A stretch of 64,000 nt of DNA from Candidatus Bathyarchaeota archaeon (GTDB lineage: Archaea; Thermoproteota; Bathyarchaeia; Bathyarchaeales; Bathycorpusculaceae), in the NCBI GenBank assembly GCA_963715865.1, contig OY970280.1, positions 1,856,001 through 1,920,000 on the forward strand, read 5' to 3'. The translations under genes were made by a program, and so were the position numbers. Below the pieces are notes generated by a model. The model made no database searches, was not told the DNA's origin, and saw only the letters and a list, made by a program, of their open reading frames with translations. Shown here piece after piece: positions 1 through 64,000 of this stretch; the first letter of the stretch is position 1; the number at the start of each line of letters is the position of its first letter.

Positions 1-175
1 ACGCGTCTTACCCTAATGCTTCTCCTAATTTAACTGGCGACCCAATTGTTTTGGCGGTAAGCGCTATTAATTTATTAATGCTCGCATATGCTTCAATACT
101 GATGTGGGACAGACGCACATGGCTCAAAACTGAACCTGCAACACCAAGTCAAACAATAGATAGAGGGGAGCCAGC

Positions 176-1948
176 ATGAACCTGAACCTTGACTTAAAAA
201 TAACCAAGAAAGACGTGGTAACTATTGTTTTACTTTCTGTAGTTTTTTTCTCCATAGCCACATGGAACCTTGGCTTAACCCAATCACCCACAACCACAGC
301 TCAAATGACGACTGGACAAAGCTTTTACCTTGACCTTGGCAGTTCAACCAATGTTAAATCAATGGTTTTTCTGCTAAAGAATGGCGCGTTTAACGTCACA
401 ATATCTGCGGGTTCGCCAAGCAACTGGACGGCTGCTGCAACCAACATTGATTGGCCTTATTCCAGTTCACAATGGTCTGAGGATTATTACAAGTGGGACG
501 AAGTGTCTGTGAGTCAAACCACTCAGTATTTGAAAGTTGACTTTGGCTCAGCAGGAGACTACAATACTATACTCGCGGAAATCGCGGTTATAGATCAGAA
601 TGACCAGCAAGTCACAATCCATTCAATAAATGATCTTGGCAGTGGAAATCCAAACCTGCATAATCTTATCGACGAGCAAAACATGGTTCAGTATCCATCA
701 ACTTACATGTCAAACACTTATTTTGACGAGATATACTTCGTTAGAACAGCAGAGCAGTATTTGCATTTGCAGTTGCCGTATGAGTGGACGCATCCGCCGC
801 TTGGGAAACTAATCCAAGCTTCAAGCATCTTAATCTTCGGTTTCGATCCGTTCGGATGGCGAATAATGGGCGTCATATTTGCCACATTGATGATTCCGCT
901 CATTTACCTGTTCGGCAAAAAACTGTTCGGCACTTGGATTGGTGGTTTCACAGCAGCGTTCCTGTTAACCTTTGACTTTATGCATTTTACCATGGCCAGA
1001 ATGGGCACAGCCGACACATACGTAGTCTTTTTCTCGCTGGCTTCACAACTGTTCTTTTTCATTTACCTCAAAAACGTTCTTGATAAAGGCTGGAAAACCA
1101 GCATTATACCTTTGTTTTTGGCTATTTTCTTTTTCGCTTTGGGCTTCTCTAGCAAGTGGCTTGTTCTTTACGGTTTTGTGGGGGAGTTGGCTCTTCTTGT
1201 GGCGCTTCGGCTTAGTGAAGTTAAAAAGCTCAAAGGCAGTTTATCCGCGAAAGTTTATGCTTTCCTTGATCACCCGTATTCTGTAATTGTTGCTTTCCTG
1301 TTACTTGCTGTGGGAATTTACTTTTTAACTTATATTCCAGACATGCTTGCAGGCAGGTCATTTTTAGATGTCATCGGGCTGCAAGTCCAAATGTTTGATT
1401 ATCATTTTTACCTGACTGCTACGCATCCTTTCTCTTCGCCGTGGTATAGTTGGCCTTTCATGTTTGACCCCTTAAATGCCGCAGTGCATGTACCAGTTTG
1501 GCTTGAAGTCGCAACATTTCCTAACGGTGTTACTGAATCAACTATTGTTGTGATGGGCAATCCTGCTGTTTGGTGGATAGGCTTTGCCGCTATTCTGGGA
1601 CTAACAGTTTTCTATGTCCCAAAAATTTTTAGCAAACAGTTTAGCTTGAAAAAGTATTTGCCAGTCATCTTTATGCTTGTGGTTTTCTTCTTCCAATGGT
1701 TGCCCTACATTTTAATTACAAGAGTAGTGTTCATCTATCATTTCTACTCTGATGTGCCATTTCTCTGTTTGGGCACAGCGTTTTTAGTAAGCAAGTATTG
1801 GAGCAACAAATGGGTAAAAATCGCAGCAATAGCCTACTTTGCACTTACAATTGCCTTATTCGTTCTTTTCTATCCAGTTATTTCAGGCGTGCCCACATCA
1901 ACCTCAACTGTTAACAGTTTGAAGTGGTTCGGAGGATGGTTGTTCTAA
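176..1948 (+). CDS. Dolichyl-phosphate-mannose:protein mannosyltransferase-like (GT39/PMT family)
   Basis: Multi-TM 590 aa protein with PMT motifs YFDEIYF, HPPLGKLI, FGWR and C-terminal HPFSSPWYSWP; extracellular beta-rich insertion near the N-terminus. Confidence 0.88.
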   Translation: MNLNLDLKITKKDVVTIVLLSVVFFSIATWNLGLTQSPTTTAQMTTGQSFYLDLGSSTNVKSMVFLLKNGAFNVTISAGSPSNWTAAATNIDWPYSSSQWSEDYYKWDEVSVSQTTQYLKVDFGSAGDYNTILAEIAVIDQNDQQVTIHSINDLGSGNPNLHNLIDEQNMVQYPSTYMSNTYFDEIYFVRTAEQYLHLQLPYEWTHPPLGKLIQASSILIFGFDPFGWRIMGVIFATLMIPLIYLFGKKLFGTWIGGFTAAFLLTFDFMHFTMARMGTADTYVVFFSLASQLFFFIYLKNVLDKGWKTSIIPLFLAIFFFALGFSSKWLVLYGFVGELALLVALRLSEVKKLKGSLSAKVYAFLDHPYSVIVAFLLLAVGIYFLTYIPDMLAGRSFLDVIGLQVQMFDYHFYLTATHPFSSPWYSWPFMFDPLNAAVHVPVWLEVATFPNGVTESTIVVMGNPAVWWIGFAAILGLTVFYVPKIFSKQFSLKKYLPVIFMLVVFFFQWLPYILITRVVFIYHFYSDVPFLCLGTAFLVSKYWSNKWVKIAAIAYFALTIALFVLFYPVISGVPTSTSTVNSLKWFGGWLF

Positions 1949-1949
1949 A

Positions 1950-2687
1950 ATGGAGAAGGAAACTGCTTCAAACGACAAAGTGGTGGTTTCAGTCGTTCTT
2001 CCAGCTTACAACGAAGCAGACAAACTGGAAGGCGCCGTGACGAAAATAAGCCAAGCCCTAAAAGAGACGGGGTATCGCTATGAAATTATTATTGCTGAAG
2101 ACGGCAGCACCGACGGCACTGCTGAACGTTCTGAAGAGCTAGCGCAAAAACTCCCATACGTTAAGCACATTCACCGTGAAAAGCGGCTGGGAAGAGGAAC
2201 CGCACTCAACAATGCGTTTAGGCAGTGCAATGGTGAAGTTTTGGTTTATATGGATTTGGACTTAGCCACAGACCTAAAATCGCTTAAACCGCTCGTTGAA
2301 GCCATAACGGTTGAAGGCTATGACTTTTCAACTGGCTCAAGAATGCTGCCTGAAAGCAAGGTTGAACGCAGCCTGCGCAGAAGCATAAGCTCTAAAACTT
2401 ACAATTTCCTCGTCCGACACATGCTCGGCTCCAAACTCAGGGATCATCAGTGTGGCTTCAAAGCTTTCAAGAGAGAACCGCTTTTAAGGTTACTTGATGA
2501 GGTAGAGGCGACTCATTGGTTTTGGGATACAGAAATAATTGTAAGAGCTTATCGTCATGGCTATAGGATAAAAGAGATTCCAGTTGAGTGGAAAAGCGGT
2601 AAGGACACAAAAGTTAACCTCTTTAAAGATTCATGGAACATGTTTTGGCAAATAATGAAGCTCTGGTGGAAACTAAAAATAAAGTAA
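1950..2687 (+). CDS. GT2 glycosyltransferase, dolichol-phosphate mannose/glucose synthase-like
   Basis: VVLPAYNEA, EDGSTDGT, DxD (DLD), D(H)QCGFKAF, WFWDTE; starts 1 nt after the PMT stop. Confidence 0.88.
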   Translation: MEKETASNDKVVVSVVLPAYNEADKLEGAVTKISQALKETGYRYEIIIAEDGSTDGTAERSEELAQKLPYVKHIHREKRLGRGTALNNAFRQCNGEVLVYMDLDLATDLKSLKPLVEAITVEGYDFSTGSRMLPESKVERSLRRSISSKTYNFLVRHMLGSKLRDHQCGFKAFKREPLLRLLDEVEATHWFWDTEIIVRAYRHGYRIKEIPVEWKSGKDTKVNLFKDSWNMFWQIMKLWWKLKIK

Positions 2688-2695
2688 GGCTAAAG

Positions 2696-3193
2696 TTATC
2701 TTTTGGCTAAAAGAACAAACGCTCTAGCAACCAATGATAAACCGAAAATCATGATTATTCCAGCCCAAAAGACAAACCACTCGCTCTCTATTGTCATATT
2801 AACTAGGTAGGTAGTTATTAAGTAGCTTGCCCCAAGCCAGAAAACAATGTTTTCAACAGTTTCAGCTTTCCTTGCGACAGGCGAATGCAGAAAAACCCTA
2901 AGCGCTAATACTATGATTTCTAAAAGTCCTATGCCCAGACTAAACTGAAAAGCAGCATTGTAAAGCTCTGTATAAGCAGCGGGATTCGCAGGCGCAGGCA
3001 AAGATATACTAGCAGCGCCTGGAACTTGAGCGAGAGTGAGAGAACTGAAAAAATTAACTATGCTGTCCCAAATGCCAGTATGGATGAAGTAAATCACGGC
3101 AATTAGAATAAAAATGGCGCCTATGTATATGGCGGTAACCAAGCCTTCTTTTCTCTTATCAGTTAACGATTGCGTGTTCAAATCTTTAATCAA
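2696..3193 (-). CDS. Hypothetical 4-TM membrane protein
   Basis: 165 aa ORF with four hydrophobic segments; divergent from 3310. Confidence 0.75.
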   Translation of the reverse strand: MIKDLNTQSLTDKRKEGLVTAIYIGAIFILIAVIYFIHTGIWDSIVNFFSSLTLAQVPGAASISLPAPANPAAYTELYNAAFQFSLGIGLLEIIVLALRVFLHSPVARKAETVENIVFWLGASYLITTYLVNMTIESEWFVFWAGIIMIFGLSLVARAFVLLAKR

Positions 3194-3309
3194 GGCTGTC
3201 TCTCCTCATTCGAGTATAGAACGTTGAGCACATATATTTTTCTCTTTAAGCAAGGAAGTGCATGTTTTAAATACTCAGAGATAAATAAAATAAAGAAAGG
3301 AGAGATTGC

Positions 3310-3717
3310 ATGTCGTATTGTCCGAAATGCGGCAATAAAGTTGACGAGACGATGACTTTCTGCCCACGCTGTGGAGCAGCGTTAAAAGGCGCAACACCAA
3401 GTCAACCAGCACCCGCCGCTCAACCCTATCAGAGGTATGAAAAAGCCGAAAAGAACGAGAAAAAAGAAAAGCAAGAGAAGAATGAGCATCCTGAAAAAGG
3501 CGAAAAACAAGAGAAAGGCGAATATGGCTTTGTCGGCTTTCTGATTGGCGGTTTAGTCCTGATTGTATTCGGTCTATTTAGTTTGCTGCGTTTCAGCGGC
3601 TATTTTACTGGTGGACAAGACTGGGCTATAATGCTGTTACTAATAGGCATAATAATCATAGTTGGCGCAGTTTACGTGGCATTTATTTCGCGGAAACATT
3701 TTCCGGAGCCTCGTTAG
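3310..3717 (+). CDS. Zinc-ribbon membrane protein
   Basis: YCPKCG...FCPRCG zinc ribbon, EK-rich linker, two C-terminal TM helices. Confidence 0.85.
   Translation: MSYCPKCGNKVDETMTFCPRCGAALKGATPSQPAPAAQPYQRYEKAEKNEKKEKQEKNEHPEKGEKQEKGEYGFVGFLIGGLVLIVFGLFSLLRFSGYFTGGQDWAIMLLLIGIIIIVGAVYVAFISRKHFPEPR
3439..3522 (+). repeat. 9-bp periodic repeat encoding (EKx)n
   Basis: EKA-EKN-EKK-EKQ-EKN-EHP-EKG-EKQ-EKG-E read directly from the sequence. Confidence 0.8.
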
Positions 3718-4853
3718 ATCAGCCATCCTAAGAACATTCGGTAAAGCCTATGCTCTAAAAGCGTTAATGCATTTTGTCTTCCGAATACTCGGTAATAGTT
3801 TTTTCCCGCTGCTTCAATGAAATCGCCGATATCGTATCGGGGGAACATGCATGAAGAAATTATAAGCTTTCCCCATTCGCCCCGTTTAAGTTCATGAAGC
3901 ATTTTCACGCCTTTGCCAGTTACAACTTCAAAAAGGTATGAGTCATAATTGGGCGTTATGTAAGGTAAATCGTCAAGTTGCTGGGCAAAAACGCCTTCTG
4001 TAGCAGTGTACATTTCCACAATTGGCGCGTCACCGAAGTACCTTTTTAATATTGGACCGTACTTGAATTGTATTTTGCGTACGCTGGTGCAGAAAAGAGC
4101 TTGAAGCTTCCATAAGTCAGCTGGCTTTTTTCCGTGTTTACGTTTGACATATTTGGCGAAAGCCAAAATTACAGGAGTTACACCCATCGTGGCAGTGACA
4201 TCTTGGTTTAGAGCCTGTTGATAAACAATCTCGAACCGTTTCTCCCAATCTTTCCTTCTGATTTCTGAACCCAAAGCATCAATTTCTTCTTGGCGAGGCA
4301 GAAGACTCAACCTATCGAACATTGGGTTAAGCCTAGCATAGGTTCCTGAGCTGTAACCGTAGGTGACTTCTTTACCGTCACAGTTCATGGTATGGACGCT
4401 TGAAGGAAAATTCAGGTTAAGAATTGCGCCTGTGAAAACTTCAAAGTTCTTTTTTCTGATCGCGTAATTTATTAGAGCTCTTGCTCCGCAAGAGAAAATT
4501 TGTTTTAGATGCGTTTGTGTTGCTGGCAGGACCTTTGATTTTCCTGTTGAGCCTCTGGTCATAACCCAGCATTCGGGTGGTTCAGGCAAAAGTGCCTTGT
4601 AGTTTCCTTCTCTAACTTGTGCCAGATAAGGTGTAAGTCCAGAGTAATTGATGATGGGAAAATTTGCTTGGTAATCGGAGAGGCATTTCACCTGTAAGGC
4701 GTGATGGCTTGATCCATATTCGGTGGAACTGTACTTCTTAACCAAATCGTTCAGTACTTGCTCTTGCGCTTTCTGCGGATTCTCAAGTGACTCATACCAA
4801 GGACCAATTATTGGTTTCAGAATACTGTTGATGCTATCTTCATCTGGCAGCAT
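3714..4853 (-). CDS. GH3 (acyl-acid amido synthetase) family protein
   Basis: TRGSTGKSKVLP P-loop-like motif, YTATEG, RYDIGD typical of the GH3/adenylate-forming fold. Confidence 0.8.
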   Translation of the reverse strand: MLPDEDSINSILKPIIGPWYESLENPQKAQEQVLNDLVKKYSSTEYGSSHHALQVKCLSDYQANFPIINYSGLTPYLAQVREGNYKALLPEPPECWVMTRGSTGKSKVLPATQTHLKQIFSCGARALINYAIRKKNFEVFTGAILNLNFPSSVHTMNCDGKEVTYGYSSGTYARLNPMFDRLSLLPRQEEIDALGSEIRRKDWEKRFEIVYQQALNQDVTATMGVTPVILAFAKYVKRKHGKKPADLWKLQALFCTSVRKIQFKYGPILKRYFGDAPIVEMYTATEGVFAQQLDDLPYITPNYDSYLFEVVTGKGVKMLHELKRGEWGKLIISSCMFPRYDIGDFIEAAGKNYYRVFGRQNALTLLEHRLYRMFLGWLI

Positions 4854-4949
4854 AGCGCTCGCTAAAACAATTTGTTATGAATTGGCTTATATGCTTCTCC
4901 ATCAATAAATTACAAGCCAGAAACGTTTGCCATTTAAGGGTTGAAAATT

Positions 4950-5877
4950 ATGACTGAAACAGTTCGCGTCACAGCTGAACGGATAAGAAAACTGGAAGTT
5001 CAAGGGGCAAGAAATGTTGCAATAGCCGCCATAAAAGCCCTGCAAGCACTTAGCGGAGCAGACAAAAGCCAAAAACAAAACAGCATTCTTAAACGAGCTC
5101 AAAGAAGCACAAGCCATGCTTTTTGCGTCAAGAGAAACTGAGCCCTTAATGAGAAACGCCATCCGCTGGATAATCACTCAAGTCGAAGACAGCAGCATCG
5201 AAAAAGTTGATGCGGTCGCCGAATTGGTTGTTGGAAATGTAGGCTTGTTTTTGCAGAATCTTGATGCTTCAAGAGAGTGTACTGCGGAAATTGGTGCGAA
5301 GCGAATAAGGGACGGAATGTTAGTATGCACTCATTGTCACTCGTCAACTGTTACCCGCATGCTTGCCAAAGCCAAAGCTGAGGGCAAAAACTTTAGCGTT
5401 ATTTGCACTGAAACCCGACCTGCTTTCCAAGGAAGGATAACTGCTCGGGAAATGGTTGAGCTTGGAGTTGAAACCATGTTTATTGTTGATTCAGCGGCGC
5501 GGTCCTATATGGGAAACGTTGACCTTGTTGTTGTGGGAGCAGACGCCATTACATCTGAGGGCAATGTTGTTAACAAGATTGGCACAAGCAGCATCGCCGT
5601 CTTAGCCAACGAAGCCAGAAAGCCGTTTTATGTGGTTTCGGAACTGCTCAAGTTTGATCCAGAAACGCTCTACGGTGAATACGAGCGGATTGAGCAACGA
5701 AGCCCAGCGGAGGTTTGGAAGGAAGCACCCCAGAAACTGTCAGTGCGCAACCCAGCTTTTGATGTTACCCCAAGCCGCTATATCAGCGGGCTTATCTGTG
5801 AAGAAGGAGTGATAGCACCCCAGTCAGTAGCTGAGGTCATGCACAGAGCTTACCCATGGGTTTTCAAAAGCATCTAA
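4950..5877 (+). CDS. e2b2: Ribose-1,5-bisphosphate isomerase, +1 frameshift at ~5049-5053
   Basis: IRKLEVQGARNVA then, after removing 1 nt, LAEQTKAKNKTAFLNELKEAQAMLFASRETEPLMRN; THCHS, ETRP, GADAI, NKIGT, NPAFDVTP; repaired length 308 aa. Confidence 0.9.
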
Positions 5878-7097
5878 GCTTTCCACTGTTCCAATGCAGC
5901 TTTCAGTTCCTTGTGTGTTTTAGCGTATTCTTCTAAGGATATTCCCTTCAGTGAAGCATCAACGGCTTGCCGCATTGCCTTTGCGCCCGCCAATGTTCCG
6001 TCTGGGTGCCCGTGGATTCCGCCGCCAGCTTGAATAACCACATCATTGCCGAACGTTTCAAGTAAAGCAGGCACCAGCCGTGGGTGCAGTCCACCTGAAG
6101 CAACAGGCAAAACAGGCTTTAATCCGCCCAGTTCAGCTTTGCAGGCGTCGATGTTTTCGAGGACTTCAGCTTTAGTTTCAGACATTTTGCCTACTACGGT
6201 GCCTACGTGAAGTTGGTCGACGCCGATTACTCTTGCAACCATTGCTATGGGACGCATTGCGATGCCGTGCTTTGGGTTCTTGGTGAAAGCGGCGTGTCCT
6301 GCCCTGTGGGCGTGGATGACGAGTTTGTAGTTTTGGTTGCGTAAGGTTTGCAGTGCTGACCAGCCGCAGGTTAAAATGTCTACCATGACGTATTCTCCGC
6401 CTTGGTCAAGGACTGTTTGTGCTCGTTTTAGCATGGTGTCGGTTTCAGCGGTGATGTTAACCATGTAAACTTTGCGTTCACCCGTTTCCTCTTGTGCTTT
6501 GTCTCGGCTCTCCAAAGTCTGCGAAAGGCGGTCTTCGAAGGGATTGAATTTTTGGCTACTCAGGTTTTCATCATCTTTTACAATGTCGCAGCCGCCACTC
6601 CAAGCCTCATAAGCCACGTGGGCATGGTCTTTAGTTTTTAATCCAAGTTTAGGCTTGATTATTGTGCCGACAAGCGGGCGCTCTGGAACTTTTAGGAGGC
6701 TACGGATTCCAGCTATGCCATACATTGGACCTTTGAAGCTGTTGATTAGGTCTTTGGGCATTTGGATGTCGAGGAGTCGTAGGTTTTTGAGTGCCTTAAG
6801 CCCAAAAACGTTTCCGGCAACGCTACTTAGAATGTTGGGCATGTTAGCTGGCTCAAACAGTTCGATGGGATAAGCGATTTTGACTACGTTGCCTTCTATG
6901 CTAAACACATGGGCTGCTAGCCGTGTCACGTATGGTTGCGCGGTTGTGAGTTCTGTCCATGTGCCAATTGAACTTTCCGCGGCAACGCCGCCTGCGGCTT
7001 CTTTGAGGCTGATGCCCTCGGGCTCTAAGTAAAAAGTGCATTTTAAATCGGTTTCTTTTGGCTTGTAAGTTGAATCCACAAAGTCAAGATACTTCAA
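5874..7097 (-). CDS. rbcL: RuBisCO form III
   Basis: AESSIGTWT, GTIIKPKLGL, catalytic KDDEN, HAHRAGH, SGG, GGGIHGHP; TTG start. Confidence 0.95.
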   Translation of the reverse strand: MKYLDFVDSTYKPKETDLKCTFYLEPEGISLKEAAGGVAAESSIGTWTELTTAQPYVTRLAAHVFSIEGNVVKIAYPIELFEPANMPNILSSVAGNVFGLKALKNLRLLDIQMPKDLINSFKGPMYGIAGIRSLLKVPERPLVGTIIKPKLGLKTKDHAHVAYEAWSGGCDIVKDDENLSSQKFNPFEDRLSQTLESRDKAQEETGERKVYMVNITAETDTMLKRAQTVLDQGGEYVMVDILTCGWSALQTLRNQNYKLVIHAHRAGHAAFTKNPKHGIAMRPIAMVARVIGVDQLHVGTVVGKMSETKAEVLENIDACKAELGGLKPVLPVASGGLHPRLVPALLETFGNDVVIQAGGGIHGHPDGTLAGAKAMRQAVDASLKGISLEEYAKTHKELKAALEQWKA

Positions 7098-7186
7098 AGC
7101 GTTTCCTCTCAGGTTTAGTGTGAACTGGTTTTTCCTTAAAATCTTTAACTATTCCCTTAACTAATCAATAATCGACGTGGTCTTGG

Positions 7187-8731
7187 ATGGAGCTCATCGT
7201 TGAAGACTTAAACATCACCACAGGCGGAAGCAGAATCGCCATACTTAGTGAACAAAGCGCCAACCTGTTAGACGTGCACAGTTCAGACAGAATACGAATA
7301 ACCTATGGCAGTCAACAAATGATTGCCATTGCGAATATAGCGGCGAATTTTCCCCAAAACCGCATTGGACTCTACAATGAAACCGCCTCTGCGCTCGGGG
7401 TGAAGGAAGACGAGACAGTCAATGTGCAGTTGGCTCCGCTTCCTGAATCATTGTTTAACGTTCGAGCAAAACTGCGTGGAGAGCGTTTGCGGGAGAAAGA
7501 CATCGTGACTATTGTGAATGATGTTGTTGAAAGGCATCTGAGTACGGTTGAAATAGCCGCTTTCTTAACCGCGCTTAGCATTCATGGATTAAGCACTGGT
7601 GAGAATGAGGCTTTGTCAAGGGCGATGGTTGCAACGGGAAAAACGCTCAGTTTCGGCGAAGCACCCATCCTAGATAAGCATAGTGTAGGCGGGATACCTG
7701 GCGACAAAACTTCCATGCTGGTTGTGCCCATTGTGGCGGCTGCAGGATTCACTATTCCCAAAACATCTTCTAGGGCAATTACTTCGCCCGCTGGAACCGC
7801 TGACCGAGTGGAAACCCTCTGTCCCGTAAACCTATCTATCAACGAGATTAAGGATGTTGTATCGAAAACGAACGGGTGCTTGGTTTGGGGCGGCGCCTTG
7901 GAACTTGCACCAGCTGATGACTTGTTTATTCAGGTTGAGTACCCGTTGGGAATTGACCCTATGCTTTTACCTTCGATTCTTAGCAAGAAAAAAGCCGTCG
8001 GAGCCACCCACATCGTCATTGACATTCCTACCGGTATGGCTGCTAAAATCAAAACCCGAACCGAAGCGTACACGTTAGCGTCTGATTTTGTGGATTTAGG
8101 AAAACGTTTAGACTTAAACATTCAATGCGCTTTGACTTTTGGAGACCAACCGTTAGGCTGCAGCATCGGACCAGCCCTTGAAGCCAAGGAAGCGTTAACA
8201 ACCCTTATGGGCGGTGGTCCGCCTGACCTGCGGGAGAAAGCTGTTAGTCTTGCAGGCATGCTTTTCGAGATGGTCGGAGTTGAAAACGGGCGAGCTAAAG
8301 CGGAGGATATGCTTGATTCTGGCAAAGCTGAGAAGAAGATGCGTGAAATCATTGGGGCTCAAGGGGGAAACCCAGCCGTTAAACCTGATGAATTACCTGT
8401 CGGCGCTGAAAAGGCTGAAGTGCGGTCTGAACGGGCTGGTAAAGTAATATGGCTTAGTACTGAGGACATCGTACGGATTGCAAGGGAAGCTGGAGCGCCG
8501 AAAGAGAAGGGTGCAGGCATAGTGTTACATGCGAAGCTTGGTGAAACTGTGCATAAAGACGAAGTGTTGTTTGAAGTGTATGCTGAGAGAAGCAGCAAGT
8601 TGGCTTCGGCGCTGGAGCTTGCAGGGCAATTGTCGCCTATTGTGCTGACTAAGAAGCCTGCGGAAAAGATGATTTTGGATCAGGTGCCTGAAAAGCTTTC
8701 ACATGAGAAATCTTTCATGTTAGACAGGTAA
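7187..8731 (+). CDS. deoA: AMP phosphorylase
   Basis: DKHSVGGIPGDKT, KTSSRAITSPAGTAD; N-terminal extension typical of archaeal AMPpase; divergent from rbcL. Confidence 0.93.
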   Translation: MELIVEDLNITTGGSRIAILSEQSANLLDVHSSDRIRITYGSQQMIAIANIAANFPQNRIGLYNETASALGVKEDETVNVQLAPLPESLFNVRAKLRGERLREKDIVTIVNDVVERHLSTVEIAAFLTALSIHGLSTGENEALSRAMVATGKTLSFGEAPILDKHSVGGIPGDKTSMLVVPIVAAAGFTIPKTSSRAITSPAGTADRVETLCPVNLSINEIKDVVSKTNGCLVWGGALELAPADDLFIQVEYPLGIDPMLLPSILSKKKAVGATHIVIDIPTGMAAKIKTRTEAYTLASDFVDLGKRLDLNIQCALTFGDQPLGCSIGPALEAKEALTTLMGGGPPDLREKAVSLAGMLFEMVGVENGRAKAEDMLDSGKAEKKMREIIGAQGGNPAVKPDELPVGAEKAEVRSERAGKVIWLSTEDIVRIAREAGAPKEKGAGIVLHAKLGETVHKDEVLFEVYAERSSKLASALELAGQLSPIVLTKKPAEKMILDQVPEKLSHEKSFMLDR

Positions 8732-8992
8732 AAATATTGATGACCAGCATACAAAGGCTCCTTTAGAAGCTGACTTATTCAAAGGGGCACTCTTTTTGCT
8801 ACTCAAACTCCTAAGCTAAAAGCCTACCCCTATCGCAATTTTGAAGTAACTTTCAAGGCAATAGTGTACCTATCCCTTATCGGGTAGCCGCTGGACATAG
8901 CTATCTTTTTCACAGTAGTTTTCATGCTAAAAAGAGGCTACCCACTCCTGCTTGTATGCTAGGTTGTAAAAATAAAAAATAAAAATTTTGTT

Positions 8993-9358
8993 TTATCGGG
9001 TTATTGCTCCACCTATCAGGCCGCCGACAGCTGCAATTATGCCTGCAAATATGGCTAATACAATCGCTGCTACGCCTACTGCTAAACCAGCTAAGCCCCC
9101 AAATAATGCGCCTGCAAATCCACCAGCGAGTCCTCCAATGATTGCGAGCCCCAAGAAAGCTAGAATTGCTATTATGATGCCGCCGAATATGCCTGCGAGA
9201 AAACCAGCGACTAATCCTCTGCCCACTCCTCGAGCTACGAGCCCAGCTACTAAGCCGCCGATGAACCCACCCACCAGATGACCGATTCCTGGAAAGAGAA
9301 AAGCAAGAACCAGTATTACCAAGAAGCCCATGAAGGCGCCTAACCATACGCTTCCCAA
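8993..9358 (-). CDS. Gly/Ala-rich small membrane protein (DUF5518-like)
   Basis: 121 aa with repeated GxxxG helices; the family name is from resemblance only. Confidence 0.7.
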   Translation of the reverse strand: MGSVWLGAFMGFLVILVLAFLFPGIGHLVGGFIGGLVAGLVARGVGRGLVAGFLAGIFGGIIIAILAFLGLAIIGGLAGGFAGALFGGLAGLAVGVAAIVLAIFAGIIAAVGGLIGGAITR

Positions 9359-9496
9359 ATTTTTTCACCACCTTTACAAGTAAATGCTCGGCTGAATGCC
9401 TATAAGTTTTAGCTAAAAGAAAATACAGTTAGCTGTTTAGATAATACTTTGTTGGTGTAGCTAAACAATAACAAAAAAATCAAAAAGCAAAAACAA

Positions 9497-9540
9497 AAGA
9501 GCCTCCTATGCTGACGGCACGCATAGCATAAGATGGCTTA
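9497..9540 (-). terminator. Hairpin followed by U-rich tract on the minus strand
   Basis: CTATGC(9506-9511)/GCATAG(9521-9526) stem, outer AGCC/GGCT, A-rich plus strand on the left side. Confidence 0.4.
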
Positions 9541-9649
9541 TGATTAATATTAAATATCATTTTTTAGCCCCAAACATGCGTTAATTTTAATAGAGTGTTT
9601 TTGCAGAGTATTTATTAAAAAAATTGAAGTTAGGGCAGTTTTCTAGGGT

Positions 9650-10324
9650 TTGAACATGGTTGGCTCCATTTGGGTATACTTAAAAAAAATATTCAGTTTA
9701 TCATTGGTTCTTAACTCACTCATAACTTTAGCCGCCATAGCTGGAATCTTGTATGGTTTTTACCATGCTCACTGGCACCCTTATGCACCCTATCTTATCA
9801 ACGGTAACCTTTTTCTGCTGGTAGCTACAGCTGCATTCATCAATATTTTTCCGAGTGCAAGCATAAGCAGAGCTTTGCATACTGGACGATTCTTGTTTCA
9901 CCATTATGTCTACGGCTTTTTTGTTATGCTATCTTCTTCTGTTTATGTAGTGGCGTTCACATCTGTCTCTTTGCTTAGCCTCTTTCTGGTGAACACTTCA
10001 AATATAGCGGTAAATGCCGGACGATTTTTTGTCTTAATTGGGTTAACCTTGCTTTTGGATGACCTTCCGGATGTTTCAAAAAGAGTCGAATCTGCCTTGA
10101 ACAAGTTGAAGTCAAGGGCTTATCAGGTGCGAAAAGTAATCCATGGCCTTCAATTGATTACGGGTTTAATTTCGTTCTACGTTTTTCTTGCCGTTGCCCT
10201 CTCGTCAATCCAAAACCTCGCGTGGACTGTTGCCAACTACCTTACTATGAGCACTTTGCTAATAACTAGCATTACTTCCTTTGCTTGTGTAAAAAGAAAG
10301 GCATGGCTAAAAATCACCTTGTAA
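9650..10324 (+). CDS. Hypothetical multi-TM protein
   Basis: 224 aa, about 6 TM; FHHYVYG and DDLPD motifs. Confidence 0.75.
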   Translation: MNMVGSIWVYLKKIFSLSLVLNSLITLAAIAGILYGFYHAHWHPYAPYLINGNLFLLVATAAFINIFPSASISRALHTGRFLFHHYVYGFFVMLSSSVYVVAFTSVSLLSLFLVNTSNIAVNAGRFFVLIGLTLLLDDLPDVSKRVESALNKLKSRAYQVRKVIHGLQLITGLISFYVFLAVALSSIQNLAWTVANYLTMSTLLITSITSFACVKRKAWLKITL

Positions 10325-10336
10325 AATAAATTACCC

Positions 10337-11053
10337 TTAGCGTTTTTGTTTGAGGATTTCTTTTCCGATGGCTTCTAGTTGTTGGCGGGAGTAGTCGCTA
10401 GAGCTCGCGTGTGTGGTTATGTAGTTGGGCAGTTGAGGAAGTTTGAGGATTGGGACTGTAGGATTGTTCAAGTGGAGAGTGGCGTGGTTGTTTGTAAAGA
10501 CTACGATGCCTTCAACCCAGGTACCTGGCGACCTAAAAGCCTGCGAAGAGTCAATTATGTGTTTTATTTTGGCAGTGTTCCTTTTGACTTGCCGGCTTGG
10601 GCTGCCCTTGAAGTTACGTTTACCAGCTCTTTGCCACTCGTCGCCATTGCAGGTTATGTTGCCGCTCCAATTCTTCGTCTCCAAAACAAAGATGCCACTA
10701 GGCCCAAGGACGACATGGTCGATGTCGCCGTCGCCGTTGTGTAGATACAGGTCGTTTATAAGTATGTAGTCGTCGCTTAGCTTGCTGCTTAGGAGTTTAG
10801 CTACTTGTTTTTCGCCTTCCCAACCGCCACTGTAAATTCGGTACTTGTGCAGGTAAAAGTAAAACGCAGCTAACGGCACCAGCGAAACCAACAATCCAGC
10901 CTCTTCAAAAATGCTCAAGCTCAGGGTGAAGAGCACTCTTAAACTTAAAGCGAAAAAGATTAAGCCAAACAAGATTAAGCAAAGAAATGCCTTTGCCAGA
11001 TTCTTTCTGACCTGGTTCTTTAGGTAGTTGCTGGACCCTTTCATCTTTCGCAT
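10337..11053 (-). CDS. NERD-domain (PD-(D/E)XK) protein with N-terminal TM helices
   Basis: GWEGEKQVA, DIDHVVLGPSGIFVLETKNWSG, P..QV. Confidence 0.85.
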   Translation of the reverse strand: MRKMKGSSNYLKNQVRKNLAKAFLCLILFGLIFFALSLRVLFTLSLSIFEEAGLLVSLVPLAAFYFYLHKYRIYSGGWEGEKQVAKLLSSKLSDDYILINDLYLHNGDGDIDHVVLGPSGIFVLETKNWSGNITCNGDEWQRAGKRNFKGSPSRQVKRNTAKIKHIIDSSQAFRSPGTWVEGIVVFTNNHATLHLNNPTVPILKLPQLPNYITTHASSSDYSRQQLEAIGKEILKQKR

Positions 11054-11201
11054 GCATTAACCGCTCTATGCAGGTTTCATTAGCTTGTAACTATATTACC
11101 ATATGGCACTCTAACCCATAACTTTCAGAGTAAGATAGCGCAAGTTTGAGCCTGTTCTTTATGCGGAACGGAGGTGTTCTCTAGGGAGAGCTATAAGACT
11201 C

Positions 11202-12179
11202 TTGTTTAATCTATTTTTGTTATACGGTGATGTATGTATGGCGTTTAAGAGAGTGAAAAGTAGGGTAAAGGTGTTAATGCTATGCTTGCTCATGGCAAGT
11301 GTGCTAAGCCCAATTTTGTTGACAAGTGCAAAGGCACAAAACAGCGGAGTCACTATTGGCTATTGGCCTTTAGACGAAGTTCAATCAAGCGGTTACAACG
11401 TAATAACCCCTGACTCGACAGGTGTAAACCCTGGCATTGTAGCAGGCACTCCTGAGCCTACGCTGGTGGATGGCAAATTTGACAAAGCTATGCAGTTTAA
11501 TGGACAAAACTTCGTGTACATCCCCATAAAATTCATAGTTGGCTTTCCTCCCACACCACAGCCAATCTATATTCCGGTCTCGCCAAACCTTGACATTCAA
11601 AAATACGTCCAAATTGAAGCATGGATTAACGTTCCAGGATTCAAAAACGCAACCTACAACAACATCGTTGTTAAATGCAACCATCCAGATCAAGCCGCCT
11701 CCTGGCAGAACACCACCAGAGTCCTCGGACTAGCCCTAAGAGCAGGCGTACCTGAAAACGGCGTACAATATGTTGAAGGAGCACTTAGCGGTTTTGTGTC
11801 AACTGACACTGGAGGATTCAACGAGATAGTGACAACACAATCAGTTCCTTTGAACCAGTGGATTAATGTTGAATTTACTCGAACTTCCACAGGCATGCAC
11901 CTCTACATTAACGGCTACGAGCAAAGCGTTAACGTGATTAATGGCGTTCAAAATCCTCAAGGTAGCATAGTTAATGGAACAGAATACTACTTTGGGCATG
12001 ATGGACTAGCAACCATCGACGACGTTCGCATTGTCGATCTAGGTCCACAAGTTTCAGAGGCTGCGTTTGACATTGGACCTAACATCATGATGGCAATAAT
12101 AGTGGTGTCAGTGATCTTTGCAGTAGCATGGTTATTGCGCAGAGTGATTCAATTGTGGCTGATTCGACCCAAACTCTAA
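11202..12179 (+). CDS. Secreted, membrane-anchored LamG/concanavalin-A-like protein (likely start 11238)
   Basis: Signal peptide, GYWPLDE, GKFDKAMQFNG, W..V, LYING, IDDVRI; C-terminal TM helix. Confidence 0.8.
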   Translation: MFNLFLLYGDVCMAFKRVKSRVKVLMLCLLMASVLSPILLTSAKAQNSGVTIGYWPLDEVQSSGYNVITPDSTGVNPGIVAGTPEPTLVDGKFDKAMQFNGQNFVYIPIKFIVGFPPTPQPIYIPVSPNLDIQKYVQIEAWINVPGFKNATYNNIVVKCNHPDQAASWQNTTRVLGLALRAGVPENGVQYVEGALSGFVSTDTGGFNEIVTTQSVPLNQWINVEFTRTSTGMHLYINGYEQSVNVINGVQNPQGSIVNGTEYYFGHDGLATIDDVRIVDLGPQVSEAAFDIGPNIMMAIIVVSVIFAVAWLLRRVIQLWLIRPKL

Positions 12180-12216
12180 ACGCTCCAAAATTTAAGTAAA
12201 AAACGGTGGGGTTGAT

Positions 12217-13389
12217 GTGGGAACCGGACTTAAACTCCTCGAACTGCTGCTTCGCCAAAAACTCTTAGGCAAGGGTCTGGAAGGAGAACCCAACACTCCC
12301 CTTATTGTATCGTACGCTGTCACGAAAGCCTGCAACCTTCGATGCCTTCACTGCCATGTTTCAGCCAATGAAGTCATGCCAAACGAGCTTAACGTTAAAG
12401 AAGCAATGCACGCCATAGATGAGATGGCGAATCTTGGAACTGAAGCTTTGATTTTCAGCGGCGGTGAACCTCTTCTTAGAAAAGATTTCGTGTTGACACT
12501 TGCGGAATATTGCGATGACGTCGGCATTATAACAGCTATGCTCTCGAATGGGTTGTTAATCAACCATAAAGTAGCTTTAGAACTGAAAGATGCCGGAATT
12601 AAAGCGATAGGCATACCGATTGACTCAATTAACCCTGAAAGCCACGACAAACTCAGAAACGTGCCAGGCACATTCAAAAAAGCAGTATCAGCAATCCAAG
12701 CCTGCTTAGACATGGACCTAGAAGTAGTCGTCACCACCATGGCGCTAAAAGACACCTTTAATGAGATGCCGAAAAGAATAGAATTCTTAGCCAACCTAGG
12801 CGTGGACCAAGTTGCCGTTTACGACTTGGTTCCTGTTGGACGAGGAAAAGACGTGATGGACCAAGCGATGACTCAAGAGCAAAGAGTCAGCCTAATACGG
12901 TACCTACAAGCGAAGCAGGAAGAAACAGAAATGGTCTTCACCATATCAGGTGGAATACCACTTTATCCAGAAATCGCCATGGAAATCCACAAATCACACG
13001 ACACAAAACCAAAGGATTTACTGCTTAAAGAGTTCTGGATACACAACGCAGTCGGATGCCACGCAGGCATACTATACTTCAGCTTGCGCCCCAACGGAGA
13101 CGTTTACCCCTGCACTTTCCTACCGATAAAAGCAGGAAACATCCGCGAGCAAAGCCTAACTGAAATCTGGCGCAACTCAAAAATCCTCAACACCCTAAGG
13201 CAACGAAAAGCGTTGAAAGGAAAATGTGGAAGCTGCGAATACAGAGAAACATGCGGAGGATGCAGAGGCAGAGCTTATGGTTGCACAGGAGACTATTTGG
13301 AGACAGACCCTGTTTGCTTGCGCGACTTGATGGTGGAAGAGAATGTTTACCCGAATAACGTGAAGCGGTTCGGCTGGTGCGTTGGTTAG
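12217..13389 (+). CDS. Radical SAM/SPASM-domain protein
   Basis: CNLRCLHC, SGGEPL, SPASM Cys set (GCHAG, YPC, CGSC...CGGCRGRAY, DPVC). Confidence 0.9.
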   Translation: MGTGLKLLELLLRQKLLGKGLEGEPNTPLIVSYAVTKACNLRCLHCHVSANEVMPNELNVKEAMHAIDEMANLGTEALIFSGGEPLLRKDFVLTLAEYCDDVGIITAMLSNGLLINHKVALELKDAGIKAIGIPIDSINPESHDKLRNVPGTFKKAVSAIQACLDMDLEVVVTTMALKDTFNEMPKRIEFLANLGVDQVAVYDLVPVGRGKDVMDQAMTQEQRVSLIRYLQAKQEETEMVFTISGGIPLYPEIAMEIHKSHDTKPKDLLLKEFWIHNAVGCHAGILYFSLRPNGDVYPCTFLPIKAGNIREQSLTEIWRNSKILNTLRQRKALKGKCGSCEYRETCGGCRGRAYGCTGDYLETDPVCLRDLMVEENVYPNNVKRFGWCVG

Positions 13390-13435
13390 CGCAAGTTTAC
13401 TACGTACATTTCCATAATTCTTTTAACTGTTCCTT

Positions 13436-14689
13436 TTGTGGGACACCAGCAATCCTTTAATACAGCTTGCTTTCAATGAAGCGAGCATGACTGCCGAGGA
13501 AGCGCCTCCCGAAAAAATTGTCCACAGAAGGCTCTTTCTTCCTGCTTTGGGACTTGCAGTCTTCTCCGTTTGGTTGATAACCGTTACATTTCAACTGCTC
13601 CTAATCGACATAGCTCATACATTTCAAGTTCAAGTAGGCACAGCAAGTCTAGTAGCAGCTGTTGGTTCCATCTCTGGAATAGCTGCTGGACTCATAATGG
13701 CTGTTTTGAGTGTTCGCTTCAATCACAAATTATTTTTACTAATCGGACTATTATGCACCAGTTTGTCGGCAGTAGCCTTCTTTTTTGCTCCAAACTATGA
13801 TTTACTGCTAATCCCAAATATCGGTGTAGGAACCGGGATAGCCCTAGCCACCTCTATGGCTTACTCATTAATCGGAGAATTCTATCCGCTCGAAAAAAGA
13901 GGAAGAGCAATTGGCTGGATAGTGGCATCTACCACTTTGGCATACGTCATTGGAGCCCCTCTCATCGGAATAATTGCAAGCATTGGAAGTTGGCGCTCAG
14001 TCATGATTTGGTTAGCCTTACCACTCGCTCTCGCGAGTTTAATTCTATCCTTCATTGTTATTCCAAACAAGTCAAACATAAATTCACAACTTGTGAAAGA
14101 ACCCTTTTTTGCTGGTTGCAAGCAAGCCTTCTCGAACACATCTGCCGTCGCCATCTTATTCGTTACGATGTTTAGCATGGCTGAAGGGTCTATTGGCTTT
14201 TACGCGATTTCTTTCTTTAGGTCACAATTCGCTGTAAGCATCACAGTAGGTTCAATCATCATCGTTGTAGGGAACATCCTCGCGGCTATAGGCGGCGTTG
14301 TTGCAGGATTATTGGTCAATCGAGTAGGCCGAAAACCTCTTGGAACCGTCACTTGTTTGGCGGCAGCTTTACTCACCCTATCGTTTACTTTCGTGCCCAA
14401 CTTTCCGCTCTCTTGGGGTTTGAGTGCTCTTCGTTTCTGGTTTTCTGGAATGTCCTTTACTGCAGGCGGCAGCTTAGTTATTGAGCAGCTTCCGAAATTC
14501 CGTGCAACCATGATGTCGCTTAATACTGCCTTTATGAACTTGGGAATGTTATTAGCTTCCATTGCAGGCGGAATAGCTCTCGACATCTATAACTACCAAA
14601 CATTGGCGCTAATTCTGGGAGGCTTAGGTGTGGTAGGCACAGTTATGTGGGTCACTGTGGTTAGAGACCCGTGCAAAGCCCAAAAATAA
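13436..14689 (+). CDS. MFS transporter
   Basis: 12 TM pattern; motifs EKRGRAIG and NRVGRK. Confidence 0.88.
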   Translation: MWDTSNPLIQLAFNEASMTAEEAPPEKIVHRRLFLPALGLAVFSVWLITVTFQLLLIDIAHTFQVQVGTASLVAAVGSISGIAAGLIMAVLSVRFNHKLFLLIGLLCTSLSAVAFFFAPNYDLLLIPNIGVGTGIALATSMAYSLIGEFYPLEKRGRAIGWIVASTTLAYVIGAPLIGIIASIGSWRSVMIWLALPLALASLILSFIVIPNKSNINSQLVKEPFFAGCKQAFSNTSAVAILFVTMFSMAEGSIGFYAISFFRSQFAVSITVGSIIIVVGNILAAIGGVVAGLLVNRVGRKPLGTVTCLAAALLTLSFTFVPNFPLSWGLSALRFWFSGMSFTAGGSLVIEQLPKFRATMMSLNTAFMNLGMLLASIAGGIALDIYNYQTLALILGGLGVVGTVMWVTVVRDPCKAQK

Positions 14690-14761
14690 ACGCGTTAATA
14701 AAAACAACAATAAATAAAAATTTAAAAAAATGGCTGATCTCAAAAGAGACAACTTAGCGGT

Positions 14762-16171
14762 TTATTTCTTGTTTGTTAGGTATTCGTGCATTGCTTTTGC
14801 TGCGCGTTTGCCTGCTCCCATTGCGCTGATGACTGTTGCTGCCCCTGTTGCGACGTCTCCGCCTGCGTAAACTCCGTCTAAGCTTGTTTTGCCAACTTCG
14901 TTGACGCATATTGTTCCGTGTCTTGGGTCGCTTTGCAAGCCGTCTGTTGTTCGCTGTATGATTGGGTTTGGTGTTTGACCGATGGCGACGATTACTGTGT
15001 CAACGTCCATTGTGAATTCTGAGCCTGGAATTTCTTTTACTCCACGTCTGCCTTTTGCATCTGGCTCGCAGAGTTCCATTGCGATGCATTTCATGCTTTT
15101 AACCCAGCCTTTCTCGTCGCCGTAAAACTCGAGTGGTGCAGCAAGGAACTTGCAGACTAAGCCTTCTTCTTCCGCGTTTTCGATTTCTTCGTGTCTTGCT
15201 GGCAACTCTGTACGTGAGCGTCTGTAGAGTAAGCATACGTCTGAGCCAAGCCGCATGCTGCTTCTTGCGCAGTCCATAGCAACGTTTCCGCCGCCGATGA
15301 CGACTACGTGTTTGCCTATGCGTATTGGAGTGTCGTATTCTGGGAATTGGAATGCTTTCATGAGGTTAACGCGTATTAGGAATTCGTTAGCTGAGTAGAT
15401 TCCGCCAAGGTTTTCTCCTGGGCAACCGGTGAACTGTGGCAAGCCTGCGCCGCTACCGATGAATACTGCTTCGTAACCGTCCTTCATCAATTCTGGAATA
15501 GTGTGAATCCTTCCAACTAGGTTGCCTAGTCGCAAGTCAACGCCAAGTTTCTGGATGTAAGCGACCTCATTTTGTACGATTGCTTTTGGTAAACGGAACT
15601 CTGGAATACCATACGACAGCACTCCTCCGCCAACGTGCAAAGCCTCAAACATTGTAACGTCATGACCAAGCTTAACCAAGTCAGCAGCAGCCGTTAATCC
15701 AGCTGGACCTGCACCGACAATTGCTATTTTTTTGCCTGTTGGTGGAGCTTTCTCTGGAATCTGAGAACCATTGTCACGTTCCCAGTCTGCAAGAAAACGT
15801 TCTAAGCGTCCGATGCTGATTGGGTCACCCATTTTTCCGACGACACATTTAGCTTGGCATTGCACTTCTTGAGGGCAAACTCTTCCGCAAACAGCGGGCA
15901 ACGCATTCTTCGCCTTTATGAGAGCAATGCCTTCAGCATACTTCTTTTCTTTAATCAGCTTAATGAACGCTGGAATAGGAACATCCACAGGACAACCAGT
16001 TATACATTGAGGCTTAGGACACTGCAAACAACGATTAGCTTCTTCAAGCGCTTCAGCTTCAGTGTAACCTAAAGCAACTTCATTGAAGTTTTTAGCCCTT
16101 ACTTTTGGATCTTGCTTAGCCATTTCAACGGCTTTCTTGTTTAATTTTGGTTTAGGCTTAACTTCCGCCAC
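14762..16171 (-). CDS. nfnB: NfnB/SudA-type (GltD-like) bifurcating transhydrogenase large subunit
   Basis: EANRCLQC...CITGCP, CGRVCPQE, GAGPAGL, GGGNVAMD; GTG start 8 nt after GGAGG; no gltB nearby. Confidence 0.88.
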   Translation of the reverse strand: MAEVKPKPKLNKKAVEMAKQDPKVRAKNFNEVALGYTEAEALEEANRCLQCPKPQCITGCPVDVPIPAFIKLIKEKKYAEGIALIKAKNALPAVCGRVCPQEVQCQAKCVVGKMGDPISIGRLERFLADWERDNGSQIPEKAPPTGKKIAIVGAGPAGLTAAADLVKLGHDVTMFEALHVGGGVLSYGIPEFRLPKAIVQNEVAYIQKLGVDLRLGNLVGRIHTIPELMKDGYEAVFIGSGAGLPQFTGCPGENLGGIYSANEFLIRVNLMKAFQFPEYDTPIRIGKHVVVIGGGNVAMDCARSSMRLGSDVCLLYRRSRTELPARHEEIENAEEEGLVCKFLAAPLEFYGDEKGWVKSMKCIAMELCEPDAKGRRGVKEIPGSEFTMDVDTVIVAIGQTPNPIIQRTTDGLQSDPRHGTICVNEVGKTSLDGVYAGGDVATGAATVISAMGAGKRAAKAMHEYLTNKK

Positions 16172-16997
16172 ACTTACAACCTCCACGCATTTCCCACAAT
16201 ACTGAACTTAACCTTTCTTCAGGAAGCATTGTGCGCTGACGCAAAATCAACTGGTCGAAATCGGTTTGGTGACCATCAAATTCTGGTCCATCAATGCAAC
16301 CGAACTTCATTTTGCCGCCAACTGAAACTCGGCATACTCCGCACATGCCCATGCCATCAATCATTATAGGCGTTAAAGTTACAACTGTTGGAATGCCATA
16401 AGGCTTTGTGATTTCGCTAACATCCTTCATCAGGATAACTGGACCCATAACGATGCAGCGGTCAAACTTTTCCTTCTTCAGCAGGTCCTTGAGGAAGTCT
16501 AATCCTTTGTAGCCTTTTGAACCGTCATCTGTTGCTATGTAAACTTTGTCGCTCATGGCTTTAGCTTCGTCTTCCATCATTATGAACTCCTTTGTCCTAG
16601 CGCCGAGAATTGTGGTTACTTTGTTGCCTGCTGCTTTCATGGCTTTGACCTGTAACAGCAACGGCGCAATCATCACGCTTCCGCCGACACAGAGGACTTT
16701 GCCGAAGTTTTTGACTTCAGACGGATTGCCAAGTGGACCTGTAACGTTATCGATGCATTCGCCTTCGTTTAGTAAGCCAAGCGCTTTTGTGGTTTTGCCG
16801 ACTTCATGGAAAGCAAACGATACTGTTCCTTTCGCTCTGTCGCATCCGCATATTGTCAGGGGTATTCGTTCGCCTGCTTTGCCGTTTATGACTATTACGA
16901 ATTGTCCAACTTGCGATTTAGCTGCAATGTCGGAAGCTTCAACTTCAAACAGCTTAATTTTTGGAACTAGTTCTTTTTTAGTTACTATTTTGTACGT
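16158..16997 (-). CDS. nfnA: NfnA/SudB-type small subunit (FAD, [2Fe-2S]); predicted ACG start
   Basis: Frame is open from 16997: (T/M)YKIVTKKELVPKIKLFEV...GQFVIV..GERIPLT...GPLGNP...DGMGMCGVCRV...CIDGPEF; 279 aa; the ORF track misses the first 107 codons. Confidence 0.85.
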   Translation of the reverse strand, partial: TYKIVTKKELVPKIKLFEVEASDIAAKSQVGQFVIVINGKAGERIPLTICGCDRAKGTVSFAFHEVGKTTKALGLLNEGECIDNVTGPLGNPSEVKNFGKVLCVGGSVMIAPLLLQVKAMKAAGNKVTTILGARTKEFIMMEDEAKAMSDKVYIATDDGSKGYKGLDFLKDLLKKEKFDRCIVMGPVILMKDVSEITKPYGIPTVVTLTPIMIDGMGMCGVCRVSVGGKMKFGCIDGPEFDGHQTDFDQLILRQRTMLPEERLSSVLWEMRGGCKCGGS

Positions 16998-18229
16998 TTT
17001 GCTTTCGCCTCCACAGCTATTTCACGTCTTGGTAACGCTGAAATTTTCTTATAGAAAGCATCCAGTTTCTGATTGAAGTCGCCAGCAACTCTGGGTGACT
17101 CCTCATAAAGTTCGAATCGGTCAAGCAGATTCTTCTTTTTCAACACATTCAATAACACGCCCAAGTTGCGTTCTGCAGTGTCTTTGCCTTCTTGAAGCTT
17201 GCAATCTTGTGCTGAGCAGACCACTGCCATTACACCGTCGAAACCGCAGTTTAACGCGTTGACGACGTGAACTGGATCTAAGGATTTGAAGCATGGAACT
17301 TCAAGGGCTAACACGTTTTTGCCTGCAAACGCGCTGTTAGGGTTGTCTAAGGCTGAGAATTCTGACCATTGGCAAACGAACGCAAGAACTGCTGGACCGT
17401 GGTTTTTAGCTTTCAGTTGTGCAATTGAATTCCCATAACGGTTTACTACGTTTTCAAACTCGAAGCCTTTCACTTGAATAGCGTGATGTGGACAAACCAG
17501 TTGGCATGCGCCACAGCCGACGCATTTCTCTTCGTTTACTTTTGGAGTGGCAAACGATTCAAACTCAAGTGCTTTATATGGGCAGATGAATATGCATTTG
17601 TCACAGCCCACGCATTCTTGAACATCATAAACCGCTTTGCGGGAGAACTTTACTATTCTAACTGCGTTTTCATCGAAACCTAATTGTTTGAGGACATTTC
17701 TGGCTAAAACGAGTCTTCGAGTGTTTATTTTTGTGCCTTCTTTATAGCGGCAGAATGGATCTTCACATTGAATAGAAACAATGTTTTTTACGCCTGAATT
17801 CAGCGTATCAAAAATAAAGTCGGTTGGCACTCTGCCTGAACATGGCAAACGCAACGCAATGTACTTGCCAACCTTTAACCCTTGCTCCTTAAGGATATCT
17901 TGGACTTCGCCTGTGGAGGGCGAGTTTCCTCGGCACATTAAAACAAGCGTGTCAGCGCCACTTTTGGCTTTTGCACGTGCCTGTTTAACGTAGTTTGATA
18001 GATTATCGTAAGTGTAATATTGCGTTTTAATGGCTGAAACTGGGCAAGCACTGTAGCATATACCGCAGACTTGGCAGTCTTGAGTGTTAACTTCCACTTT
18101 TCCGGTTGAGTCGCGTTTTATGGCTTCATAAGGGCAGATTGATTGGCAAACATAACATCGGCTACATAAATCTTGATCGATTTCCACTACAGCGAGACAT
18201 TTTTCACTCATTCTGAAACCTCTTTTCAT
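16985..18229 (-). CDS. Polyferredoxin with two MvhD/FlpD-like [2Fe-2S] domains (Fd-MvhD-Fd-MvhD)
   Basis: Four CxxCxxCxxxCP motifs; two MvhD-like Cys sets (LMCRG/LPCSGR/QCEDPFC and FVCQWS/VPCFK/VCSAQDC). Confidence 0.85.
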   Translation of the reverse strand: MKRGFRMSEKCLAVVEIDQDLCSRCYVCQSICPYEAIKRDSTGKVEVNTQDCQVCGICYSACPVSAIKTQYYTYDNLSNYVKQARAKAKSGADTLVLMCRGNSPSTGEVQDILKEQGLKVGKYIALRLPCSGRVPTDFIFDTLNSGVKNIVSIQCEDPFCRYKEGTKINTRRLVLARNVLKQLGFDENAVRIVKFSRKAVYDVQECVGCDKCIFICPYKALEFESFATPKVNEEKCVGCGACQLVCPHHAIQVKGFEFENVVNRYGNSIAQLKAKNHGPAVLAFVCQWSEFSALDNPNSAFAGKNVLALEVPCFKSLDPVHVVNALNCGFDGVMAVVCSAQDCKLQEGKDTAERNLGVLLNVLKKKNLLDRFELYEESPRVAGDFNQKLDAFYKKISALPRREIAVEAKAKRTK

Positions 18230-18418
18230 ACACCGCTGCTACTTTAAACTGTAAGCATGTTAAGATGCTGGCTTAAAGCTTTTGAAAGCATGAAAAGGGT
18301 TTTAGAATGATATAATCCTTTCTCTAAAGTTTCTGCAATATCTATATATTTTAGTTGGCATCATTTGCGCTTCCTCAGAACCTTTTGACCTTCAAAGAAC
18401 GTAGAATCTAAAGATAGG

Positions 18419-18480
18419 AAAAAGAGGGTTTTGCGGGTGATATCTCCACTTGGGGCTGGGTTCAAATCCCCCCTACACCA
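18419..18480. repeat. Copy A of a ~60-nt intergenic element
   Basis: Core 18438-18467 matches 41890-41919 at 24/30 with no gaps; shared flank AAAAGAGGG.TTTTG. Confidence 0.7.
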
Positions 18481-18566
18481 TTATCGCCTTAATGGAGTTG
18501 TTTTTAGTTTTAGTCGGGAATTGGTAGTTCAACTAAGCTTTCAAAGCGGAAAAAGAAAAACGAGAT

Positions 18567-18845
18567 TCACTCGGATTTCTTGAATTGCTCACAGATTGAG
18601 CGAGAGGGATCAGTTTGCCAGAGCAATTGTATTCTCGTTTTACAACGTTTACATTGTATCAGAGCACCTTCAAGTTTTTCATAGCCAAACTCAGAGTAGC
18701 TTTTCGGGTTGTCCGGTGAAATAAGATTCCCACATTTGGGGCAGTCAAATGAGTTGGCGTCTCTTGAAACAGGAGAAGCTTTGATCTTGCCTTCCCTTCT
18801 TAGCTCGTCTATTACTACCACGAAATCCGCTATGGGTTGTTTCAT
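18567..18845 (-). CDS. Small zinc-ribbon protein
   Basis: CPKCG and CKRC pairs in 92 aa. Confidence 0.7.
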   Translation of the reverse strand: MKQPIADFVVVIDELRREGKIKASPVSRDANSFDCPKCGNLISPDNPKSYSEFGYEKLEGALIQCKRCKTRIQLLWQTDPSRSICEQFKKSE

Positions 18846-18989
18846 AACTCACGCCTCGATGGTAACACAACAAAGAAGTTATTTTGGTTTCTCAAAAATA
18901 TTTCTGGAAAAAGTGCCAGAATAAATTGAAATAGAAAGGGGTTATGCACGGGTGAAATCGCCACCGCAACTAGATATAATCCTTTCTTT

Positions 18990-19931
18990 CTATTTCCTAT
19001 AATAAGGTCGTCGGATGTAGCTGTAGGCTTCGAGGGCTGCGGTGATGCCTTGCCCCACAGCTGTCCCAACTTGCTTGACTGGATGGTTTGTTACGTCTCC
19101 AGCGGCGAAAACTCCCAGCAGATTTGTCTGTTGGCGAATGTCAATTTTAATGTATCCATGTTCATCTATTTCTATTCCAGAGGCTTTTGCGATTTGGCTG
19201 TTGGGTGCTTCGCCGACTTGGACAAAAACTGCATCCACGGGTAGTTCAGTTATTTGTTGAGTCAAGTTGTTTTTCAGTATGACTGCTTTTACTTGTCTGT
19301 CGCCTTTTATTTCTTGAATCTCAGTGTTCCATAGAATGTTCACGTTACCTTTTGATGCAATGTCTGTGACTAAAGATTCTTCAGCTCTGAATGCTTGCCT
19401 TCTATGAGTTACGGTAACTTGTGAAGCGATGCCTGAAAGATAAAGGGTAGTTATGCAAGCGGAGTTTCCACCGCCAACAATAAGCACTTTTTTGCCCTTG
19501 AAAAATGGGCCATCGCAAACGCCACAGTAACTTACGCCTTTACCTCGGAATTCTTTTTCCCCTTTTACGCCGATTTCCTTGTAATGTGAACCAGCGGAAA
19601 ATATTATTGCTTTAGCTTCATAGGTTGCTTTTGAAGTTTTAACAATTTTCTTTTCACCCGTAAGCTCTAATTCAGTTACAGGTTCCAAGTCGTGAATGGC
19701 TGCGCCAAGTTTTCTGCAGTGCGAAGTCATTTTTTCCGCAAGTTCTCCACCGCTAATCTCTGCAAATCCTGGATAATTCACTACTGTTGGAGCATCAGAG
19801 ATTGTTCCTCCAGCAAACTTCTCATCTAAAATTAGAGTTTTTAGTCCGCTTCGAACGGCGTAAATTCCAGCTGCCAAACCAGCGGAACCAGCACCGATTA
19901 TTATGATATCCCAGTTCTCCATAATGTGCAT
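18990..19931 (-). CDS. trxB: Thioredoxin reductase
   Basis: GAGSAGL, GVSYCGVCDG (CxxC), GGGNSA, FAAGDV. Confidence 0.92.
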   Translation of the reverse strand: MHIMENWDIIIIGAGSAGLAAGIYAVRSGLKTLILDEKFAGGTISDAPTVVNYPGFAEISGGELAEKMTSHCRKLGAAIHDLEPVTELELTGEKKIVKTSKATYEAKAIIFSAGSHYKEIGVKGEKEFRGKGVSYCGVCDGPFFKGKKVLIVGGGNSACITTLYLSGIASQVTVTHRRQAFRAEESLVTDIASKGNVNILWNTEIQEIKGDRQVKAVILKNNLTQQITELPVDAVFVQVGEAPNSQIAKASGIEIDEHGYIKIDIRQQTNLLGVFAAGDVTNHPVKQVGTAVGQGITAALEAYSYIRRPYYRK

Positions 19932-20046
19932 CTCTTTTAAGTGAATAGTGGATTAGGGCGGTTTATGAATTGTTCGTTTTTTAGCTAGTCTTTTGGGTGA
20001 ACAGCAGATTTCCAAGTGAATTTGGTTTTGGAACTATCATAAAGAT

Positions 20047-20640
20047 TTAAGGCACAGGTAAACCGTAGACTTTCAGTAGTTCATTGACGAAGTTTGTGCT
20101 CTTTTCGTTAATATCTTCGCCCGTGACAATTTTCATTGCCGCTTTAATCGTTACAGCGCTGCCGTTTGGGAGCGGTGCAACCTCTTTTGCAATTACTTGG
20201 GTTGTGTTACCGTCAGGTTGAATGCTTCCGATGCCGAAGGCGCCGACCGTCGTGTTTTGTGGAGGATTAAAGGTTTTTAGGTAGTTCTGCACGGAGCTGG
20301 CAATTTTTCCCATGTAGCATGGACCACCGGTAACAATTACATTATATGCGGAATAGTTAGCGGCAGCTTGACTTCTTATGCCTGCCAAGCATACTTGGTA
20401 CCCATTATCCTGTAAGCTGCTAGCAACAGCGGTTGCAACGTTTTTTGCATTACCGCTCATGCCTGGGTCAAACACGACGAGTGCGTTTCCAACCATTGTA
20501 CCTTTAGCTGGCAATGTTTGAGAACTGTTGGCGTCGGAAGAGTAGCTTCCTACATCCAATGCTGCTAAAGCAAAAACTATCACGAGTGCAATTATCAGTA
20601 TGGCGATTATTGCTCCAGCGATTTTAAAGATTTTTCTCAT
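20047..20640 (-). CDS. Membrane-anchored flavodoxin-like protein
   Basis: N-terminal TM; SGNAKNVA P-loop-like segment; GGPCYMG. Confidence 0.7.
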   Translation of the reverse strand: MRKIFKIAGAIIAILIIALVIVFALAALDVGSYSSDANSSQTLPAKGTMVGNALVVFDPGMSGNAKNVATAVASSLQDNGYQVCLAGIRSQAAANYSAYNVIVTGGPCYMGKIASSVQNYLKTFNPPQNTTVGAFGIGSIQPDGNTTQVIAKEVAPLPNGSAVTIKAAMKIVTGEDINEKSTNFVNELLKVYGLPVP

Positions 20641-20776
20641 TTTTCTGACTCCCTATTTATTGAGCATTTGGTTCTTTTGTTGAATTTAAGATTTTGTTTT
20701 AGTTTTGTCTTGACTTGTTTTTATTTTCCAATAAACAGATAAGGCTGAAATCGTTTTAGTTAATACTAGCAGTTTT

Positions 20777-22597
20777 TTGAAGGTGCAGATTTTGGCAAGG
20801 TACAGGTGCACAGTTTGCAATTACGTTTATGATGAAGCAAAAGAAGGAAAGAAGTTTAGTGATTTGCCTAAAGAATGGGTTTGTCCAGTTTGTGGAGCGC
20901 CTAAAACAGCTTTTGTGCTGTTAACTGAACAAGCCGAAGAGAAAAAGGCAGAGCATACAGTTTCAGAAGTTCTAATAAACCAGATCGCTGAGTGGGGTGT
21001 CCAATACGTTTTCGGTATTCCCGGAACCTCAACCTTAGGCGTTGTGGATGCCATACGAAAAACCAATGGCAAAGTCAAGTACTTGCAGGTTCGACATGAG
21101 CAGACAGCAGCGTTTATGGCTTCAGCTTATGGGAAATTGACTGGACACGTTGCTGCTTGTTTAGGTGTTTCTGGTCCAGGAGCAACGAACTTGGCCACTG
21201 GCTTGTATGATGCGAAGTTAGATCATTCGCCAGTTTTGGCTTTAACTGGGTTGGTGGCTAGGCAACTGATTGGTCCAGGTTCAACACAGGAGATTGATCA
21301 GTACTCTTTTTTTGAGCCAATTTGCGTTTTTAACAAGATTTTGATGTCTGAGGACCAGACTACTATGCTGGCTACGTTGGCAATTAAGCATGCACTTTTG
21401 GACCAAGGCGTTTCGCATATTGGGATTCCTAATGACGTGCAGAAGTTGCCTTATGAAGCGGAGATTTTGCCGTTTGAGGGCAGAATGCCTAATCTTGCGT
21501 ATGGACAGGAAGAATGGGTGGTCGAGAAGGCAGCGAAGGTTGTTGACCAAGCGGTTAGACCTGTGATTCTTGCGGGTTTCGGAGCGAGAGGGCAAGGCAA
21601 TAAGCTGTTAAAGTTGGCATCGAAAATTTCTGCGCCGATTATTGCAACTTTCAGAGCTAAAGGCGTTGTTGATGAGCATGAATCGTTGTACGTGGGTTGT
21701 CATGGTGGTATTGGTTCAACTGCCTCGGCGGAGCTTATGCAAAAAGCGGATTTGCTTATAGCTATTGGTTCTTCGTTTTCTGATCTATCGCAGATTCCAC
21801 AGAAGAAGACTGTGCAGATTGATATTAATCCGCTTATGATTGCGCGAAGATACCCTGTTGAGGTAGGATTGGTTGGCAACAGTGCAGTGCTAATCCCAAA
21901 GTTGACAGAGAAAATTCAGGAGAAACAGAACGCGGATTATTTGGCTGAGATTGCAAGGTTAAAGCAGGAATGGCTAAACCAACTGGAAAAAGAAGCCGAC
22001 GCAAATATGAAGCCGATTAGACCTCAGTACATAATCAAAGTTTTGAACGATAAAATTGCTGATGACGCAGTGATTTCTTTGGATGTGGGTGAAAACTGCT
22101 GGTGGTTCGGCAGGAACTTTATGATGCGCAAGTCACAGAAGATGGTGATGAGCGGCACTTTGGCTACAATGGGGTTTGGTTTGCCAGGCGCCATGGCTGC
22201 AGCACTTGCTTATCCCAATAGGCAGATTGTTTGTTTGACTGGTGATGGCGGCTTAACAATGGTTATGAGCGACTTTTTAACAGCTTTGAAGTACAAGTTG
22301 CCGGTTAAAGTTTTTGTCATGAACAATAAGCGTTTGGGAATGATTATGCAGGAGCAGAAGGTTGAGGGTTACGAAGACTGGCAAACCGACCTGTACGACT
22401 TTAGTTTTGCTGATTTTGCTGAGCATTCTGGTGGCTTAGGTATTAAGGTTACTGAGCCAAGCGAGCTTGAAGTAGCCGTTGATAAAGCGCTTTCAACTAC
22501 TAAGCCAACGATTGTTGATATCGATACTGACCCAAGAAGATTTTTCTATACCTACGACCACTCTATTAGTTCACAGGGTAAGTTGAAAAATGGATAA
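20777..22597 (+). CDS. Rubredoxin-fused TPP-dependent enzyme (pyruvate oxidase/decarboxylase-like)
   Basis: [11 protein letters not shown]...WVCPVCG rubredoxin; [21 protein letters not shown]...NN TPP motif. Confidence 0.9.
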
Positions 22598-22787
22598 AAA
22601 ACTTAAAGACCGTTGGGTTGGAGGTCTTGGAGGTGGAGGGGGCGCACTGTTGTTATATAGTGTTATTATTTACGTTGTCTCGCCAGGTGCAAGAAGCTTT
22701 TGGTCATTCACTTTATCATTAGGACTCGTAGGAGCTATCCTATTATCACTTGGGATTTATGCTCATACAATAAAAGTCGACAAATAA
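22590..22787 (+). CDS. Small 2-TM protein
   Basis: 65 aa, overlaps the upstream stop, two hydrophobic helices. Confidence 0.6.
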
Positions 22788-22826
22788 AACAAACTATTTG
22801 TTGGCAATAGAATTGGGCGATTTTGT

Positions 22827-22927
22827 TGGTAGCGGGGACTAGATTTGAACTAGTGATCTCTGGGTGTCTCCGAGCGACGAGCGCTCTTATGAGCCCAGCG
22901 GGTTAATCCTGGCTACCCCACCCCGCT
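22827..22927 (-). tRNA. tRNA-iMet(CAT) with 22-nt intron (22866-22887) and encoded CCA
   Basis: A1-U72 acceptor AGCGGGG/CCCCGCT, three G-C pairs in the anticodon stem, CTCATA|intron|A, T-arm ACTAG-TTCAAAT-CTAGT, BHB-like junction. Confidence 0.93.
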
Positions 22928-23050
22928 ACATCTTTTCCTCTATAATTCTTTGATGTAAGGTATTACTTTATTTGTCAAATATTAATAGTTTCTTTTTCAT
23001 TTCGGCAAAAGCATTTTAGAGGCGACTAATATTTCTATGGCAAGGATAGT

Positions 23051-23725
23051 TTGCTGATGGATAAGCCGTATTTGCGTAAACTTTCAACTCCGACTCTTGA
23101 AAATCCTGTTTTTGTTCAAGGTCTTCCTGGCTTTGGGAATGTTGGCAGAATTGCGGCTCATCTTCTCATAAAATTCTGTGATGCCAAACCTTTTGCAGAG
23201 TTGTATTCTCCTTCTTTTCCAGATTACGTTTCCATAAATGCTAAGGGTATATGTCACTTGCCCAGATACGAGTTTTATTATGCTCCCATGGAGAAAAACA
23301 ACCTTGTCATAATGACGGGTGAAATTCAGCCTTCATTTGAGGATGTAGTTGCTCATTATCAGGTTTGTGAAGAAGTGATTGATTTTGTTGAAACGTTAGG
23401 TTGCCATTTCGTTATAACCATGGGCGGCGTACCAATAACTGAGGACAAAGCTCAGGTTTACATTGCCGCTACATCTCCGGAGTTGGCGACTGAGTTTATG
23501 GAAAAAGGCGCAGTTATTTACAGCAAAGGCAGAATCGTCGGTGGAACAGGGCTTACCCTGGCGTTGGCGAAGGAAAGAAAAATGGAAGGGGTTAGTTTGC
23601 TGGGAACCACCACGGGGTTCAGAGCAGACCGCGAAGCTGGATTTCTTGTTTTTAAGTTTTTAATGAAGACTTTAGGAAAAGAGATAAAAGAAGGTTTAGG
23701 AGAAAACAATGCACCAGAAGAGTAG
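23051..23725 (+). CDS. PAC2 family (proteasome assembly chaperone-like) protein
   Basis: GLPGFGNVGRIAA, LYSPSFP, GEIQP, TMGG. Confidence 0.88.
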   Translation: MLMDKPYLRKLSTPTLENPVFVQGLPGFGNVGRIAAHLLIKFCDAKPFAELYSPSFPDYVSINAKGICHLPRYEFYYAPMEKNNLVIMTGEIQPSFEDVVAHYQVCEEVIDFVETLGCHFVITMGGVPITEDKAQVYIAATSPELATEFMEKGAVIYSKGRIVGGTGLTLALAKERKMEGVSLLGTTTGFRADREAGFLVFKFLMKTLGKEIKEGLGENNAPEE

Positions 23726-23731
23726 TTAGGT

Positions 23732-23974
23732 GTGGTCGCAATGACTGAAAATGAAGAAAACATGAATGTTGGCGGTATATATTCCAAATTCGGGAGAATT
23801 TCACTGGTAGTTATATCAGTACTTTTAATCTTTGCAGGTCCAACTTACGTTCCATACGCAATGACGGAGCTTAAAATAAATTACTTTGCCGCAATAGGCG
23901 CTGGTCTTGTCCTGTTTATAATAGGCATATTATTCTTGTTATTCCTTGTCAGAAAGAAGATAATAACAGCGTAA
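23732..23974 (+). CDS. Small 2-TM hypothetical protein
   Basis: 80 aa with two TM segments, co-oriented with PAC2. Confidence 0.65.
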   Translation: MVAMTENEENMNVGGIYSKFGRISLVVISVLLIFAGPTYVPYAMTELKINYFAAIGAGLVLFIIGILFLLFLVRKKIITA

Positions 23975-23976
23975 GT

Positions 23977-24036
23977 TTTGCCTCAGATACCCCAGGGTGC
24001 ATCATCAATCAGCATTTTGGATTCTTCATCGGCAAA
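23977..24036 (-). ncRNA. Box C/D guide sRNA
   Basis: Minus strand: TTTGCC-GATGA-(13 nt guide)-CTGA-T-TGATGA-(15 nt guide)-CTGA-GGCAAA; TATA-like TTAATAAA about 25 nt upstream. Confidence 0.75.
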
Positions 24037-24156
24037 GCTTCTAGAGATATAACCTGTTTTATTAAGTATTCTTTGAACTTTTGAAAAGAAACCTGACTGT
24101 AAATATATTTGCTGAATACATAAGGCATATTAAATATTAACGTAGCAATAGCTTCT

Positions 24157-24744
24157 ATGCAAGATGCCAACCGAAGAAGACCTGATTTGCCAAAAGAAAA
24201 AAATGAAGAAGCAAAAAGAACAACAATTATTCTTGAAAAAAGCGAACGAGAATTCATTGAATCATTAATCAAAGAAGGGAAGGAGCCTGGAATCAAACCA
24301 CTCATCTCCAAAATGCTTGACATTTACAGAAGTATGATGATTTATGATTGGCGTTTTCCCGGTGAATACTACTGTGGAATAAGTCGTATAGCTCTTGTTA
24401 ACGTTGAATTATTTAACATACTAACTCAACAGATTCCTAAAGAAAAGTGGTGCGAGGTTGGTGAAAAAATGGGTGATGCCCTAAAAGTTTCACTCCAATC
24501 AACACTAGGCATCGAAGCAAGTGAACAGGAAAATTGGGAAAAAGTATTCAAACAGTTGAAAGTGCAAGGATTCGGAGATTTCTATTTGAAAGACAAATTT
24601 TTGCTTCTTAAAACGCCGTTTATTAATGATTGCGAAATTTGGAAAGGCATAATGGAAGGATTGTTAAGCGTAGAGTTAGAAACCAGAAATTCTGCGCCGC
24701 CGTTAGTTTTTGAAATTAAAAAACGGAAGCCAGCTTTAGTTTAG
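24157..24744 (+). CDS. Putative regulator: RHH-like N-terminus plus V4R/HNOX-like ligand domain
   Basis: RTTIIL strand followed by two helices; VGEKMG and QGFGDF pattern; the fold call is inference. Confidence 0.6.
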   Translation: MQDANRRRPDLPKEKNEEAKRTTIILEKSEREFIESLIKEGKEPGIKPLISKMLDIYRSMMIYDWRFPGEYYCGISRIALVNVELFNILTQQIPKEKWCEVGEKMGDALKVSLQSTLGIEASEQENWEKVFKQLKVQGFGDFYLKDKFLLLKTPFINDCEIWKGIMEGLLSVELETRNSAPPLVFEIKKRKPALV

Positions 24745-24793
24745 TCCTTTTTTTAGCATTTCGACAGTTAAATATTAGGAAACATGTTTATTA

Positions 24794-24879
24794 GGAAGAC
24801 AGGCAATCAGGTGTCTTCCAGTGGTAAATGATGAGGGATTGCGTTCATACAAGGCGATTGCGTTCATTAAAAGCAATCC
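24794..24879 (+). promoter_or_regulatory. Repeat/hairpin-rich leader upstream of hisG
   Basis: GGAAGACA/TGTCTTCC hairpin; direct repeat GATTGCGTTCAT x2 (24837, 24856); GCAATC at 24803 and 24873. Confidence 0.5.
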
Positions 24880-24996
24880 AAAATGTACAAGCCTAAAAAC
24901 AAAAACCTATTTGAAATTAGGCAATTCCCTCAAGAAAACCATTTTATCAAAACAAAAAACCTCTAGTTTTTTCTCTAAAAATTTAGGTGAAAAATT

Positions 24997-25998
24997 ATGG
25001 ACAAAGTAAAATTTGCTATACCAGCAGGCTCCCTATCAAAAGCAACCTTTGAAATATTCGAGCGTTCAGGCTACAAAGTCTCAGGTCAAGAACGCACCTA
25101 CCGACCAACCATAAACGACCCAAAAATTGAATTAAAAATCCTCAGACCCCAAGAAATCCCGTTCTTTGTCAGCGAAGGCTTACAGGACGTGGGTATTACC
25201 GGGCAAGATTGGATTCGCGAAACCCGAGCAGACGTAGAAGTACTGCAGAACCTTGAATACGGAAAAATCCGCTTAGTCGTGGCTGTACCAGAAAGCATGA
25301 GTGAAATCGGCGCCATGTCTGACATCATAGAGGACATTTGGAGCAGAGGCAAAAACTTCCGCGTATCAACCGAGTACCTAAACATTGCTTCTGAGTACAT
25401 AAAAAGCAATCCAGCATACAAGAAACGCTTCGGAGACGCAGACCCTATAATCGTGACGCCTTGGTGGAGAAAAGGCGACAACCCCAGAGCAAAAATCTTC
25501 CTTTCGTTTGGTGCAACGGAAGCTAAACCCCCAGAAAACTCTGACTGCATAATTGACGTTACAGAAACAGGCACAACCCTTGAAGCAAACAACCTCAAGA
25601 TTATTGAGACAGTCATGCAGTCTTCAGCAGTGCTAATCGCAAACAAGAAAACGTTAGAAGACCCAGAGAAGAAAGAAAAAATCTACGACATAGTCAGCCT
25701 ACTTAAAGGCGTCGTGGACGGATCCAAGAGAATCCACATTTTCGTTAACGTACGAAAAACTAACTTGCAGAAACTGCTCACAAGTCTGCCTGCATTAAAG
25801 AACCCTACGATAGCGCCACTAGCTGATGAGGAATGGTGCTCGGTTAATACTGTCATCGAGAAAGACTGCTTAATCGAGCTCTTGCCAAAAATCCGTAAAC
25901 TCGCTCAAGGACTAGTGGTGTACGAGCCGCGGCAGGTGCTGGCTTTAGATGAGATTAGTAAGAGAGAGGAGAAACCGTGCAAAAGCAAGCCCAAGTGA
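24997..25998 (+). CDS. hisG: ATP phosphoribosyltransferase (long form)
   Basis: LRPQEIP, DVGITGQD, GATEA, DVTETGTTL, C-terminal regulatory domain. Confidence 0.95.
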   Translation: MDKVKFAIPAGSLSKATFEIFERSGYKVSGQERTYRPTINDPKIELKILRPQEIPFFVSEGLQDVGITGQDWIRETRADVEVLQNLEYGKIRLVVAVPESMSEIGAMSDIIEDIWSRGKNFRVSTEYLNIASEYIKSNPAYKKRFGDADPIIVTPWWRKGDNPRAKIFLSFGATEAKPPENSDCIIDVTETGTTLEANNLKIIETVMQSSAVLIANKKTLEDPEKKEKIYDIVSLLKGVVDGSKRIHIFVNVRKTNLQKLLTSLPALKNPTIAPLADEEWCSVNTVIEKDCLIELLPKIRKLAQGLVVYEPRQVLALDEISKREEKPCKSKPK

Positions 25999-27278
25999 AA
26001 ATCTGGAAAGCAGAAGCGCTACCGCAAGATTGGTTTAAACGGCAAAAAGCAGACCGGAAAGCAGCTCAGCAGGTCGAAAGCGACGTTAAAGCCATAATAA
26101 GCCAAGTAAAAGAAAACGGCGACAAAGCACTAATAGAACTCACCAAAAAATTTGACAAAGCCAAGTTAACCACAAAAACCTTCAAAGTCAAAGCAGAAGA
26201 AATCAAAGAAGCATACAAAAAAACAAGCCAAAAACAAGTTGCCGCGCTCAAATTCATGCAAGAAAAAGTAAGCGCCTTCCAGAAACAACAGCTCAACCAA
26301 ACTGAAACTAAAACTACTAACGATGGCATAACTGTTCAAACTGTTCTGCGCCCAATCGAAAGCGTCGGCTGTTACGTTCCAGGGGGACAGGCCGCTTACC
26401 CAAGCACTCTCGTCATGACTGCAGTGCCCGCCAAAGTTGCAGGCGTCCCAAGAATAGTCGTGTGTTCGCCGCCAGAGGCTGAGGGCAAAGTTAACCCCCT
26501 GGTTCTTGTTGCCGCTGACATCTGTGGAGTAGACGAGGTTTACAAGGTTGGAGGAGCCCAAGCCATTGCCGCGTTAGCTTACGGAACCGAAACCATAAAG
26601 CCCGTGCGAAAAATTGTGGGTCCAGGAAGCAAATACGTGACTGCGGCGAAAGCTCTTGTTTCGAAGGATGTGGCAATCGACATGCCAGCTGGCCCAAGCG
26701 AAGTCCTCGTGCTAGCAGATGAAACAGCTGATGCGCGGCTTATTGCTTACGACATGATTTCTCAAGCTGAGCATGGAGGAGACAGCGTTGCAGGACTCAT
26801 AACCACCTCAGAAAGGCTAGCAAAAGAGGTTCAGGAAAATCTTTCAAAGCTTGCCTCTTCCGCTGAAAGAGGCGATAAAGTCTCAGAGGCACTAGTGAAA
26901 TACGGGTTCATAATAACCTGCAACAGCAATGATGAAGCTGTTACGTTAGCAAATCAGTTTGCCCCTGAGCACTTAGAAGCCTTGACTGCCGATGCTAAAA
27001 AATTGGCTGAAAAACTCATAGCTGGCCTTATACTCATAGGTCCGTACAGTCCCGTTGCCTTAAGCGATTACGGTAGCGGAACGAATCACGTGTTGCCTAC
27101 AGGCGGCTTCGCACAAGCTTTCTCTGGTCTATCTGCGTTGGACTTTACAAGGCGAGTAAGCATTGTTGAAAGTTCAAAAGCAGGCTTAGAAAGGGTAAAA
27201 GACAGCATCAAGATTATGGCGGAAGCGGAAAACCTTCCAAATCACTATAAAGCGATACAGGCAAGGTTTGAAAAATGA
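25977..27278 (+). CDS. hisD: Histidinol dehydrogenase
   Basis: [44 protein letters not shown]. Confidence 0.96.
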
Positions 27279-28393
27279 GTGCATCCTACAGGAAATGGCT
27301 AAAAGAAAAACTCTTGAAACTTCAAGCAATAGACTGCTACTCTGCTGGAGCTTCACCCGAAACCGTAGCGAAGCAAATAGGCATCCCTGCAAAACAAATA
27401 ATCAAGCTAAATTTCAACGAGAACCTGTTCATTCCAAGAACGAAACAAGCTAAACTTGTTAAAGAGTTGGCTGATGAGATTGATTTGCGACTGTACCCTG
27501 AGGATGAAGATGCCAAGCTGCGCGAGAAGCTAACGAATTACATTAAGGCTCCAAAAGACTGCCTCGTGGTTGGCAACGCAAGCGACGAATTAATCGACCG
27601 AATCGTTAGGCTCTTTGTTGAGAAAGGTGAAAATGCAGTTTCGTTTGCGCCAACGTTCACTATTCCAAGACTTTGCGTTAAACGGCAAGAAGGCGAATAC
27701 ATTGCGGTGCCGCTTCTAAGCAACTTGCAGCTTGATGTTAAAGGGATGCTGTCCAAGTTTTCGGATAAAACCAGGCTACTGTACCTTTGTTCGCCCAATA
27801 ATCCGACTTCAACCCAGTTTAAAGTGGAAGACGTTGAAACCCTAGCCAAAGCTTTCCCGGGAGTTGTCATCTTGGATGAGGCGTACGGTGAATTCTCTGA
27901 CTACTCGCTGGTGCCACGAATAGGTGAGTTTGAGAATATGATTATTCTCAGAACGTTCTCCAAAGCCTTCGGTTTAGCTGCGCTCAGGCTTGGTTACGCC
28001 GTGGCAAATCCCGAGTTAGCAAAGATTTTGACCGAGAAAACTCCGTTGCCCTATCCTGTGAGTGGTTTCACTTTGAGGATGGGTTGCAAGATGCTGGACA
28101 ATGTTGACTTGATGAAGGAATCCGTGAAGGAACTAAAACGCGAACGGGGAAAACTGATAAAGGCACTAAACGAAATAGATGGCGTACAAGCATTCGATTC
28201 ACAAGCAAACTTCCTGCTAGTCAACACGCAAAAACCCTGCGACGAAGTTAACGAGAAGCTACTAAAACGGGGTATAATGCTCAAGAAATGGGGCAAAATC
28301 CTCCAATACGAAAACTGCTTCCGAGTAACAGTTGGCTTGCCAGAAATGAACGCTAAACTTATTGAAGCATTAAAACAAATTCAAAGTGATTAA
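27275..28393 (+). CDS. hisC: Histidinol-phosphate aminotransferase
   Basis: KLNFNEN, SPNNPT, DEAY, RTFSKAFGLAALRLGY. Confidence 0.94.
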   Translation: MSASYRKWLKEKLLKLQAIDCYSAGASPETVAKQIGIPAKQIIKLNFNENLFIPRTKQAKLVKELADEIDLRLYPEDEDAKLREKLTNYIKAPKDCLVVGNASDELIDRIVRLFVEKGENAVSFAPTFTIPRLCVKRQEGEYIAVPLLSNLQLDVKGMLSKFSDKTRLLYLCSPNNPTSTQFKVEDVETLAKAFPGVVILDEAYGEFSDYSLVPRIGEFENMIILRTFSKAFGLAALRLGYAVANPELAKILTEKTPLPYPVSGFTLRMGCKMLDNVDLMKESVKELKRERGKLIKALNEIDGVQAFDSQANFLLVNTQKPCDEVNEKLLKRGIMLKKWGKILQYENCFRVTVGLPEMNAKLIEALKQIQSD

Positions 28394-28395
28394 AG

Positions 28396-28971
28396 ATGAG
28401 GAAAGAAGAAGTTTACCGTAAAACCAAAGAAACCGAAGTTAAAGTGAAAGTGAACCTTGACGGCGAAGGAAAAGCCACCGTAAACACCGCTGTGCCCTTC
28501 CTAGACCACATGCTCACTTCGCTTGCGACACACAGCCTAATCGACATAACCGCTTCAGTGAAAGGCGACTTGGTGCACCACTCAGTTGAAGACTTAGCCA
28601 TAGGCTTAGGTGAAGCATTAAACAAAGCCTTAGGCACACGAGAAGGCATCACACGCTTCGGCAACGCCGCTGCACCGATGGATTGCTCTTTAGCGTTTGC
28701 AGCCGTGGACCTGGTAAAGCGTCCATACTTCAAAGTTGACCTTAAACTTAGAGGCAAAAAAGTAGAGAACATGCCAACCGAAGACATCAACCACTTCTTT
28801 GAATCCTTAGCTACCGCGCTTCAGGCAAATGTCCACGTGTTCGTTGAGTACGGTAGCAATGACCACCACAAGGCAGAAGCGGCAGTTAAAGCCCTCGCCT
28901 TGTCGCTTAGGCAAGCGGTAGCCTTAGACCCAAGACGGAAAGGAGTGCCAAGCTCAAAAGGAGTCATCTAA
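28396..28971 (+). CDS. hisB: Imidazoleglycerol-phosphate dehydratase
   Basis: RKTKET, FLDHML, HHSVED, NDHHKAEA. Confidence 0.96.
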   Translation: MRKEEVYRKTKETEVKVKVNLDGEGKATVNTAVPFLDHMLTSLATHSLIDITASVKGDLVHHSVEDLAIGLGEALNKALGTREGITRFGNAAAPMDCSLAFAAVDLVKRPYFKVDLKLRGKKVENMPTEDINHFFESLATALQANVHVFVEYGSNDHHKAEAAVKALALSLRQAVALDPRRKGVPSSKGVI

Positions 28972-29576
28972 TGCCAAAAACAGTAATATTCGACTATGGC
29001 GTTGGCAACCTGCTCAGCCTAAAATGCGCCCTAGAAAAAGCAGGCTTAGACGCATCAATTGGCACTTCAGCGCAAGAATTAGCCAATGCAGATGCTATTG
29101 CTTTGCCGGGTGTTGGGAACTTTAGCGCTGCCGCCACAAAACTCGGTGCCGTTAAAGAGACACTCATAAACAAGGTTGAAGACGGCACACCGCTGCTCGG
29201 TATATGCTTAGGCTTGCAACTTTTCTTTGAGGAAAGCGAAGAAGGACCAGGAAACGGCTTAGCACTTTTCAAGGGAAAAACAGTCCGCCTCCCCAGCACT
29301 GTAAAGGTGCCGCACATGGGTTGGAACACGCTGAACATGGTGAAACAAAACGAGCTTTTCAATGGCATAGCTGAGGGTTCTTACGTTTACTTCGTGCACT
29401 CGCTCTATCCTGTGCCAGTTGACAAAACGATAGTTTGCACACAAACCGAATACGGCACAACCTTCACTTCAGCAGTAGCCACCAAAAACGTTTATGGCAC
29501 GCAGTTTCACCCAGAAAAATCAGGCGACATCGGCTTAAAAATCCTAAAAAACTTCGCTAAAGTAATGGTAAGGTGA
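28971..29576 (+). CDS. hisH: IGP synthase glutaminase subunit
   Basis: DYGVGNL, LPGVG, GICLG, PHMGWN, QFHPEKS. Confidence 0.96.
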   Translation: MPKTVIFDYGVGNLLSLKCALEKAGLDASIGTSAQELANADAIALPGVGNFSAAATKLGAVKETLINKVEDGTPLLGICLGLQLFFEESEEGPGNGLALFKGKTVRLPSTVKVPHMGWNTLNMVKQNELFNGIAEGSYVYFVHSLYPVPVDKTIVCTQTEYGTTFTSAVATKNVYGTQFHPEKSGDIGLKILKNFAKVMVR

Positions 29577-29583
29577 CTTTGCA

Positions 29584-30306
29584 GTGCAGTTAATTCCAGC
29601 CATCGACCTCATGAGTGGCAAAATCGTCCGGTTATCACGCGGCGACCCGAAGACTACTAAGGTTTATGACCAGTTTGGAGGCCCTGTGGAAACTGCGAAG
29701 CGGTGGCGTGATGAAGGCGCAGGCAAACTGCACATTATTGATTTGGATGCGGCTTTCGGTACGGGAAACAATCATGCTGTTATCTCGGAAATTGCAGCGA
29801 ATATAGCGTTGCCAATCCAGGTCGGCGGCGGAATCCGCAGTTTTGAGACAGCGGCGAAACTGTTCAAGACGGGGATAAGTCAAGTTATTCTTGGCGCCTT
29901 AGCATTCAGCGACCAGTCAGCTATAGGTAGGATTCAGAAACGGTTTGGCGCTGAGTCAATTATTGTTGCTTTAGATAATAAGGATGGAAAGATTATGGTT
30001 GAGGGCTGGAAAACCGCAACAGCATTAAGCATAAACGAGGCACTGGAAAAATTCAACATGCTTGGCGTTAAAACGTTCCTTATAACTTCAATCGCTAAGG
30101 ACGGAATGCTGTCCGGTCCAGACCTTGAAACACTCAAACAAGCATGCCAGTCCCGTAACGCTAAGGTGATCGCGGCAGGCGGAATAGGCAGCTTAACCGA
30201 CTTAATTGCTCTAAAGCGCATTGGAGTAGAAGGGGCAGTGATTGGAAAAGCCCTTTATGAAGGCAGATTCACTCTAAAAGAAGCCATAAACAAAGTAGGA
30301 GCCTAA
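29584..30306 (+). CDS. hisA: ProFAR isomerase
   Basis: IPAIDL, LHIIDLD, QVGGGIR, DG.LSGPD. Confidence 0.95.
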   Translation: MQLIPAIDLMSGKIVRLSRGDPKTTKVYDQFGGPVETAKRWRDEGAGKLHIIDLDAAFGTGNNHAVISEIAANIALPIQVGGGIRSFETAAKLFKTGISQVILGALAFSDQSAIGRIQKRFGAESIIVALDNKDGKIMVEGWKTATALSINEALEKFNMLGVKTFLITSIAKDGMLSGPDLETLKQACQSRNAKVIAAGGIGSLTDLIALKRIGVEGAVIGKALYEGRFTLKEAINKVGA

Positions 30307-30310
30307 AGCC

Positions 30311-31114
30311 ATGCCATTAGCAAAACGTATCGTTCCATGCCTCGATGTTGACCACGGAAAAGTAGTCAAAGGCATAAACTTCCTTAATCTAAAGCGGGCT
30401 GGTGACCCAGTTGAATTAGCGAAACGCTATTCAGATGAAGGCGCGGACGAACTGGTTTTTCTTGACATTACCGCCTCTTCGGAGAAGCGGGATATTTTAC
30501 GCGGGGTTGTTGAAGGCGTAGCCAAAGCAATCAGCATCCCGTTCACAGTTGGCGGCGGAATACGCAACGTTTCGGACGCAAGGCTGGTTTTATGCAGTGG
30601 CGCCGACAAGGTTTCAGTCAACACGGCAGCAGTGGAAAAACCAAAGGTGATTACGGAGTTAGCTGATGTTTTTGGTCAGCAATGCGTGGTTATCGCCATA
30701 GACGCTAAAAGAAACCGCAATGCCAGCGAGGGCAAGATTATGGTTGAAACTGGCGAAGGCTCAGTGTGGTTTGAAGTTTACACTTACGGGGGAAGAAAAC
30801 CCACAGGAATCGACGCTATAAAATGGGCGTTGCAGGCTGAAGCGCTTGGAGCAGGCGAGTTCCTTGTCACTTCGATGGATAAGGACGGCACAGAAGACGG
30901 CTACGACATCGAATTAACGCGTACCATTTCAGAGAGGGTTCATGTTCCAATTATCGCAAGCGGCGGCGCTGGAGTTCCACAGCATTTTCTTGAAGTTTTC
31001 ACCGATGGAAAGGCTGATGCAGCGTTGGCGGCTTCAGTGTTTCACTATAATAGTTATCCTGTTCCAGTTGTGAAGGATTTCTTGCGTAAAGCGGGGGTGA
31101 TAATTAGACAATGA
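30311..31114 (+). CDS. hisF: IGP synthase cyclase subunit
   Basis: [31 protein letters not shown]. Confidence 0.96.
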
Positions 31115-31443
31115 CGACGGCAGAGTTGTTTGAAAAATTAGATTTCAAAAAAGGCAACGGGCTTATCCCAGTGGTTGTTCAAGACGCAAAAACCAAAGAG
31201 ACGCTGATGCTTGCTTACGCTAATAGGGAAGCAGTGGAGAAGACGCTTAGCACCGGATTTGCCACTTACTGGAGCCGTTCCAGAGGCAAATTATGGGTAA
31301 AAGGCGAAACATCAGGGCACACACAAAAAATTCGCTCGGTTTCAGCCGACTGTGATTATGACGCTTTATTGTACGTGGTAGAACAGAAAGGCGTCGTATG
31401 CCACACTGGAGCGGCTACTTGCTTCCACAACAAGTTATTGTAA
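31111..31443 (+). CDS. hisI: Phosphoribosyl-AMP cyclohydrolase
   Basis: WSRSR..LW.KGETSG, DCD.D, CHTG...CF; no fused HisE. Confidence 0.95.
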
Positions 31444-31550
31444 AGGGGAGTCATTTGCTGATAAGCAACAAGAGACTTGAGATACCAATTTAATTTTTCA
31501 TTGTTTTTGTTTGAAAAGGCTTAAGTCTGCGTAGTCTTTAATACAGAATC

Positions 31551-31889
31551 ATGGAGATTCAAGTTGAAAAGCTGCCCAAAGTGCTGAGGAAAAGAGGTTT
31601 AGAAGAAAAATTAGGTGAGATTTGCAGGAAAAACGATATTGTCTTTTTGGCAGTGTTTGGATCTTTTGTTAGAGGAGAACAAAATAGAAAAAGCGATATT
31701 GATATTGCAATCGAGTTTGACCAGAGCAAAGGAAAAACACTCTTGGATTTAGTTCGCTTGGAAGATGAATTGAGTAAATTGTTCAAAAGAAAGGTGGACC
31801 TTGGAATTTTCAGCAGCTTAAACCCTTACATAGCAGAAGACGTGAAGAGAGAAATGCTTGTTATTTATGAAAAGATAATGTACGGTTAA
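31551..31889 (+). CDS. Minimal nucleotidyltransferase (MNT antitoxin), orphan
   Basis: FGSFVRGE....SDIDI motif; no HEPN gene follows. Confidence 0.88.
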   Translation: MEIQVEKLPKVLRKRGLEEKLGEICRKNDIVFLAVFGSFVRGEQNRKSDIDIAIEFDQSKGKTLLDLVRLEDELSKLFKRKVDLGIFSSLNPYIAEDVKREMLVIYEKIMYG

Positions 31890-31980
31890 TTTTTTTGTTA
31901 AGTGCTTCATAACAAGCCCTTGTAGTTAAGGCTTTTAAAGAAAAGCCCCCTTTCTATTCTTTGGGGATTAGTGAGAGATA

Positions 31981-33036
31981 ATGTCACTTCATGAAGCTAT
32001 GCTTTATGAAAAGCAGAACGAGAACAAAGTAAAATGTTGCTTATGCGCCAGGCGTTGCCTCATAAGCGAAGACTCAACAGGCTTCTGTTTGGTGAGAAAA
32101 AATCAAGGCGGCATACTTTACACGCTTAATTATGGAAAAGCCGTGTCGGCTGGCGTTGACCCCATAAGCAAAAAGCCACTGTCACACTTTAACCCAGGCT
32201 CATTGGTAATGTCGATTGCGGCGGCTGGCTGCAACTTCCGCTGCCAATTCTGCGATAACTGGATGATAAGCCAAGATAGAGAAGTTGCTGGCAAACCTTT
32301 TCCTCCTGAAGAGGTAGTTAAATCGGCTCAGGACAGCAGTTGCCAAGGAATAAGTTACACTTATACTGAACCGACAATTTTCATGGAGTACGCTTACGAC
32401 ACGGCAAAGCTTGCTAGGCAAGCGGGATTGTTTAACACTTTTGTTACGAACGGGTACATGACTCCTGAGGCGGTAAAGACTATCGCGCCCTTCTTGGATG
32501 CGGCAACTGTTGATTTTAAAGGCGGCGGCGACCCAGACTTCTACAAATCGGTTTCAGCGGTGCCGAATGTTGAACCAATTTATGAAGCACTAAAAGAGCT
32601 CAAGTTAAACGGTGTTCACATAGAGATTACCAATCTTGTTGTTCCCAAAATTGGTGATTCAATGGAGAAAATAAAGGCAATGACTGTTTGGATTAAAAAT
32701 TATTTAGGAAAAGATACGCCGTTTCACCTGCTGCGTTTTCATCCTGACTACAAAATGACTACGCTCCCTGCCACAAAAGTTGAGGATATGGAAAGAGCAT
32801 ACATGACCGCGAAAAACGAAGGATTAAATTACGTTTACCTTGGAAACGTGCCTGGTCACCCGTCAGAGAACACTTACTGCCCAAACTGTAACGAAGCAGT
32901 AATCAAAAGGTACAGCTTCGAAATTACTCAATGGAAACTAACCAGTGATATGCGGTGTCCTGTGTGTGGACAGCAGATTCCGATAAAAGGCAAATTGCAC
33001 CAGTCTAGCTTGCGTTTTCCGTACGCATTGTTTTAG
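31981..33036 (+). CDS. AmmeMemoRadiSam-system radical SAM enzyme
   Basis: CCLCARRC, DPISKKPL.HF, GCNFRCQFC.NW.ISQ, YTEP, C-terminal CPNC/CPVC. Confidence 0.88.
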   Translation: MSLHEAMLYEKQNENKVKCCLCARRCLISEDSTGFCLVRKNQGGILYTLNYGKAVSAGVDPISKKPLSHFNPGSLVMSIAAAGCNFRCQFCDNWMISQDREVAGKPFPPEEVVKSAQDSSCQGISYTYTEPTIFMEYAYDTAKLARQAGLFNTFVTNGYMTPEAVKTIAPFLDAATVDFKGGGDPDFYKSVSAVPNVEPIYEALKELKLNGVHIEITNLVVPKIGDSMEKIKAMTVWIKNYLGKDTPFHLLRFHPDYKMTTLPATKVEDMERAYMTAKNEGLNYVYLGNVPGHPSENTYCPNCNEAVIKRYSFEITQWKLTSDMRCPVCGQQIPIKGKLHQSSLRFPYALF

Positions 33037-33082
33037 GCAACGTAGCGAAATAAGCGAATAATCATGCGGAGAATTACAGGGA

Positions 33083-34138
33083 ATGCAGTTCCCTTATGAT
33101 GAATTAGCAAAGAAGAGTTTAGCTAGGTACTTTGCCATCGTTCATAACAAGAAAATGGCGAAATTCCTCATAGCTAAAAAAGTCGCGGCTGAATTTGGCA
33201 GCAACGATTCTTTAGAAGCGCTTTGGAAACAGCACACGCACTACACGGAAGAGTTCCAAAGCCTCGAACGCCAAATTGACATAGGAATAAACTATAATGC
33301 CGTTCCTAAGCCAGAGAAATCATATTTGGACTTAAAGATTAAAATTGCTGAAAAGATACTTGAGTGCTGCAATTTTTGCAGTCGCAGATGCAGCGTAAAC
33401 AGATTAGCCGATAGGTTAGGGTTTTGTGGTTGCGGCAAAATCATGAATGTTTCAAGCATTTTTGCGCACATGGGCGAGGAACCGGAACTTGTTCCTTCGG
33501 GAACCATATTCACTATGGGCTGTACCATGCGGTGTCGCCACTGCCAAAACTGGACTATATCGCAATGGAAAGAAGCCCCGATGGAGTCTACGCCTGAAGA
33601 ATTGGCAAGGGAAGTTGAAAATTTGCGTTTAGAAGGCTGCAGAAACGTGAATCTGGTCGGTGGAGAACCTACACCATGGCTTAAGCATTGGCTGGAAACC
33701 TTCAAGCACGTAGGCGTAAACGTGCCTGTTGTTTGGAACTCTAATTCTTATTATAGCCGAGAAACAGCACAGTTGCTAGCGGGTTTTGCCGATGTTTACC
33801 TATTGGATTTCAAGTATGGTCCAGGCGACTGCGCTGAAAGGATTTCAGATGCACCAAATTATTGGGAGGTGTGCACGCGTAATCATCTTGAAGCCAAGAA
33901 ATACGGTGAACTACTCGTACGAGTGCTAGTTTTGCCAAGCCATTTAGACTGCTGCACCAAGCCGATACTGCAATGGATAGCTGACAATTTAGGCGTTGAA
34001 ACAAGAGTTAACGTCATGTTTCAGTACAGGCCTGAATGGCGAGCTTATGAGTTCCCAGAGTTGCGCCGAAGACTCACTAAAGCGGAGATAGAAAAGGCAT
34101 TGCAGTTGGCTGAAGAAGCAGGATTAAAGAACCTATAA
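33083..34138 (+). CDS. PflX-like radical SAM protein
   Basis: C.FC.RRC.VNR, GEEPEL.PSGTIF, GCTMRCRHCQNW, GGEPTP, QYRP. Confidence 0.85.
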   Translation: MQFPYDELAKKSLARYFAIVHNKKMAKFLIAKKVAAEFGSNDSLEALWKQHTHYTEEFQSLERQIDIGINYNAVPKPEKSYLDLKIKIAEKILECCNFCSRRCSVNRLADRLGFCGCGKIMNVSSIFAHMGEEPELVPSGTIFTMGCTMRCRHCQNWTISQWKEAPMESTPEELAREVENLRLEGCRNVNLVGGEPTPWLKHWLETFKHVGVNVPVVWNSNSYYSRETAQLLAGFADVYLLDFKYGPGDCAERISDAPNYWEVCTRNHLEAKKYGELLVRVLVLPSHLDCCTKPILQWIADNLGVETRVNVMFQYRPEWRAYEFPELRRRLTKAEIEKALQLAEEAGLKNL

Positions 34139-34280
34139 CCTAGCCTAAACCATCATTCACAGGTTTGTTAATCAAGAAAAGGTTAAACCTATTTGTGAAA
34201 GCCTAAAATAGCTGTGAACATAAAAAACAAAATAGCTTAAGCGAGAATAAAAGTTAAATAAAGTTCAACTGAAATACATC

Positions 34281-35801
34281 TTGTCGGGGCTGGTTATGAA
34301 GAAATCACTCTCGACTGCATTCATGACAGCCATAATTATCAGTGTATTAATTTTAGTTAGTACTGTGCATTTCAGCACGGCTCAAAGCGGTACAAACGTT
34401 ACTGGCATAATAAGCTCAGACACTACTTGGACGAAAGCAAACAGCCCATATAACCTTACAGGGGACGTTCTTGTAAACAATGGTGTTGCCTTAACAATCG
34501 AGCCAGGTGTTTTTGTAAACCTTAGCAGTTATAAAATGACAGTTAACGGTACATTACAAGCAATCGGTAGCAGCCAAAACCCGATCGATATTAATGGTGA
34601 TAATAGTGCGGAAATTACCTTTACTCAATTTGCTGCTGATTGGAACCAATCCACAGGTACTGGCTGCATAATTGAGAATGCAAATCTAATCCCCTACATG
34701 GTCATGTATAACTCGCCAGAAATTAATAATGATAACGTTTATGATCGAATTAGTACGGGTGCAAATGCCTCAATTTCTAACTGTTTTATTTACGGTGGAT
34801 TAGATATTATTGGGGGGCAGGAAACAGTTTCGAATAACACTGTAACTTCTCCATCAGGATCTATGGGTCAAGGAATTATCATAAGCATCTTAGCAGTAAA
34901 TGCTACTGTTTCTGGCAATACGATAACTGCTTGCTCAGAAGGAATAACAGTAAATACAGAGGCTAGTTTTGGTGTTGGTAACTTTACTTCGCTAATTGAA
35001 GGAAACTTGATTGCTGACAATACTTACGGTATTGAAATCGTTGCGTTTTCTGGCGCAACGCTTCTGACCCCGTTAATTCAAAGCAACACTATCACAAGCA
35101 ATACTTACGGAATATACTTCGCTTCGTTCCCCTCAGGGGAGCTTACTCCTGCAACAATTGTTGACAACAATATCTACGATAATAGCAATTACAATGTCTT
35201 ATCAAATGTTACAAATGACGTTAGTGCCACTAATAATTGGTGGGGAACAACCGACACTCAATCTATAAACCAAACAATCTATGACTTTAAAAATGATCCT
35301 AACTGGGGCAACGTTAGCTTTGTTCCCTTCTTAGATTCTCCGAATACTCAAGCCCCAACTTTTGTTAATGTTTCTGCTGGTGCTGGTGGTTTTATCGTTC
35401 CAAGCGGTTATGTTAGCGTTAACTATGGTGGCAATCAAACTTTCATTATAACACCGAATTATGGTTACTACATCGCTGATGTCTTTGTGAATGGGACGTC
35501 CGTTGGCGCTTTTAGCTCCTACACGATTCAAAATGTTGATGGTGCAACAAACATATCAGCAACGTTTGCACCTAACCCAACGCCTACTCCAACACCGATA
35601 CCAACCTCAACCCCAACCCCAACGCCATCGTCTACGCAAACTCCTACTTCGTCGCCCTCTCCATCAACCTCGCCCACACCTACCGTTCCAGAGTTTCCAT
35701 CAGTCATTATTGTTACAATATTACTTATAGCAGCATCAGCGGCAATAATATTCTGCAATAGAACGAACCCCCAAGAAAATGCCATGACTAATTACACTTA
35801 G
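34281..35801 (+). CDS. Secreted beta-helix surface protein with Pro/Thr linker and PEF-CTERM anchor
   Basis: Signal peptide, N-I/G-I beta-helix repeats, NNWWG, PT-rich linker, VPEFP plus TM. Confidence 0.85.
   Translation: MSGLVMKKSLSTAFMTAIIISVLILVSTVHFSTAQSGTNVTGIISSDTTWTKANSPYNLTGDVLVNNGVALTIEPGVFVNLSSYKMTVNGTLQAIGSSQNPIDINGDNSAEITFTQFAADWNQSTGTGCIIENANLIPYMVMYNSPEINNDNVYDRISTGANASISNCFIYGGLDIIGGQETVSNNTVTSPSGSMGQGIIISILAVNATVSGNTITACSEGITVNTEASFGVGNFTSLIEGNLIADNTYGIEIVAFSGATLLTPLIQSNTITSNTYGIYFASFPSGELTPATIVDNNIYDNSNYNVLSNVTNDVSATNNWWGTTDTQSINQTIYDFKNDPNWGNVSFVPFLDSPNTQAPTFVNVSAGAGGFIVPSGYVSVNYGGNQTFIITPNYGYYIADVFVNGTSVGAFSSYTIQNVDGATNISATFAPNPTPTPTPIPTSTPTPTPSSTQTPTSSPSPSTSPTPTVPEFPSVIIVTILLIAASAAIIFCNRTNPQENAMTNYT
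35571..35684 (+). repeat. Pro/Thr/Ser low-complexity linker
   Basis: PNPTPTPTPIPTSTPTPTPSSTQTPTSSPSPSTSPTPT. Confidence 0.85.
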
Positions 35802-35910
35802 AGGCTAGCAAATAAGCTACAGTTAATCTAAAGCATTTTTTACAATAAAAGAAGAAAATTAAGTCTTATTAAGTTAAAGCGGAAATTGCATTTGTGAAAG
35901 TGCCTAATCA

Positions 35911-36750
35911 ATGACTAAGTATTATGCGTTGGCATTAACGACCAGTTACTGGAAACCTGGCGATAACTATACCGACAAGATAATCAGCGCTTTAGAGGGC
36001 AAAATTGAAAACGGAGATTTCGTTGTCGTTTCGGAAAAAGCAATTTCAACCCCACTAGGCAACATAATAGACGAAAGCATTGTTAAACCAAGTTTAAACG
36101 CGAGGGTTATTGCGCGTTTTTGGATGCGAATTGTCTGGGGATATTTCCTTGGCGTATTATGCCGTTTTGGGCAGCGACTGTTGCGTAGGTTAAGGGAGTA
36201 TCCGTTGGAATCTGGCAGTCGCCATAAACAAGTAGCCCTAAAACAGGCGGGTTTTTTGCAGGCGCTCATGTTTGGTTCTGAAGGGGGAATTGATGGTTCC
36301 AATCTGCCCTACTCGTACGTTAGCCTGCCGTTAAATAATGCAGCTGAAATAGCGCAGGAAATTAAAAGCCAAATTCGGCTGAAATTGCGGAAAGATGTTT
36401 GCGTTATAATTGCTGACACCGATAAAACCTACAAGTTCAGGAATTTCTTTTTCACTCCAAGACCAAAACCCCTCAAAGACATACATTCCTTCGGCGGATT
36501 TACCACGTACATCACAGGCAGAATGCTTAAACTCAAAAAAAGTTCAACCCCGCTAGCGGTTGCAGGCTGCAATCTTCAAGCTAGCGAAGCATTAAAAATC
36601 ACCAACATAGCCGACAAAGCCAGAGGCACAGGTTCAGGCGCTACAGTTTGGGATATGGCGGCGAGGTTTCAAGTGGAAGTTAACGGTGTAAGCTGGGATA
36701 TGCTGGCTAAAATCAGGCATAACCCATTAGTTATCGTTAGAAAAAAATAA
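35911..36750 (+). CDS. CofE-like gamma-glutamyl ligase family protein
   Basis: VVVSEKAIS, GIDGSN, VIIADTD, AD...G.G. Confidence 0.75.
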   Translation: MTKYYALALTTSYWKPGDNYTDKIISALEGKIENGDFVVVSEKAISTPLGNIIDESIVKPSLNARVIARFWMRIVWGYFLGVLCRFGQRLLRRLREYPLESGSRHKQVALKQAGFLQALMFGSEGGIDGSNLPYSYVSLPLNNAAEIAQEIKSQIRLKLRKDVCVIIADTDKTYKFRNFFFTPRPKPLKDIHSFGGFTTYITGRMLKLKKSSTPLAVAGCNLQASEALKITNIADKARGTGSGATVWDMAARFQVEVNGVSWDMLAKIRHNPLVIVRKK

Positions 36751-36898
36751 ACCGTGAAGAATTATTTAAACAAAAAATCAAGCAAGTTCGATAGTTGCGA
36801 CTATTGCTGCACGGCGACTTGCGACTAAGAAATCTAGGTTAAGCTGCTCTCTGATGCTATGTTAAGTTTGTATACTGACTAAGGCATATTAAAAAAAA

Positions 36899-37783
36899 TT
36901 AAATTTTTACGCCCTGCGTTGGATCTTCGATTACCTTTTGGAATTCAGCCATTAACTTCTTTGTTACCGGTCCAAGTTTGCCTGTACCGATTTGGCGTTT
37001 GTTGACCTCACGTATCGGCACCATTTCCATAGCCGTTCCAGTGAAGAAAGCTTCGTCAGCGGTGAACAACATAAACGGCGTAAGATTGGTAACTGTTAGT
37101 TTTACACCAAGTTTAGCGGCAAGTTGTACTACGACTTCAGCGGTGATACCAGCAAGTGCACCTGTCGAAAGGGGCGGGGTCAATAATTCGCCGTTTTTAA
37201 CTATGAAAACGTTTTCGCCGACGCCTTCAGCTACGTAACCGTTGCTTTCTAGGCATATGGCTTCGTCAACGCCGTTTGCGTTTGCTTCGATTTTTGCAAG
37301 GACACTGTTCAGGTAGTTGAGTGATTTTATTTCATGTGATGTTGCGTCCACTGGGTTTCGTCTCACCCACGAGAGCATTGTGGTGATTCCGTTCTCTTTC
37401 GCTCCGCTCGCATGCAGTGAAATTGTGTCAGTTATGATTATGACTGAGGGCTTGGGGCATTTCCGCGGGTCTAATCCAAGGTCGCCTACGCCTCTGGTAA
37501 CTACCAAGCGAATGTATGAGTCTTTCAACTTGTTTTTCCGCAGGGTTTCAACGACGGCTTGAGTCATTTCCTCTTTGGTTAAGGGAATTTTCAGCGTTAT
37601 TACGTGCGCTGAACGGTACAGGCGGTCAATGTGCTCTTTGAGTTTGAAGACAATGTCGTTGTACTCGCGTATTCCCTCGAAAACGCCGTCACCGTACAAT
37701 AGCCCATGGTCGAAGACGGATATTTTAGCCTGCGATTTAGGATAATATGCGCCGTCAATGTAAACTACCAGTTCATTGTTCAT
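36899..37783 (-). CDS. ilvE: Branched-chain amino acid aminotransferase
   Basis: DHGLLYGDGVFEG, KSLNYLNS, EG.GEN, GIT, FTGTAME. Confidence 0.95.
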   Translation of the reverse strand: MNNELVVYIDGAYYPKSQAKISVFDHGLLYGDGVFEGIREYNDIVFKLKEHIDRLYRSAHVITLKIPLTKEEMTQAVVETLRKNKLKDSYIRLVVTRGVGDLGLDPRKCPKPSVIIITDTISLHASGAKENGITTMLSWVRRNPVDATSHEIKSLNYLNSVLAKIEANANGVDEAICLESNGYVAEGVGENVFIVKNGELLTPPLSTGALAGITAEVVVQLAAKLGVKLTVTNLTPFMLFTADEAFFTGTAMEMVPIREVNKRQIGTGKLGPVTKKLMAEFQKVIEDPTQGVKI

Positions 37784-37865
37784 GCGGTTTTCACTTCTTT
37801 ATTGATGTTTCATATTATTCGATTATTTGATATAGTTTATGTCAATGATACGTATGATTCGTTTA

Positions 37866-39755
37866 TCAACCGTGGAACTGAGGTCTCTTGGAAATGTAGA
37901 GCGGCAATGGCAAGGGCTTGAAGGGTTTGCCAGCGATTTTCTCAGTAACTTTGGCTATTAATTGGTCAGCTGTCATGTTTTGCTGTTGACTTTTAAGCTC
38001 GCGGTCTCGGACAGACAGGGTTCCTGATTCAATTTCTTTTTCGCCAACAACGATGATGTAGGGTACCCATTCCTGCTCGGCTTCCCGAATTTTTTTCGGC
38101 AGAGTTGATGCATTATCGTCAATGTCTACGCGGATGCAATGCGAAGCGATTTGCTTAGCAAGCTCTTCCGCCTTGTCCATAAACTTATCAGATATTGGAA
38201 TAAGCCGCACTTGAGTTGGCGAAAGCCAAAGCGGAAGCATCGGCGCTTTACCAGCCATCTGTTCACGATAAGCCTTCTCAAGTAGCGCGTAGATGTCTCG
38301 CTCAATGGCGCCGCTTGGGGAACAGTGCAGAATTAGCGGGTACTGTTTCTCGCCTTTTTCGTCAACGTAGGTTATTTCATAGCGTTTAGCGTTTTCAACA
38401 TCGATTTGGTCTGTGCTGAGGGCTGCGGCTTTGTCTTGGTTGTCAACGAAGTTGATGTCCCATTTGAGGATAAAATAGAAGAATCGCTCGTTCCACACTT
38501 CAGCCAGCATGGGTTTGCCGAAAATTTTCGCCAATTCAGCAATGAAATCTTTATGTTCGTCGTAAAAGCCCTTTGTGAAGCGCAGGGCAATTTCATAATC
38601 GTCTTTTGTGAACCCTATGTTGCTTAAGACTTCCATGCAGATGTTAAAGCGTGTCAAGAACTCTTTTCTCGCCTGCTCTAAATCTGTGCAGAAAGCATGG
38701 CAATCAGGCATAGTGAAGGCACGTAGGCGTTTTAAGCCGACGACTTCGCCGCTCTTTTCACGCCTGAAGCTATATCGTGTTAACTCGTACAGCTTGATGG
38801 GCATTTGTTTGTAGCTGAACTGGGCGTCATGAGCCATAAGGAACTGGCCGAAGCACGCTGCGAACCGCAGGAAAAGCTCCTTGTCTTCGGATTTCAAGAC
38901 GTATTGACGGGCTGGAAATCGGTTTAAGTAACTTTTCAAGCTTGGATGATTAAAGTCATACATGATTGGGGTTTCAACTTCCATGGCGCCGTACGCATTC
39001 ATCCGACTTGTAACGTACTGTTCAAGCAACGATTTTATCATGCGACCTTTCGGATACCAGCGGATGTTACCTGGATCGCTGCCTGCTTCATAGTCTGCGA
39101 TTTCCAGCCTCTTCATCAATGTGACATGGGGTGGCATCTGGGTAACTGCCCTAGCTTTCTTAATCTCATATTGAGAAAACTTTTGCAGGTTAACATGTCC
39201 TTTAAATTTGAATTCTTCAACTGGCACTAACGAGCCATCAGTTAGGATAATTTGCCAGAACGATTGTAGCTTATCTTCAGCTTTTAACGCTGCAGAAACA
39301 AGCTCTTCTTCTTCTTTTCCTTCGCCCACAGCCTTCGCTTCTTGTATCGGCGCGTAAGAGCGTGCCTGCTCAGCCAGCGGATGTCCTTTAATGGAGATGG
39401 TGAATTGTTTGTTCCAGCCGAAGGGTGCACGGTAGGTTTCGATTCCTTTCTCTTTTGCGCAGGCTTCCATGTCTTTAATAACTTTCAAGGCTTCGCTGGG
39501 TTTTGACAGATTGCTGCTCAAATGAGCGAACGGATAAATTAGAATGCGGTTAACTTTGAGTTTTCCAAGAAAAGCTCTAACGTCATCGATGGCTTTCTGC
39601 GCCATTGCAGTGTTGTCGCCTTCTTCGATGGCGGTGAATAATACTACGACTTCTTCTATGCGGTTTTCTTTTTGTTCCGCTTCCTCAGCAATAGCAATTT
39701 CTTTTTGGACTGGTTTGAATACTATAAAGTTAGAGTGTAACTGTAATATTCGCAT
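37866..39755 (-). CDS. thrS: Threonyl-tRNA synthetase (archaeal type with N-terminal editing domain)
   Basis: MRILQLHS, YPFAHLS, RAPFGW.K.F, FAACFG, LHCSPSG.IER. Confidence 0.96.
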   Translation of the reverse strand: MRILQLHSNFIVFKPVQKEIAIAEEAEQKENRIEEVVVLFTAIEEGDNTAMAQKAIDDVRAFLGKLKVNRILIYPFAHLSSNLSKPSEALKVIKDMEACAKEKGIETYRAPFGWNKQFTISIKGHPLAEQARSYAPIQEAKAVGEGKEEEELVSAALKAEDKLQSFWQIILTDGSLVPVEEFKFKGHVNLQKFSQYEIKKARAVTQMPPHVTLMKRLEIADYEAGSDPGNIRWYPKGRMIKSLLEQYVTSRMNAYGAMEVETPIMYDFNHPSLKSYLNRFPARQYVLKSEDKELFLRFAACFGQFLMAHDAQFSYKQMPIKLYELTRYSFRREKSGEVVGLKRLRAFTMPDCHAFCTDLEQARKEFLTRFNICMEVLSNIGFTKDDYEIALRFTKGFYDEHKDFIAELAKIFGKPMLAEVWNERFFYFILKWDINFVDNQDKAAALSTDQIDVENAKRYEITYVDEKGEKQYPLILHCSPSGAIERDIYALLEKAYREQMAGKAPMLPLWLSPTQVRLIPISDKFMDKAEELAKQIASHCIRVDIDDNASTLPKKIREAEQEWVPYIIVVGEKEIESGTLSVRDRELKSQQQNMTADQLIAKVTEKIAGKPFKPLPLPLYISKRPQFHG

Positions 39756-39770
39756 GGCATTTCACTCATC

Positions 39771-39980
39771 TTAGTGACCGTAACGCCACTTATCAAGTGT
39801 TTTATCTTTTTTCGTTCTCTTTTTAAATTCTTTATAATGCTCTTTGCAAATGTAAGCGCGTTTTTCGCCACTGCCAACATTTAAGCCAGCAGCCCGGGCT
39901 TTTTCAGCTGATATTGAACGAGCAGCTTCCCTTCCGCAGCCTGATACGCTGCATTTTACTCCTTTGTCTATGCGTCCCAC
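39771..39980 (-). CDS. Small Cys/His zinc-binding protein
   Basis: CSVSGC...ICKEH, 69 aa, directly upstream of thrS. Confidence 0.75.
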   Translation of the reverse strand: MGRIDKGVKCSVSGCGREAARSISAEKARAAGLNVGSGEKRAYICKEHYKEFKKRTKKDKTLDKWRYGH

Positions 39981-40022
39981 AGTCTACGCCCCATGCACAT
40001 TAGTTTACTACGTACATATACG

Positions 40023-40946
40023 CTATTGCTTAAGTTCCTTTTCATACAAAGAATTGGCTCTCCGATAAATTTCTTCTTTTTTTCCAAAATAAGTGGGGCC
40101 AATTCCTTCGACAACCAGCGAAGCTGCAGCTGAACCGACGCAAGCGCACCATATTGATTCTTTTTGGCGCAGGTACTCGGTTAAGAAGCCGCCTATGAAA
40201 ACGTCTCCTGCACCTGTTGGGTCAACTAGGACCTGTGAAGGGCACGCTGCAATGTTGTATTGTGCTCCCTCGACTGAGAGTACTGAGCCTTTAGCGCCCA
40301 TGGTAACGATGACGGTTTCAACTCCAAAATCGTGAATAGCTTTTATGGCTGGTTTAAGCTCAGTCTGGCCAGTTAACGCGTAAATTTCGTTTAATGAGGA
40401 CTTGTAAATGTTAATTAAATTAAATATTCGTTTATCAACCGAAGCGTTTTCTGTTACGTTTCCTGCTTCGTCGAAGCTTCGAAGTAAACCCTGAGGGTCA
40501 AGCGACAGTATATCAGCACAGTGCTTGAGTTTTTCAACTACTTCGTATGAGACTTCGTTGGCAATAGGCGCAATATGAATAGCCTTAGCCCGCAAATCAG
40601 CTGGCACGTCGGCTAAGTTTATTGGGGCTCCTTTACTTTTCAATTTCAGGGTTCTATCAGCTAAATCTATGCTGTAGCTCAGCTCAAAACATGTGGTCTG
40701 CTCATCTGCAAGTTTAATTACGCCTGAGAGGTCAATGCCTTCTTGCCCCAGCCACCACAGGTAAGCTTCTGGAAAATTCCCACCCACTTTGGAGATTACA
40801 GAAGCCGTTGCTTCCAAACGTTTAGCGGCAAATGCCGCATAGGTTACAGCGCCGCCTAAAACAACAAATGGGGCAGTTCTGCTGGGCAGTAGAATTGTGT
40901 CGATTGAGAAGTGACCAATAACTGCTACATCTACGTTTTGAAGCAC
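40023..40946 (-). CDS. PfkB/ribokinase family kinase (likely GTG start at 40946)
   Basis: GG..YAA, DPQG, VTMGAKG, DPTGAGDVF. Confidence 0.9.
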   Translation of the reverse strand: MLQNVDVAVIGHFSIDTILLPSRTAPFVVLGGAVTYAAFAAKRLEATASVISKVGGNFPEAYLWWLGQEGIDLSGVIKLADEQTTCFELSYSIDLADRTLKLKSKGAPINLADVPADLRAKAIHIAPIANEVSYEVVEKLKHCADILSLDPQGLLRSFDEAGNVTENASVDKRIFNLINIYKSSLNEIYALTGQTELKPAIKAIHDFGVETVIVTMGAKGSVLSVEGAQYNIAACPSQVLVDPTGAGDVFIGGFLTEYLRQKESIWCACVGSAAASLVVEGIGPTYFGKKEEIYRRANSLYEKELKQ

Positions 40947-41008
40947 TACCCAAGCCCCATCATGATTAATATTGACATTGACATCGATATATAAATAACC
41001 ATTAGGAA

Positions 41009-41374
41009 TTAGGATTGAAGCAACAGTATAGCTTTCGCCAAATCCCCTTGGCATTCCTCAAGGGCTTCTTTTGCTTTCTCTAAACTTTTGCCAGTTTGAT
41101 CCGCCACCAGCCTCACGTCTTCTTCAGAAAACACTGGCTGAGCACCTTTAGCGGCTTGGCGTTGAGATGGGGCTTGCTCTGAAACCTGACCGCCAATAAC
41201 TTGGTACATTTTTTGCCCTTGTACTTCTAAAATTGCCACTTCTGGCTCATCGATAACTATGTCTTTGCCGCTTGTTTTAATTATGACTTGTTGAACGTCT
41301 GGTACAGTATTCATGTTCATGCCCATACGTTGCATCAAACGTTTTTGCTCTCGAGGATTCATGCGTCTATGCAT
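41009..41374 (-). CDS. nac: Nascent polypeptide-associated complex protein
   Basis: MNPREQKRLMQRMG, NAC domain, UBA-like tail GDLAKAI. Confidence 0.93.
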   Translation of the reverse strand: MHRRMNPREQKRLMQRMGMNMNTVPDVQQVIIKTSGKDIVIDEPEVAILEVQGQKMYQVIGGQVSEQAPSQRQAAKGAQPVFSEEDVRLVADQTGKSLEKAKEALEECQGDLAKAILLLQS

Positions 41375-41679
41375 TGATTTTCACTTCCACGAAGTATTCT
41401 GCAGTAGAACTTGATATACTTAACTTTTCCAAGGTGTTCTTTTTGATTTTAGTTTAAACGAATTAGTAAAAACTCTTCCCTAACCAGCTAAAGTTAAAAA
41501 TTATATTCATTTAGCACAACTAAGCGGTTAGCAAATTGGCGGAGTCATTCTCTGGGATGTATACCCAAGTGTTAGTTTGTGGAGAAAAGGCTATACACTG
41601 CAATTCAGTTCTTCCAAAGATGGTTTCGCTGATTTGTCTCCTTCGTAGGTGCTTGTGAGTTTTGGATGAAACATTTCAT

Positions 41680-41823
41680 TTATTTGCAACTTAACAAGAT
41701 TGTGGCAGGCATGATTATTTCAATCGTTTCAGCGTCGGTTTTTTTCGTTTGTTTTTTTCTTTGCTGCAAAAGTTCTTCAAAATCTCGAGTTTGGTAATTT
41801 AGTAAAGTGCACATGATTGTCAT
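41680..41823 (-). CDS. Possible 47-aa small ORF
   Basis: MTIMCTLLNYQTRDFEELLQQRKKQTKKTDAETIEIIMPATILLSCK; no clear SD. Confidence 0.35.
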   Translation of the reverse strand: MTIMCTLLNYQTRDFEELLQQRKKQTKKTDAETIEIIMPATILLSCK

Positions 41824-41869
41824 TTTGAAGCTTCATCTTATTAGGATTTATGAATTATTAGTCCACAAC

Positions 41870-41936
41870 AAAAGAGGGATTTTGGGGGTTGACATCTCCA
41901 CTTTGGTGAGGGTGCAAATCAACCCCCGGCTTTCCA
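41870..41936. repeat. Copy B of the ~60-nt element; strong hairpin
   Basis: GGGGGTTGA(41884-41892)/TCAACCCCC(41919-41927) stem with inner CTCCAC/GTGAG. Confidence 0.7.
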
Positions 41937-41999
41937 ATTTATTTTTCATTGGATTCCTGAAAAATTTAAACTGAAATCAAAACGAATACCTTGACAAAC

Positions 42000-42467
42000 T
42001 TAACTTTCCTTGCAGCCGTGCCGTACCTTAACAGCTACGCCTGTTTTAAAAGCAGTCATCTCCACGCTTGAAAGCAATGCACGCCCAACCGCTAAAACAT
42101 GCTTATCCTCATCTAAAACGATTACTTCATCTTTAGCGCCAACTTCAGCATCAACCTTGACCACGTGAACGGCAAAAACGTCCCCGCCATCAGCAATGAA
42201 CTCAGAAACATCATTACGCACTGTAACAAAGCATTGGGCAAAAGCCAAGTTTTCAGCCATAAACTTTGCCGCTTTAATGCTTAAAGAAAGCAAGCCGTCA
42301 GTTGGACGCAGAGTAGCTAATCTTTCGCCTTTCAAGTTAATGAAGCGAATTCTGCCTGTTCTTGAAGAATATTGAATTTCAACGTTTTCTGGAAATAGCT
42401 TTGTGCCTACGCCTTTTCCAAACTGGTAATCAGCAATACTTCTCACTTTGCCAAGTGCGTTCTCCAC
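42000..42467 (-). CDS. PUA-domain protein
   Basis: ADYQFG, GGDVFA..V, G.AVKVRHG; resembles the archaeosine TGT C-terminal/PUA module. Confidence 0.88.
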   Translation of the reverse strand: MENALGKVRSIADYQFGKGVGTKLFPENVEIQYSSRTGRIRFINLKGERLATLRPTDGLLSLSIKAAKFMAENLAFAQCFVTVRNDVSEFIADGGDVFAVHVVKVDAEVGAKDEVIVLDEDKHVLAVGRALLSSVEMTAFKTGVAVKVRHGCKES

Positions 42468-42552
42468 ATTTTCACCATCGATTGGTTTTTTGTTGTTTCG
42501 ACAAGTATAAACATAACAAGATAATAAAGACAGTGAAAGGGTGAAAGCTTAC

Positions 42553-43078
42553 TTGAGATGCGAAGTCTGCGGACACAAAATTCACACTGAACCAATAACG
42601 GCAGTAATTGAAGGAGCTAAACTAACGGTTTGCGTTGAATGCTCAAAACATGGCAAAATAATCCATGAAGAAGCAGCCCTTCCCCAACAAGCCCTCAAAA
42701 AACCGCAGGCGCCAATTACACTGGTTCAGAAAAAACCAATAGTGGCTAAAGTAGAAATTACTCAAGAGATCACAGAAGATTATGCAAATAAGATAAAGCT
42801 GGCACGGGAAAAACTAGCGCTTACACATGAGGAACTCGGCAAAAAAATAAATGAGAAAGCCTCGGTTTTAAGAAACCTTGAAGGTGGGAAAATGGCGCCA
42901 AATAACCAGCTTAGCCTCAAAGCTTGAGCACATGTTAAAAATCAAGTTGCTTGTTCCAATCTCTGAAGAAAAAATCACTCAAATTCCTCAGTCCGCCAGC
43001 CGAGAATTGACGTTGGGCGACCTCATGGAATTGAACAAGAAAGGCGGGGAGGAGCCTACAGAACGAAAGCCATCATAG
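42553..43078 (+). CDS. mbf1: Multiprotein bridging factor aMBF1, +1 frameshift at ~42910-42914
   Basis: RCEVCG...VC.EC zinc ribbon, HTH; the repaired frame reads NNQLASKLEHMLKIKL...LTLGD, 174 aa. Confidence 0.9.
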
Positions 43079-44334
43079 CGCAACGCAGGCTGAACCGTGA
43101 AAACTCAAGTTTAGATGAACTTAAAAGTTTAGCAGAATCCGCCGGATACACAGTTGTCGCCACATTAGAGCAAACTAGACCGCCTGATGCTCGCTACCAA
43201 ATAGGCGCTGGAAAAGTAGAAGAACTCGCCGAACTAGTCAAGGAAACCGGCGCAGAAAAAGTAATTTTTGACAACCAACTAAAAACACGCCAAACCTACA
43301 ATCTGGCAAAAGCAACACGAGTCGAAGTCATCGACAGGTTTCAGCTTATTCTTGAAATTTTCACTAAAAGAGCCACAACAACCGAAGCCCAAATGCAAAT
43401 CCAACTGGCCACACTGCAAAATGAGCTTAAGCATGCGAAAGAAAAAGTAAGATTAGCCAAAATGAGAGAGCAGCCTGGCTTTATGGGACTTGGATCTTAC
43501 GAAGCAGACGTTTACAAAGAAGCCATAAAACTACAAGTTCAAACAATCCTTAAAAAACTGAAAAAAATCCGCGAAAAAAGAATCCTGCACCGAGAAAGAA
43601 GAACGGAACTGGGTTTCCTTGCTATTTCACTTGCTGGATACACGAATGCTGGAAAAAGCTCCCTGTTTAACGCTTTAACCGAAGAAACCGTGCGAGTGGA
43701 TAAGTCATTATTTACTACTCTTTCAACGACCACGCGGATGGTGGAGTTTTCAAACCGCAAGTTTCTTTTAACAGACACCGTCGGCTTCATTGACCGATTG
43801 CCTTTATCGCTGATTGAAGCATTTCATTCAACCTTGGAAGAAACCATTTATTCAGACCTGATAATACTTGTTTTAGATTTAAGCGAGCCCATAGAAACAA
43901 TCGAGAAGAAAAACAACATCTGTCTGGAGACAATTGACCGCCTTGGAGCAGCAGGCATACCAACCATAACCGCACTAAACAAAATTGACTTAATCAGCGA
44001 AGCTGAAACTAAGCAGAAACTGAAAGCTCTAGAAGAGAAAACGCAAAATCCAATTCTCCTATCAGCAAAGTGCCAAACAAACCTCGACTTACTAAGACAG
44101 GAAATACTCAAAATTCTTGAAAATTACGTGCAAGCCCAGTTCTCTGTTCCGTTAACTAATAAGGCAATGCCATTTATCTCGTGGGTTCACGAAAAAACAG
44201 ACATCAGAAAAGAAAATTTCACCAACGATTCGGTTCAAGTAGTCTTTGAAGCTACCCCAGAATTAGCTGAGCAAGTGAGAAGAAAAGTGGAAGAATTAAA
44301 TGGCAAATTTGAAACCAACTCAAAAACAAAATGA
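43063..44334 (+). CDS. hflX: GTPase HflX; the first ~110 codons have no ATG/GTG/TTG start
   Basis: ELKSLAESAGY, YQIGAGKVEE, IDRFQLILEIF upstream of the track start 43393; GYTNAGKS, DTVGFI, NKID. Confidence 0.9.
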   Translation, partial: TKAIIAQRRLNRENSSLDELKSLAESAGYTVVATLEQTRPPDARYQIGAGKVEELAELVKETGAEKVIFDNQLKTRQTYNLAKATRVEVIDRFQLILEIFTKRATTTEAQMQIQLATLQNELKHAKEKVRLAKMREQPGFMGLGSYEADVYKEAIKLQVQTILKKLKKIREKRILHRERRTELGFLAISLAGYTNAGKSSLFNALTEETVRVDKSLFTTLSTTTRMVEFSNRKFLLTDTVGFIDRLPLSLIEAFHSTLEETIYSDLIILVLDLSEPIETIEKKNNICLETIDRLGAAGIPTITALNKIDLISEAETKQKLKALEEKTQNPILLSAKCQTNLDLLRQEILKILENYVQAQFSVPLTNKAMPFISWVHEKTDIRKENFTNDSVQVVFEATPELAEQVRRKVEELNGKFETNSKTK

Positions 44335-44890
44335 CACGCCTCAAATTGTTGTCTTAAGATGGGGGCATAGACCACAGCGGGACGTGCGATTAACTACCCA
44401 TGTCGCTTTAACTGCAAGGGCACTATGCGCTTCAGGCTTCATACTTTCAGACGTAGAAGACCCCAAAATAGAAGAAACCATAATGAAAGTCACCAAGAAT
44501 TGGGGTGGAACATTCTCTTTTGAAATGGGAACCTCATGGAAAAAGGCTGTTCGTGACTGGAAGGCTAAAGACGGCATTGTCACCCATTTAACGGCTTATG
44601 GAGAGAACATTCAAACAAGCGACGTTCTAAGCAGAATTAAAAAGCTGAATAAAGACGTTTTAGTTATTGTTGGAAGCCAGAAGGTTCCAGGCGAATTTTA
44701 TTCAAGCAATGTATCGGATTTTAACGTGTCTATTGGGAATCAACCCCATTCAGAATGTGCTGCGCTTGCAATATTTTTAGACAGATTTTTTGAAGGCAAA
44801 GAGTTAGCTAAAGGATTCGAAAAGGCGAAAATAGAGATTGTTCCCAGAGAAAGGGGAAAAGAAATCAAAAGTGATGTTGAATTTCCTTAA
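44300..44890 (+). CDS. trm56: tRNA (cytidine56-2'-O)-methyltransferase
   Basis: LRWGHRPQRD.R.TTHVALTARA, HLTAYG, GSQKVP, GNQPHSE. Confidence 0.93.
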   Translation: MANLKPTQKQNDTPQIVVLRWGHRPQRDVRLTTHVALTARALCASGFILSDVEDPKIEETIMKVTKNWGGTFSFEMGTSWKKAVRDWKAKDGIVTHLTAYGENIQTSDVLSRIKKLNKDVLVIVGSQKVPGEFYSSNVSDFNVSIGNQPHSECAALAIFLDRFFEGKELAKGFEKAKIEIVPRERGKEIKSDVEFP

Positions 44891-44953
44891 AACACGTAAG
44901 AAGAGTTTTATTACAGCTAGTTTCAATATTATATGTTAAAGGAACATTAGACT

Positions 44954-45466
44954 ATGTTATCGACTATTGATGATGCAACCTTAATGAAAGTGGCTTTGGC
45001 GTTAGGTGAAGAAGACGCGGTTAAACTTATTGAACACCTCAAAGGCGTAGAAGAAATAACGGACGATGAAATCGCGAACAAAACAGGCATTCGTCTTAAT
45101 TCAGTTCGCAAAATCCTCTACAAACTTTACGATCATTCACTTGTAAGCCTTAGAAGGACACGTGATCCAAAAACAGGCTGGTTTATTTTTCACTGGAGAC
45201 TTCAACCAGACCAGTTGGAAGGGTTTATTTTAAGCCAAAAACGCAGGGTTCTGGAGAAACTGAATGTTAGGTTGGAATATGAAAAGAACCATGACTTCTA
45301 TTACTGTGGTAGTCCAGAATGCAAGCGGGTTCCTTTTGAAGAGGCCGTTGAACTAGTTTTCCATTGTTCCACCTGTAGCAAACCCCTTGTGCATTTTGCA
45401 AACGAAAAAATGATAAGTAAACTCTCTGAAAAAGTTGATTTGTTAAGGAAGGAACTCGGTGAGTAA
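44954..45466 (+). CDS. tfe: Transcription factor E alpha
   Basis: wHTH (VRKILYKL, GWF.FHW) and C-x4-C...CxxC zinc ribbon. Confidence 0.93.
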   Translation: MLSTIDDATLMKVALALGEEDAVKLIEHLKGVEEITDDEIANKTGIRLNSVRKILYKLYDHSLVSLRRTRDPKTGWFIFHWRLQPDQLEGFILSQKRRVLEKLNVRLEYEKNHDFYYCGSPECKRVPFEEAVELVFHCSTCSKPLVHFANEKMISKLSEKVDLLRKELGE

Positions 45467-45983
45467 CAGGCTTCCTTCAAGGGAGCAAGCAATCGAACTT
45501 CTCCGCAAAAACAATTGCTCACCTAAAGTCATTAATCACTGTGAAGCGGTTGCAAAATTTGCTATGGAAACCGCAAGCAAACTTGAAAAGAAAGGCCTAA
45601 AAATAGACTTTAAACTCGTTGAAGTAGGCGCTCTTTTACATGACATTGGTCGTTCAAAAACTCACACTGTGGATCACGCGGTTATAGGTGCTAAGATAGC
45701 TGAATCAGCAGGTTTGCCAGAACCGGTTGTTAGGATAATTAAGAGGCATGTGGGCGGCGGAATTACATCTGAAGAAGCAGAGAAGTTTGGTTGGCCAAAA
45801 GATGTTTATGTGCCCCTCACTTTGGAAGAGAAAATTGTTTCATACGCCGACAAGGTAATTGAACAGTCAAAGAGAGTTCCGATTGACTTAGAGATTGAGC
45901 AGCTTCGAATGGAGCACAAAGATGATGCTGCAGAAAGAGTTAGAAAGCTTAATGAGGAAATAACCGGTCTATTGGGCAATTAA
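45459..45983 (+). CDS. HD-domain protein (TIGR00295-like)
   Basis: H.EAV, LLHDIGR, H.V.GA, RHVGGGI, EEKIV.YAD. Confidence 0.88.
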   Translation: MSNRLPSREQAIELLRKNNCSPKVINHCEAVAKFAMETASKLEKKGLKIDFKLVEVGALLHDIGRSKTHTVDHAVIGAKIAESAGLPEPVVRIIKRHVGGGITSEEAEKFGWPKDVYVPLTLEEKIVSYADKVIEQSKRVPIDLEIEQLRMEHKDDAAERVRKLNEEITGLLGN

Positions 45984-45985
45984 AC

Positions 45986-46768
45986 ATGACGACCTTAACA
46001 TTGCTCGTTAAAGCTTCCCATTCGGTTCAACTAAAACAAATAGATGATTTGTTAAAAGCTGAATTTGAAAATTTAGACTTAGACGTGAAGGTTTTAGGAA
46101 GCCCTGTTAACAGGTGGGTTCAAGTTTCCCTTTCAGGAGAAGACGAAGTCATAGCTACAAGCTATATCAACAAGAAAATAGGCGCTTGCCCCGTAAGCAT
46201 AAAAAACGTGAATCAGTTTTCGGTTTTAAAGGGATACATTTCCAAAGTTGACGATGCCAGACAAGAATTGAAGGTGGATGTTGGCGTTTTTGAGCCCAAG
46301 ACAATCCAAGCAACCATACCTTTAGCATATTTACAAGCTCAACTTGCGGATGGCAGAAAGGTTGCTTTGAAAAAAATCTCAGAAATCTACGGTTTACATG
46401 AGAATTTACCATTAAGCATAAAAGTAATTCGCCTAAACGGTGAGGAAGACGATGTGTTGCAAGCGGAATTATCAATGGAGCAAATCGAAAAAATCCATTT
46501 ATGGCAGCAGTCCCTTTTGGACAGGTTAATCATTTTAGGTTCGTCTCTTGGCGAGATAGAGACTGTGCTTGAACGGACTAGGCTAAACAGGGACGTTATT
46601 GGCACGGAGGCGTTAGGTATGTTTGAGCATGCTTTGACCTGTAAACTTGGTACAGATGCAACTGGTTTGATTCCGAAAATTGGCTGGTACATGAAGAATG
46701 CGGCTTTTATTGTTTTTAACCCTAAGAAAATCATTGGTTTTCTGGGTGAACAAGCATTAAACTTATAA
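45986..46768 (+). CDS. DUF2110-like conserved archaeal protein
   Basis: Position after tfe and HD gene; VD.G..., LGTDA.GLI..IG motifs. Confidence 0.7.
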   Translation: MTTLTLLVKASHSVQLKQIDDLLKAEFENLDLDVKVLGSPVNRWVQVSLSGEDEVIATSYINKKIGACPVSIKNVNQFSVLKGYISKVDDARQELKVDVGVFEPKTIQATIPLAYLQAQLADGRKVALKKISEIYGLHENLPLSIKVIRLNGEEDDVLQAELSMEQIEKIHLWQQSLLDRLIILGSSLGEIETVLERTRLNRDVIGTEALGMFEHALTCKLGTDATGLIPKIGWYMKNAAFIVFNPKKIIGFLGEQALNL

Positions 46769-46834
46769 TGGTGTACATTAATAGGTAAATAATCTATTAT
46801 CCAAATAAGACCAACAAGAGAGGGGAAGAAGTTC

Positions 46835-46996
46835 ATGAGCCAAGGTGAAGAAAAAGAGAGAAAAAAATACAGAATTGATATAGGAGCTTATGGCAGCATA
46901 GGTGTCGAGGCACCAACAAAGAAAGAGTGTTTGGAGCTATTCAATGAAGTCACTAGAACTAGACGTGACTCAAAGCTAGACGAAGCGATAAGATAA
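46835..46996 (+). CDS. 53-aa hypothetical protein (not in ORF track)
   Basis: MSQGEEKERKKYRIDIGAYGSIGVEAPTKKECLELFNEVTRTRRDSKLDEAIR; GAGGGG 9 nt upstream. Confidence 0.55.
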   Translation: MSQGEEKERKKYRIDIGAYGSIGVEAPTKKECLELFNEVTRTRRDSKLDEAIR

Positions 46997-47087
46997 CCTT
47001 AAGCACTAAATCAATCTGCTTAACCATACGCTTCTAAATTTACTTAGTCATATTAGAGACAAAATTCTAGCTTGCACATTTACAGTC

Positions 47088-47243
47088 TTAAAGTACATCG
47101 TGCTCTTCTTTGCAATGCCGCTCATAATCCTTCCTGTTATCGTATACTGCTTGATCCAGAGGGCACCTAAACTTGTTATCTTTAGTCATTTCAGGCTCTG
47201 GCACAGATATGTTCGATTCTCTTCTAGAACGCTTTTCTGACAA
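47088..47243 (-). CDS. 51-aa C2H2-like zinc-finger protein
   Basis: TTG start 7 nt after GGAGG; FRCPLDQAVYDNRKDYERHCKEEH. Confidence 0.7.
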   Translation of the reverse strand: MSEKRSRRESNISVPEPEMTKDNKFRCPLDQAVYDNRKDYERHCKEEHDVL

Positions 47244-47421
47244 AACATCGCCTCCAATCAAAAGCTGATCTTTAAAACAAGTACTTAGGGCATACAAAAT
47301 AATTATTAAGATTATGTGATTGCGTCCACCCCACAAATAGCAATTTATGGGCTCATAAAGCATCAAAGTAGCTTTTGTTTACATAAGAAAAGTCTCTCAT
47401 AAACATACGCTGATATAAAAG

Positions 47422-47832
47422 CTATTGAAATTTTTTCAGTGCATCTTCAAGCTGGCTAAAACTTTTCAAAATCACGTCGGAATGTGCTATAATCCAGGGG
47501 CTCAAGCACTCCATTTCCGAAACCACTATGACTTTCTTGCCTTTACGTTTGGCGTAAAACAGCTCCATACATGCTCCTGCCGAAAGTTTGGGCAAATAAA
47601 CAACCATAATGTCACATCTGTCAGCATCATTTAAATCCCTCTGAATAAAGTCAAACGTGGGAACTCTATTCCACCAGTATTCCTTGCCTCCTTTATAGAG
47701 GACTTTTTCTCTAAGCCACGGATCAATGACATCAAACCCTGTTCTAGCAAGGACGCCAGTGATTTTTTCTCGATACTCTTGGTTGTTTTCCATGCCCAGA
47801 ATGGGGCCTGATATGAACACTAGCTTTTTCAT
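47422..47832 (-). CDS. Nucleoside 2-deoxyribosyltransferase-like protein
   Basis: FISGP, DP, RDL....CD, SAGACME.FYA. Confidence 0.8.
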   Translation of the reverse strand: MKKLVFISGPILGMENNQEYREKITGVLARTGFDVIDPWLREKVLYKGGKEYWWNRVPTFDFIQRDLNDADRCDIMVVYLPKLSAGACMELFYAKRKGKKVIVVSEMECLSPWIIAHSDVILKSFSQLEDALKKFQ

Positions 47833-47944
47833 AGTTTAATCAAACCGTAAAATTATTGAAAGCCTTGAAGACTTAATATTCTTTCTTAAAAGCGCCTCAC
47901 AATCTTTCTTTTTTCATCCTTCAACTTAAAAAAAATGTTTGCAA

Positions 47945-49353
47945 GTGGGCCGAGCCGTACTTGAACCAAATTGGTACAAGCCATAAGAGCAGTTTAAGGG
48001 ACTTTATCCTCTAATTAAAAAAATCAGCTGAAGTAAAAGGAAAGCTATAGGTCTTTATTCACAGGAAAATTTCTTATTCAAACAAACCTACTTTACACTA
48101 TGGCCAAATTTCTTTCTTTCACCGAGCTCTATGAAACGATTCAGCAAAAGTCCTCAGAAACAAGAGAGATTTTATGGGTATGTTCTCCCTATGTTGGATT
48201 AGATGCCCACAAGGTTTTTTCACAAGAAATCCTCAGGAATCCTCCATCGGATATTCGGTTTGTTTTTCGACTAAATGATATTAGTATAAGAAGAGGTGAA
48301 GTTAATCCGTATGAAATACAGTATTTCATGGAGCATTTTAAAGGTTGTAGTGTTAAGTCCCATGATACTTTCCATTCAAAGATTTACATTTTTGACAATT
48401 CAGCGTTGATAACATCTGCCAACTTAACGAAAACTGCCTTTGAAAGCAATATTGAAGTTGGAGTAATGCTCGAAGGCTCCCAAGTGGATGAAGTAAAGAG
48501 CTTCTTTAATCAAAGTTTATGGGAAACTGCAAAACCGATAGGTGATTTAAAAAAATTCAAGCAAATCTGGAATATAGCGCAAAAGAGTGCAAAAAACGGT
48601 AATTTGAAGAAAGCTAAGCCTCATACGAAAATCAAGGATTGGACGGATGATTATGTTAATACATGGTACATTGGTGTTCCCTGTCGGATGTCGGCAAAGA
48701 CTGAGCGGAAGATAAAGAAAGAAACGAACTGGCGGACTAAACTCTCGTTAGTAGGAGACATTGGTTATCACGCTTTTAAGGAAATTAAACTCGGTGACTT
48801 GGCATATTTAGCTAACTTGAACAAGAAACGGGGTAAAATAGAGATTGAATTGGCACGAATATATGATAAAAGTAGGGTTGAAACTGATGAGGGAGATCTT
48901 CATTTTGCATATGAAACAGAAAATACCTACTTGCTAGAAAGGAAACAATTCTATGAAATGCTAAAAAATGCAGATATTGGTTCTAGAACCTTTGAAACTA
49001 TACTTGATGATGATCAACTAAAGCATATAGCTAATGTTCTTTCTTCAATCAAGCTTAAAAGGAAAAGGAAATCAAAAACTTAGCAGCGCGCACTTCAATT
49101 TAAGACTGATTACCTGAAAAGTGTCCAATCAAAATGTCTGAGAATGAAGTTTGAGTTAAGAATGCGAATTTAAAGTTCGGAGTCAATTATTGTGCTTGCT
49201 TTTTCCATTTAATTTCGGAGTTTTTCTTTCTGCATCTTTATATGTGTGCGAAGCGCTAAGCACAACGGATTCTAATTAGATTCGAACCTGAGCAAGTTTA
49301 GGCCTCTATGGGATTTGAACCTAAATGGGAGTGGGCCGAGCCGGACTTGAACC
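47945..49353 (-). mobile_element. Decayed island integrated at tRNA-Val, bounded by a 23-bp direct repeat
   Basis: GTGGGCCGAGCCG(T/G)ACTTGAACC at 47945-47967 and 49331-49353 (22/23); no integrase inside. Confidence 0.75.
48100..49083 (+). CDS. PLD-family (HKD) nuclease with unknown C-terminal domain
   Basis: FHSKIYIFD...ITSANLT....N.E.G. Confidence 0.8.
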   Translation: MAKFLSFTELYETIQQKSSETREILWVCSPYVGLDAHKVFSQEILRNPPSDIRFVFRLNDISIRRGEVNPYEIQYFMEHFKGCSVKSHDTFHSKIYIFDNSALITSANLTKTAFESNIEVGVMLEGSQVDEVKSFFNQSLWETAKPIGDLKKFKQIWNIAQKSAKNGNLKKAKPHTKIKDWTDDYVNTWYIGVPCRMSAKTERKIKKETNWRTKLSLVGDIGYHAFKEIKLGDLAYLANLNKKRGKIEIELARIYDKSRVETDEGDLHFAYETENTYLLERKQFYEMLKNADIGSRTFETILDDDQLKHIANVLSSIKLKRKRKSKT

Positions 49354-49406
49354 GGCGACCTTTGGCTCGTAAAGCCAACGTCCTAACCAAGCTAGACGAC
49401 CGGCCC
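49332..49406 (-). tRNA. tRNA-Val(TAC)
   Basis: GGGCCGG acceptor, TTGGC-TTTACGA-GCCAA anticodon arm, GCCGG-TTCAAGT-CCGGC T-arm; CCA not encoded. Confidence 0.95.
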
Positions 49407-49519
49407 GCACATTTTGCTTATTCAAAGCTTGATTTAAGGTGTTTGGATTAAGGAATTGCATTTGGTTCATATTAGAATTTTCCTTATCCTAAGGTCAATT
49501 AGTCATATTGAAAAAACTT

Positions 49520-50443
49520 TTAGCCTTTACTTTGCGATTTTTTGGTTGTAACCAAGAAAACTCCGATGAAAATCAAGACTGCGCCTGCTAGAACCGAGGG
49601 ATATAATGTTTCGTTGACGAAGAGTACGGCGAAAACTACGGTGACGAGTGGTTCCGCGAAGAGAAAAGAGCTTGCAGTTGCCCCTGCTTTTTTTAGCACG
49701 TAGAACCAAATGTAGTATCCGAGCAGTGAACAGGTCGAAGACAGGTACAGTATCCCTAGCCACTGATTGGTTGTTAGGGTGAAGATTTGGAAGAATGAGT
49801 TGTCAGCCAACGAGAAGGGAATTAAGCAGACGCCACCCAGTAGGCTAACGTAAGCCACGACCAGGAAGGCGTCATATTTCTGCATGATTTTCTCGCCCAG
49901 CAGGCTGTAAACTGCCCACATCACAGGCGTAGAAAGCAGTATAAGAGTGCCCACCAAGAACGTCATGCTTCCCTCAAGATTCAAAAGGTCAGCTAAAACA
50001 ACTAACAAAGTGCCTGCCACAGCAGTGATTATCCCAACGGTTTGCTTTTTCATTAAATGCTCACCGAACAATCGAGCCGAGAAAACCGTTATGAGTAAGG
50101 GCGATAGAAGACAGACAAGAACAGCTGCAATCGACGCTCCAGCCAGCTGAATCCCCGTATATTGAATGGTGAAGAAGAAAGTTACGCCGGTCAACGCAAG
50201 TGCAAGCAGTGTCAAGAGGTCTCTTTTTTGGACACGAAGCTTGTAGTCTGGGCTTACACGTTTTTTAGCCATTAGCGCGATGAGGAAGAGGGCTCCAGCG
50301 ACCAGAAACCTGAAAGTTGCAACGGCAGTCGGGGAAAGTCCGTCGCCTAAAAGTTCCTTCACCACGACAAATGAGCTGCCCCAGAAAACAATCAGTAGCA
50401 CCATTAAGAAAGCCTGAAAGGGACTGATTGAACGGGAAGCCAT
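49520..50443 (-). CDS. DMT/EamA transporter
   Basis: 10 TM with two EamA repeats; WGSSF, FRF, EPLV. Confidence 0.9.
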   Translation of the reverse strand: MASRSISPFQAFLMVLLIVFWGSSFVVVKELLGDGLSPTAVATFRFLVAGALFLIALMAKKRVSPDYKLRVQKRDLLTLLALALTGVTFFFTIQYTGIQLAGASIAAVLVCLLSPLLITVFSARLFGEHLMKKQTVGIITAVAGTLLVVLADLLNLEGSMTFLVGTLILLSTPVMWAVYSLLGEKIMQKYDAFLVVAYVSLLGGVCLIPFSLADNSFFQIFTLTTNQWLGILYLSSTCSLLGYYIWFYVLKKAGATASSFLFAEPLVTVVFAVLFVNETLYPSVLAGAVLIFIGVFLVTTKKSQSKG

Positions 50444-50577
50444 GTCTCAAAGTATTGCTGTTTTCCTTTTAAGCATTAAACAAGTCACGTGCCAATTTGA
50501 TGTGAAAAGGTGGGCTGAGCCCTTATTTGGTTGAGACTTATATATTAAGTTGACTTAATTTTTGTAGGTGAATAATC

Positions 50578-51036
50578 TTGGTTTCTCAAAAACTTTTAGA
50601 ATTTTTAAATAAAGGAATAGCCCGCGAACTCCAAGTCAGCATACAATACATGTGGCAACACGTCCAAGTCACAGGCATGGACGGCGCCATCGTAGAAGAC
50701 ATTTTCCGCAAGACCGCCATCGCCGAAATGAAACATGCTGAACGCCTCGCAGAACGCTTAGACTACCTCAACGGCGTACCCACAACCAAACCCGACCCAA
50801 TTTTCGTTGGTGGCAGCCTCATCGAAATGCTCAAACAAGACGAGCAGAACGAAGAAGAAGCCATCAACCTCTACAAGCAGGCAATTCAGGTTGCGGCTGA
50901 AGAAGGCGACTACACCACAAGGCGGCTGCTGGAAGATATTCTCGCGGAAGAGGAAAACCACATCAACACGTTCGGCAAACTCCTCGTCGGCATGACCGAA
51001 CCATTTACCCAGCCAGGAACATCTCAAATAGAATAA
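50578..51036 (+). CDS. Bacterioferritin-like protein
   Basis: EL..S.QY, EMKHAERL.ER, EEEAI..Y, EEENH diiron ligands. Confidence 0.85.
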   Translation: MVSQKLLEFLNKGIARELQVSIQYMWQHVQVTGMDGAIVEDIFRKTAIAEMKHAERLAERLDYLNGVPTTKPDPIFVGGSLIEMLKQDEQNEEEAINLYKQAIQVAAEEGDYTTRRLLEDILAEEENHINTFGKLLVGMTEPFTQPGTSQIE

Positions 51037-51069
51037 CAAACAAAAAGAAAACAAAGAAAAAGGCTGCTC

Positions 51070-52416
51070 TTAACGCAGCTTCATCAAAATCATTTCTGCT
51101 GCTAAAACCATGGGCTCCCATGTTTCACATAGCGGGGGGGCGTATGCTGTGTCTGCTTTGGCTAGTTCTCTCACGGTCATCTGTTTTTGTATGGCGAATG
51201 AGATGGCGTTTATGCGTTGGGTGACTTCTTCTCCGCCGATTATTTGTGTGCCGATTATGCGCTGGGATTCTTTTTCAACGATAAGCTTCACTTTGATAGG
51301 TTTAGCGGTTGGGTAGTAGTCTGCTTTTGTTTTGCTGCTGATTGTGCCTGTGACGACTTCGATTCTGTTTCTTGCTGCTGCTGTTTCGCTTATGCCTGTT
51401 GCGCCTGCCTCGATTTCGAACAGTCGTGTTACGGCTGAGGCTAAGATGCCTGTGAACTGTGCGTAGTCGCCCCCGGCGTTTGCTCCTGCAACTTTGCCTT
51501 GTCTAACCGCTATCGTGCCAAGCTGAGCGCATATGGGTCGGTGCGTGATGATGTTTGGTGCTTCAGCGCAGTCGCCAACAGCATACACATCTTTTACGTC
51601 TGTTTCCATTCTTGCGTTAGTCTTAATCGCATGTGTCTCACCCAACGGTATGCCGGCATCAACGGCAAGTTTCGTGTTGGCTCTTACTCCGAAAGCGCTG
51701 ATGAACAAGTCAGCCTCAATTTTTTCGCCTCCAGCCATAATAGCTGTAACTTTGTCTTCTCCGAGAAACTCTTCCACACCTTTGCTGGTCAGTATGCGCA
51801 TGCCCTTCTCCTCCAGATGCTCTTGCACAAGCTTCGCCATGTCAGCGTCAAGCAGTTGAGGCAGTATCTGCGGCAACATCTCTACGACAGTAACTGTTAA
51901 GCCTCGCTCGATTAAGGCTACGCCTGCTTCCAGCCCGATTAACCCGGCGCCCATGATAACGGCTGATTTCGCGCCAGCTTTAACTGCAGCATCAATCTTC
52001 TCGCCATCCTCTATGCCGCGGAGGCTTAGGATTCCAGGTTTTTCTCTGCCTTTAATCGGCGGCATAAACGAGTCAGCGCCAGTTGCAATCACCAAGCTGT
52101 CGTATGGCAGTACTTCGGTGGCTCCTGCCTTGTCAACAACTGTGACGGTTTTCTCTTTAGTGTTAATCGCAGTGGCTTTTGTTTCGTTCCGCAAATTCAA
52201 CTTTAACATTTGGAAGTATGCTGGTGAATAAACAATCAAATCGTGAAAACTTGGAATTTGCCCGCCAATGACAAAGGGTAAGCCGCAACGTGAGTAACCA
52301 GCAGTCTTTTCCTGTGTTATCAAAGTGATTTCGGCTGTGCGGTCTTTTTTGCGTGCTGCTGAGGCTGCTTCAACGCCTGCAGCGTTAGCTCCGATAATAA
52401 TAATGCGTCTAGCCAT
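51070..52416 (-). CDS. CoA-disulfide reductase/NADH oxidase family flavoprotein
   Basis: GANAAG, YSRCGLP single redox Cys, GAGLIGLE, YAVGDC, YAPP; ATG 52416 preferred over the track start 52467. Confidence 0.88.
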   Translation of the reverse strand: MARRIIIIGANAAGVEAASAARKKDRTAEITLITQEKTAGYSRCGLPFVIGGQIPSFHDLIVYSPAYFQMLKLNLRNETKATAINTKEKTVTVVDKAGATEVLPYDSLVIATGADSFMPPIKGREKPGILSLRGIEDGEKIDAAVKAGAKSAVIMGAGLIGLEAGVALIERGLTVTVVEMLPQILPQLLDADMAKLVQEHLEEKGMRILTSKGVEEFLGEDKVTAIMAGGEKIEADLFISAFGVRANTKLAVDAGIPLGETHAIKTNARMETDVKDVYAVGDCAEAPNIITHRPICAQLGTIAVRQGKVAGANAGGDYAQFTGILASAVTRLFEIEAGATGISETAAARNRIEVVTGTISSKTKADYYPTAKPIKVKLIVEKESQRIIGTQIIGGEEVTQRINAISFAIQKQMTVRELAKADTAYAPPLCETWEPMVLAAEMILMKLR

Positions 52417-52432
52417 CCACTTTGCCTTCTGC

Positions 52433-52849
52433 TTATTTGGATTGGGCTTGAGCCTTGTGCCACTCAACAGCTTTGTTAAAGTCCATCAAGTTTGCAAGCT
52501 CAGCCTGTAAGTTTGAGGGTTTAACAACGATTAACCAGCCTTTCACGTACGGGTCCTCGTTGAGAGTCTCCGGTTTAGACTGAACTTCATCGTTGACTTC
52601 TTCGATTGTTCCGCTTACGGCTGCAACCAAGTCTGAAACTGCTTTAACAGACTCCAACGTTCCATAGGGCTCGCCTTGCTTCACTTCTGTTCCGACGCTC
52701 GGCAATTCGGCGTAAACGATTTCTCTCAGCGACTTCTGCGCATAGTCAGTGATGCCCATGCGAACTTTGTCTCCTTCAATTTTTATCCATTCAAAATCTT
52801 TAGAATAATAAAGCCCTTCAGGCACTCCGTATGCTTCAACTTTTACCAT
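52433..52849 (-). CDS. gcvH: Glycine cleavage H (lipoyl carrier) protein
   Basis: GITDYAQ, ESVKAVSD lipoyl-Lys, NEDPY..GW. Confidence 0.93.
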   Translation of the reverse strand: MVKVEAYGVPEGLYYSKDFEWIKIEGDKVRMGITDYAQKSLREIVYAELPSVGTEVKQGEPYGTLESVKAVSDLVAAVSGTIEEVNDEVQSKPETLNEDPYVKGWLIVVKPSNLQAELANLMDFNKAVEWHKAQAQSK

Positions 52850-52926
52850 GCATTTGAACCTTCTAAATTTTGATAAATATGCAGTCTAGATTCAAGCTTA
52901 AAAGGTTTCACAAAAGAGAAAAGGGC

Positions 52927-54024
52927 TTAACGTTCGCGTTTGCCAGCTATCCAATCTTCTGTCCATTGCCTAGCCTCAGGGTCAGGAACCTGAATTGGCG
53001 GATGCTTAAACGCGTAAGATGGCATGCTTAGTAAGGCGCCAGCGATTTTACGGTCCAACGCTATTTTCGCTGCACGAATCAAATCAATAACTACGCCAGC
53101 ACTGTTGGGTGAATCTTCCACTTCAAGTTTAACGCTGATGTTAATGGGGCGGTCACCAAACTTTCTCCCCTTCAATGAAATGTAACAAATCTTCTTGTTT
53201 TGCAAGAAACCGACATAATCCGAAGGTCCAATGCGCGTGGGCAAGTCGTAAGGCACAAGGCTCGTAACAGCCTCAGTCTTGCTAATTCGTTTAGTCTTCA
53301 ACCGGTCTTCAACGGTCATGTTCAAAAAGTCAGTGTCGCCGCCAAGATTAAGCTGGTATGTTTCGTCAACAATGGCACCTCGGTCAAGGCAGAGCCGCAC
53401 CAAGCTTCGATGCAGAATAGTTGCTCCTACTTGGCTCTTAATGTCGTCGCCTAGAACGGGCAAACCTGCAGTTTCAAACTTTTTAGCCCACTCTGGATTC
53501 GAACCGATAAACTCGGGCATGCAATTCACAAATGCGCAGCCAGCATCCATAGCACATTGAGCATAAAAGCGTGTTGCGTCTCGGCTGCCAACAGGCAAGT
53601 AGTTAACAAGAACCTGAGCTTTCACTTCTTTTAGAACCTTAACCACATTTGCCTTATCATAGCCGCTGTCATCATAAACATTAAAAGTCTGCCTCATGTG
53701 CTCAGCAACGCCATCCAAAATTGGCGCAGGAGAAACTTTCACGCCTAAATGTGGCACATCAGCAAATTTTACACAACAGTTAGGCTTGGTGAAAATGGCT
53801 TCAGAGAGGTCTTTGCCAATCTTATCCTTATTCACTTCAAAGGCAGCAACAAACCGTATGTCTCTAATATGATACCCGCCATAGTTCACGTGCATTAGCC
53901 CGGGCACAGTGGTGTTTTCTTTAGCGTCTTTGTAGTATTGGGTTCCCTGAATCAGGGCTGATGCGCTGTTGCCAACGCCTACAAGTGCTACGCGTATTTC
54001 AGGCATTAAACGATAACCATCCAA
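52927..54024 (-). CDS. ino1: myo-Inositol-1-phosphate synthase (likely start 54006)
   Basis: GVGNSAS, YLPVGS, GDDIKSQVGAT, GGDTDFLN, DSPNSAG. Confidence 0.93.
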   Translation of the reverse strand: MDGYRLMPEIRVALVGVGNSASALIQGTQYYKDAKENTTVPGLMHVNYGGYHIRDIRFVAAFEVNKDKIGKDLSEAIFTKPNCCVKFADVPHLGVKVSPAPILDGVAEHMRQTFNVYDDSGYDKANVVKVLKEVKAQVLVNYLPVGSRDATRFYAQCAMDAGCAFVNCMPEFIGSNPEWAKKFETAGLPVLGDDIKSQVGATILHRSLVRLCLDRGAIVDETYQLNLGGDTDFLNMTVEDRLKTKRISKTEAVTSLVPYDLPTRIGPSDYVGFLQNKKICYISLKGRKFGDRPINISVKLEVEDSPNSAGVVIDLIRAAKIALDRKIAGALLSMPSYAFKHPPIQVPDPEARQWTEDWIAGKRER

Positions 54025-54139
54025 GATTATATTGTTAGTGAAGGCTTAATGTACGCCTACTCTATAACTTTTTCTAAACACTATGGCAAAATTAAAAGGG
54101 AACCGCCAACACATAGCTAACCAGTTGAAGTGAAAGGCA

Positions 54140-54517
54140 ATGAGCAAAAACGAAGTCGCCATCTCGTATTCGCCCTTCAAAGAAATTGTTATCTTGGAAA
54201 AAACCCGTTTTAACACGCCTGAAGATATAGCAAGATTTACTTCTGTGATAGCAGGCGGCAAACTGGCTGGTTTATACTGGGTTGATGGCGTTGTCTTCTT
54301 GTATTTTCCGCTTCCCGCTTCAACAACTGTAGTCGCCAGAGAACTGTTAGAGAACGGCAAAGTTTACTGGACCTTCGTTGGTTACGCGCTTATGCCAAAA
54401 TATGCACAGGTAATCGAAACTAAAGAAAAAATGATTGTGCCCGTAGTTGATATCTCGTCTGATTCCATTCTTAGAAAAGTTGCCCAATGGCTAAAAGAAC
54501 AAAATAGTGACGCCTAA
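54140..54517 (+). CDS. Conserved archaeal hypothetical protein
   Basis: 125 aa globular ORF, co-oriented with ribK; LYWVDGVVF. Confidence 0.7.
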   Translation: MSKNEVAISYSPFKEIVILEKTRFNTPEDIARFTSVIAGGKLAGLYWVDGVVFLYFPLPASTTVVARELLENGKVYWTFVGYALMPKYAQVIETKEKMIVPVVDISSDSILRKVAQWLKEQNSDA

Positions 54518-54534
54518 ATTTTGAAGGCTCATTT

Positions 54535-54921
54535 TTGGGGAAAATAATATTCAAAGGCACGGTTTTTTCTGGCACTGGTGAAGGACGAAAATTTATTGAT
54601 TTACCATGGGTAAAACGGCAAATAGAAGAAAAGCTCGGTTTTACTCCTTATTCTGGAACACTAAACATCCGCCTTTCAAAAGAGAGAGCAAAGCAGAAAA
54701 AACTGCTTGAAAATGCAAAGCGCTTAGAGGTTTACCCGGAAAAAGGTTACTGCATTGGCATACTAATCAAAGCATACATAGACAGTTTAGAGGGCGCAAT
54801 TATTATTCCACAGGTTCCCAATTATCCAAGCGACGTTTTAGAGGTTATTGCTCCTTGGTATTTGCGTGAGCGCCTTAAGATAACAGATGGCAGCGTAGTA
54901 ACTGTCACCGTCAACGTGTAG
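54535..54921 (+). CDS. ribK: CTP-dependent riboflavin kinase
   Basis: G.V.SG.GEG, PY.GTLN, LE.IAP..LR. Confidence 0.9.
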   Translation: MGKIIFKGTVFSGTGEGRKFIDLPWVKRQIEEKLGFTPYSGTLNIRLSKERAKQKKLLENAKRLEVYPEKGYCIGILIKAYIDSLEGAIIIPQVPNYPSDVLEVIAPWYLRERLKITDGSVVTVTVNV

Positions 54922-56422
54922 GGATACATATTTTCTTAAGAGAAGCAATATATTCGTCTGCACAGCCGTTTCTTTTTAGGTATGCACCATAGGTTACAAG
55001 GGCTTTCATGGCTCGAGCGGCATCTTCAGGCGAAGAATAAGAAGGCACACAAAGCCTGTCAAACCTTGAACGCGTGTAGAGCGCCATTTCTGTTTCGCCA
55101 ATATCGCACATTACTATGGGCTTGCTATATTTAGAGGCAATTTTCACAATACCGTCGATATATTTTTCTCTTAATCCTGGCATGTGATGCAGCCCAAGCA
55201 AAATTATGCCATAAATTTGCGGATCCTTAAACATCAAATCAGCGGCAATCACAAACATGTCATCAGTCACCGAGCCAGTAAGGTCAACTGGGTTTGACGT
55301 AGCAGCAATCTTCAAAATGACATTTTTGTCTTTGAGTTCTTGGAATTTCCGCTCAGTTTCACTAGAAAAACGTTCAACTGTTAATCCTAAAAGTTCGCAT
55401 TCATCGACGGTCATAACGCCGGGTCCACCTGCGTCTGTGAGTATGCCGATATTTTTGCCCATAGCTGGCGGCTGCATAGCTAAGGCTTTTCCCATGTCAA
55501 AAAACTCTTCCATATCTCTTGCTCTAATAATTCCGCCCTGCTCGAAGGCAGCATCGTAAATTTTGTCTGACCCTGCAATTGCGCCTGTGTGTGAGGCGGC
55601 AGCTCTTGCACCTGCCTCGCTTTTGCCAGATTTTATGACTATGACGGGTTTTTTTACTGTAACTTTTTTTGCTATTTTTAGGAATTCTCTTCCTGCTTTA
55701 ATGTCTTCTAAATAGACGAGTATGACTTTGGTTTCCTTGTCATGAAGTAAATAGTGAAGTATGTCTGATTCGGTTACGTCGCATTTGTTGCCGATGCTGA
55801 CGAATTTGCTAACGCCCATCTGTCGACCAGTCAAATAGTCTAGGGCGGCAACGCCGAAGGCTCCACTTTGAGTGATCATGGCTATGTTGCCGGGCATTGG
55901 TCTGGGGGTTGCTACAACTTCGTCTCCGGTTGTGAGAGTTTTTGTTTCTGGAAGAAACAGAGTATCTATGCCTGTTTTTGAGTAGTATACTCCAAGGCAG
56001 TTGGGTCCTAAAACGCGTATTCCGCCTTTTTTTGCTGCGGTCACTACTTGTTCTTCTAGTTCTGCGTTTCCTACTTCTCTGAAGCCTGAGCTGATTATGA
56101 TGGCGGCTTTGACTTTTTTGGCTGCTGCTTGCTCCATGATGCTGGGCACAACTTGCGCTGGAACAATAACTACGATTAATTCTACTTCGTCAGGAATATG
56201 GGTTACAGAGGGGTAACATTTGAAACCTAAGATTGAATCTTCATTCGGATTAACAGGGTAGAGTTCTCCCTTGAAAATTCCACGCAGCTTGTTGGTTGAA
56301 AAATTTTTGAAAATCACGTGTCCTGCTTTATCAACTTTTTTTGTTGCTCCGATAACTGCGACTGAATGCGGGTTGAAGAACGCGTCCAATTTCTGTAATG
56401 TATCTTCCATACCTGATTCCAC
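54911..56422 (-). CDS. acdA: Acetate--CoA ligase (ADP-forming) alpha subunit
   Basis: GPNCLG, QSGAFG, SIGNK.D, AAASHTGA, NPVDL. Confidence 0.9.
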   Translation of the reverse strand: MESGMEDTLQKLDAFFNPHSVAVIGATKKVDKAGHVIFKNFSTNKLRGIFKGELYPVNPNEDSILGFKCYPSVTHIPDEVELIVVIVPAQVVPSIMEQAAAKKVKAAIIISSGFREVGNAELEEQVVTAAKKGGIRVLGPNCLGVYYSKTGIDTLFLPETKTLTTGDEVVATPRPMPGNIAMITQSGAFGVAALDYLTGRQMGVSKFVSIGNKCDVTESDILHYLLHDKETKVILVYLEDIKAGREFLKIAKKVTVKKPVIVIKSGKSEAGARAAASHTGAIAGSDKIYDAAFEQGGIIRARDMEEFFDMGKALAMQPPAMGKNIGILTDAGGPGVMTVDECELLGLTVERFSSETERKFQELKDKNVILKIAATSNPVDLTGSVTDDMFVIAADLMFKDPQIYGIILLGLHHMPGLREKYIDGIVKIASKYSKPIVMCDIGETEMALYTRSRFDRLCVPSYSSPEDAARAMKALVTYGAYLKRNGCADEYIASLKKICIPTR

Positions 56423-56736
56423 TGTTTCGCTATGAGCTTGGAAGCTGTTTTTATGTGTTACTATTCAAAAAGTTCTTTGTTCAATTAAATGGTTATTTGT
56501 TTCTTCTGTATTAACTTTCTTTATGGCTTAAGCTAGCTAGATTAGTTGCGACTATTTGATTCCATTTACAATTGTGAGTTTGCTGAAGAGAAAAGTCGCT
56601 ATAAACAAGCCACTTGAACGTTGTAGATTAGTTTCGACAAGGCAGAAAGCTTTTGTCGAGACAATTGAGGAAAAACGAGTAGAGATTCAAAGGCTAGATT
56701 TGTTCAAAAATCCCGTAAAAGTTTTGTTCAAACAAT

Positions 56737-57942
56737 CTAGTTGCTTTTCTTCATAAATTGTTCTAACGCGTTGAACGCTTCATCCAACTCTTCTATCGGC
56801 GGCAGGAAAACTGCTCGGGCGTGGCCTTTGCCGTAAACTGGGTCAAAGCCTGAGCCGTTAACGATGAGTACGCCAGTTTCTTTTAGCAGTTCCACGACGA
56901 ATTCCATGTCGGTTTTCCATCGTGTGCCTACTTCGTGGATTTTGGGGAAGATATAGAAAGCGCCTTCGGGTTTTGTTGTACTTATGCCTTCAATTTCGTT
57001 TAATCGTTTCCACGCGAAGTCTCTTCTCTGTTTCAACCTATCAACAATATCTTTTACGCAATCTTGAGGCCCATTAAGTGCGGCTGCTCCAGCTATCTGC
57101 ACGGGCGTATTGGCACAAATGCGGATTCGACATTCCTTCTCAACAGCCTGCTTAAGCTCGTCGAGTTGTTTGCCTTCGCCTTTAAAGTACATGTAGCCTA
57201 AGCGCCAACCTGTCATTTGGTAAACTTTGGAGAACCCGTTTAACCCAACAACAGGCACGTCCTTGGACAGGTAGGCGGTGCTGACGAATTCTTTCTCGTA
57301 AGTTATTTGGTCGTAAATTTCATCGGAAATCACAAGCAAGCCGTGTTCGCCTGCTATGTCAAGCATTTCCTGAATCATTTTTCTATCGTAAACTGCGCCT
57401 GTGGGATTGTTTGGGTTAATGATTACTAATGCGCGTGTTTTTTCTGATATTTTGCTTCTCAAATCATCAAGGTTTGGCTGCCAACCTTCCTCTTCGATTG
57501 TTTCATATGCAACTGGTGCGCCGTCAAAAAATCTGGTATATGAAATGTACGGTGGATAGGTTGGACCTGGAAAGAGGATTTCGTCGCCTCTTTCAACGAG
57601 GGCTCCAAGGATCATTTGGATTCCTTCCGAAATGCCCTCTGTAATTAGCACATTGTCCGCTGAAATGTCTACATTGTTGACTTTTTTCTCTTTTCTGACG
57701 ATGGCTTCTCTGAGGTCGGCTCTTCCTTCGGAAGGTGAATAGTAATTATCGTCTTGTTCAATTGCCTTGCTTAAAGCGTCTTTAACGTTTTGTGGCGTTT
57801 TAAAATCGAATGCCGCAGGATCGCCGATGTTTAGGTAGTAGATTTTTTGGCCGTTTTTCACTAGCTGTTCAGTGTATGGTATCACGTCTCGTATCGCATA
57901 CTCGATGTTTTTTGCTCTGCTGGTTACTTTGATGCGCGCCAA
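56737..57942 (-). CDS. Class I/II PLP aminotransferase (alanine aminotransferase-like)
   Basis: LNIGDP, NPNNPTG, SDEIYD, GFSKVY..TGWRLGY. Confidence 0.9.
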   Translation of the reverse strand: MARIKVTSRAKNIEYAIRDVIPYTEQLVKNGQKIYYLNIGDPAAFDFKTPQNVKDALSKAIEQDDNYYSPSEGRADLREAIVRKEKKVNNVDISADNVLITEGISEGIQMILGALVERGDEILFPGPTYPPYISYTRFFDGAPVAYETIEEEGWQPNLDDLRSKISEKTRALVIINPNNPTGAVYDRKMIQEMLDIAGEHGLLVISDEIYDQITYEKEFVSTAYLSKDVPVVGLNGFSKVYQMTGWRLGYMYFKGEGKQLDELKQAVEKECRIRICANTPVQIAGAAALNGPQDCVKDIVDRLKQRRDFAWKRLNEIEGISTTKPEGAFYIFPKIHEVGTRWKTDMEFVVELLKETGVLIVNGSGFDPVYGKGHARAVFLPPIEELDEAFNALEQFMKKSN

Positions 57943-58118
57943 CTTGTGTTACCTGTAACCCAAACACTTGCTAACCGAAAAAATAAATCTTCCTAAGATT
58001 AAACAGCATGAATAGACTTACTTATATTTTATCGCCTATAAGGAAGGATATCTGTTACTTCTCAGCACATTTTTATTTCCGATTCTCTTTGAATAAAGGT
58101 TGGTTTTGGTGAAAAAAG

Positions 58119-59951
58119 ATGTTTGGCTGGATTGGCGCTTTTCTGAAAATAGATTTAAGCAAAAGTAAGGCTGTTGCAGAACAATATGACGAATCTTTAG
58201 CGTTGAATTTTCTCGGCGGCAGAGGCTTCGCAGTCAAAATCCTTTGGGACACCCTTAAACAGGGAATCGACCCGTTATCACCTGAAAACAAACTGATTTT
58301 TGCTGCTGGACCACTAACTGCCATTGGTTTACCGAACAGTGGCAAACTCGTTGTTGCCTCAAAAAGCCCTTTAACCGGCGGGTTTGGCGATGGAAATTCG
58401 GGGACGTGGGCGGCTGTGAACATGCGCAAGGCTGGTTACGACGCGCTCATCATAGAGGGCAAAGCGCAAACACCAGTCATCCTCTACATTAAAGATAAAG
58501 TCTGTGAGTTCGTGGATGCCAAGGATTTTTGGGGATTAAACTCCTTCGAAACACACGAACAGTTGAGTAAAAAATATTCCCGCACGGCAGGCATCGTCTC
58601 TATCGGTCCAGCTGGAGAGAACCTTATCAAGTTTGCAACCATTGTTTCGCAAGAGGGGCGCGCGGGCGGACGACCTGGAATGGGCGCTGTCATGGGCTCC
58701 AAAAATTTGAAGGCCATAGTAATTGAAGGCTCTTCCTCAATACCGCTTGCAGACCCCAACGAGATGAAGAAGCTGGCTGCCGACGGTTACCGAGAAGTCC
58801 TCGCTAAACCACTTTACGCTTTTTGGAAAAGGCAAGGAACCATGTCGACAGTGGAGTGGTCTCAGGAGAACAGTGCTCTTCCCACCTTCAATTACAGGCA
58901 AGGCGTTTTCGATAGAGCTGAGGAAATTGGAGGGTTTGCTATGGAAAAAATCAAGGTTTCGAACCGCGGATGCCCACAGTGCAACATGACGTGCGGCAAC
59001 GTTGTTAAAGACAGCGAAGGAAAAGATTCAGAACTGGATTATGAGAACGTGATTATGCTGGGTTCTAACATTGGTTTGGGGAATCTTGGGCAAGTAGCCA
59101 CTTTGAACCGCATGGCTGACGAGTTTGGGTTTGATTCTATCTCTCTTGGGAACGTGCTTGGCTTTGCCATGGAAGCCTCCGAGAAAGGGCTGATAGCCGA
59201 GAAGATTCAGTGGGGACAGTTTGAAGAGACTAAAGCGTTGATTAATGATATTGCTTACAGGCGCGGTTTGGGTGCAGTCTTAGCTGAAGGAGTCCGAGCT
59301 GCTTCAGCAGCGATTGGCAATGGATCGAGCGATTGGGCAATGCATGTTAAAGGCTTAGAGGTCTCCGGTTACGATTGCCATGCTGCGCCCGGTATGGCTT
59401 TGGCTTACGGCACAAGCTCAATTGGCGCCCACCATAAAGACGCTTGGGTTATAACATGGGAGATTAAAGCTGGCAGAGGAAATTATGACGAAGAAAAAGT
59501 TGATTACCTCATTAAAACCCAGCTTATTCGTGGCGGACTCTTCGAAGCATTAACCGTCTGCCGTTTCCCCTACAATTCGCTTGGCTTTGAGCTTGAATGG
59601 TACCAAAAATACTTGCGGGCAGCCACCGGAGTAGAGTTTTCTTTAGAGCAGTTAAACCAGATAAGCGATAGAATACTCAATTTAATGCGCGCTTTCTGGG
59701 TGCGAGAGTACAAGGAAAAATGGACCAGAGACTTGGATGTTCCGCCTATGAGATGGTTTAAAGAACCACTAACCGAAGGCACATTAAAAGGTTCTATGCT
59801 TGATTTTAAAAAATACAATGATATGCTGAGCACTTACTATGAGAAGAGAGGGTGGGATGAACGGGGAATACCAAAGAAACCCACTCTGGCACGGCTAGGT
59901 CTCGTTGATGAGGCTAAACAACTGGATACATACGTTAAATTAGAAGAGTAA
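58119..59951 (+). CDS. aor: Tungsten aldehyde:ferredoxin oxidoreductase family protein
   Basis: KSPLTG, GR.GMGAVMGSKNLKA, CxxCxxxC, G.D.IS, C.F. Confidence 0.9.
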   Translation: MFGWIGAFLKIDLSKSKAVAEQYDESLALNFLGGRGFAVKILWDTLKQGIDPLSPENKLIFAAGPLTAIGLPNSGKLVVASKSPLTGGFGDGNSGTWAAVNMRKAGYDALIIEGKAQTPVILYIKDKVCEFVDAKDFWGLNSFETHEQLSKKYSRTAGIVSIGPAGENLIKFATIVSQEGRAGGRPGMGAVMGSKNLKAIVIEGSSSIPLADPNEMKKLAADGYREVLAKPLYAFWKRQGTMSTVEWSQENSALPTFNYRQGVFDRAEEIGGFAMEKIKVSNRGCPQCNMTCGNVVKDSEGKDSELDYENVIMLGSNIGLGNLGQVATLNRMADEFGFDSISLGNVLGFAMEASEKGLIAEKIQWGQFEETKALINDIAYRRGLGAVLAEGVRAASAAIGNGSSDWAMHVKGLEVSGYDCHAAPGMALAYGTSSIGAHHKDAWVITWEIKAGRGNYDEEKVDYLIKTQLIRGGLFEALTVCRFPYNSLGFELEWYQKYLRAATGVEFSLEQLNQISDRILNLMRAFWVREYKEKWTRDLDVPPMRWFKEPLTEGTLKGSMLDFKKYNDMLSTYYEKRGWDERGIPKKPTLARLGLVDEAKQLDTYVKLEE

Positions 59952-59962
59952 CCAGCCTATTG

Positions 59963-61406
59963 TCAGTACGCCCTTGCAAAATACACCATTTCTTTAGCTT
60001 TTTGCCCACAGTAAATGCAGTTTGTCGTTGGTTCTTCTTTTTGGAAGGGTCGAACTCTGATGGTTGCACCTGTTTCATCTTTAATTTTTGCTTCGCAGTC
60101 AGCGCTGCCGCACCATGCTGCCTTGACAAACCCGCCTTTGTCACATATGACTTTTTTGAATTCCTCATAGTTTTGTACAGTGCTGGTTTTTTCTTCCAGA
60201 AAGGCTTTGGCTTTAGCAAACATGCTATCCTGAATTTCTTGCAGAAGCTTCTCTACAGTGGCTGGAATGTCTATTTCTTTAACTGCGAGTTTTTTGGCAG
60301 GTGTCCCGTCTTACCATTACCACTTGCTGCTGTTTAAGGTCTCGCGGACCAATTTCTATTCTGATTGGAACGCCTTTGAGTTCCCACTGATTGAATTTCC
60401 AGCCCGGCGTGTACCCTTCCCGGTCATCTAACACAAAGCTTACACCTTTAGCCTTGAGCATTTCAGCGATTTCTTTAGCTTTAGCGGCTATTGCAGCGGG
60501 TTCTGCACCCTTGTAAGGAATAGGAACAATAACAACCTGTGTGGGTGCGACTTTGGGAGGTATGATTAAGCCTTTGTCGTCGCCGTGAACCATTACCATA
60601 GCGCCAATAAGTCGCGTGGTGATGCCCCAGCTGGTTTGCCAAACATAATGGTCCTTCTCGTCCTCACCGATGAATTTAACATCAAAGACTTTCCCGAAGT
60701 TCTGGCCAAGATTGTGGCTGGTTCCCATCTGCAACGCTTTGCCATCAGGCATCATCGCTTCTAATGCCGTAGTGTAGAGGGCTCCAGCAAATTTTTCGCT
60801 GTCACTTTTTGTGCCCACGAGCACTGGAATTGCAAGGTAATTCTCCATGATGTCCCTATACTCGTTTAGAGCATACATGACTTCTGCTTCTGCTTCCTCA
60901 CTTGTGGCGTGCGCAGTGTGGCCTTCTTGCCAAAGAAACTCTCTTGTTCGCAAAAAGAGTCTTGTGGCTTTTGTTTCCCACCGCACAATGTTGCACCACT
61001 GATTAATCTTGACGGGTAGGTCTCGCCAGCTGCGAATCCACTTGGCAAAGGTAGCGTATATTATGGTTTCGCTGGTTGGTCTAATGGCAAGCTTCTCCTC
61101 TAGCGAGGTGTCTCCGCCCTGCGTTATCCAAGCAACTTCTGGGGTGAATCCAGCGAAATGCTCCGCTTCTTTCTTTAGTAAGCCTTCAGGGATAAACATT
61201 GGAAAATACACGTTCCGATGCCCTGTGGCTTTGATTTTTTTGTTTAGGATTTCTTGGATTTTCTCCCATATCGCGTAAGCGTCTTCGCGGATTATCATGC
61301 AGCCTTTAACAGGCGCGTAATCTGCAAGTCCAGCTTTCAAAACGACTTCCACGTACCACTCGGAGAAGTCTTGGTTTTTCTTTACGGTTACTCCAGTGTC
61401 CGACAT
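59963..61406 (-). CDS. proS: Prolyl-tRNA synthetase, +1 frameshift in T6 run 60290-60295
   Basis: RPTSET, FLRTREFLWQEGH, GTSH, SWG.TTR; repaired 480 aa ending FARAY. Confidence 0.93.
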
Positions 61407-61511
61407 AGCTTATTTCTCTTCTTTCCAGTTGTATGCTTGTAGCATATAAAACCGTAACGGGGCAATCGTTCAAAACAGCCGCCAATAAAGCAGGTAAAAG
61501 AAGAAAATGAC

Positions 61512-61670
61512 TCAATTCGATCTTCTGAAAAACTCCTTTTTAGGGAAGTCTTTGCATTCGTAGATTCGCAGTTGTCTTTGAGGCTCGATACGGCATCTCT
61601 TGCGAGCGTTCTTACGCCTTATCAGCGGGGCAAGTTGAAAGAAAGGGCATCTTGAACAAAGGGTACTCAA
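61512..61670 (-). CDS. 52-aa basic 4-Cys protein (not in ORF track)
   Basis: GGAGG 7 nt before TTG; MSTLCSRCPFFQLAPLIRRKNARKRCRIEPQRQLRIYECKDFPKKEFFRRSN. Confidence 0.6.
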   Translation of the reverse strand: MSTLCSRCPFFQLAPLIRRKNARKRCRIEPQRQLRIYECKDFPKKEFFRRSN

Positions 61671-61702
61671 GTTTTATCCTCCATCAATAATCATACAACA
61701 AG

Positions 61703-62356
61703 TTAATTGCTAATTGCAGGTGCCTGCCGCATATATTTTACATCTTCAATTTGATTGAGCATAAAGTCCGCGATGTCAGCGCGTGAAATCCCTGTGCCTA
61801 CCTCGCCTCTGCCTAGGTAACCAGCTCTAACTTTTCCGGATTTAGGCTTGTTGTTAAGCATGGTTAGACGCACTATTGTCCAGTCAAGGTCGGATGCACG
61901 CACTGCTTCGGCGACGCTTACTATCTCTTCGTACGTAGCGTTCATAGTGAGCTTAACAAGGCCGACTAAAACCCTTGCTTTGAACTCAGGCATATCGTTA
62001 GGGTCTTTAGCACTTAAGGTTGAAGTTATTATTAACCTGCGCACGCCCTGCTTTTTCATGGCTGCAATTATGTTTTGCATCCCTTCAGTGAGTGGTTTGT
62101 TTTTTGAGCCGCCCCGAGGTCCCAACACGCTAATGACTGCATCCGCACCACTAACGGCACGCTCAATCAAGGCAACGTCAGACAACTCACCTTGAACAAT
62201 CGACAGGTGTTCATGTACGATGCCAAGTTTTGAGGGATTGCGAACATATGCAACGACCTCGTTACCTGATGCAAGCGCCTGTTCCACAAGCTGCTTCCCT
62301 GTTCCACCGGTTGCTCCGAAAACAGTAATTCTTTTCAAACCACTTCCTCCAAGCAA
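61703..62356 (-). CDS. Atypical SDR / NAD(P)H flavin reductase-like protein
   Basis: FGATGGTG, VRNPSK, DWTIVR, ISRADIA. Confidence 0.88.
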   Translation of the reverse strand: MLGGSGLKRITVFGATGGTGKQLVEQALASGNEVVAYVRNPSKLGIVHEHLSIVQGELSDVALIERAVSGADAVISVLGPRGGSKNKPLTEGMQNIIAAMKKQGVRRLIITSTLSAKDPNDMPEFKARVLVGLVKLTMNATYEEIVSVAEAVRASDLDWTIVRLTMLNNKPKSGKVRAGYLGRGEVGTGISRADIADFMLNQIEDVKYMRQAPAISN

Positions 62357-62386
62357 GATGGTCTTAACCGAGTCTTCTCTGCATTA

Positions 62387-63580
62387 TCACCTTGTCATCA
62401 TCCGTCTAAACACTGGCACTGCAATGGCTATCATGACGACTCCGAACACTATCAGCACGATGAGGTCGGTAGATATTTGCGGGATTCCAGCGCCCAACAC
62501 CATGACTTTTCTAAGTGCGTCTGAAGCGTAGGTTAGTGGCAGGATCTTTGAGATGTCTTGCATGTACCAGGGCATCTGCTGGATGGGGAAGAAGACGCCA
62601 CTGAGGAACATCATTGGAAACATCAGTGTCATCATGAGCATTTGAGCGGTCTCTTGGTCTTTTGTAAAGGAAGTTATCACTATACCTAGACCGACGAAAG
62701 AGAATACGCCTAGCAGGAGCAGCGCGAATACGAGGAGGATGCTTCCTTGGATTGCTACTCCAAACAAGCCCACGGCTAATATGAGTATAATTATTCCTTG
62801 AATAAGTCCCCTTGCAGTTTGCCCTAAAGTCTTGCCTAGGATTATGGAGAGCCTGTTGATTGGCGCCACCATCATGCCGTCCATTGTGCCAATCTCTTTC
62901 TCTTGGGAAATAGCGACTGGCAGCCCCGTCATGACACTCATCATAACCGTCATAGCCATTATCCCTGGAGCAATGAAGTCAAAGTAGGTGGGGTTGCCTG
63001 AGACGATGCCTTGGGTTTGCACGTTAAAGGGTTTAACGACTGCTAAGGTGTTTGTTACATTGAGCGCTTGGACCTTTTGTTGCGCTATAGCGGTTCCCAT
63101 TTCATCAAACACAGTTTTCAAAACGCCTTGAATGGTGGCGGATATTTGTGGGTTAGACTCATCGCTAACAATAATGAGGGTGCCTTGCTGTCCAGTCATG
63201 ATGCTTGTAGAAAAGTTACTGGGAATGATGATGCCGCCTTCAAGGTCTCCCTTCTGAACCATATCTCGTATATCCGCTACGCTTGACACGTTAGAGATAA
63301 TCAGCATGTGGGTTTGGTTGTTAATCTGTTGCAGACCCATGATGAAGCTTTGGCTTGGAAGAGTGATGTTGTTAAAACCTGAATCCTCATTGACCAGCCC
63401 AACTTGCAGGTTATTCACCGTGCCGTTGGATGGATAGATGAATCCAACCATGACCATCATAAACAGAGGCATCAGTATAAGCAGAACTAGCCCCAGTCGG
63501 TTTCTGAACAATTCAGTCAGGTCTTTCCAAGCAATTCTGAAAGAGTGTGAAAGAAGAGTTTTTGCGCCCATTCTTCTCAC
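62387..63580 (-). CDS. ABC-2 type transporter permease
   Basis: WKDL.E..R, EKE.GT, FLSGVFFP, LPLTY. Confidence 0.92.
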   Translation of the reverse strand: MRRMGAKTLLSHSFRIAWKDLTELFRNRLGLVLLILMPLFMMVMVGFIYPSNGTVNNLQVGLVNEDSGFNNITLPSQSFIMGLQQINNQTHMLIISNVSSVADIRDMVQKGDLEGGIIIPSNFSTSIMTGQQGTLIIVSDESNPQISATIQGVLKTVFDEMGTAIAQQKVQALNVTNTLAVVKPFNVQTQGIVSGNPTYFDFIAPGIMAMTVMMSVMTGLPVAISQEKEIGTMDGMMVAPINRLSIILGKTLGQTARGLIQGIIILILAVGLFGVAIQGSILLVFALLLLGVFSFVGLGIVITSFTKDQETAQMLMMTLMFPMMFLSGVFFPIQQMPWYMQDISKILPLTYASDALRKVMVLGAGIPQISTDLIVLIVFGVVMIAIAVPVFRRMMTR

Positions 63581-64000
63581 CTAACTCTCCTTGGCGCTTC
63601 CCCGAAATGCCTATGTGCCATAGGGATTTTCTGGTCTGCGCTATCTCTTACTTGATGACCCGTAATGTGAAGGAACACGTCTTCAAGGGTTGGTTGTAGG
63701 TTTTCCATGGAGCTTATTTTTCCGCCGTTTGCTCGTATGGCATCTATGATGTTATCAAACGCTTCGTCGCCGTGAACCAAAATCTTAAGTTCAGTTGAGT
63801 TCTCTTGGGTTACGGCATCTGCGCATTTAAGCGCCTGAAGATTTTCTATGAGAACTGAAGAAAGGTTAGGTATGCTAAGTTTTATTATGGTTGTGTCTGC
63901 TCCTGAAATTATTTTTTTCAAGTTGGCTGAGGTGTCCAACGCCTCGATTTTTCCATGATCTATGATTGCAATGCGGTCACACAGTAAGTCAGCGTCAACC
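63577..64000 (-). CDS. ABC transporter ATP-binding protein, C-terminal part (runs off window)
   Basis: DADLLCDRIAIIDHGKI upstream of the track ORF; PTLEDVFL.ITG. Confidence 0.88.
   Translation of the reverse strand, partial: VDADLLCDRIAIIDHGKIEALDTSANLKKIISGADTTIIKLSIPNLSSVLIENLQALKCADAVTQENSTELKILVHGDEAFDNIIDAIRANGGKISSMENLQPTLEDVFLHITGHQVRDSADQKIPMAHRHFGEAPRRVR

Follow-up and report, generated by a model that had tools for sequence, protein, structure and literature searches.

The locus described here raises the question of what a protein with two MvhD-like domains might do in one operon with the two subunits of NfnAB. NfnSL is viewed as a heterodimer complete in itself, and the only role known to us for the MvhD fold is that of linking hydrogenase or formate dehydrogenase to HdrA. 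The locus was analyzed in a window of 64,000 nucleotides (1.856-1.920 Mb) from the genome of a peat-soil archaeon belonging to the Bathyarchaeia. Members of this group rank among the most abundant archaea of peat and sediments; how they manage hydrogen and NADPH has been deduced from genomes only. Currently, the recognised flavin-based bifurcating enzymes fall into only four families (PMC12318220). A full-text literature search found no account of either an MvhD-NfnAB or an Mvh-Nfn assembly.

The answer preferred here, to which a probability of roughly 0.5 is assigned, is that the first gene product of the operon (here referred to as g1) would wire a specialised NfnAB to an MvhAG-type [NiFe]-hydrogenase, with H2/H+ probably replacing NAD(H).

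Gene organization and start codons

ORF analysis placed g1, nfnA, and nfnB at positions 14762-18229, all on the minus strand. The three overlapping genes that had been noticed initially were thus recovered, with overlaps of 13 nt between the g1 end and the nfnA start and 14 nt between nfnA and nfnB:

16985..18229, minus strand: g1, Fd-MvhD-Fd-MvhD protein; 414 aa from ATG 18229, 408 aa from ATG 18211
17008..17012, minus strand: GGAGG, Shine-Dalgarno-like box 10 nt 5' of the nfnA start position; kept in relatives
16158..16997, minus strand: nfnA, small Nfn subunit (FAD + [2Fe-2S]), 279 aa; PF10418; match to 5jca_S, E 2e-78
14762..16171, minus strand: nfnB, large Nfn subunit (2x[4Fe-4S], FAD, NADPH site); 469 aa from GTG 16171, or 474 aa from the alternative GTG 16186

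For g1, ATG 18211 is the more likely start, since the resulting 408 aa matches the length of most homologues. The nfnA frame is open from 17021 and has its first ATG, GTG, or TTG only at 16676; the start position, 10 nt after GGAGG, is occupied by ACG (16995-16997). This codon is kept in 61 of 101 junctions, and other genomes carry ATG, GTG, TTG, or CTG there, preceded by the same GGAGG. Fusion of g1 to NfnA through a programmed -1 frameshift was considered and rejected, because g1 stops ahead of the ACG in one related locus (L007) and because of the other start codons found behind GGAGG at that position.

Domain structure of g1

The g1 protein contains four Fer4 stretches and two FlpD/MvhD (PF02662) stretches according to Pfam, which are arranged as two consecutive ferredoxin-MvhD units:

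18020..18187, minus strand: ferredoxin domain 1, residues ~15-70; two CxxCxxCxxxC motifs (C22/25/28/32 and C52/55/58/62)
17660..17950, minus strand: MvhD-like domain 1, residues ~94-190; second Pfam FlpD stretch; Cys 99, 130, 155, and 160
17465..17641, minus strand: ferredoxin domain 2, residues ~197-255; C206/209/212/216 and C236/239/242/246
17033..17389, minus strand: MvhD-like domain 2, residues 281-399; Pfam FlpD positions 1-122 of 123; Cys 286, 313, 338, and 343

Among 17 homologues of 27-64% identity, 24 Cys are invariant, i.e., 16 in the ferredoxin domains and four in each MvhD domain (C99/C130/C155/C160 and C286/C313/C338/C343), which agrees with the four [4Fe-4S] motifs and two four-Cys MvhD-like domains first read from the sequence. 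Ferredoxin domain 1 is similar to polyferredoxins and to the Fd domain at the C terminus of HdrA (8rvu_a residues 584-649). The own-genome match of MvhD-like domain 1 scores 50.7 bits, MvhD-like domain 2 matches 7bkb_F and 5odc_D, and the two halves of g1 are 28% identical to each other (E 2e-20). The AlphaFold (AF2) model of g1 has a pLDDT of 85 and a pTM of 0.83; its best PDB match in Foldseek is MvhD 5odc_D (TM 0.79 on target, probability 1.00), and no PDB entry matched the whole chain (TM on query <= 0.28). Each half copies a module made up of MvhD preceded by the ferredoxin domain of the HdrA C terminus, and four [4Fe-4S] and two [2Fe-2S] clusters are therefore predicted. On the sequence evidence, g1 is best read as a doubled adaptor of the MvhD type, predicted to carry clusters.

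MvhD/VhuD, the [2Fe-2S] connector of MvhAGD-HdrABC and FdhAB-MvhD-HdrABC (5ODC, 7BKB, 8RVU), shares its Pfam family, fold, and four Cys per domain with g1, and the ferredoxin domain that precedes MvhD in g1 resembles the HdrA domain contacted by MvhD. However, g1 has two copies of the MvhD domain, joined in one chain with two ferredoxin domains, and it is co-encoded with NfnAB while being neither co-encoded with nor fused to HdrA. Longer fused forms of g1, including a g1-Nfn fusion, were not found, which is weak evidence. One candidate, a 712-aa TrxR-g1 open frame in G419, was discarded as the frame passes over a run of N at a scaffold gap.

NfnA and NfnB are full-length Nfn subunits

NfnB contains an N-terminal Fer4_20 domain (1e-42) and a Pyr_redox_2 domain (3e-35), and matches T. 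maritima NfnB (4ylf_B) over its full length with an E value of 2e-166; as the sole Fer4_20 gene in the genome, nfnB belongs to the only Nfn there. NfnA aligns over residues 2-270 with P. furiosus NfnI-S (5jca_S, E 2e-78) and keeps the segments ERIPLT and DGMGMCGVCRV. Compared with NfnAB/NfnSL of T. maritima (4YLF) and P. furiosus (NfnI, 5JCA), the two subunits are full-length orthologues that share their domains and cluster motifs, among these a [2Fe-2S] segment of the Asp-plus-three-Cys type (DGMGMCGVCRV...C). The operon differs from these systems by the addition of a third, six-cluster subunit, and its NfnA falls in a clade apart from the stand-alone NfnA of Bathyarchaeia. NuoE-like and NuoF-like domains were absent from all three proteins in the Pfam search.

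A conserved operon specific to one NfnAB paralogue

A survey of nfnAB neighbourhoods, which had been suggested together with the initial annotation, revealed a strongly conserved linkage that is specific to a single NfnAB paralogue. Each of the 80 Bathyarchaeia genome loci retrieved shows the order g1-nfnA-nfnB (five are truncated by a contig end), and the order also holds for 12 of 13 more distant loci across orders, with g1 identities of 37-64%. Of 190 g1-family members, 112 have nfnA as the next gene. Two NfnB clades occur in the genus, of which the 86-95% clade always adjoins g1; five g1-less genomes (G005, G007, G016, G017, and G024) have the 62-66% clade only. The NfnA tree is likewise split into MvhD-linked and stand-alone copies with 99% SH-aLRT, and both kinds are found together in the same genomes, e.g., G013, G014, G002, and G019. 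A TrxR gene that lies ~100 nt upstream within the family was considered as a fourth subunit; it is absent from that place in more distant lineages, its product has canonical CxxC and HRRxxxR motifs, and it was treated as a neighbour.

The NAD-domain glycine loop of NfnA

The one signature that divides MvhD-linked from stand-alone NfnA is a change in the glycine loop of the NAD domain:

16665..16685, minus strand: NfnA NAD-domain glycine loop GGSVMIA, residues 105-111, from the alignment to 5jca_S and 4ylf_A

The canonical NAD(H)-site loop of NfnAB/NfnSL is absent from this NfnA, in which Met109 stands where GGGVG(I/V)A of P. furiosus and T. maritima has Gly. The Gly position is occupied by Met, Trp, or Phe in every g1-linked NfnA tallied and in two HdrA-MvhD-linked NfnA, whereas Gly is kept in 19 of 19 stand-alone Bathyarchaeia NfnA. 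The change from Gly to Met predicts altered NAD(H) binding, and with a bulky residue in this loop NAD(H) would probably no longer be the third substrate. As the signature that distinguishes the linked NfnA lies in the NAD loop, it points to replacement of NAD(H), not of ferredoxin. On the NfnA tree, the substitution falls on one branch, as does the g1 linkage, and the two may represent a single historical event and not repeated co-evolution.

Possible link to an MvhAG-type hydrogenase and genome context

In four lineages, mvhG-mvhA(-hycI) is found directly upstream of g1-nfnA-nfnB on the same strand, namely, as one tight mvhG-mvhA-hycI-g1-nfnA-nfnB operon in G336, as mvhG-mvhA-g1-nfnA in G389, and as trxR-mvhG-mvhA-g1-nfnA-nfnB in two loci of the same genus (L037 and L040), the mvhGA of which is 85-90% identical to the copy in the studied genome. 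The Chloroflexota sister clade of g1 has mvhG-mvhA-NfnB-like-hycI-mvhD-g1like-metV clusters, and hycI-g1like-metV-metF stands beside mvhGA in G401. The initial annotation had named an Hdr/Mvh/Fdh complex to which Nfn might be docked; of these partners, Mvh is supported by direct synteny in the four lineages. Its other proposal, that g1 replaces free ferredoxin, found no specific evidence.

The mvhGA genes adjoin g1 in only two of the 80 Bathyarchaeia genome loci. In a 401-genome sample of the phylum, an MvhA orthologue is present in 27 of 29 g1-positive genomes and in 14 of the 31 g1-negative Bathyarchaeia listed. No MvhA orthologue was found at E <= 1e-150 in the two remaining g1-nfnAB genomes, G413 and G084 (100% complete), and Mvh is therefore not a universal partner.

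As had been noticed at first, hdrA, hydrogenase, and gltB genes are absent from the window. Elsewhere in the genome, NiFe hydrogenase genes are located at 449-462 kb and 907 kb, with mvhGA and hdrCB at 449-452 kb, 1.4 Mb from the g1 operon; an HdrA-MvhD fusion is encoded at 1.306 Mb and a glutamate synthase domain at 86 kb. The genome has no free MvhD, its sole other MvhD domain being the one fused to HdrA. As mvhGA lies beside hdrCB and HdrA carries an MvhD of its own, a canonical partner is already available to the hydrogenase, which counts against the proposed link to g1.

Proposed mechanism and alternative explanations

In the proposed mechanism, g1 would be the third subunit of the specialised NfnAB paralogue, the three proteins forming one module. 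Single electrons would pass through g1 between this module and the MvhAG-type [NiFe]-hydrogenase, which in the studied genome would be encoded by the distant mvhGA beside hdrCB. The H2/H+ couple, reached through g1, would probably take the place of NAD(H) as third substrate, with a net reaction of approximately 2 NADPH + oxidised ferredoxin + 2 H+ <-> 2 NADP+ + reduced ferredoxin + H2. For g1-NfnAB-MvhAG, we infer this reaction, the existence of a physical complex and the site at which it docks, and the loss of NAD(H). More tentatively, MvhAG-(Fd-MvhD)2-NfnAB might constitute an undescribed class of electron-bifurcating [NiFe]-hydrogenase, in which the NfnB flavin would split NADPH electrons between ferredoxin and protons, and H2 at trace pressure would take the role of NAD+/NADH. 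If so, Bathyarchaeia would link their H2, NADPH, and ferredoxin pools directly and without Hdr.

Other explanations fit parts of these data. It is possible, but unlikely, that g1 is a polyferredoxin bound at the NfnB ferredoxin site that accepts the low-potential electrons instead of soluble ferredoxin and delivers them to various partners, with no hydrogenase needed. Its ferredoxin domains are typical 2x[4Fe-4S], polyferredoxin-like units, mvhGA is not adjacent in most genomes, and g1-nfnAB occurs in the two genomes in which MvhA was not found; however, such a role leaves unexplained that MvhD is kept in both halves of g1, that the distinguishing change of the linked paralogue sits in the NfnA NAD loop, and that mvhGA is a neighbour both in four lineages and in the sister clade from Chloroflexota. 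Docking of g1-NfnAB on an Hdr system (HdrA or HdrBC), by which NADPH oxidation would be coupled to heterodisulfide-type chemistry in an ANME-1 HdrA::NfnB-like manner, appears more doubtful still. It is consistent with the homology of the g1 modules to the HdrA C-terminal Fd domain and MvhD, with the presence of the same NfnA clade behind a 712-715 aa HdrA-like-Fd-MvhD fusion in G030 and G023, with hdrC-like and hdrB-sized genes 1.2 kb downstream of nfnB in G040, and with the known NfnB insertions in ANME-1 HdrA proteins (PMC9012536). Nevertheless, g1 has no adjoining hdr gene either in the window or at most loci, the HdrA of the genome already has a fused MvhD, and where a further redox enzyme adjoins g1, it is mvhGA.

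Mere co-transcription, with NfnAB as an ordinary NADH/ferredoxin/NADP+ transhydrogenase and g1 serving another enzyme, is highly improbable. In its favour, the subunits are full-length and close to characterised enzymes, and they form the sole Nfn of the genome; against it, the gene order is kept across orders down to 37% g1 identity, the gene junctions overlap, the linkage is specific to a paralogue that co-exists with stand-alone copies, and the NAD loop of NfnA is non-canonical.

Comparison with other systems and significance

If a conserved NfnSL paralogue has an altered NAD loop and an MvhD-type cable of its own, Nfn would, like Hdr, be able to serve other redox enzymes as a plug-in module, and an H2-linked Nfn, if true, would change models of the hydrogen and NADPH economy of Bathyarchaeia. 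Nfn modules joined to Hdr/MvhD-type parts are also found in the ANME-1 HdrA::NfnB fusions, in which NfnB is inserted in HdrA (Chadwick et al. 2022, PMC9012536), and in the HdrA-like-MvhD-NfnAB clusters of other Bathyarchaeia, the NfnA of which shares the clade and the loop change described above. In contrast to both, g1 is without the HdrA flavoprotein domain and has the C-terminal ferredoxin-like domain and MvhD, twice. Bfu-type NfnABC and bifurcating hydrogenases (HydABC, NiFe-HydABCSL) likewise couple NAD(P)H, ferredoxin, and sometimes H2 in one complex; however, their parts are unrelated, the present operon has no NuoE/NuoF-like subunits, and the bifurcating flavin here would be the NfnB FAD. 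The "bifurcating plug" of WorABCSL was considered as a close precedent and set aside, because WorABCSL is a member of the Bfu family.

Gene arrangement and the start of nfnA

The window occupies positions 1,856,001-1,920,000 of a host genome that consists of a single contig of 2.35 Mb, and its close protein matches carry the name Candidatus Bathyarchaeia and originate from peat, bog, and soil metagenomes. The gene heading the g1-nfnA-nfnB operon was called as follows:

16985-18229, minus strand: g1, tandem Fd-MvhD-Fd-MvhD protein, 414 aa as called

Homologues of g1 are mostly 407-408 aa long, consistent with ATG 18211 as the start. The nfnA reading frame is open from 17021, yet its first ATG, GTG, or TTG is found only at 16676. 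The start position used by relatives is an ACG in the window (16995-16997), located 10 nt past a GGAGG (box within 16995-17012) and inside g1, and the likeliest start of nfnB is GTG 16171, with GGAGG 8 nt before it. The three overlapping minus-strand genes of the initial annotation were thus confirmed, with overlaps of 13 nt (g1/nfnA) and 14 nt (nfnA/nfnB).

Codon at the nfnA start position in 101 distinct Bathyarchaeia junctions, every codon behind the same GGAGG
ACG: 61
ATG: 29
GTG: 6
TTG: 2
CTG: 1
ATT or ACT, each immediately past an ATG: 2

Given the predominance of ACG and the shared GGAGG, the nfnA ACG seems to serve either as a conserved start of non-canonical type or for reinitiation coupled to the translation of g1.

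Domain architecture of g1

The database name of g1 is only 'hydrogenase iron-sulfur subunit'. Pfam assigns it four Fer4 and two FlpD/MvhD domains, and 24 Cys are invariant among 17 full-length homologues (27-64% identity), 16 of them in four CxxCxxCxxxC motifs and the others in the first (99, 130, 155, 160) and second (286, 313, 338, 343) MvhD domains; the previously proposed four [4Fe-4S] motifs and two MvhD-like domains with four Cys each therefore stand. The two halves of g1 are 28% identical (E 2e-20), so the protein arose by internal duplication of one ferredoxin-MvhD unit. AlphaFold2 models it with confidence (pLDDT 85, pTM 0.83), and the top PDB matches of the model are the MvhD chains 5odc_D, 8rvu_F, and 7bkb_F (TM 0.76-0.80 on the target); no PDB chain covering the whole of g1 was found in this structure search. 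In the published Mvh-Hdr structure, MvhD donates electrons to the C-terminal ferredoxin domain of HdrA (summarised in PMC9012536). Some homologues (P0128, P0135, L143, L144) carry a C-terminal extension of ~120 aa without a Pfam match, and the extended one in L144 sits between metF and two HdrA-like genes.

Conservation of the linkage and features of its NfnAB

As surveyed by gene neighbourhood, the g1/nfnAB linkage is conserved: the order g1-nfnA-nfnB is kept in 12/12 same-genus loci, nfnA follows g1 in all 80 Bathyarchaeia loci of the species-genome collection (nfnB being next except where the contig ends), and of 13 Bathyarchaeia at a greater distance, with g1 at 37-64% identity, nfnA adjoins g1 in 12. 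Among the 401 genomes of the phylum sample, g1 is present in 29, Bathyarchaeia only. NfnB forms two clades in the genus. In the clade of 86-95% identity g1 adjoins in every case; the 62-66% clade, the sole one in five g1-less genomes, occurs either alone or behind an HdrA-like-ferredoxin-MvhD fusion of 712-715 aa. The linkage is specific to one paralogue. In genome G030 (L139:4006-15001), genes for an HdrA-like protein (446 aa), an HdrA-like-Fd-MvhD protein (712 aa), NfnA, and NfnB share one strand and face hdrB, hdrC, hdrA-mvhD, and mvhA on the other.

Both NfnA and NfnB are full-length orthologues of characterised enzymes, matching the P. furiosus NfnI small subunit (E 2e-78) and T. maritima NfnB (E 2e-166), respectively, and the genome has no Fer4_20 (NfnB/GltD-type) gene other than nfnB. 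The NAD domain starts with GGSVMIA in the window NfnA versus GGGVG(V/I)A in P. furiosus and T. maritima. Every g1-linked NfnA tallied has Met, Trp, or Phe in place of the last Gly of this motif, the two NfnA encoded behind HdrA-like-MvhD have Met, and stand-alone Bathyarchaeia NfnA have Gly in 19/19. A single branch (99% SH-aLRT) in a quick NfnA tree divides the linked from the stand-alone kind, so that the substitution, retained over a deep clade down to ~50% identity, may reflect one ancestral change; some genomes have both paralogues. In NAD domains of the FNR type, the loop sits against the dinucleotide pyrophosphate, and a bulky side chain there should disturb NAD(H) binding.

Hydrogenase as the candidate partner

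Genes of an MvhAG-type [NiFe]-hydrogenase recur beside g1. G336, from another order, contains a single tight operon mvhG-mvhA-hycI-g1-nfnA-nfnB with overlapping junctions, G389 has mvhG-mvhA-g1-nfnA, and two same-genus loci (L037, L040) have trxR-mvhG-mvhA-g1-nfnA-nfnB, their mvhGA being 85-90% identical to that of the window genome. A metagenome scan yielded a g1 sister clade (32-36% identity), of which the named members are Dehalococcoidia and Chloroflexota, with the order mvhG-mvhA-(REC + NfnB-like + ferredoxin)-hycI-mvhD-g1like-metV-like, and in G401 mvhGA is adjoined by hycI-g1like-metV-metF. In a quick maximum-likelihood tree of g1, the NfnAB-linked Bathyarchaeia proteins fall into one clade (95% SH-aLRT) and the MetV/Mvh-linked proteins into another (97%). 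Together, these neighbourhoods make Mvh-type hydrogenase the common denominator of the g1 family, with the flavoenzyme partner differing between members.

An MvhA orthologue is encoded in 27 of the 29 g1-positive genomes and in 14 of the 31 g1-negative Bathyarchaeia listed. The two exceptions, G084 (100% complete) and G413, mean that Mvh cannot be the partner of g1 everywhere. The window genome carries mvhGA together with hdrCB at 449-453 kb and an HdrA with fused MvhD at 1.306 Mb; genome-wide, no free MvhD gene was found.

In the Chloroflexota-type cluster L194:1115-9219, mvhG and mvhA precede the gene of a 738-aa protein that combines a receiver domain, an NfnB-like flavoprotein, and a ferredoxin; next come hycI, a free mvhD, g1like, which encodes a tandem Fd-MvhD protein, and a MetV-like gene. 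The hyp genes come after the MetV-like gene, with no metF adjacent to the cluster. In G401 (L133:4949-10968), hycI, the tandem Fd-MvhD gene, metV, and metF are divergent from mvhG-mvhA, an arrangement that points to a possible H2-linked reductase of methylene-tetrahydrofolate or -methanopterin working without Hdr.

Proposed mechanism and precedents

It is proposed that g1, NfnA, and NfnB would form one module, that g1 would join it to MvhAG in single-electron steps, and that the H2/H+ couple would take over the role of NAD+/NADH. Since the H+/H2 potential at ~10 Pa H2 is near -300 mV by the Nernst equation, close to the cellular NAD couple, it is thermodynamically plausible that NADPH is bifurcated to ferredoxin and protons or that the process runs backwards. 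Docking of g1 on the NfnA side is given slightly less than an even chance, and docking at the ferredoxin site of NfnB is a more tentative option, at roughly one chance in three. A full-text literature search found no description of an MvhD-NfnAB or Mvh-Nfn assembly; the nearest precedents are the HdrA::NfnB fusions of ANME-1 (PMC9012536) and HdrABC-MvhD-MetVF (discussed in PMC5736913 and PMC9586279).

Surroundings upstream of g1

18990-19931, minus strand (same as g1): thioredoxin reductase (trxR), canonical CGVC and HRRQAFR motifs
20777-22597, divergent from trxR: rubredoxin fused to a TPP enzyme of the pyruvate-oxidase/acetolactate-synthase type (Pfam)

The trxR-g1 gap (18230-18989) measures 760 nt versus ~100 nt in most relatives, and its position is taken by mvhG-mvhA in L037 and L040. 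It contains a 92-aa zinc-ribbon ORF (18567-18845) without a Pfam match and a tRNA-like 3' end (GGGTTCAAATCC, plus strand, near 18470), on which ARAGORN and Rfam make no call. At 22827-22927, ARAGORN calls a 'tRNA-???' of 101 nt whose anticodon has four bases, a call unsupported by Rfam. The place of trxR is kept in the family and some other lineages but not in distant ones, and the rubredoxin-TPP enzyme gene is its conserved divergent neighbour in many relatives.

Follow-up and report, generated by a model that had tools for sequence, protein, structure and literature searches.

Where does translation begin in a gene whose reading frame lacks a canonical start codon near its expected N-terminus? 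The question is raised by nfnA in a peat-soil archaeon from the Bathyarchaeia (the focal genome, G000), within the 64,000-nt stretch of DNA analysed here (the window, to which all coordinates refer unless given as genome positions). A sequence-only reading of the window had proposed that nfnA starts at an ACG codon, while allowing for a base miscall, a missing base, fusion to the upstream gene or mRNA editing. Our comparisons favour the first proposal: the ACG at 16997–16995 (minus strand) is probably the functional initiation codon of nfnA, used through near-cognate initiation anchored by a Shine-Dalgarno sequence.

Organisation of the nfnA locus

Counted from the ACG (16995–16997, minus strand), nfnA spans 16158–16997 and comprises 279 codons plus a TAA stop (16160–16158), with TAC AAA ATA following the start. 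The ACG lies 10 nt (17007–16998) beyond a Shine-Dalgarno core, GGAGG (17008–17012, minus strand), which is complementary to the 16S rRNA 3′ end (...CACCUCCU) as read directly in the focal genome. An in-frame TGA (17022–17024, minus strand), the ninth codon upstream of the ACG, closes the frame; in two relatives a TGA stands just one codon ahead of the ACG. ATG, GTG and TTG are absent from the frame until a GTG at codon 108 (16674–16676, minus strand). What the sequence-only reading had stated about this site holds on the minus strand, but its view that a 10-nt spacer is unusual against 7–8 nt elsewhere does not, as the commonest spacers between GGAGG and ATG across the focal genome are 9–10 nt.

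The upstream gene (16985–18229, minus strand), encoding a polyferredoxin with two MvhD/FlpD domains (Fd-MvhD), overlaps nfnA in the −1 frame, and its TAG stop (16987–16985), 10 nt past the A of the ACG, overlaps nfnA codons 4–5. Downstream, the open reading frame of nfnB (14762–16171, minus strand) overlaps the end of nfnA; it encodes a GltD-like large subunit (TIGR01316, 586 bits; Fer4_20 and Pyr_redox_2 domains), the neighbour expected of an NfnA subunit, and probably starts at a GTG (16171) 8 nt past a second GGAGG (16184–16180).

Identity of the gene product

The translated product matched NCBIfam NF004862 (sulfide/dihydroorotate dehydrogenase-like FAD/NAD-binding protein) over its full length (352 bits against a cut-off of 220; profile positions 2–272 of 281). 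Among solved structures, it matched the small subunit of Pyrococcus furiosus NfnI (5jca_S; E 2e-78, residues 2–270), and it also matched Thermotoga maritima NfnA (4ylf_A; E 3e-71). Pfam PF10418 (DHODB_Fe-S_bind) was found at residues 211–245 (E 1.2e-10), a C-terminal [2Fe-2S] domain of the dihydroorotate dehydrogenase B electron-transfer type. The gene is thus predicted to encode the NfnA/NfnS small subunit of an electron-bifurcating NADH-dependent ferredoxin:NADP+ oxidoreductase. Alignment with both NF004862 and the small subunit of NfnI begins at residue 2 of the protein started at ACG, and the ACG itself aligns with position 1 of the profile.

Distribution and conservation of the ACG codon

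Among 84 distinct Bathyarchaeia orthologues from independent assemblies, the start column held ACG in 69, ATG in 14 and GTG in one, with ACA, ACC and ACT found in none. ATG in all relatives had been named in the sequence-only reading as an outcome that would count against an ACG start; the related genomes gave the opposite. Within the genus, 13 of 20 genomes carried the ACG. It occurred in 67 of 80 species-representative genomes, which were drawn from six or more projects (SPRUCE, Stordalen palsa/fen, Microflora Danica, Chersky and others), and each of 14 further metagenome contigs from JGI had it too. An ACG start of nfnA appears to be common to about 80% of sequenced relatives. As judged from the 84 orthologues, this pattern is far beyond chance.

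All 69 ACG loci carried GGAGG upstream, at 10 nt in 65 and 9 nt in four, which is the spacing seen in the ATG-bearing relatives. An upstream in-frame canonical start was missing from 54 of the 69, and the first downstream canonical codon shifted between codon 5 and codon 109 from locus to locus. Most ATG loci, and 61 of the 69 with ACG, shared the overlap with Fd-MvhD. Over the gene tree, the start column moved solely among ACG, ATG and GTG, with approximately seven changes. In one lineage (L277–L279), a new ATG has arisen one codon upstream of the old start, and the old ACG is now ACC.

Because the ACG occupies the very position of the ATG in relatives, and follows a perfect ribosome-binding site at 10 bases, the comparative evidence strongly indicates a real and ancient start codon that selection has maintained at canonical Shine-Dalgarno spacing.

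Selection on the gene and its start codon

Strong purifying selection was evident across nfnA (dN/dS 0.06, dS ~1.1), and internal stops were absent from 99 of 100 loci. For codons 2–107 dN/dS was 0.065; on this evidence the region ahead of the GTG at codon 108 is evidently translated, and that GTG would not be the real start.

Selection also appears to act on the identity of the start codon, beyond the amino acid alone: the ACG was invariant among 13 ACG-bearing genomes, whereas the third base was kept in none of 13 conserved internal threonine codons and in just five of 77 four-fold degenerate codons in the same genomes, and the ACG gave way to ACC once an ATG had been gained upstream. In most loci the overlapping upstream frame uses the G of the ACG as the middle base of an arginine codon, which could add constraint; the ACG persists in loci that lack the overlapping tail of the upstream gene.

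Non-canonical starts across the genome

A second ACG start in the window, that of hflX (43063–43065, plus strand), shows the arrangement GGAGG-N10-ACG in both the focal genome and a congener (G013), with the next canonical start ~110 codons downstream. An ACG in argH is a further candidate. Across 1,458 orthologue pairs from these two genomes, a noisy comparison in which many pairs where both members lacked a start either shadowed a conserved gene in another frame or had been mis-registered through indels, ACG (seven cases) and CTG (nine) were the commonest codons opposite a canonical start; ATA, ATT and ATC were also seen opposite ATG. When Shine-Dalgarno-led codons at open 5′ ends with at least 25 codons free of canonical starts were ranked, ACG came first among 61 codons (five observed against 0.59 expected), a small count that includes twice a tandem ACG ACG at genome positions 301017/301014. 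A looser genome scan, taking every Shine-Dalgarno-led codon upstream of the first canonical start, gave no enrichment of ACG (11 observed, 10 expected). An apparent ACG start at genome position ~1569157 was discarded because it did not lie in frame. A candidate GCG start was seen at genome position 1854920.

Shine-Dalgarno duplexes were stronger at ACG-bearing starts than at their canonical orthologues (−7.0 against −5.5 kcal/mol; MWU p = 0.04, n = 7); an exact 5-mer Shine-Dalgarno test of ACG or CTG starts was not significant (5/16 against 22.7%), so that only duplex energy trended. A YdjM-like gene, with TCG where relatives have TTG, has the strongest Shine-Dalgarno sequence of its family, in which strength rises from ATG (−1.5 for five orthologues; −2.45 with a paralogue) through TTG (−6.4) and CTG (−9.3) to TCG (−10.1). 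Non-canonical starts do not in general require translational coupling, as 7 of 22 of them lay at gene junctions against 25.6% of canonical ones. Although these genome-wide statistics are noisy and rest on small numbers, nfnA appears to be one case of a wider habit of the genus, whose start codons tolerate C for U (as ACG, as CTG and, for a single gene, as TCG).

A model for initiation at ACG

In the mechanism that we favour, base-pairing between the 16S 3′ tail and the conserved GGAGG would place the 30S pre-initiation complex, and ordinary initiator Met-tRNA (anticodon CAU) would be accepted on the ACG despite a C:A mismatch at the middle position. If so, NfnA would begin Met-Tyr-Lys-Ile, like its relatives, as acceptance of the ACG by this tRNA would supply methionine as the first residue. 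Initiation would probably be slower than at ATG, and ribosomes finishing Fd-MvhD, whose stop is so close, may boost local delivery.

The initiator tRNA-Met gene (22827–22927, minus strand), identified by ARAGORN, has an A1:U72 pair, a GGG/CCC anticodon stem, a normal anticodon (CAT in the gene, CAU in the tRNA) and a 22-nt intron. An initiator-like tRNA with a CGU anticodon was absent from the tRNA set of the focal genome, and its tRNA-Thr(CGU) is an ordinary elongator with a G1:C72 pair.

In E. coli reporters, ACG initiates with an N-terminal methionine (Hecht et al., bioRxiv 10.1101/063800), albeit as a very weak start, at ~0.1–1% of AUG (bioRxiv 10.1101/063800). Reviews of start-codon selection and of archaeal translation initiation name only AUG, GUG and UUG, and describe the archaeal aIF1/aIF1A/aIF2 machinery as of eukaryotic type (PMC4705826, PMC7531240). 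Given the weakness of ACG in E. coli and the three codons named in reviews, adequate expression of NfnA would need machinery more permissive than has been documented. A literature search for ACG starts in archaea or Bathyarchaeia returned nothing relevant.

Alternative explanations

A broader reading, which we consider unlikely, is that the genus, rather than reading ACG, UCG and CUG as weak near-cognates, converts or specifically decodes them ("C in place of U"), through mRNA C-to-U editing, which would be the first in archaea, or through an altered initiator tRNA or initiation factors that accept C at positions 1 and 2; its set of start codons would then be expanded. Editing taken by itself, turning ACG into AUG (and CUG or UCG into UUG) before translation so that the ribosome meets a canonical start, we judge quite improbable. 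It draws on the observation that the recurrent non-canonical starts ACG, CTG and TCG each lie one C-to-U step from ATG or TTG, on the repeated swapping of ACG and ATG on the tree, as if the two were nearly neutral, and on the TCG of the YdjM-like gene, whose two mismatches to CAU would make it hard for that anticodon to read. Yet ATA, ATT and ATC likewise occur opposite ATG, and the Shine-Dalgarno sequences of non-canonical starts are stronger than those of canonical orthologues and scale with the weakness of the codon, a compensation that would be needless if the codon were repaired, which counts against editing. Just two open reading frames in the genome, one of 165 aa and one of 423 aa, have a PF00383 (CMP/dCMP-deaminase) domain; with no THUMP domain close to either, the genome yielded nothing CDAT8-like. 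To our knowledge, mRNA C-to-U editing is undescribed in archaea.

There is only a slight chance that translation starts at a nearby non-canonical codon, such as the ATA at codon 4, or by codon-independent reinitiation past the upstream stop, with the ACG merely tolerated. That ATA is kept in 68 of 69 loci, some gene callers pick it (the window's own database entry begins MVTKK), and the upstream stop falls just 10 nt past the ACG. The ATA is, however, separated from GGAGG by 19 nt, a distance beyond that found at starts across the genome, and in ATG-bearing relatives codon 4 varies among ATA, ATT and ATC, and so behaves as an ordinary isoleucine codon. Reinitiation is further weakened by the lack of enrichment of non-canonical starts at gene junctions (7/22 against 25.6%), and either version leaves unexplained why the ACG never drifts to ACA, ACC or ACT save where an upstream ATG is present.

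NfnA might instead be a C-terminal extension of Fd-MvhD, needing no start codon, if ribosomes slipped by −1 on the A-AAA-C before the ACG or if one A were missing from the assembly. The upstream frame in the focal genome (GCA AAA CGT) would let tRNA-Lys re-pair one base back, and AAA precedes the ACG in 60 of 69 ACG loci. The run is nevertheless missing in nine of the 69 (CGAA, TAAC, CATA and others), and in five loci the upstream gene stops before the ACG or sits in the +1 frame, where a −1 slip cannot join the genes; the frameshift fusion raised by the sequence-only reading is therefore not conserved. The locus also lacks the X XXY YYZ heptamer of conserved slippery sites for programmed −1 frameshifting, the relatives with ATG or GTG share the overlap although their genes are clearly separate, and the Shine-Dalgarno sequence is invariant at a fixed spacing. 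Loci such as L006, L164 and L217 largely refute the fusion, which we regard as highly improbable, and the missing base that had been suspected is excluded by recurrence of the same A4 run with ACG in dozens of independent assemblies. The same recurrence, across different projects, species-representative genomes and JGI contigs, excludes a T-to-C miscall, and with dN/dS of 0.06 and 99 of 100 loci free of internal stops, a sequencing or assembly artefact or a decaying pseudogene is already refuted and has a negligible chance of being correct.

Implications

Direct initiation at the nfnA ACG would show that the eukaryote-like initiation of archaea can tolerate a mismatch at the middle position if the mRNA is anchored by a strong Shine-Dalgarno sequence; ACG in hflX and in argH, together with TCG and CTG in other genes, suggests likewise. 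The gradient of Shine-Dalgarno strength (ATG < TTG < CTG < TCG) offers a concrete, testable rule. Gene finders miss the ACG and standard gene callers mis-start nfnA: among the 120 database entries closest to it, truncation affects 53 and extension ~10. Metabolic reconstructions and protein families for Bathyarchaeia would consequently inherit wrong N-termini or "missing" genes. The Bathyarchaeia are a very abundant lineage in peat and sediment. A weak start for the small subunit within a three-gene, translationally overlapping operon may also set the stoichiometry of the Nfn subunits.

Comparison with known systems

Near-cognate initiation at ACG occurs in eukaryotes and viruses, as in AAV VP2 and the Sendai virus C′ protein. 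As in these proteins and the E. coli reporters, the nfnA ACG stands at the start, where ordinary initiator tRNA presumably reads it despite a mismatched middle base and supplies an N-terminal methionine. It differs from the eukaryotic and viral codons in being placed by Shine-Dalgarno pairing rather than by scanning and Kozak context, and in being the only start of a housekeeping redox enzyme, not that of an alternative isoform; dozens of species have conserved it.

In plant chloroplast and mitochondrial mRNAs, ACG starts are restored to AUG by C-to-U editing (ndhD, psbL). These share with nfnA a genomic ACG at an orthologous ATG position and frequent interchange of ACG and ATG, but in nfnA-type starts the Shine-Dalgarno sequence is stronger where the codon is weaker, a pattern in favour of direct reading, and we know of no PPR-DYW-type editing machinery in this lineage.

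Rare bacterial starts that serve autoregulation or tuning include the AUU of infC and the CTG, ATT, ATC and ATA of NCBI table 11; there, too, a good ribosome-binding site accompanies a weak start in a Shine-Dalgarno-led prokaryotic gene inside an operon. ACG and TCG are not start codons in table 11, and the starts listed for annotated bacterial genomes include CTG, ATT, ATC and ATA, and not ACG (bioRxiv 10.1101/063800). A further parallel is hflX in the focal genome, whose GGAGG-N10-ACG geometry is identical and conserved in relatives, and whose frame has no canonical start for ~110 codons. Gene and junction differ, and nfnA adds to this case 84 orthologues, tests of selection, a case of ATG gain with drift to ACC and a test of frameshifting.

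The nfnA locus and its product

The minus strand carries both nfnA and its neighbours. Upstream, an in-frame TGA (17024–17022) closes the nfnA frame and is followed by the codons AAT AGC TGT GGA GGC GAA AGC AAA ACG TAC AAA ATA, in which the ACG (16997–16995) stands 10 nt after a GGAGG (17012–17008). The first in-frame ATG, GTG or TTG is the GTG of codon 108 (16676–16674) and the stop is a TAA (16160–16158), 279 codons counted from the ACG; the upstream TGA, the absence of a canonical start before codon 108 and the length all stand as described in the sequence-only reading. Sequence matches identify the 279-aa product as the predicted NfnA/NfnS small subunit: residues 2–270 matched chain S of Pyrococcus furiosus NfnI (E 2e-78) and profile NF004862 scored 352 bits. 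As position 2 of this profile falls on residue 2, the ACG occupies family position 1.

The upstream Fd-MvhD gene (16985–18229, minus strand), with four 4Fe-4S motifs and two FlpD/MvhD domains, ends in a TAG 10 nt beyond the A of the ACG and is read one base out of register with nfnA. This head gene of the nfnAB operon encodes a tandem (2×[4Fe-4S] + FlpD/MvhD)×2 protein, an unusual partner for NfnAB that, in NCBIfam, matches the C-terminal part of HdrA2 best. Downstream, the GltD-like nfnB overlaps the nfnA stop and probably starts at GTG 16171 (minus strand), 8 nt past a second GGAGG (16184–16180); GTG 16186, the first GTG in a mechanical ORF list, was set aside in its favour.

Conservation of the ACG codon

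Searches of species-representative genomes of the genus found nfnA orthologues in 19 other genomes, making 20 with the source genome, and the aligned start codon was ACG in 13, ATG in six and GTG in one. A wider scan of 185,579 species genomes added 80 loci (ACG 67, ATG 12, ACG with a downstream homopolymer frameshift 1), all from Candidatus Bathyarchaeota/Bathyarchaeia MAGs except for a few records under other names. Some orthologue records carry bacterial names (Acidoferrum, Limnocylindrales and Nanoarchaeia, as grouped here), probably through mis-binning. Locus L200 (MFD01872.bin.2.69) has a one-base indel in an A-run within the first 10 nfnA codons, giving an in-frame TAG at codon 11, probably a homopolymer assembly error of that MAG.

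Among the 13 ACG-bearing genomes of the genus, pairwise dN/dS was 0.06 (dS about 1.1), and codons 2–107, which precede the first canonical start in the source genome, gave 0.065; nfnA appears to be alive, with its N-terminal region translated. The first in-frame canonical codon varies among relatives from codon 5 to codon 109, and in 54 of the 69 distinct ACG loci the stretch from the upstream stop to the ACG lacks any canonical start. In the same 13 genomes every one of 13 conserved internal Thr codons varied at its third base, as did all but 5 of 77 four-fold codons, while the start-position ACG was invariant. No ACA, ACC or ACT occupied the start column among the 84 distinct orthologues left once duplicates were taken out, and the gene tree implies about seven changes there, all among ACG, ATG and GTG. 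A natural control for selection on the ACG is provided by L277–L279, three loci on ENA/Logan metagenome contigs, where nfnA opens ATG ACC TAC AAA (positions 301–306): a new ATG has arisen just before the old start codon, 7 nt past GGAGG, and the former ACG is now ACC. Since the old codon decayed in this lineage, the ACG is kept only while it serves as the start, and the codon itself is under selection.

Other non-canonical starts

A single-genome scan took open frames of ≥150 codons whose 5′ end has no canonical start for ≥25 codons and counted the Shine-Dalgarno (SD)-led in-frame codons there; ACG ranked first of 61 codons (5 observed vs 0.59 expected), whereas a looser scan of SD-led codons in this genome showed no ACG enrichment. 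We also compared the source genome with that of a congener (G013, complete genome) over 1458 reciprocal-best orthologue pairs, selecting those in which one genome lacked a canonical start and the other had one at the aligned column. By this noisy method, the codons most often opposite a canonical start were CTG (9) and ACG (7), others reaching at most 3 in each of two lists. Outside the window, argH (genome position 1770612, minus strand) has ACG against GTG in G013, and the adjoining argG (1771872, minus strand) has ATA against ATG. Within it, hflX shows GGAGG-N10-ACG in both genomes (ACG at 43063–43065, plus strand), its next canonical start lying 110 codons downstream. About 1.1 kb before the window, a gene for a 419-aa membrane protein (genome position 1854920, plus strand; L238:301) carries GGGAGGGG-N5-GCG, this possible GCG start aligning with the ATG of its G013 orthologue.

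A YdjM-like hydrolase gene outside the window (L249/L237; genome positions 1310149–1309478, minus strand; orthologues L250–L275) shows TCG at the start position in five species, against TTG (13), ATG (5) or CTG (1) in relatives and ACG or ATG in its paralogue. TCG, which makes two mismatches with a CAU anticodon, arose at least twice, each time behind a perfect AGGAGG. Here the weaker the codon, the stronger the predicted SD duplex: −1.5 kcal/mol for ATG (five orthologues; −2.45 including the paralogue), −6.4 for TTG, −9.3 for CTG and −10.1 for TCG. Across both genomes, where about 25% of conserved starts are TTG, TTG starts have stronger duplexes than ATG starts (−6.4 vs −5.5 kcal/mol) and more often a 5-mer SD (28% vs 21% of genes); ACG starts likewise exceed their canonical orthologues (−7.0 vs −5.5). 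Non-canonical starts showed no enrichment for gene-junction coupling.

How the ACG is read

The ACG is very probably the functional start position of nfnA, and SD-anchored near-cognate initiation is the best-supported route, one we consider likely. The SD:anti-SD duplex would set the P site over the ACG, and Met-tRNAi would be taken there in spite of a C:A mismatch. Among near-cognate codons, eukaryote-type initiation machinery works better with CUG and ACG. Archaea share such machinery (PMC4705826), and in Escherichia coli reporters ACG initiates, weakly, with Met (10.1101/063800). The source genome's 16S rRNA ends in ...GGAUCACCUCCU, its initiator tRNA (22827–22927, minus strand) has A1:U72, a GGG/CCC anticodon stem, a 22-nt intron and a normal CAT anticodon, and its tRNA-Thr(CGT) is an ordinary elongator.

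Alternatively, C-to-U mRNA editing may convert the start C, or an altered initiator may read it, as ACG, TCG and CTG all have C for U. The compensation by SD strength, as predicted from sequence, argues for direct reading and against a repaired codon; the genome has two ORFs with CMP/dCMP-deaminase domains, neither with a THUMP domain nearby.

Synthesis of NfnA as an Fd-MvhD fusion, which the sequence-only reading had also raised, is conceivable by a −1 frameshift, tRNA-Lys slipping on A-AAA-C in the source genome. However, this A-run is missing from 9 of the 69 ACG loci, the upstream gene ends before the ACG or sits in another frame in five (e.g. L006, L164 and L217), and ATG-bearing relatives have the same overlap yet clearly separate genes. 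The sole invariant element is GGAGG-N9/10-ACG, with 10 nt in 65 loci and 9 nt in four; ATG-bearing relatives share this arrangement. Concern that a 10-nt spacer is unusual was unfounded, because 9–10 nt is the commonest GGAGG-ATG spacing genome-wide. A T-to-C miscall can be dismissed: the same-position codon is ACG in 69 of the 84 distinct orthologues (ATG 14, GTG 1), in MAGs that stem from several projects unconnected with one another (SPRUCE, Stordalen palsa/fen, Microflora Danica, Chersky and others), and in 14/14 JGI metagenome contigs with identical flanks.

Annotation and novelty

Gene callers mishandle this start. Among the 120 closest database proteins (P0003–P0122), 56 start with MYKI (the one example traced has a genomic ATG there), 53 are truncated (to MVTKK, VTKKEL or LFEVE, among others) and about 10 are extended. 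The public calls comprise at least six N-termini: MYKI, MVTKK, V/MTKKEL, LFEVE, VPKIK and extensions of 6–32 residues.

Reviews of archaeal initiation list only AUG, GUG and UUG as start codons, and our literature search for ACG starts in archaea found none. Near-cognate non-AUG initiation is known as a kind; what is new is that an archaeal lineage has a core enzyme whose only start is a conserved, SD-led ACG.
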